29,333 bases of DNA. Origin: Cystobasidiomycetes sp. EMM_F5 (lineage: Eukaryota). The notes beneath the pieces are model-generated. The model made no database searches. It saw only the letters and a program-made list of their open reading frames with translations, and was not told where the DNA came from. The stretch covers positions 62,001-91,333 of the forward strand of contig JBPGPT010000050.1 of assembly GCA_051047955.1 (NCBI GenBank), in the 5' to 3' direction. The position numbers and the translations under genes are program-made. This document shows, in pieces, positions 1 through 29,333 of the stretch (its first letter is position 1; each line of letters begins with the position of its first letter).

Positions 1-3000
1 AAAATTCTTCTTATCGTAGGGGTTGACCGGAATGCATCGTTGCTATGATTTACGCTCATTCAGATGTCGATATATGCTCAGGCAGGCTTGACAGCACTCA
101 CGAAGCCAGCTCTGCTGTAAGATCCAGTAAATTCCGACAGAATAAGCGGGCCCCACTGTCCTTCTTGACAGATAATGTACTCGTGCGATGTCAACTGAGG
201 ACATTAATGTCAGCACTCGAAGAGGTATTTTGCCGGAACCACTTACATTCATGCCTTCGCGCAAGCTCGAATTGATGAAGCACTCCGCCACTTGCAGCAA
301 GGCTAAGTATTGCGAAAAGCTGACGTCTTGGTGCAAGAAGACAACCGGTTGGCTATGACGATAGCTCTTAGTTCGCACGCATCACCTAACACTGTAGACC
401 AGGCACTTACTACGAAAAAGTGGAGAAGCGAGCATTGATGCGAGACACCAGGTCCATCACATCGCCTTGCTTTTCGTTCTCTTCGCTGGTAGCCATGGCC
501 ACCTGGATGAGCACCACCTTACCAACATATTCAGGATTGTGTTCGAGGAAGTACTCGTATGCGACGAGTTTCTGAGGATACGATCATGATCAAGATCAAC
601 CGTGTGAACTCGAACGTGTTAAACATCCTTACCTGTCGCACGCCTTTGATTTCATCGAGCTTGTCCCTCGCCATCAAGATACGCATGCCTTTGTACTGTT
701 CCCGTAATATTTTGAGCCACTCTCCGACTTCTGCCTCACGTCTAGTAATGCGGACGTTTAGCGGCCGCGTTGTCGTCATCGAATACGATTATTGACACTC
801 ACTTTCGTTCATGCAAGGCCTTTACGTCAATACCGATAGAAAAGACGCCGACTTTGGCAAAGCCATTCTGCAGTTGTATTCCACGAGGAATAGCTTCCAC
901 GCTTAAAAGCCGTTGACAGGTTTGCCGGAAATGACGAGCCAAGTTGTATGTTTGGAAACCGATGAGATCTGCACCGAGTACACCTTCCAAGAGCTCCCTA
1001 CGATTGGCCAAGCAACGGAAAATCTCCGAAGATGGGAAGGCGATGTGACTATGGCACAATATTATCAGCTATGACATATCAGCCGTCGCATTCTGTAATG
1101 CTCACAGGAAAAATCCGATGGTCGCGTCTGGCAGCTTGTGCCGAACCATGTTGGGTACCAGCATAAGGTGATAGTCATTTATCCATACTGTGGAGCAGAG
1201 GTCGAGCGCTGCTCAGCATGACTGCTTGCGCTCGCTGTAACATCTCCCACTCACTCAAATCTCCCTTCTTGTACACTGACACAATCTTGTCCGCAAAGGC
1301 TTGGTTCATGGCCACGTAATCTTTCCACGCTGGTGATTGGTATGCCTTGGTCTTGTGCACATCGTGTACCTGATAGTGAAATGTAGGCCACAATATCTAA
1401 ACACGCATTCATCAATGCCACTCGTAAACAGCTTATAACGGAATCCGGCCAACCTGCTTGCAAAACATATCATAGGCGGGTTCCAGCACATCGTCTTCGA
1501 CCCAAACTGCATGTGATCGCTTTTCCTCGCGATACTTTGTATCAATGGCATTCCGGAGTGGTTCGTCAAGCTCTCCGATGCCGCATCCGATAGTTCCGAC
1601 CCATCGGTATTCGCGTATGCCATCTTTGGCAGATGGAATGCTACTGACGTGCGTCGAACGGATAGGCCTATCTTCGGCTGCCACCTCACCTGTTGAAGCG
1701 CGTTCTGGTGCTGATCTTCCGAGACGCGGGGGAATGGGGTCGGAGGCAGTGCGGATATGAGCATCTGCGACACTTCGCACTGCGTTTTGTAAGCCCCCAT
1801 TGCCATGTGGATTGGACTCGAGGTAGAATTGAGGAAGTCCAGGTTGAGATCCGTATGGGGTCAGTGGGGTCGTTAGACCACTGTCGCTTCCGCCGTGCAT
1901 GCCAGCCGCAGAGGCAGTCGATGACCGACGACGATGACTGTCGCGCCTGCCAGAACGGGAGAAGGTCCTTGTGAGTTGACCAGGACCGGTACCGGTTGCG
2001 CTTCCAGGACGAGTTATGGATGTAGCTCGCGGACGTTGGGATTGCGCCGTGGCAGCCATCCCCGACAGTGGGGAGGTCTTATCTGTCGACTGCGCCGGAG
2101 TGCGGGTCAAGATAGAGCCTCCATGTTCGCCTGGCTTGCTCGCGTCTCGTCCCAGAATACCGCCTGCGCCGGATACACCGTCGCGGTTCGATGCGCCCCC
2201 GTACCTGGAATTTGATAGTCCTAGCGAAGGATGGCCTTCTGAAAGTAGACGAGCTGGGTTTGGTCTTCGCATTGCGATAGACGCCTGTAGAGAAGGCGTT
2301 GTCGGTAGCGTCGGGACCGGAGGCGCAGCTCCAGCGGAAAGTGCAGCTTCAAAGGGGTTATAACCAAGGGAAAGGTCTGAAGGCGTGACTTTGGGTATCG
2401 GTACGCCTGGAGTAGCAGTCGCTTTTGTGCGGAGATCATCCAGAATGGACATGCCTCGACCTGCTAGAGGCGGTCGGGTCGGCACTCCTAGCGTTGAGGT
2501 TGCCCTTCCGCTGCTCTCAGACTGTATCGCCTGTATGGAAGGCATGGCTGCCAGTTGCAATGCGTTTGTCTGTCTTGCACCTGGCTGTGACGATGGCTTG
2601 GCTCTGCTGTTTTCGGCCGCACTTGGCGCATTTTGTCCATCAAAGCTGAGTGGAAAGTGAGACTGTTGACCATTCGGAGTACCAGGCTGTGACGCTATAA
2701 TCGGAGAGAGCGGTCGGGCTGCGACATCCTCAGACAGGGCCGTCCTGCTTGTCGGCCAAGCGACACTGTTTGAAGCCCCGGTCTTGATACGAGAGCCGTC
2801 ATTGCTTGCACTAGCATCACCATTCACAGGCTCGTCCTCGTCGTGCAGCTGCTCTGACGGCGGCGGCAGAGGACTCGCAGGTTCGTCAAAGTTGACAGTT
2901 TCGGGTCTGCGAGGTGAGTGAGGCAGCAAGTATGCGCATCAGCAGCGACGAGACGCAGATTTAAAGCAGAGTCAGCGTTTGTAGGTTTGAGTGTCCAATC

Positions 3001-3074
3001 CTTCGCATTCTCGTCGACCAAACTCACAGAAACAACGTCGCAATGACGAGCCTCGAGCCAGCTGGCTTGGCCAT
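1..3074 (-). CDS. TPS2: Trehalose-6-phosphate synthase/phosphatase complex subunit, Tps2-type (GT20 domain); 3' end runs off the window
   Basis: Exons 3074-3028, 2906-1454, 1396-1255, 1187-1106, 1048-803, 741-633, 571-411, 352-247, 194-102, 42-<1, all GT-AG. Spliced protein starts [22 protein letters not shown] and contains GT20 motifs [96 protein letters not shown]. The phosphatase domain is not visible, so Tps2 versus a regulatory paralogue is inferred. Confidence 0.88.
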
Positions 3075-3411
3075 TGCTATTACGGCAGTCCGCAGACAGC
3101 CTGGCGGGATATTAGTTGTGCTGTAGGTTGAGCCCGTAGTTGCAGGGACTGGCGCTGGTTGCTGCTTGCATAGACTCAAGAATATGCGGTCCTTAAGCTT
3201 GCGTGCCTGGAACGGGATGACGGCAAGGTCACGTTCAAGCTTTCGCCAGCTGTACAGCAGCGGAAAAGGCAGGGAATCTTGGTGTACAACGGGTTTCGGA
3301 GACGCGTAAATACAACCAGCACATGTGTAGGAGCTCGGTGGTGTACATCCGGCCATACGGGTGCGGGACAGGCATTGTGGAGACGCGACCGTCTATCTTT
3401 CAGACCCATAT

Positions 3412-5106
3412 TCATCGACTGTGCACTCTATGACGGCTGCGCAAGTGATCGAATGCATGGTTGCCTCGCCAGTCTCGCTGCCCAGGTATGGTGCTCACTC
3501 CGGTAGTCCTAGGATACCTGGAGTGTCCGTAGCTGCCCCTTCCCGTATGACCAGAGCCTGAGCCTGAGCGACGATCTGAGCGACGATCACTACTGCGATG
3601 ACTTCTTCTTCCACTGCCGCTGGACGGTGATCCACTGCCCAGAAAGCTCGAAATGAGCGGCATCAGGGCAGTCGCGGCAGAAAGTACGCCTGAACCGCCG
3701 CTGCCTGCCGCGCTACCTTGTGCTTTGCCAGTCAACATAGGTAGGAACGTGTTGATGAGGCCCATAAGCCCGCCAGATGAGCCGCTGCCAGATGAGCCGC
3801 CAATCGAATTGCCCAGCGGTCGAGGTGTTCGGGTTTTGGCTTTGTTGTCTACATGCCAGCCGTAAGTCCCTTGATAATCTCCGGCTCGAATTCCTTTGAG
3901 GTCTTGCCGACGATGCCACTCGTTTACAGTAACTGCATCCAGCCCCGACCTGCACCACCACAGATTAAGTTGTAGCCAAAACCCAGGGCAACAAGGGTTA
4001 ACTTACATGTTGGCTCTCGCTCGGCCTTGAACATACGCCAGCTGTGGATCCTCGTTCTCGTTGTGGAACAATGGTCGACCGTCCATTGTGCGATACATAG
4101 CAGCTGAATGATTGAGATCCTTGCCATGCGATATATTTGGTTCCAGTTCTATCGTTCGACCTTTGGGAATGGTTTCGTCAAGCCATTTCTTGACATGACC
4201 ATTTGGTCTAGCATCCTGTACCGCCAGCGCAGCGTTTGCGCCATATTCCCGCCGAGCATCCATCTGCGAGATTCCTTTCACATGTGTTGGCTTGAGCTGT
4301 CGCGGCGCTGATGTCTCGCCGGCGTTGAAAAGACGCTTCTTCCTTGCCCGTAAATCGTGATGTTCCCATGCCTTCCTTCCTCTGCCACTCTCGAACTGAA
4401 GACCCTGAGAATATATCACATCGGGCCCGGCGGGAGCATACGACACTGAGCTTGACGTCCCGCGAGACGGTGCATAGCTGCTTGGTGGCTGTAGAAAGTC
4501 TCGGTAGTCAATTGGTTGCTGGTGGTTTGCGTATGCGTATGCGTCAGCCTCGCTCCGTCGCCTATCATGCATAGAGACTCGTGAGGATGCGGAAGGAGGT
4601 GCTCTAATATCAGAATTTGTGCGTCCAGTGCTCTGAGAAGATCCGGATTGATAACCTCCACTGCTGCCCCCTCGTGATGGGACGGTACGGAAGTCCCCAT
4701 ATTGCGATTGGCCTTGCTGCGATTGAGCCATCTGCGACCCTCCCCACGGAAGAGGGTGGCCCGAGTGCGGAGAGTACTGCGAGGTTCCCATTGATGGGGC
4801 ACCGCCACCTGCAGAGAAGTTACATTAGCGCAAACACAATGCGGAGAAAGTTGGCGTACGGGCATAACCTGAGAAGTCGTCAGAACCAAAGCCCTCGAAT
4901 CCATCGGATGTGCCTTGTGGCATGTACATCAGACCCGGTGGACCAGCAGAGTGGCTTTTTCGGTGGCCGCTAGAGAGTGAAGACGGATTCGTAGACGCCC
5001 TCGTATTGTGGGAATTAGTGGTACTCCCGTCGACATACGACCATCCAGACGAGTGAGATGCGTCAGACCCTACGCTCTTAACTGTGGCCTGGCGAAATCT
5101 TGTCAT
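3412..5106 (-). CDS. Hypothetical Ser/Gly-rich protein (~528 aa)
   Basis: Three ORF-track fragments join in frame through canonical introns 4859-4809 (GTACGC..GCTAAT..CAG) and 4006-3950 (GTAAGT..CAG). Exons 5106-4860, 4808-4007, 3949-3412 total 1587 nt. No family recognised. Confidence 0.7.
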
Positions 5107-5515
5107 TGCAATGTGTGCCTAAGCGGATACCAAGGCCACGGAGATGCTGTCGCTCGACGTGGCACAAGCAAAGCCGTACAATCAGACTCGACGCGTTTTA
5201 AGACCATCTAGGTGTCAGTAAAGGCAGTGAGCTCCGCTATGTTACGGCTGTGGAGACTGTCAGTCAAGGTGGCAACCTGTTTCGACCGCGTAAATTGATG
5301 CTGGAAACAGATAGCGACGTGGGTCAATGTGACAGCCCTTTTACTAATGCAGCAGTTGCAATGGTATGTGCATGTCATCGTCTCGTAGAGTCAAAATGGT
5401 CAGCCTCGATGACGTCCCGGCCGTTGAAAAGCAAAGTGTCCCGTTGATCCGATGCATTTCAGATGCCTGCATTACTCTCCAGCTGACGACTGACGAAGCT
5501 GCATTGCACGACGAC

Positions 5516-7804
5516 ATGGCTGACGTCGCTGCGGCTGGCTCGCATTGGCCAACGTCGAGACTTTCTTGCTTTACGGCAGCGATAGCAACAATCCTGAGTC
5601 TGACGGGAGTGGCCGCTCAAGAAGTAACCCAGCCGAATCCATGTCTGAGATGGGGGGCCATGACCACGGTTGCGCGTGGGCAGAACGCAGACGCTCAGCA
5701 TGCATTGTGGATTTACGGCGGTAGAGCAAGAACGAGCATCGGTCAAGCAGCCGACAGTGAGCAAAATATTTCGATAAATACGTGACCAGCTCATTCATTA
5801 TTATACACACTTCAGCGTGGACGAATGCTCTACTAAAGCTTGATCTGAGCCAGCCCTGGGATGTCGGGACTTCTCCTGTATCTTTAGTTCGGGCCGATTC
5901 CAACAGCTCAACAAGCCCGCCCCAAACCGCTCTCGGAATGATGTGGACAAACGCAAACTCTAGTCAACTGTATACTGCCTTTGGCGAATACAGCGATACC
6001 CCTCCTGCTAGACCATCAGCGAATAATGTGTGGGTATATGACATCCCGTCAAACAAGTGGGGCATTGTAGCTTCATCAGCGAGCGTAAATGCGGCTGCAG
6101 AAGGTGCAATGGCCGTTGTTCCAGGCGCTGGCAGTTCGGTCTCTCAAAAAGCCTTCTATTTCGGCGGGCATGTCGATGAGTGGACACAGGCAAAGTGGGG
6201 AAGTCATTAGAATTTGTCAGATCAACCACTGACGCACCCAATCCAGCTATCATGGTGGACGCGTCTACTTGTCTTCTATGGCTTCGTTCGACGTAGGCGC
6301 AAATGCATGGTCGAACATGACAAAATTTGCTACGAACGGGCAATCCGGATCAAGAAATACCACAGTTTCACAATCACCGCCTATTCTTAGAGCAGGATCC
6401 ACTCTGACATATGTCCCAAACCTCGGGACTGACAATAAAGGCGTGCTTGTATCTATTGGAGTATGTCTTCACCGGAGCTACTCAACATGCACGCCATACT
6501 GACATAGCTAAACAGGGTGGAAACCTCGAGCAGGTTCTCGACAACTCAGTACTGGATGTATACGATATTGGAGCAGGAGCATTCGTGAAGCAAGCTACCC
6601 AAGGCAGCATAATGACTCCACGATTAAGTCATTGTGCTGTACGCGGTTCTGCCATTGTCAATGGACAAGAACAGCACCAAATCTTCGTTTACGGAGGACA
6701 GGCAGCTAACAGGTCGACCCAATTGGCCGAGGGGCCAAGCTCGGATCTATACGTACTCACATTGCCAAGCTACACATGGTCGTTTGTGGGCTCCAACATT
6801 ACCGGAAGCCCAACAGGAAGGGCAGGTCATACATGCGAGCTTCTTGGCGATCAACTCATTTCCGTCGGGGGATACATAAGCGAAAGTATACTTTGCGAAA
6901 TACCGGCAATATACGTGCTCAATACAACCTCGCTCACCTGGGCGACCAGCTATACTCCGAACACACGATATTCCATTCCGACAATGCTGTACAGTGTTAC
7001 GGGAGGTGGCGGCACCAGCAATTCTACAGGATCGAGCGGATGGCAGGGACCGAACAATCAGTACACTGCAGCCACGGCGACCGCGACATCGACAAACGGT
7101 CCTGGACCAACAAGTACAGATGGTGCGAGATTGCAACAAGGCGACAGCAAGAGCAGGGTTGGCGCAATGTAAGACATGGTTACTGCGATTCCTTACAAAC
7201 GTACTGACTTTATTGCACACTAGAATCGGCGGTGTGGTTGGCGGCGTCTGTCTGTTGTTCTTGGTGGCTCTTCTCGTGCATTTCTTCGCGAAGAGGCAGA
7301 GAAAGCGCGAAACTTCGAAGTGGGCTGGTCGAGCACTTCGGACTGCCGGCTTCACACGCACAGGTCGAAATATCAATGGCGACGGAGACAGCTTGTATGG
7401 TGTGGCATACGAAGATACAGTCGGAGAAGAACCTCTGATGGGTCAAGTCCCGATGCGACGTGAGTCGAGAGTGTGGCCCCGCTTGCTCGTGAGCTTACGG
7501 CGTCGCTTTAGCCCTACCGGCGCGTACCACTTCACATCGTCCGACAGACTCGTGGGATTCGCAAAACTCGTTAGATAGCCCTGCTTTCAGCTACAGTGAT
7601 AATGTAGAAGCCGATACCGCTGGTATGCGAGTCATGGGCGGTAGCCACCTAGTCCCGAGAGAGGTGAGGTACTGATAGCGGCTCAGTCGAACCCTGACTA
7701 ACAGCTTTCACCAGACTTTGAGGGTCGCAAACCCATCTGATAATATATCACTCAACTACTCCAACACCAGAAGTACGACTAATACACGCTACGCTCGAGA
7801 TTGA
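5516..7804 (+). CDS. Kelch-repeat type I membrane protein (signal peptide, beta-propeller, Ser/Thr stalk, TM helix; ~654 aa)
   Basis: Exons 5516-5756, 5816-6194, 6247-6460, 6516-7168, 7224-7459, 7512-7663, 7715-7804. Kelch signatures LWIYGG, FYFGG, IFVYGG, GRAGHTC..LISVGG. Hydrophobic N-terminus; TM segment GAIIGGVVGGVCLLFLVALLVHFF followed by KRQRKR; tail PRETLRVANP. The last two exons are less certain. Confidence 0.85.
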
Positions 7805-7940
7805 GCACATTAGAATGATGTAGACACGTATCGGAAAGCAGTGCGACTCTCAAAGGGCGGTAATCCGCGTAATTGTAATTGAGTATAATACCTTGCTTGG
7901 CCACAATGTATGTTATTACAACAACATAATGTACTACGTG

Positions 7941-9182
7941 TCATGCTGTGATCATCGACGGCAACGAAACGGACCCTCCGGAGTCCAGCTGCACTTTCGC
8001 TATTCCCTTATTCAACGTATCGAGCAAAGCGCATGCTTGACATAGTGCATTTGACGACATGGATCCACAACGTTCGCAAGACCCTAACAGTACCAAATGC
8101 AGCTCTCAGCTTATATGTCACATACTACTTGTTGGACAGGACGTACGCTGCACAGGCCGCTTCACTTCGACTTTGACCATACCAGCCATAGATTCGCCCG
8201 AATATACGATATCCAGAATTGAGCTCGGTCTGATGGCTTCGAGGTCTTTGACAAGTGCCCGCGCGTGACCACGATATGCAGTCGGCGAATATATGCACTC
8301 AGTCGAATGGTAGTCAAGTTTCTGCGCAAAGCAGCTCAGTTGACGGACAGCGGTAATGAGATCGTGACCATCTCACTTTGAAGTATGCATACATGACAAT
8401 CTCCTTCTCGTAAGCGTACTTGAACGGCTTGCTCCGCTTAACAGTCCTGCCAGCTTCTCCTGTACCGGTTGTGATGGCCGTACACCTCTCTAGTCTTGCA
8501 ATATCGCCCCGCAAGACTGCAAAGGCCGTCAGTCGCTGGAAGCGGAGAATACGAGACTGTTGCTCACCATTCATAAGCACAGTCTCGGCGACATCGTCTG
8601 CATTGTGCCCAGTCACGATATGATCCACGGCCAAGACGTCTCCTCCTAGATCCAGCGCTTTCCGTCGAAAGACACCGCAGTATGTGCAATTGCCCTTCTT
8701 TCCAGTCTCTTTGACGACTTTATCCATCGTCCAGCCGCCGTACAGATCATGGTATGACAATATTTTCAGTGGCAGCTTGTACTGCTCGCTGTTGCGCTGT
8801 ACGGTCAGAAGCGAATCGTCGCGATATCCCGATATGCCCTCGTCTATACTGAGGAGCTGTAAGTCGAGGCCGTAGTCGTGTCTTTCGTTCAGCAGAGTCA
8901 TAATGTGCGCCAGGACGGTCGAATCTACAATTGTAAACGAGTCAGATCTTGCAGCCTATTAGCAACCAGAGCATGTCCCAGCCCACCTTTTCCACCACTG
9001 GCAGCAACACCCACTCGCTCGCCGCGTCTGAACAGCTTGTTTGCCATGATTGTATTGTGCACTTCAGTCTCGAAAGCCAGAAAGAAGCACTCTCTGCAGA
9101 CAGCCTGCGCAGTTTTTGGCCTTCGAACGATGGCACGACGAGGCAAGCCATCCTTGCTCGTGCATAATGCGCATGGGGCCAT
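7941..9182 (-). CDS. NCS6: Cytoplasmic tRNA 2-thiolation protein 1 (~336 aa)
   Basis: Exons 9182-8987, 8924-8568, 8516-8377, 8321-8147, 8083-7941. PP-loop [71 protein letters not shown], and N- and C-terminal CxxC zinc fingers. Confidence 0.96.
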
Positions 9183-9337
9183 GTTTGAGTGGTTTAGGTG
9201 TTGCCTTGAAACAGCGTCAACGCCACAACGGAGCTTTAAGCGCTTACATGAAAATAGGGTAACACTTCGGTCCATACTGCAGCATTTGCTAATTTACTAA
9301 GACTAACAGACCACAGTCCAGTAATCAACCTGCCGTA
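9183..9337. promoter_or_regulatory. Probable bidirectional promoter between NCS6 and the MBL-fold gene
   Basis: Divergent ATGs are only 155 bp apart; inferred from geometry, no specific sites identified. Confidence 0.55.
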
Positions 9338-10705
9338 ATGACACTTCCCCTCACACCTGTGGACTCGCTGACTGTGACGTGCGGCACTGAACTTGAGCTG
9401 AGGTCGCTTAATACTTCCAGACTGACGTCTCTACCATCAGGGTCCTGGTCGACAACTCTATCGAATGGTACGGTTAAGTCTGATGATTGCCATTGCATAG
9501 ATTTTCAGACTGACCCTATTCTCCACTGGACCCTGAAGGTTCTATCCATGGCCGTTGCAGGAATTTCAGCCAGAGCTTCGTGTGCAAATGCAGCGACACC
9601 CGCCCATAGACGAAAAGACGGGCGTACCGGTGCTCGACCTGGAGAATTAGTGCGTTCGCTGAAGCGAGATATCATCACAACAGTGCTAAATGTGTGGCTG
9701 ATCATGCAGCTGCTGCGGGGCACATGGCCTGAGTTTGCTAGTAACGACAAGCGTAGGGGACGAGGAGCATACAATTCTGTTCGATGCCGGGCCGGAAAGT
9801 AAGAGCATCGCACGAAATGTCGTAGCGCTCAAGGCCGACTTGTCGAGTGTCGAGCGTATCGTTCTATCAGTGAGTGGCTCAAAACCCACGGCACTACTAC
9901 CCGCCAACAACCTTCTGTGCAGCACTGGCATGCAGACCATTCAGGTGGTATACTAACAGCCCTGAACATGATAGCTGACCAGAAGCAAGCATGCCGGCCC
10001 GCCTCCACAAGCACCGTAGTGGATCTGCATCCCGATAGACCCGAAGCGAGGGGGATTTGGCCCCCAAATATGCAAGAGAAGCCATTGTGCCGACTTCCAC
10101 CCGACCCAACATTCGAGGCAATTACAGCCGCACAGGGTCAGATCGAACTGCACGCAGAAGCTCACACGATTGCCGGTGGTACCGTTCTAGTAAGCGGATA
10201 CATCGAGCGGACGACCACTTTCGAGAAAGGTATTGTTGGCGGCTGCCAGTGGATCGATGGCGAATGGGATGTATCGCCTCGCAACCCTGGAGCACTTGTA
10301 CCGGATGAGCGGTACATTGTCGTGGATGTGAAAGACCGAGGTATCATCGTCTTCAGCTCATGCTCGCGTCAGTACACATGACGGTCCGTTACCAAAGTCC
10401 AGCTGACGTGCTATCCAACAGACGCTGGCATCGTAAATGTCTGCAAATCGGCTCTTGCAGCATTCAACCATACACGACCTATATACGCCGTCATTGGCGG
10501 GTTTCACTTGGGTGGATCAGGGATGGAAGACCGGATACCGAACTCAGTCGACTACTTTGCGCATGAGATTGAGTCCCCACTCCGCTGGGTCGTGCCCATG
10601 CACTGTACCGGCTTCAATGCCAAAGTCGCACTCAAGAATGCACTGGGTGATGCCGTCGTTCCTGCGGGCGCAGGCAGCCAAATCACCTTCAAATGCGACA
10701 AATAA
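9338..10705 (+). CDS. Metallo-beta-lactamase-fold hydrolase, MJ0448/DHPS-like family (~355 aa)
   Basis: Exons 9338-9378, 9441-9467, 9539-9649, 9710-9869, 9923-10367, 10422-10705. Motifs VTVLVDN, CCGAHGLSLLV, ILFDAGP, LSHWHADHSGG (HxHxDH), SCSHAGIVN, GGFHL, PMHCTG. Confidence 0.88.
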
Positions 10706-11049
10706 ACGGCCTAAGTTGCGCTGATACGTAGCGCGATATGCATTCCCAACAGGAGTACCAGGATATCAGTCAAGTGCATGCTTCCAAAACTCGTTTACGC
10801 TCCGCTCTGTATTTACTATGATACATGGATTGTCCTCTTGTCATTCGGACTTTGTCGACTACCAATGGAGGTTGTGGCCGCCGGGTCTAGCTATAACACG
10901 TTTCTTTGCAGATTCGTAAAGGCGTGATGCAGAACTAGTTTTGCTACCTGCGACTTGCTTTTGTATTGTCATTTTGCTGTAATGGCGTGTTGCGACCTTG
11001 TGCAATTTGCTGCGATTTGACATTTCTTGGGCCATGTGCAGAGACAAAA

Positions 11050-13112
11050 TCATACATACAACTCCTTGAAGTCGCGCTGCAATCCGACTTCTTCCTTGAG
11101 TGGGATACGACTGCGTGTCCGTGCACCAACTGGACTTTCGGTCTGTCTAACAGTCTTTGCGAGGCTGTTGCGTCACACTCGATAATCAGCGAGTCTTCAG
11201 TAGAAACTTCAATAGATGCGCTTACTCTTTGCGCTGTCGCCTCGTCGGCTGCTTTGCCGTCACCCCCTCACGTTTCTTGAGCGGTCTACCCCTCTTACGA
11301 GGTGAAGCTGTCGTGGGGGACAGCACCGTCTCTGCTAATGGCAAACCAACAGCTGCAGCCCCAGCGGTCACTTCCACCGCCGTACGATCGCGATCGCCAT
11401 CACCATCCGCTGTTGACGATGGTGAAGCAGAATGTGCCGAAGCGACACTACTGCTTTCAAGGGTTGCAAAATCCTCCGCCCCACCTACACTCGACGATGC
11501 GTCCTCATCTCTCTCCCTCGTAATTCTGAACCTCTGTCTGGGAGATTCTGCAGCTTGGATTTCCGGATCAGGAGAAGTTGCTCGTGACCTTATGCGAGAA
11601 CCGCAAGAGGGTGAAGCCGACGCTTTCTGACGAAGGTTGTGATCGTGCGACAGTGGCAGGTCGGAGAGTTGGGTCGCTGTTGTGCTCGTACTGAGGTGGG
11701 TTGTGGAAGTAGCTGTAGAACTCGATGCTGAGGGAGACGAGGATCGATGTGTATGGCTTACGGAAAGGCCAGAAGGCTGCGGTGGCTGATGATGCTGAAA
11801 ATTGTGCAAAGGCGTCCTGATACTAGGATGCGAAGACGGAAGCGGGACAGAAGCTGGGTCGACAGCTTCATAGTCTTCTGTTGTGTTAGTCGGTCCAGGA
11901 CTGGGATTGTTGAAATCTTCAGACTCGGTCTCGTCAATCTCATTCTCGATCAGCGTCTCCAGCGCTTGTTCCCAGCTTCCAGCACAATCCTGGATGAGCT
12001 GCCTGATTTCGGTAATGTTGTGTCGATGTGGATACTTGAGAGATGATAGGACGAGCGATTCTTCCTGGGTTGCAGTGGGCTCGTCTTCCGTGGATGATGG
12101 AGTGTTGTCACCTGATGCAGCCTGTTTGGCGTCGATGATGCAGGGTAGTCCAGAGTGTGGCCCTTGCACGTTGCGGGCAGAAGAGTAGTGCTGTATGTAT
12201 AGAGGAGTGGAATTCAGCTCTGTTGAAGTCCACCAATCGCATATACCCTCACCTCCCAGTTGTGGTAGACAATGTACAAGTCTGGCAGGGATGCTTCCTT
12301 CTCCCTCGCCTTGCCCTTTGCAACATTCCCTGCCGCTCTCTCGGACTTTGCCGACGGACTCTCATCCTCGTAGCCAATAACGTAGACGAGTTGGGCTTGG
12401 ATGACTCTGACTCTTCTACTCACCATTCTCGCAAAAGCCACAATCTCTACCTGCGTGCCGTAGGTAGCCTGCAAGCGCATCTCTGCTACGTGGGCCGCAA
12501 AGGCTGCTTCGGGGGAGGAGTGGTTTGAATCGTCGATAAAGGCTATAAATTCCGACGAGTGGGCGAGGAGAAAGTTGCATACTTCCTGACGGATGACGTG
12601 GTGGTAGTTTGGAGTGCCGTGCAGTTGGTCCGACAGTGCACGAAACAGACAGGATCCGTCTCCAAGACTGGGGAGAGTGCAGAGGGTGCATTATGTCAGC
12701 TGGTGCTGCTGCGCACGGAGAACGGGCATGCAGTGGTTCTACGAGTGTCTGTAATGCTTTACTTTACTTGAGACACTTTGTAAACAACTTACGTATTTGC
12801 AGCGTAGAGGCCGAGTCGCCTCAGCTGAGCATTGAGGAGTCGCTCATCGTTGGCGGGGTCTTCAAAGAGCTGGAGGGATACAAACACGAGCGACAGTCAG
12901 TCAGCGGGGGCATTCCTCTCCATAGACACACACACACACACCCTCGGAGCTTGTCGCCGTGTCCTGTCGCGCTGCTTTGCGACTGCCGCAGCTGCACTCC
13001 CATCAGTGATGGCATGGCTCCCGCCGTGCTTGTAGTTGTAGGCAGCGTCCGCAGCGAGGCCGGCTGCCCGTCTCGGTCTCCCTCGAGCAGCAGACCTGGC
13101 TCCCTTGACCAT
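11050..13112 (-). CDS. OTU-family deubiquitinase (OTUD3-like) with CUE/UBA-like helical segment and disordered tail (~580 aa)
   Basis: Exons 13112-12942, 12869-12793, 12667-12253, 12190-11226, 11164-11050. Catalytic Cys loop GDGSCLFRALSDQLHG, YGTQVEIVAFA, His loop YHNWEHYSSAR. Segment IRQLIQDCAGSWEQALETLIE resembles a ubiquitin-binding helical bundle. Confidence 0.9.
12926..12941. repeat. (AC)8 microsatellite; reads (GT)8 on the OTU sense strand, starting at the intron 1 donor
   Basis: acacacacacacacac at 12926-12941. Confidence 0.9.
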
Positions 13113-13508
13113 GGCTGCTGCTCGTTGACGGATGCTCGCTGATTTGCGGGCTGCAGGCTTGCTCTCAAGAGGATGATCGAGAGATGTATGGCTCTAAACG
13201 CGACTAGTGAAAGCGGAGACGGGCATGTCTATGTTATGACAGCAGCCAAGCGTCGATATGCACAGTCTGTTACTAGTCCAAAACATATGTCCCGAGCGCT
13301 TGTTTGGTCAGCCATATATGCATCCTCAGCCGGTCTAGACTATATTAATTACCAAGATGTACTGCTCGAGTTGCTACGACAGCCTCACACTCATGTCTTC
13401 ATAAGTGTCGTTGTGATCATTGCCCAGTCGAGTTAAATACCCGCTCGGCATTCATATCTGAACGAGCCGGTTCAAGTTGTTGCTTCAGGGTCGTATAAAC
13501 CCAAGACT
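13113..13508. promoter_or_regulatory. Probable bidirectional promoter between the OTU gene and PEX6
   Basis: Divergent ATGs are 396 bp apart, with more AT-rich patches; inferred from geometry. Confidence 0.45.
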
Positions 13509-16500
13509 ATGCAGCGAGCGACGCTCAACCATGCTGCGACTCCCGGCGTGCCCTCGTCGAGCACCAAGTGTACTCAGGTCGAGCTGTCTGCCGAGCTGTG
13601 GCAGATTGTCCTCGACCAGGCAAGCGACATCCACCACCAGCAGCATAATAATGGTCCCGTAGTACAACCCGAGCGCATCGGCGTGTGCATACTATCCTCA
13701 TCCCACCGTCCACATCCGTCTGCATCCGGGTTGCCTAGTGTCGTCTGCTGGGCAAGAAGGACGTCACGAGAGGCAGTACTGACAGAGGTGGGCAGATAGT
13801 AAGAGACAATCAGCTGACAACCGCTGATAGTTATCTCTCAGGTATCCCTGTGTGCAGAAAGAACACTGACGAAAGCACATCCCTCAATACTTGGCCCCGC
13901 GAACCGTTCAGTCAGGATAGCCGCAACACGCCCGGTTGCACTTTCACAGATCATTCTGTGTGCTATAGATCAACATGCATACGATGCTGCATGCGAGAAC
14001 AAGGAGGAGATGGAGGAATGGCTCAATCAAAGTCAGCGGATCCTGCGACAGGGAGAAACGGTCAGTATACCACTGCCAAGCGCGAGAAAAAAGGCCATCA
14101 ATGGTCATACTAGCGCAGGGCTTACCAATGGAACAACGTCGTATACGCACACCTATCGTATACTGATGGCTCAGCCTGTCCTGCAAGGCTACGCCGACCC
14201 CGCAAAGACAGAGTTTATTCTTACCATAAGCCAACAGCCGCAATCTCTTGAATCATTCGATGCTCAGCCAGCCGAGTCGAATATATTCACTTCCCTGTCG
14301 AATTTTGAGTTAGACGACGACTTTCTCGCCGCCTCTGTATTTGAGCCATCGCTCCCCAACCACACCCTTCTCAATGGCCTGACAAACGGTCATCAGCATT
14401 CTCCGGTATTCAGCCCAAGTACCGCGTCCGACATAAATGCTTCTTCTATTCTCTCAGTACCAATACAGTCCCGCAGTCGCGGAAGAACAGTAAAGACGCA
14501 CGCTATGGCATTTCCTGTTCCTTTGTACGATGACATCGTACCACGGCCTGAGGAGAGTGTTGATGAATCTCTCGTGACCTTCTTTTCGACTATGGATCTG
14601 GCAAAATATGGCTTCTTCAGTGGTGATGCGGTACGTTAAAGTATCCCGCTCGAGCCTTCTGTTGATTTATCACACATTCAGGTCGAGATTAGTGATAGTC
14701 ATCAAAATAACCTCCGCCTTGTCAAAGTCTATGCGTCGGACGATGCACCGGAAGGTCACTTATCCTGCAGTCCTCTCCTGCTCCTCAATATGAAATCGCC
14801 AAGCACCCTCCATCTCTCTAGACCAGTAAAGGTGGACTATACATACGAGCGAGCCCAATCCGTGTCGATCGCCAGAGTAGCGTCAGAGCATACAATGCAC
14901 AAGCAGTACCAGTCTGTCGTTCTCAGTGCCCTCAAAGCCTACTTTCAGAATAGGTATCGCATAGTCAAACAGGGTGACTTGTTGGCTGTTCCCATCGACG
15001 AAAAAGCCACTCGCTTTCAGTCAAATGAAGATGATAAGGTCGTCGATCCGCTCAATGCAGAGGACGGCGAACAATACACGTGCGTATTGTGTACAGATCG
15101 AGCAGATGCCGTCCGCTGACGCATTTTGTATACCACAGCCTGCCATTATCAGATACCAAGAGTACAGCCATAGCGTGGTTCAAGGTGATAAACGTGGAAG
15201 CACCGACCGAGTCGTCCAAAGCGGGACAGTATGGATATCTCATCGACCCAATGTCAACTCGAATGGTGCAAACGGGCGTTGCGAATGCGGCCATCGTCGA
15301 TATGGATGCATATCTAGGTATTGGTGCGCACGCGTCCTTCTTGAGAAGATATACGGGATATGTTCCACTTATCCGATCACATTTCAGACTGTCTACCACC
15401 TCAGCCTGACCTATTCGATCATACAATGAGCGTGACGCCGGCCTATTCCCACCTTGTAGATTACCTGCGGGCGGCTATGCGGCCAGGATCAAGTGTCCTC
15501 GGCCTTGACATGACAGTCATGCTAAAAGGCGCGAGAGGTTCAGGCAAAGCTACGTTGGCTAGATGGGCAGCACGTGCAGCTGGAATGCACATTATCGAAG
15601 TAAGCCAGATCTGTCTAATCTCGGCTGAATGACTGAGTTGCGTGATAGCTGGACTGTTACGAGCTCGTTGGTGATACTGACGTCAAGACGGAGGGCAATT
15701 TGACAGCTCGATGGGAGAGAGTATCAGCATGTACACCTTGCATTCTCCTCTTACGACACCTTGACGCACTAGGCAGGAAAAGTCAGACGCTAGAAACAGG
15801 GCAAGGTGAGTATGACTGCTTCTGGTCTAATGAACTGCAGGACTGACTGCATACAACTGGACGCGACCAGAGCCGGCAATCGCGAGCATACTACAGGAAT
15901 GTCTGGACAAAGCTCGAGATAGGTGGAAAGAGACTGGATTCCCTCTCGTGACCATCGGTACTTCGAGTGATGCGGAGAAGATACCGACTAGCATCATCAA
16001 GCTCTTCAAGGAGGATATAATGATCGACGCTCCATCAGAGGCAGAGCGTCTTGCTATGCTAAAGGGCTTGCTGCGGCACGATATATTGGCTCCAGACGTT
16101 TCGCTAAAGAGCCTCGCGGTTCAAAGTGCAGCGCTCGTCGCGTGCGATTTGGTGAATATGGTAGATCGTGCCCGTCTTGCATATGTCGCCCGTCTCGAAC
16201 AGTCTTCGTGAGGCAGCCAGCTTCAGGAGCGCAGGATTCATGCTGATGCCCTCTCCAATCACAGACTTTCCTTGTCGGATTGCCGAGATGCTGGAATTGC
16301 TTTGACAGAGGCGGACTTTACTTCAGCTCTCGACAAAGCTCGCTCATTCTACTCTGAGAGTATAGGAGCGCCCAAAATTCCAAATGTTACTTGGGATGAC
16401 GTTGGAGGTTTGGCAAGCGTAAAGTCGGAGATTCTCGATACTATACAACTGCCTCTGGATCATCCAGAATTGTTCTCGGATGGTCTCAAGAAGCGGTCCG

Positions 16501-17538
16501 GTGTGCTATTGTACGGTCCTCCCGGCACCGGCAAGACTCTTCTAGCAAAGGCAGTTGCAACTTCCTGCTCACTGAACTTCTTCTCCGTCAAGGGTCCAGA
16601 ACTACTCAACATGTATATCGGTGAATCGGAAGCGAATGTGAGACGTGTCTTTCAGCGAGCCAGAGATGCCAAACCTTGCGTCATCTTCTTCGACGAGCTC
16701 GACTCCGTTGCGCCGAAGCGCGGCAATCAAGGTGATTCTGGAGGCGTAATGGATCGTATAGTCAGTCAGCTGCTTGCGGAACTGGATGGGATGGCAGAAG
16801 GCAAAGGAGGCGCAGATGTTTTTGTCATTGGCGCCACGAACAGACCTGATCTACTGGATCCAGCATTGCTCAGACCTGGTCGGTGCGTAACACTCGCCGA
16901 TATTTTTCTGCTCTAAGTGTTGACGTACACTTATTTCAGATTTGATCGCATGCTGTACCTCGGAGTCAGCGACAATCATGAATCGCAGAGAAAGATCATC
17001 GAGGCTTTGACCCGCAAATTCAAGCTTGATCCGGATATTGATTTGCACAAGCTTGCAGAGGCCTGTCCATTTAACTATACTGGAGCCGACTTTTACGCTT
17101 TGTGTTCTGATGCCCTCCTTAAGGCGATGGCGCGTAAAGCGGAGGAAACAGATGCTCGGATAGGTAGGTATCTCGTCTTGTAAACGTTCTCGTTCGCTAT
17201 CTGACGTGATCAATTGCATCAGCTGAGCTCAACAAGCTTCCACAGTACCAGCATGCTCCTCTTACGCCCCAATACTATCTGGCAGAGATGGCAAAGCCGC
17301 AAGAAATCGAAGTCTTGGTCTCACAGAGGGATTTCGAAGCAGCGCTTGCAGAACTCGTGCCTAGTGTCAGCGAAGCAGAGATGGCACATTATAGAGTAGT
17401 ACAGGTGAGTGTATCCGTCTGCACTCCTGACTTGAAACTGATCCACACTGCCTTCCACTTCATCAGCAACGTTTCAGCAGCACTCCCGCACCCGAAAAAG
17501 CGGATACCAAAGGCAAGGGCAAAGCTCGACCTGCATAG
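13509..17538 (+). CDS. PEX6: Peroxisomal AAA+ ATPase Pex6 (~1150 aa)
   Basis: Exons 13509-13787, 13842-14630, 14682-15079, 15139-15323, 15388-15599, 15649-15805, 15871-16207, 16265-16882, 16940-17163, 17223-17404, 17467-17538. Degenerate D1 ([16 protein letters not shown]); canonical D2 with [81 protein letters not shown]. The start codon is less certain. Confidence 0.95.
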
Positions 17539-17681
17539 GCATTAGATAAGTTCGCGTTGAACTGTCTCGGGACGGAGGTAACGGAATCCGATCACGTTCA
17601 ACAAGGGCCTGCATGGTGACGGACAAGGTGCTTTTGTTGCTCGTTGCCTCTAATGTGCACTTACACTGCCACATTGCATAA

Positions 17682-19934
17682 ATGCAATCACCAGTTCCAG
17701 CACTGACAACGTCAGCCTTGAAGTATCCTCAGCTCCTCACCTTACATGCTCCTGTCGCAGTTCGCAAGATATCGATATTGTCCGACAATGTAGGGCAGCA
17801 GCCGGGGGCATCAGAGCCAGGCGTATTTCCATGGCTCCATTTCGGAAATTCTGCGGCAGGCAGTGAGTCTGTCCAGCGAGCTTTGACAACTAAGAATACC
17901 TGGAAATCGCGCTTTGAGAGGATCCTGCATCCGCCGCGAGCGCGACGTGGTAGCCGAAGTTCACCAGCTCCTCCTAACGACGAGAGCACCACCGTCAGCC
18001 CGTTATCTGATGCATCCTTGATGCAGATGAGCTCGCCCGCAATCCTGTCTACCGGGCCGACATCGTTTGATATGCTCGCCAATCTTACCAAACACAGTAG
18101 CGGACTGGTCACCGCCGATGAGTGCCTGGACAGTCCGATTCCTGAGAATGTCACGCAGGAGTCATGGTTCCACACGCTTCCGATAAGACAAGCCAAGGAG
18201 AACAATGACAACATGGCGGTAAGCCGCTATCGATTGTCTCTCTTGCTCCATCTGAAAGTATTTGGTGATAGAAGGAATCTGCGACTCGACAGCTTGCGCA
18301 GAAGCTGGGCAATCTGCCGAGAAAAGATAAAACCAAAGGTGAAATATTAGTTGAGGTTGGACTGGGATTCTTCTGGGATGCATTTGATCAAACGCAACAA
18401 TCTCCGGTCACCAATCAGCGAAGCTTGCAGCTTGCTGAGGAATACCTATCGGCTGGTACTGGAAGTGAGTCCTTGGGAGCCGTGAATACTGCCAGCTTCT
18501 GACTGACGCACTTTAGTCCTACGACATGTAAGCATGTGCATCCAAAAGCCATAAACGCGGACTCAGCGATCCTGCCACACAGAGTGGCGTATTTGAGCCT
18601 TATCATTATCTGCGCCTCGCCCAGAGTCGTCTTTACTGTCAGTGCTCGTCAATCGAAAAAGCAGTAACGGCAATCGATATCGGGCTAGCCCATTGTCAGC
18701 GGCCATCTGGTCAACTAGCAAGGACTTTGTGGAGCGTCAAGACAACGGCCTACTCTACAGCGGGTGATCGACATGTCGAACTCAATGCGTTGGACTCTAT
18801 GGTCAAGGTGTGGCCAGAAGATGCGCATTTACAGGCGCAGCTGGGACACTTATGGCTCGACAGTCCGGACATGGACCACCCTCTTCGACACTTGCTGAAC
18901 GCACGCAACTGCTTTTCAAACGCGAGTATAATCGATGCGCAAAATCAGCACTGGTTGTTGATGCTGGCTCAAATAGATCAGCAACTGCAAAACACCAGCT
19001 ACCATGGTCCTTCACGAGCGCATACTGTGTCTACCCCAACAGACTACGGACGAGTCGTCTCGCCCTCCAGAGCCGTCATATCAGTCCAATCTCGCCCACC
19101 TACGCCCGTCATGCACCATGTGATTCCGGAGCTCTCAGTAAGTGAATCAACCTCGTCCACAACCGCTCCCTAAATCGATTATACCAGCCAATTGAGGAAA
19201 TCTCAGAACTACCATCTCGTTCCCGACCTCGAGCAGCATCGGTAGGCTTGCAGACGTCGCCGATCAATAGTGCAGGCTGGTCAGCTCATGCGGCAGCTGC
19301 AGACCAGTCCTCAACGGCAAAAAGATCGAGAGTGCGTATGTTCGATCAACAGGAACGGATTGCACTCTTATGCACTATCATGTGTCTCGCAGAGTCTCTG
19401 CTCGTCAAAGCTAGCTCGTAGGATTGAAGCGGCTGTCGAGGAAGTACAAGAAGGTCAGACGAACTCGCCGAGACTTGTTCGCACTCAATTGACAAATTGA
19501 CCCTAGCATCACGGCGCATTGATCCGTTGATCGCGCAGACGCAAGATAGACATGTCATATTTGAACGACATGTCGAATCGATGCACCATGGCCTAGACGG
19601 GCGCCTACACGCCGTTGAAGGTAGTATGCAACATTTCGATACTCGGCTCTTACGTCTCGAAGGTGCGGGTGCTTTTCTACGAGTGCGCAATGATAATGAT
19701 GAATTGAATACGTTTTCACCCGCAGCTAAGCCTGCGGGACCTCGCAACCTGAACCCAATGAATGCAAAGTATAGCGATATCAACAATGCAATCAACCCAG
19801 CCAGACCTGCTTCAACTCCTGCTACAAACGTTGACCTCCGCTCACTTGACCGCAACGAGCTGTTAGAGCGGAGTATCATGCTATATGGAGTTTGGGCTAT
19901 GGAACAAGTCCTTGCCGAAACCAAAACTCAGTAG
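17682..19934 (+). CDS. Hypothetical protein with central TPR-like helical region and short C-terminal coiled coil (~642 aa)
   Basis: Exons 17682-18218, 18272-18464, 18517-18527, 18583-19137, 19188-19331, 19393-19453, 19507-19934 splice into one open frame (1929 nt). Segments such as MVKVWPEDAHLQAQLGHLWL and ARNCFSNASIIDAQNQHWLLMLAQI look TPR-like; LDGRLHAVEGSMQHFDTRLLRLE is heptad-like. Confidence 0.65.
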
Positions 19935-20080
19935 TTACAGTACGGCTTTGTACCTCCAAACAGCAGATGCCTTCATAGAGCTAGGCTGCACTGCAGCAGA
20001 TTCCAAGATGCCACAATGACCTAAATCTGATCAGAACCTGAGGCACACATTGGCACACACCTTGCTAGAAAGACGAAAAA

Positions 20081-20713
20081 CTATGGGGAACTAGGGAAGT
20101 CCAGATGTTGACGTGAAAAGCGAGCGTTTTCGGGAAAGTTCGCTATATCACTGCTCGTAGGCGTTGTAGGATACAATGACTGGCGGGCGCGCTCTTGTGC
20201 GGAGTACCGGCCAGACATGAACGAGCCTTGCACGGACTCACACCATTTGAGCGTAGCTTTGTCCGATTCCGATTCCGGCTGCGCTTCGGGCCTGGCGCTT
20301 TCGAATGACCACTTAGGGGCGGCCACTATGCTTCGACGTGGCGGACTCAGCGGAAGAGATGGCGGCGTCTTGATGAAGCGCGTAGCTGAATTTACGCTCG
20401 CATTGCTCGAGTAGCTTGGGGGCGCCGGAGAATCGGGCAATTGCCGCAATACCTTGATGGCTAATGGTTCCTTGCGCAGCTTGTGCCGTGTCATGAGAGC
20501 TTCAGGGTCTAACGTGGCGATAGGCGGCGAAATCTGCGACTTGTCAATGTGCTTTTCCCGCATCGACAGGTTCGCCAGTGGGGGCGCTTGGCAGCCGCGT
20601 TTTCGTTGTCTCCGTACAAACAGGTATATGCATGCTGCAATGAGCAGAGAACCCACTGCGATGGCAACACTGATTGCGACTAGGACGACCGGTTGCGCGC
20701 TGATGGAGGGCAT
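20081..20713 (-). CDS. Single-pass membrane protein with Pro/Ser-rich cytoplasmic tail (210 aa)
   Basis: Intronless ORF. N-terminal TM VVLVAISVAIAVGSLLIAACIYLFV followed by RRQRKR; disordered tail includes PPSY. Confidence 0.75.
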   Translation of the reverse strand: MPSISAQPVVLVAISVAIAVGSLLIAACIYLFVRRQRKRGCQAPPLANLSMREKHIDKSQISPPIATLDPEALMTRHKLRKEPLAIKVLRQLPDSPAPPSYSSNASVNSATRFIKTPPSLPLSPPRRSIVAAPKWSFESARPEAQPESESDKATLKWCESVQGSFMSGRYSAQERARQSLYPTTPTSSDIANFPENARFSRQHLDFPSSP

Positions 20714-21274
20714 TTGTGGAGAAATAAGCAGTGAGGTTATGCGAGGATGAGGAAGAGAGCGTGGGTATGGCGGTAGATCAAACTCAGGGTAACTATGCAG
20801 CTAAGACGCAGGACGTGGTCTGGTTTTTCGCTATTTAAGTACTGGTACTCATCCTGATGGCTCTCAAGGGAGGAATGCGGCAGGAAACCGCGGCATCGGA
20901 TCGCAACCTCTTACGAGAAGCAAGTCTCAGCAGATGTACGGGCACATCACAGCATGTTGGAAACTTCGGGCCGTTTGCGATGCCGTCTGAGTAAGGGATG
21001 TGCGTGGGTATACATCCCTTTCACCTCAACCGGACCCGCGTACATCTCCACCAGCATAACAGAGCATAGCGAGAAGTGCACTCAGCAGGACGATGTCTGC
21101 ATTCGAGAATGGGATATTTCTGCGAATATTAAGAATGTCGCGGTCAGACCTCTCGTCGCCAACGGTCAGCGGGCAGCAGCGTCGGTATGGATTGTTGTAC
21201 ACGTTAGTCGTTGTGCTACCATTCATCTGCAATCTGGTTACAAAGTGCTTGTGCTGCTCGCAGGCAGTGTAGCC

Positions 21275-24200
21275 ATGCCAGGATTCTTCAAACGCTTTCA
21301 TCGCGACAAGGCGAGGGCGAACACTGAAAAACAATCAGGACAACAGAGCGCAACAGGCCAGGAAGCTCGCCCGCTGAGTGCAGGGCTGTTCCATCGACGC
21401 AGTCACAAGGTCAGGCCTGCAGCCGACTCGAATGGCGCCCCCGTCGAGTCCAGTATTGTATTGGCAGTCGCACCGTCGCTCGACATACGCTTCCCGCTCG
21501 AACGCACACCATCCCCGACACTTGTCCAAGTAGACGAATCGCAGTCGCCCTGGGTCGATGTTGGCGAGGTATCGGCTGGCCAGCATGTTGCAGGAACGTC
21601 GTTGGGTCTGGCAGGATTGTCCTGGCAGCAACGCCCAGTAAACCCGCGACTGAAGGCTATCCTTGCCCGGGCACGTCTGAATGCTCATCAGACGACGACG
21701 TTGATAATTGCGTGTGCGCGAGTACTGGGTGAACAGGGTAGGTCTGGTATGTTGTTGCCGAGTCGCAGGTTAAAGTCGGCTTTTTCAGGTCTCTCCACAC
21801 TAGGACTCTTCCGGCCATGGCGTATCGCAGAGTCTCCCTTCCTCATAACTCATACCCTTGGCTTGTTCCTGCAAGCTGTGGATCCCGATGGTGCGGCAAT
21901 CCCTCTTGCGGACAAGGATTTGCTGGCCATTGGACGCGACGAGAAGGCTACCCAGCTGGGGCTCTTTGAAGCTACTCTGGCAGACATCGGTCCGCACAAT
22001 GTAGCAGCTTGCATGAAATGGGTCAGCTGCATGCTGAACTCCGTATGTGCGGGTATGAAACTGAAGTGCGCTTGCACAGGGTCTTAGGCATCTCCACTTT
22101 GGCACAGCGGGCTTCGCAAAGGACGAAGACAAGTCGCGATGGCACTTCTATACATCTTTCAGCGAGAAGGAAGTAGAGCATGACTTATCACGAGCAGCAT
22201 ACACAGATCTCTTCCTCCCTACCATACCGAAAGCCAATGCTGCCTTGCTCAAAGCGCTTTTCGACCTCTTTGCAGTGCTGTCGATGCATGCGGAAGAAAC
22301 CGCCATGACAGGTAAATCATAAAACCCTTGCACATAGAGACAACTAATGAAGCATATGCAGGGCCGCATCTCTGCCGATTATTTGGATTCTGGACTTTCG
22401 GTTCGCATGGTGAGGAATACAACAGCTTTCAACAGCTATACGAGGCGTACAAGATGTCATCCAGCGTCCTATACCACCTCTTTTTGGCCTATCTCAGATC
22501 CCAGGGCGATCTGCTCCCTTTGCGCGTGCGAAATCTATACTCTATATATCCCCCTCGAACCACAACGCTGGAAGTTGAGCATACAATTCCCATTTCCGAA
22601 TGGCAAATATTGCACGCAGTCATTCAGCTACATAAGACTGTGTCGTTTACGAAACCTTCTGCGAAGCCGCGCGCGAAAAGGTTCCCAACTGCCCTGCTGG
22701 AGATGGGCTTATCTGCCGCGGAACCCAGTGACGAAGATAGCGCAGAAAGAGCGGCTTGGATCAGTGCCGCTGAAAGCAGCAAAGACGGTGATTCCTTCCG
22801 GTTGGATCGCTTAATTTCTGATGAGACTAGCCGTATATTCGTTACTTTTCAAGAGCCCGACATGCCACACTCGCCGCGATCAGACCACTTCTGTTCCACC
22901 CATAGTATTTCGCGACGTAGATCGGCATCATGGGACCCCGAGCGCAGGAATTTGCCTGAGAAAACCACCACTGCAAGCGTAATACATCGGAAGTGAGTGG
23001 TGCCGCGGTGAAGTAAAGCTGCCTCTTAACATCTCTTGTCCGTCAGGCCAAACCAAGCATCTACTTCAGTTGTCGACGTTCGACATGTCCCTGCAGCTTC
23101 AGCTTCTACAGCAGAAGATGTCGAAGAGCCGCGATCCTGGAGTCAATTTGCAACAACTGGTTTTGGAGGAACGGCAGACTCTGACAATTTCTCACTCATC
23201 AACGAATTTGGTCAAATGTCTGGCAGCAAAGCGCAGTCGGCGCTGCGCAGCAGCCGTTCGCCGGCCAAGCTCAAGAAGCCGAGATCGTCACGACGAAGGA
23301 GGCGACACAGCTCCGCTTCGTCTGAAGGGTTAAATGAGACGGCTAGTCCCGATGAGCGGGAAGAAGATCTGCACCCTCCAAAAGCGGATCTAATTAGTGT
23401 GACTGCGACTCTGCTGGATCCTGTCTTCGCGGACGCCTACCTTGACAGCCTAGATGAGCCAGACCTCACCTCGAAGTGGCCGATGTTCGTTGTCGCAGAG
23501 ATTAAGGGTTCGATACCTCCCTATCGTGGCATCATCGTTGAAGAGACTAGATCCGACCTCCTGGCATCACTCAGCCGTAATGCCTCGAAGCAAAGTGAGC
23601 TTGCACTCCCACGCGAGCCGGCTTCACCCACTCAAAGCTCCGTTCGTGTGGAGAGTACAAAAAGCGGGCGTGGAAAGCCAAGCTTCGCGTCACTTCGGAC
23701 AAGGCATCGAATTTCTGGCATGCTGACCCGCCTCAAGAGCGGTAGCAGCGTCAACTTGCCGAAACATGGCATCGAACGTGTCTCAATGCCGCACACATCA
23801 CAGACACGTGTACTCCAAGAGGCTGAAATGGTACCTGAGGTTGCTGATGCTACAAAGCGAGAGACCTCGCCTCCAACTCTCACCACTCCCGTTCGAAGAC
23901 CCATCCCAATGATTATCAAGACTTCGCCACTGACTCCTCCCCGCTATAGTATGCGTTTGCAGCCTGTGATCTCTCCAATGAAGGTCGAAGAGGAGAATTT
24001 GCCGTCCCCGCTGTCTTCCAAGACGCAAGATGAGCTGTCTGAGAGAGCAAGGCTTGCGGACGAGCCCGTCATACTCGCTGCTACTCATGTACCACCGCCA
24101 TCGCCCAATGAGCATGCGTCGGCTGTTGAGGCAGACTCGGTCACTACTCCATTGCCGGAGGACGCGGTCGATATTGAGACTCTGGCCAAGTCCGAGGAAA

Positions 24201-27019
24201 CACAGTCGCCACCTCATATCAATAAAAAATCTGATGACGCTGTATCTACTGGACCAAGCCAGATAGAGACAAATCAGAAAAAAGCTGCAGTTCCAGTACA
24301 TTCCGGTAATGATCAACCTATGGTCGAAAATGAGACTGAATCTGCGACAGGTGTAAATGATTACATCGTCAATAATGGAACTGAACCCCTCAAGGATACT
24401 CCCCTAGTACAAGAATATCCGAGTGCGTTCAATAAACCGACAGGAAGTGCCGCTGTAGCCTCGTTCGACGATGCCGCTGAGCACCTTGGCTCAATTGGTA
24501 TTCAAAACCTGGTCGTCAAGGGCAACGCAGACGAGGTGAATACAGAACACGAAGTTCCGATAGCGCTCAATACGAACTTGATCCCGAGCGCATTCGCATC
24601 CGCTTTATATTTGAGCGAAAGCCGTGGCGAGCGCCACATTGCCCCACATGCTGAAGTCGAAGAGGTTCCGCCAGCAGGACCTTCGACAACAGTCTTGCCT
24701 AGCGATCAAGTCTCGGAACGCGAGCATACGCACGACCAGGTCTCTCTCGTAGCTCCTGTCAAGTCTAGCCACGCAACGACGACTGGGACACCAGCAGCAT
24801 CAAGTCAGTCTCGAGCAGGTTCAGCAATCGTGGATCAAGCAGACACGGAATCTGTCGAAACAAGGATCGCAGAGTCATCGAATGATGCTGTACAACCTGA
24901 TCAATCGCAGCACACGTCCGATGAATTGCAAGCGGCCGCTGGATCTGCAAGTTCCGACATTAACCTTGTCGAGCAGACGTTGGGGGAAACAAACGGCGGA
25001 AGAAGCTCAGAGGCAGCACAGATGCAACCTGTCGACAACGGTATCCTCGGTCGACGGGTGAAGACGGCAGAAGGTAGAGACCACACCCACTTGCTCATAA
25101 CGGCGGATGAGGAAGCGACACAGCATGCAGCTACATCCAGCGAGCATGTCAACCCCGTCAGGGGCCCTCTGCGTAACAACAGCGAGATTCAACAGGTCAC
25201 AGAAACGCCATACAAGTGGACTCAACTCAATCGCGTCAGTCCCGCTCTGAAGGCGCGGCTGACTTCATCTACAGATTCTTTGACACCAGTCGTTGCTCCA
25301 ACTTCTAAATCGCCGTCACAACCCGTATCTCCATCTACTGCTTCCCCGCCTGCATCGCCATCGAAAGCAGGCCGACTTTTGTCAGGAGCAAAGAAGATGC
25401 TTTCGAGAAAAAAATCCACTATTCCAGCAAGCGCGGTACCCGCAGTAGCTAGCACGGCCACAAGTGAGACAATTCCCGGATTGCCCGCGGGTGCTTCGGA
25501 CACCGTGACAGCCAACGTTGCCAGCATACCTACCGTGTACATGAAAGAGCCGACGATTACTCCATTTGACAGGCCCGCAGACAAATCGGCCGAGTCTCAT
25601 CATGCGGAGGAGCTCGTGCGCGTGGCGAATGTCAAGGAGACCGCACCTTCCACCGATTCTGCCCGTCAGATCAAGGCTGAATCAGATCTCCTGTTGGGCG
25701 GAACCTTACTTGCGGCTGAGGATACTTCACAAAGTGCCGACTCGGATCATACGGTCACTTCAGGCGTCTTCACGGAAGAGTTTGATCTGCCCGTGCCGAA
25801 GGATAGCGCTGGTATTGCAGAGCCTGGAAGACGTTCGCTGGAGGCGGAGCAAGGCAACCGAGCAATCGAGCTTGAGCAACTGGCTCGTGAGCAGACAACC
25901 GGTGATAATGAAGAACGAGAAGCGCTATTCTCCGAGTCAGACCAGTCTGGAGAAGGCAGCAGCCTCCCAAATTCGACGAACATTGACCACGTCAACACTG
26001 ATTCCTCGCGACAGGGAGACATGCTCTTCTCCGCAAACATTCTGGCACCCCCGCCACAGACGCAAACGTTGGATAGAAAGGATCATAAGATCCTACCGGA
26101 GCAACTTAACGACAGTAAGCCTTTTCTCTACAGAGTAATGGTAGTAGACCAATGACATTGGATGACTACAGGTCCAAATGGTGCAGAGCGCACGGCCCCC
26201 TTGGGAAGCTCTGACCGGGCGGAAGCCGCAGATGAAGTCAATAAGCTAGCCACTGGGAGCAACCTAGACGAATCCACTACAGTGGCCAATACTCCATCAT
26301 GGTTCGAAACTCCGGATCTTGCTGCAGCGGGAATGTCGGGCGGTTTCCGCTTTGGAGCCGATGCGTACATGCCTGCGAAAGTTGCACTGCCGAAAAATGA
26401 AGAGGCTCTCACCGTGAAGAACGAGGCTGACAAAATTCTTCTCGTTGACGAGACTGCCGCAATCCCTGCTGTTCCTACCGCCGGAGTCACCTTTCATTCA
26501 GGCAGCGATAGGCATGAGGTGAATGGCTTGCTCTCTCAAGAAGCCCATGCTGTAGACCAAATCGACAACGAGCCTCCATCTTCGTACGTCACGCAGGGCT
26601 CTGCACTTCCTCCCGCATCCGTCAATGCCTTGCATCTCGACGAGCGATCGGATCTGGACACCGCTAGCGACAACGGATCTGAAAACCTCGAAAGCGTGAA
26701 CCAGGCGGAGAATTCTATACCTGAAGCAAATATTGCAGTACAGACACCATGGGAATTCGAGACGCCCGATCTAGCAGCTGCTGGCATGTCTGGTGTATTT
26801 TTTCCTGAATTTGACTCCCCATCAAAGGCTCGGGATGCAGCACCTAGCTCGCCTGCTCGCGCATCTGCAGCAGTAATTGCAAAATTGGCGAGCGCAGCGA
26901 CGAGCTTGACTGGGAGCACTGTTACCGGCGTGCAGACGCTCATTGGGCATGTGGGAGAGCCGCGTGCTGGAGAAGCTGATCTGGAAGCCGCAGAAGCGGA
27001 AGACAAGTCGCGTCCGTAG
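21275..27019 (+). CDS. Large protein (~1824 aa) with Msb1/Mug8-like (RhoGAP-like) N-terminal domain and very long acidic/Ser-Pro disordered C-terminus
   Basis: Exons 21275-21737, 21789-22021, 22080-22311, 22362-22992, 23047-26114, 26172-27019 (5475 nt, open). N-terminal LIIAC..L.EQGLSTLGLFRPWR, PHNVAACMKWGLRHL and YHLFLAYLR resemble Msb1/Mug8-type domains from memory; the family call is unverified. Confidence 0.75.
26291..26794 (+). repeat. Internally duplicated coding motif TPxxFETPDLAAAGMSG (copies 26291-26341 and 26744-26794)
   Basis: TPSWFETPDLAAAGMSG and TPWEFETPDLAAAGMSG in the last exon of the large gene. Confidence 0.9.
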
Positions 27020-27184
27020 ATTTCCTGAGATGATCCTTGTTATGCAATGATAGTATGAGAGCTTGCGTATGTCGGGATTGAAAGTATTTGGTTATAGCGT
27101 TATTTTACAACCGTCTAATTCCTGGGATTACAAGCAATACACTGTTGCAACTACAACACCCTCTTGTCTACGTTGCTCATGTAC

Positions 27185-29010
27185 TCAACAGTACTCCTGC
27201 TTACTCCACTCATCCGACATCTCCTCATCTTGCTGCTCGTCCATATCATCGTCATCATCACTGCCGTCCTCGACTGCTAGACCGTCCTGCTCATCCTCAT
27301 CATCCTGCAGACTCTTTTCTAGTAGATCCCTCTTTTGATCTCTGATCTTTCTCTGCAGCTTCAAAAATGTGCCTAGGGGCGTAGGAGGAGTATACTTTTC
27401 ATCCGTTTTGCTCGTCTCCCTGAGATCCGCCAAGAAGGAATCTACCTGGGTTCTGTCAGCCGGGGAAAATTCGACGCTTGCTCGTTTGGTTTGTATAAAA
27501 CTTGAATTTGCATCGATACGTTCACACAGCTGCCTGAGTGCGCTCGCGAGCTTTTGATTCTTCGATGATGATTTTCGTAAATGCTTCTTGAGGGCAACCG
27601 AAATTGGGATTGATAATTCTGGAAAAGCGATGGATGTTGAAGAAATGGTGAGGAATTCGAGTAGGAGATGTGAGACTTCTTCAATCAGGCCATCCGCATA
27701 AATCCGCGTGTGGGGATACGCAGACGGAGCTCGGACATAGTATGCCCAATCGAGGGGTTTGAGAGAGGAGTTAGCGGATCCTTTACGTCGCCCATTCTTG
27801 TTGGATGAGATCTCCGAACTGTCTAATACCTCCAACATGAAAGGGGCGAGCGGGATGTAGATACCAGTACGCTGCATGACACGTAATAGGGAATTGATGA
27901 GCTGGAAGCGGAGTGGGAAGTAGCGGGATGAAGGGACAAGGCGGATGAGGCCCAGTGTCACTTGAACGAGCGGGTAGATGAGCGGTCGTAGTTCGGCTTC
28001 TGTATCGACAGAGGCAACGCGCGATGCGGCGGCTTCTGCCGACTCATCATCTCCGACGATATGAGAGGATGGATCACAGGCTGCTGAAAGGACGAGTGAC
28101 CAAAAATCGACACTGTGTACTGTAGTCCAGTTGTATACAGCTTGATGCCGGAGCGCAGTTGCGTCTTTATTTCCCTTGTTGGCTGCAGATGCAGCCGTTC
28201 GTGGAGCGACCTTCATTGCGTTTCTGAGGAGGACTGCCAGTTGACGGATATAGCCAAACGCAATCTGGTACGCTCTGTTTGGTTGAATGAGGTAGAGAGT
28301 CGCAGCCGAGTTTTTCATGAGGTTGAGCGTCGGTAGAGAGTATGCTGTCGTTCGCCTAGCAGCCGTCTGGATGGCACTGTATGTGCCTTTCAAGACGAGC
28401 TCATACGTGGCGGCATCGCCGCTGATGACCATCCTCCTCAGAGCGAGGAATGAAGCAAGGCGGATGGAATCGGAGGAGGAACTTGCCGGTGCTCCCCAAA
28501 AGTTGAGGAGGAGACGGAGATACGACCTGCTTGCTTTGCGGTTCGAGATGAGGTACGGTACGAGTCGAGAGGATTCGACAATGCTCAGATGGACTAGTTC
28601 AGATGAGGACGAGGAGGATGAGCTGGACAGGGAAGAAAGGAGAGCTTGTAGAGAAACGAAGTATGATTTTACGATCCGCTGAGCTGTACTAAATTTTTTC
28701 GCCTGTGTGGGAACTTTGCTGCGGTTATTGATGATGATTGACCAATCAGTCTTGAAGAGCGCGATGAGAGTGCAGAGACTTACATTCTCCCATTTGCCCC
28801 ATTCTTGATGGGAACATGGTGCTGTAGTACGAGCGGAGTGTACCTCAGCGCAGCGACCACGAGCTTGTTGAACACGACGGCATTGGGAATTTCGTAAATG
28901 TCACCCTGAACGGCTGCGTTGTCTCTTGCTTGAGCGTCGTCATCGCTGCCCTGCTTTGACGCGGTCCTGAAGGCGAGCAGCAATTTTCGGAGTGCTTTGA
29001 GTGAGCGGTT
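27185..29010 (-). CDS. NOC2: Nucleolar complex protein 2; 5' exons lie beyond the right edge
   Basis: Exons 29010-28784 and 28718-27185. Motifs NRSLKALRKLLLAFRTA, INLMKNSA-like LNLMKNSAATLY, YQIAFGYIRQLAVLLRNA, VYNWTTVHSVDFWS, LRPLIYPLVQVTLGLIRL, RYFPLRF, SIAFPEL, and an acidic tail. A small terminal intron near 27204 is possible. Confidence 0.93.
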
Positions 29011-29036
29011 CTGGAGTAGATGGATTGGAAGACAGG

Positions 29037-29333
29037 TCAGTGCAGGGTGAACGAAGCACATCAAACAATGCTCATCAGCGTCGAATCTATACAAGATGCG
29101 ACATGATCTACTCACCTGGAGTCGATATTCAAGTCAGATTGAGTACAAATCAGTGCAGGGTGAAGGAAGCACATCAAACAATGCTCATCAGCGTCGAATC
29201 TATACAAGATGCGACATGATCTACTCACCTGGAGTCGATATTCAAGTCAGATTGAGTACAAATCAGTGCAGGGTGAACGAAGCACATCAAACAATGCTCA
29301 TCAGCGTCGAATCTATACAAGATGCGACATGAT
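29037..29333. repeat. 113-bp tandem repeat (>=2.6 copies) inside the NOC2 intronic region
   Basis: Units start at 29037, 29150 and 29263 (tcagtgcagggtgaa...). They are identical except G at 29165 versus C at 29052 and 29278. The array runs to the window end. Confidence 0.97.

What the first reader, a model, noticed from the sequence alone, without database searches (positions are those of the whole stretch)
29011..29333. Back-to-back array of complete introns with zero-length exons inside NOC2 (candidate recursive splicing array)
Seen: on the NOC2 sense (-) strand each 113-bp unit is a full spliceosomal intron. Intron A = 29115..29011 (105 nt; GTGAGT...ACTGAC...CTCCAG, joining the NRSLKALRK exon). 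Intron B = 29228..29116 (113 nt; GTGAGT...TCTGAC-TTGAATATCGACTCCAG). Intron C ends with CAG at 29229 and starts outside the window. Each acceptor CAG abuts the next GTGAGT donor with no base between. The 40 nt before each junction contain no other AG and have an in-frame TGA, so no micro-exon fits. Established: AG|GT ratchet points define recursive splicing, known mainly from very long animal introns. Inference: in a genome whose introns are ~55 nt, this >320-nt intervening region in a conserved ribosome-biogenesis gene may be removed stepwise as stacked short introns, making the expansion invisible in the mRNA.
Basis: partly seen in the sequence, partly recalled or inferred. Interest (0 to 1): 0.85.

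Follow-up and report, generated by a model that had tools for sequence, protein, structure and literature searches.

The report
Tandem array of complete introns in NOC2
A short intron in a fungal ribosome-assembly gene has been copied head to tail at least two and a half times, and each copy looks able to be spliced out on its own, though no RNA data were available to show how the cell removes it.

Summary
A 113-bp tandem repeat (2.6 copies, 98% alike) runs off the window end at 29037..29333. On the NOC2 sense (-) strand every unit starts with GTGAGT, carries a CTGAC branch motif 18 nt before its end, and ends in CAG directly against the next GTGAGT. No coding micro-exon fits. The gene is a basidiomycete NOC2 (Pfam Noc2, E 1e-100). 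The array sits at a phase-0 position that also seems to hold an intron in a Microbotryum gene model.

Most likely this is an intronic minisatellite made by tandem duplication of nearly a whole short intron. Any pairing of its donors and acceptors gives the same mRNA.

Unit-by-unit (recursive) removal is plausible. It has a precedent in fungi at zero-nucleotide exons in Cryptococcus neoformans and S. pombe. It is untested here: no RNA run holds the organism, and no DNA contig from another run covers the repeat.

The upstream exon and the true copy number lie outside the window. I rate it a new variant of a known kind, of moderate interest.

The parts
29037..29333 (-). 113-bp tandem repeat, 2.6 copies, running off the window end
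   Evidence: TRF: period 113, 98% matches, score 587. The repeat finder families D1/D2 with spacing 113.
29229..29333 (-). Unit C, an incomplete copy. 105 nt lie in the window and its first 8 nt lie outside. It ends with CAG at 29229 and has a CTGAC branch motif at 29250..29246.
   Evidence: One difference from unit B (G at 29278 against C at 29165).
29116..29228 (-). Unit B, a complete 113-nt intron-like unit. Donor GTGAGT at 29228..29223. CTGAT at 34 nt and CTGAC (29137..29133) at 18 nt before the 3' end. Acceptor CAG at 29118..29116.
29011..29115 (-). Unit A, the terminal 105-nt intron copy. Its first 79 nt match the repeat (1 mismatch to B). Its last 26 nt are a different, pyrimidine-rich tail. 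CTGAC lies 26 nt before the acceptor CAG at 29013..29011.
28784..29010 (-). NOC2 exon beginning NRSLKALRKLLLAFR (75 codons plus 2 nt)
   Evidence: Aligns to the conserved xRSLKALRKLLLAFR block of basidiomycete NOC2 proteins.
28719..28783 (-). Ordinary 65-nt phase-2 intron of NOC2 (GTAAGT...CTGAT...GCAG), used as a local comparison
   Evidence: The alignment runs on across it. The ORF of relative P0002 starts in read-through just before the same KVPTQ exon start.
27185..28718 (-). Last NOC2 exon (510 codons plus stop)
   Evidence: Pfam PF03715 Noc2, E 1.3e-100, 336.9 bits. 949 homologues with E <= 0.001 among 8000 scored candidates.

Best explanation
The region is a minisatellite inside an old phase-0 intron of NOC2. 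It was made by tandem duplication of almost a whole short intron.

Each 113-nt unit keeps a consensus donor (GTGAGT), a branch motif at a normal distance (CTGAC, 18 nt) and an acceptor (CAG). The internal CAG|GTGAGT junctions are therefore zero-length exons. Any donor can be joined to any downstream acceptor, and each such join leaves either a shorter but still valid array or the finished exon-exon junction. The expansion is thus invisible in the mRNA, and its copy number is probably close to neutral.

Short-intron fungi recognise introns across the intron. I therefore expect the nearest acceptor to be used often, which means unit-by-unit removal, including recursive re-splicing of the upstream exon onto the next GTGAGT. 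Single-step removal of several units would occur alongside it.

Shown: the repeat, the signals, the lack of any possible coding micro-exon, and the identity of the gene.

Inferred: the origin by duplication, the neutrality, and every statement about which sites the spliceosome uses.
For: Repeat and unit anatomy.

Splice signals compared with seven short candidate introns of the same window: those have donors GTRNGY, CTRAY 12-43 nt from the acceptor, and lengths 49-121 nt. Unit B has GTGAGT, CTGAC at 18 nt and a length of 113 nt.

No AG in the last 67 nt of a unit, and an in-frame TGA 7 codons before each internal junction.

The gene is intact NOC2, with a conserved exon directly after unit A.

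Intron position: the Microbotryum intermedium model P0010 carries a 22-residue in-frame insert, starting with V and ending in Q, exactly between the conserved LQ and TRS. Its close relative P0019 lacks it. This is what an unspliced 66-nt phase-0 GT..AG intron would give.

The internal 34-nt tail looks like an intron 3' end, not like the expected end of the upstream exon. In 27 homologues that exon ends L[RK]xWQKx[IM][LI][EQ]. The tail matches only the final LQ and has its stop at the W position. It aligns to the terminal 26-nt tail better than all but 8 of 2000 shuffles, and the last 11 nt agree at 10 of 11.

Three unit types occur: G64 with the internal tail, C64 with the internal tail, G64 with the terminal tail. 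The reads must therefore have held at least one real junction from unit body to internal tail.

Precedent in fungi: a zero-nucleotide exon splits a 375-nt C. neoformans intron into 210 and 165 nt, and that paper reports 13 nested-splicing examples (10.1101/224170, passages). Two zero-length-exon cases are reported in S. pombe (10.1101/226894, passages). [quoted passage not shown]
Against: There is no RNA evidence of any kind, so single-step removal is equally compatible with the sequence.

The array is cut by the window end. The upstream exon, the first donor and the true number of units are unknown.

No independent assembly covers it. The contigs from runs X1 and X2 lie at 27331-27631, 28462-28694, 28053-28203 and 28371-28521 only.

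Divergence between the units is uneven. The first 79 nt are 99-100% alike, and the tails then differ by an indel and several substitutions. A simple duplicate-then-drift history does not predict this. It needs homogenisation of the array interior, or a breakpoint at position 79/80.

The tail-to-tail similarity is not specific proof of homology. One of seven other candidate intron tails scored 15.5, against the observed 16.

The seven comparison introns are heuristic picks from the 24 candidate rows. Apart from the NOC2 intron they are not verified.
Confidence: 0.55

Rival explanations
1. An ordinary intronic minisatellite whose internal splice signals are silent. The first donor is joined in one step to the last acceptor at 29011, and the copies are passengers.
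For: Nothing in the sequence forces use of the internal sites. Candidate introns of up to 121 nt occur in this window, and longer introns (336-391 nt) are spliced in other short-intron yeasts. The terminal tail has a higher pyrimidine share than the internal tail (0.76 against 0.53 over the last 17 nt), so the last acceptor may be the stronger one.
Against: The internal acceptor has a consensus CTGAC at 18 nt and is the nearest acceptor to every donor. In fungi studied by spliceosome profiling, such internal sites are used, and the smallest intron is chosen first in Lipomyces.
Confidence: 0.25
2. An assembly artefact. A de Bruijn graph cycle at a contig end was walked too often, or two alleles or strains were strung in series. 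The real locus would then have fewer units, possibly two, or an unknown larger number.
For: The repeat runs off the window end, which is where assemblies break. Searches for an ORF running from an upstream exon into a unit found nothing. That fits a contig ending here, though only weakly. The G/C difference at unit position 64 could be allelic.
Against: The unit body followed by the internal tail occurs with both G64 and C64, and the tail is always followed by a new GTGAGT. Such junctions cannot be built from a single-copy intron, so at least two units, and with them one zero-length junction, must be real. Whether the window end is a contig end is not known. The protein database places the NOC2 ORF on a contig of 91,041 bases.
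Confidence: 0.12
3. A different origin, which does not exclude the splicing model above. The duplicated segment spanned the exon-intron boundary: the last 34 nt of the upstream exon plus the first 79 nt of the intron. The internal tails would then be decayed exon ends, and a change at the tryptophan codon would have created both the stop and the CTGAC branch motif.
For: Identity between the units and the terminal copy stops sharply at unit position 79/80, as expected for a duplication breakpoint. The in-frame TGA lies exactly where 25 of 27 homologues have W, and the tail ends in LQ as the homologues end in [LI][EQ]. TGA lies inside the CTGAC motif.
Against: The nearly invariant L(-10), R/K(-9), Q(-6) and K/R(-5) are not matched, while the adjacent exon 2 is almost identical to the consensus. 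The unit bodies are 99-100% alike, so there was little time for the tail to decay. The tail has intron-like signals and resembles the terminal intron tail.
Confidence: 0.15
4. The unit is a mobile intron (an introner-like element) that inserted repeatedly at one site.
For: Near-identical complete introns are the hallmark of introner families. Both tails end in the same 7 nt, which could be read as a target-site duplication.
Against: There is no other copy in the 29,333-base window (best other matches are 15 nt or less, E >= 0.15). No exact match was found in metagenome contigs or genome contigs. No related ORF was found in the protein collections. The unit has no terminal inverted repeats and no unusual fold (z -0.43). 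The intron position looks old. The rest of the genome could not be searched.
Confidence: 0.04

Closest known systems
Recursive splicing at zero-nucleotide exons in fungi (C. neoformans BOT1 intron; S. pombe SPNCRNA.445 intron)
   Same: An acceptor AG directly abuts a donor GT inside an intervening sequence of a few hundred nt in a short-intron fungus. The intron is thereby split into shorter introns (passages read).
   Different: Those cases have one pivot point between two unrelated intron halves and are backed by spliceosome-bound intermediates. Here there are two or more pivot points between near-identical repeat units, clearly made by tandem duplication, and there are no RNA data.
Ratchet points / recursive splice sites of long Drosophila and vertebrate introns
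   Same: A juxtaposed acceptor and donor regenerate a 5' splice site after the first step. I saw abstracts and search listings only. The rest is general knowledge.
   Different: The animal cases lie in introns of tens of kilobases, often work through a recursive exon defined by exon definition, and are not tandem repeats.
Stwintrons and complex intervening sequences of fungi
   Same: An intervening sequence made of several U2 intron units is removed by consecutive reactions. Duplication of a donor is proposed as their origin, and the smallest unit is chosen first (PMC7138796, passages).
   Different: In a stwintron the internal intron interrupts a splice signal of the external one, so the order of removal is fixed. 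Here the units lie end to end, no signal is split, and any order works.
Intron gain by tandem or segmental duplication (Rogers model; PMC3265369 and PMC4974935, seen as search listing and abstract starts only)
   Same: A tandem duplication supplies a second set of splice sites, and the mRNA stays unchanged.
   Different: In that model a duplicated exon segment becomes a new intron. Here the duplicated material is itself an intron at an old position, and no part of the unit resembles the flanking exon 2.
Introner-like elements of fungi
   Same: Near-identical complete introns.
   Different: [quoted passage not shown] This unit is local, tandem and unstructured.

Membership tests
Recursive splicing site (zero-length exon / ratchet point) | Acceptor AG directly followed by donor GT inside an intervening sequence | tested here: met
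   CAG|GTGAGT at 29116|29115 and 29229|29228.
Recursive splicing site (zero-length exon / ratchet point) | A usable branch point and tract upstream of the internal AG | tested here: met
   CTGAC 18 nt and CTGAT 34 nt before the internal AG. Candidate introns of the window have CTRAY at 12-43 nt. The pyrimidine share of the last 17 nt is 0.53, within the local range of 0.41-0.76. This tests motifs only.
Recursive splicing site (zero-length exon / ratchet point) | The upstream exon joined to the site regenerates a functional 5' splice site | not testable with these tools
   The upstream exon lies outside the window. No genome is held, and no extension was found.
Recursive splicing site (zero-length exon / ratchet point) | Intermediates seen in RNA (partial lariats, branch reads, intermediate junctions) | not testable with these tools
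   No RNA holder was listed. 0 reads from the two RNA runs laid, about 6% of each run read.
Stwintron (spliceosomal twin intron, strict sense) | An internal intron interrupts the donor, branch or acceptor element of an external intron | tested here: not met
   Every unit has intact GTGAGT, CTGAC and CAG. The units abut and none is nested in a signal.
Introner-like element | Many dispersed near-identical copies in the genome | tested here: inconclusive
   None in this window and none in the collections searched. The organism's genome could not be searched.
Introner-like element | Stable predicted secondary structure | tested here: not met
   Unit B folds at -24.4 kcal/mol, z -0.43 against 200 shuffles, of which 62 fold at least as well.
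Intron made by tandem duplication of an exon segment (Rogers model) | The intron ends are copies of the adjoining exon sequences | tested here: not met
   The unit has no match to exon 2 beyond 10 nt. The internal tail fits the expected upstream exon end only at LQ and the W/stop position. The real upstream exon was not seen.
Minisatellite (tandem repeat) | Head-to-tail copies of a unit of tens to about a hundred bases | tested here: met
   Period 113, 2.6 copies, 98% matches.
NOC2 (Pfam PF03715) | Match to the Noc2 family profile above the curated cut-off | tested here: met
   336.9 bits against a cut-off of 29.9, E 1.3e-100.

The most novel reading that the evidence does not exclude
The array is an expandable 'intron minisatellite': a run of self-sufficient short introns that the spliceosome removes one unit at a time, re-splicing the upstream exon onto each regenerated GTGAGT. 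Copy number could then vary freely between strains with no effect on the NOC2 mRNA. This would be a natural, recent example of how zero-length-exon recursion sites are born, by tandem duplication of a whole intron. It would also show how a short-intron fungus can tolerate a several-fold lengthening of an intervening sequence.
Probability: 0.3. Interest if true: 0.7.

Novelty: new variant of a known kind. Interest (0 to 1): 0.45.

Why it matters
If the internal junctions are used, this locus shows in one step how a recursive splice site arises: tandem duplication of a complete short intron.

It would be a compact natural substrate, about 113 nt per unit, for studying how the spliceosome pairs donors and acceptors under intron definition. 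The outcome is the same mRNA whatever the route, so selection on the route is relaxed.

It also bears on how introns lengthen and multiply in fungi.

If the internal sites are silent, it is an ordinary intronic minisatellite and of little note.

Tried and rejected
Whole genome: none is held for this window.

Earlier notes of this scan: none by place, sequence or words.

Sequencing runs:
- No RNA holder was listed. Six DNA or unknown-kind holders have word shares of 0.05-0.16.
- Four runs were laid. X1 and X2 gave two short contigs each, all inside the last exon and none on the repeat.
- RNA runs X7 and X8 gave 0 reads. This is no test, because the organism was not shown to be in those runs.

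Extending the locus or finding relatives' DNA:
- A 24-nt exact pattern from the start of the unit gave 0 matches in metagenome contigs and 0 in genome contigs.
- NOC2 protein against metagenome contigs: 597 pattern matches, none confirmed.
- NOC2 alignment A2 against genome contigs: 77 pattern matches, none confirmed.

Finding the upstream exon through an ORF that reads into the first unit, using the 44-residue unit ORF as query:
- No hit among proteins of 78-2000 residues.
- No hit among proteins of 24-77 residues.
- The search of 1.84 billion representatives gave 8 hits at E <= 0.001. Seven of them show 26-44% identity in 2-14 stretches; the eighth (P0127) lists no matched stretch. All are proteins of 406-2102 residues. 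I take them as repeat or composition matches and did not check them further.

Known RNA in the unit: Rfam gave nothing inside the repeat. The one weak match (E 7.4) lies at 28721-28778 on the + strand. I noted a UGAUGA...CUGA pair in the unit and considered a box C/D snoRNA. I rejected it because the spacing is about 41 nt, there is no terminal stem, and Rfam finds nothing.

Structured RNA: z -0.43.

Terminal inverted repeats: none.

Pseudogene: rejected, because both downstream exons are open and conserved.

Literature: searches found no description of an end-to-end array of near-identical complete spliceosomal introns. The library lacks most subscription journals, and supplements were not consulted.

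Full report
**What is there**

Tandem Repeats Finder reports a single long-period array in the window. It lies at 29037..29333, with period 113, 2.6 copies, 98% matches, no indels and score 587.

Read on the - strand and cut into units, it consists of three parts:
- Unit C, an incomplete copy at 29333..29229. It has 105 nt in the window and lacks its first 8 nt.
- Unit B, a complete copy at 29228..29116, 113 nt.
- Unit A, the terminal copy at 29115..29011, 105 nt.

Every unit begins with GTGAGT and ends with CCAG. Each CAG is followed directly by the next GTGAGT. The last CAG is followed by an exon that starts NRSLKALRKLLLAFR.

B and C differ at one base in 105. A and B differ at that same base (unit position 64) within their first 79 nt. 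After position 79 the terminal copy has its own 26-nt tail in place of the 34-nt internal tail.

**The gene**

The large downstream exon (28718..27188) matches Pfam Noc2 at E 1.3e-100. It has 949 homologues at E <= 0.001 among 8000 scored candidates. The best named ones are basidiomycete NOC2 proteins at 43-46% identity, and the best unnamed one, P0002, is at 56%.

The 75-codon exon next to the array aligns to the conserved xRSLKALRKLLLAFR block. A 65-nt phase-2 intron (28783..28719) separates the two exons.

The N-terminal third of NOC2, with its acidic region and the DPEFFKYL and LRxWQK motifs of the relatives, is not in the window. It must lie beyond 29333.

**Can the internal junctions be anything other than intron against intron?**

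In unit B, AG occurs only at positions 4, 7, 28, 44 and 112. Read back from the junction in the frame set by exon 2, a TGA comes after six codons. No coding micro-exon can end at an internal donor.

**Do the units look like working introns of this genome?**

A rough scan looked for GT..AG segments with a CTRAY motif that join long open frames. It gave 24 candidate rows. I picked the seven short ones as plausible introns. Only the NOC2 one is backed by homology.

Those seven are 49-121 nt long, have donors of the form GTRNGY, and have CTRAY 12-43 nt before the acceptor. Unit B is 113 nt long, with GTGAGT and with CTGAC 18 nt before CAG. Unit A has CTGAC 26 nt before CAG.

By motif, each unit is a complete intron, long but within the local range. 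The array is AT-richer than the window (GC 0.44 against 0.52).

**Position of the intron**

In 27 stored homologues that matched a strict pattern for this region, the sequence before xRS ends L[RK]xWQKx[IM][LI][EQ]. These were 27 of 128 stored proteins. The rest did not match the pattern and were not examined.

One gene model, P0010 from Microbotryum intermedium, has an extra 22 residues exactly between LQ and TRS. The insert begins with V and ends with Q, and it is absent from the close relative P0019. An unspliced 66-nt phase-0 GT..AG intron would give exactly this.

I infer that the intron position is old and shared, and that the array grew inside an existing intron.

**Origin**

Two readings fit.

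(a) The whole intron was duplicated. The interior of the array has since been kept uniform, while the edge tail diverged. In favour: the internal tail has intron signals. It aligns to the terminal tail better than all but 8 of 2000 shuffles. The last 11 nt agree at 10 of 11. Against specificity: one of seven other candidate intron tails scored almost as high, 15.5 against 16.

(b) The duplicated piece ran from 34 nt inside the upstream exon to intron position 79. In favour: identity ends sharply at position 79/80. The in-frame TGA of the tail sits where 25 of 27 homologues have tryptophan, and it lies inside the CTGAC motif. Against: four nearly invariant residues of the expected exon end are not matched, although the neighbouring exon 2 is close to the consensus. 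The unit bodies are also too alike for much decay to have happened.

I favour (a) at about 2:1. The upstream exon sequence would decide.

A mobile-intron origin is unlikely:
- There is no other copy in the window.
- There is none in the searched collections.
- The unit has no inverted termini.
- It has no special fold (z -0.43).

The organism's own genome could not be searched.

**Is it an assembly artefact?**

The array touches the window end, and I could not learn whether that is a contig end. The database places the NOC2 ORF on a contig of 91,041 bases.

Three unit types exist: G64 with the internal tail, C64 with the internal tail, and G64 with the terminal tail. A junction from unit body to internal tail cannot come from a single-copy intron. 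At least two units, and so one zero-length junction, must be real.

Three or more units in series is what the assembly says. A graph walk through two alleles could mimic that. The copy number should be treated as unknown.

**How it most likely works**

The units abut and no signal is split. Joining any donor to any downstream acceptor therefore leaves either a shorter valid array or the final exon junction. The mRNA is the same by every route. This explains how such an expansion can persist in an essential ribosome-biogenesis gene.

Which routes are used is inference. Short-intron fungi pair sites across the intron, and for every donor the nearest acceptor lies 113 nt (or 105 nt) away.

Spliceosome profiling has shown such events in related settings:
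- A zero-nucleotide exon splits a 375-nt intron of C. neoformans BOT1 into 210 and 165 nt, and the same paper reports 13 nested events (10.1101/224170, passages).
- Two zero-length-exon cases are reported in S. pombe (10.1101/226894, passages).
- In Lipomyces the first sites chosen define the smallest internal intron (PMC7138796, passages).

I therefore expect frequent unit-wise removal, mixed with longer joins. I put 0.55 on the overall picture and about 0.3 on predominantly stepwise removal.

**What could not be done**

No RNA run holds the organism. Two RNA runs from the study of the best DNA holder gave no read on the stretch. The DNA contigs of two other runs lie only inside the last exon. 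All attempts to extend the locus or to fetch relatives' DNA failed.

**Comparison and novelty**

The thing works like a recursive splice site, a known kind that is documented in two yeasts. It is not a stwintron in the strict sense, because no signal is interrupted.

What I did not find described is a run of near-identical complete introns laid end to end, that is, recursion sites made by tandem duplication of an intron. The searches were made, in an incomplete library. I rate it a new variant of a known kind.

Interest is moderate (0.45). It would be a neat natural case for intron evolution and splice-site pairing. It rests on sequence alone, the array is truncated, and the dull alternative of a passenger minisatellite removed in one piece remains open.

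**A practical point for follow-up**

Most split reads are uninformative here, because splicing out an internal unit recreates the genomic junction.

Noticed in passing
P0010 (Microbotryum intermedium NOC2 model), alignment A1 columns about 309-330: The model has a 22-residue in-frame insert (V...LLQ) between the conserved LQ and TRS that its close relative P0019 lacks. It looks like an unspliced 66-nt intron left in the public gene model, at the same position as the array here.
   Followed up: partly
window 27331-27631, 28053-28203, 28371-28521, 28462-28694: Short low-depth contigs from two public DNA runs match these stretches with 0-3 differences each. One run is labelled a plant metagenome, and a phyllosphere metagenome is also among the low-share holders. 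The organism, or a very close strain, seems to occur at low abundance on plants. Shares are small, and only two runs were laid.
   Followed up: partly
window 29001-29332, + strand: The antisense strand of the array is open for up to 93 codons (29051..29332), because stops fall in different frames in successive units (113 is not a multiple of 3). ORF callers could report a spurious repeat protein here.
   Followed up: no
window 23030-26155, + strand: A 1041-codon open frame, rich in S, P, T, A and E with no obvious domains by eye, lies next to the 3' end of NOC2. A second open frame of 287 codons follows it at 26156-27019, possibly the same gene across an intron (candidates at 26115..26231/26249).
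   Followed up: no
window 3554-3802 and 4703-4737: Several short tandem repeats with periods of 6, 12 and 15 nt, all multiples of three. They are probably coding repeats in a gene on one of the strands.
   Followed up: no
window 27188-28717, - strand: The nearest NOC2 in 5.8 billion proteins is only 56% identical (P0002, unnamed) and the nearest named ones are 43-46%, spread over Pucciniomycotina, Tremellomycetes and Ustilaginomycotina. The lineage is poorly sampled, and no transcript-derived protein of this species is in the collection.
   Followed up: partly
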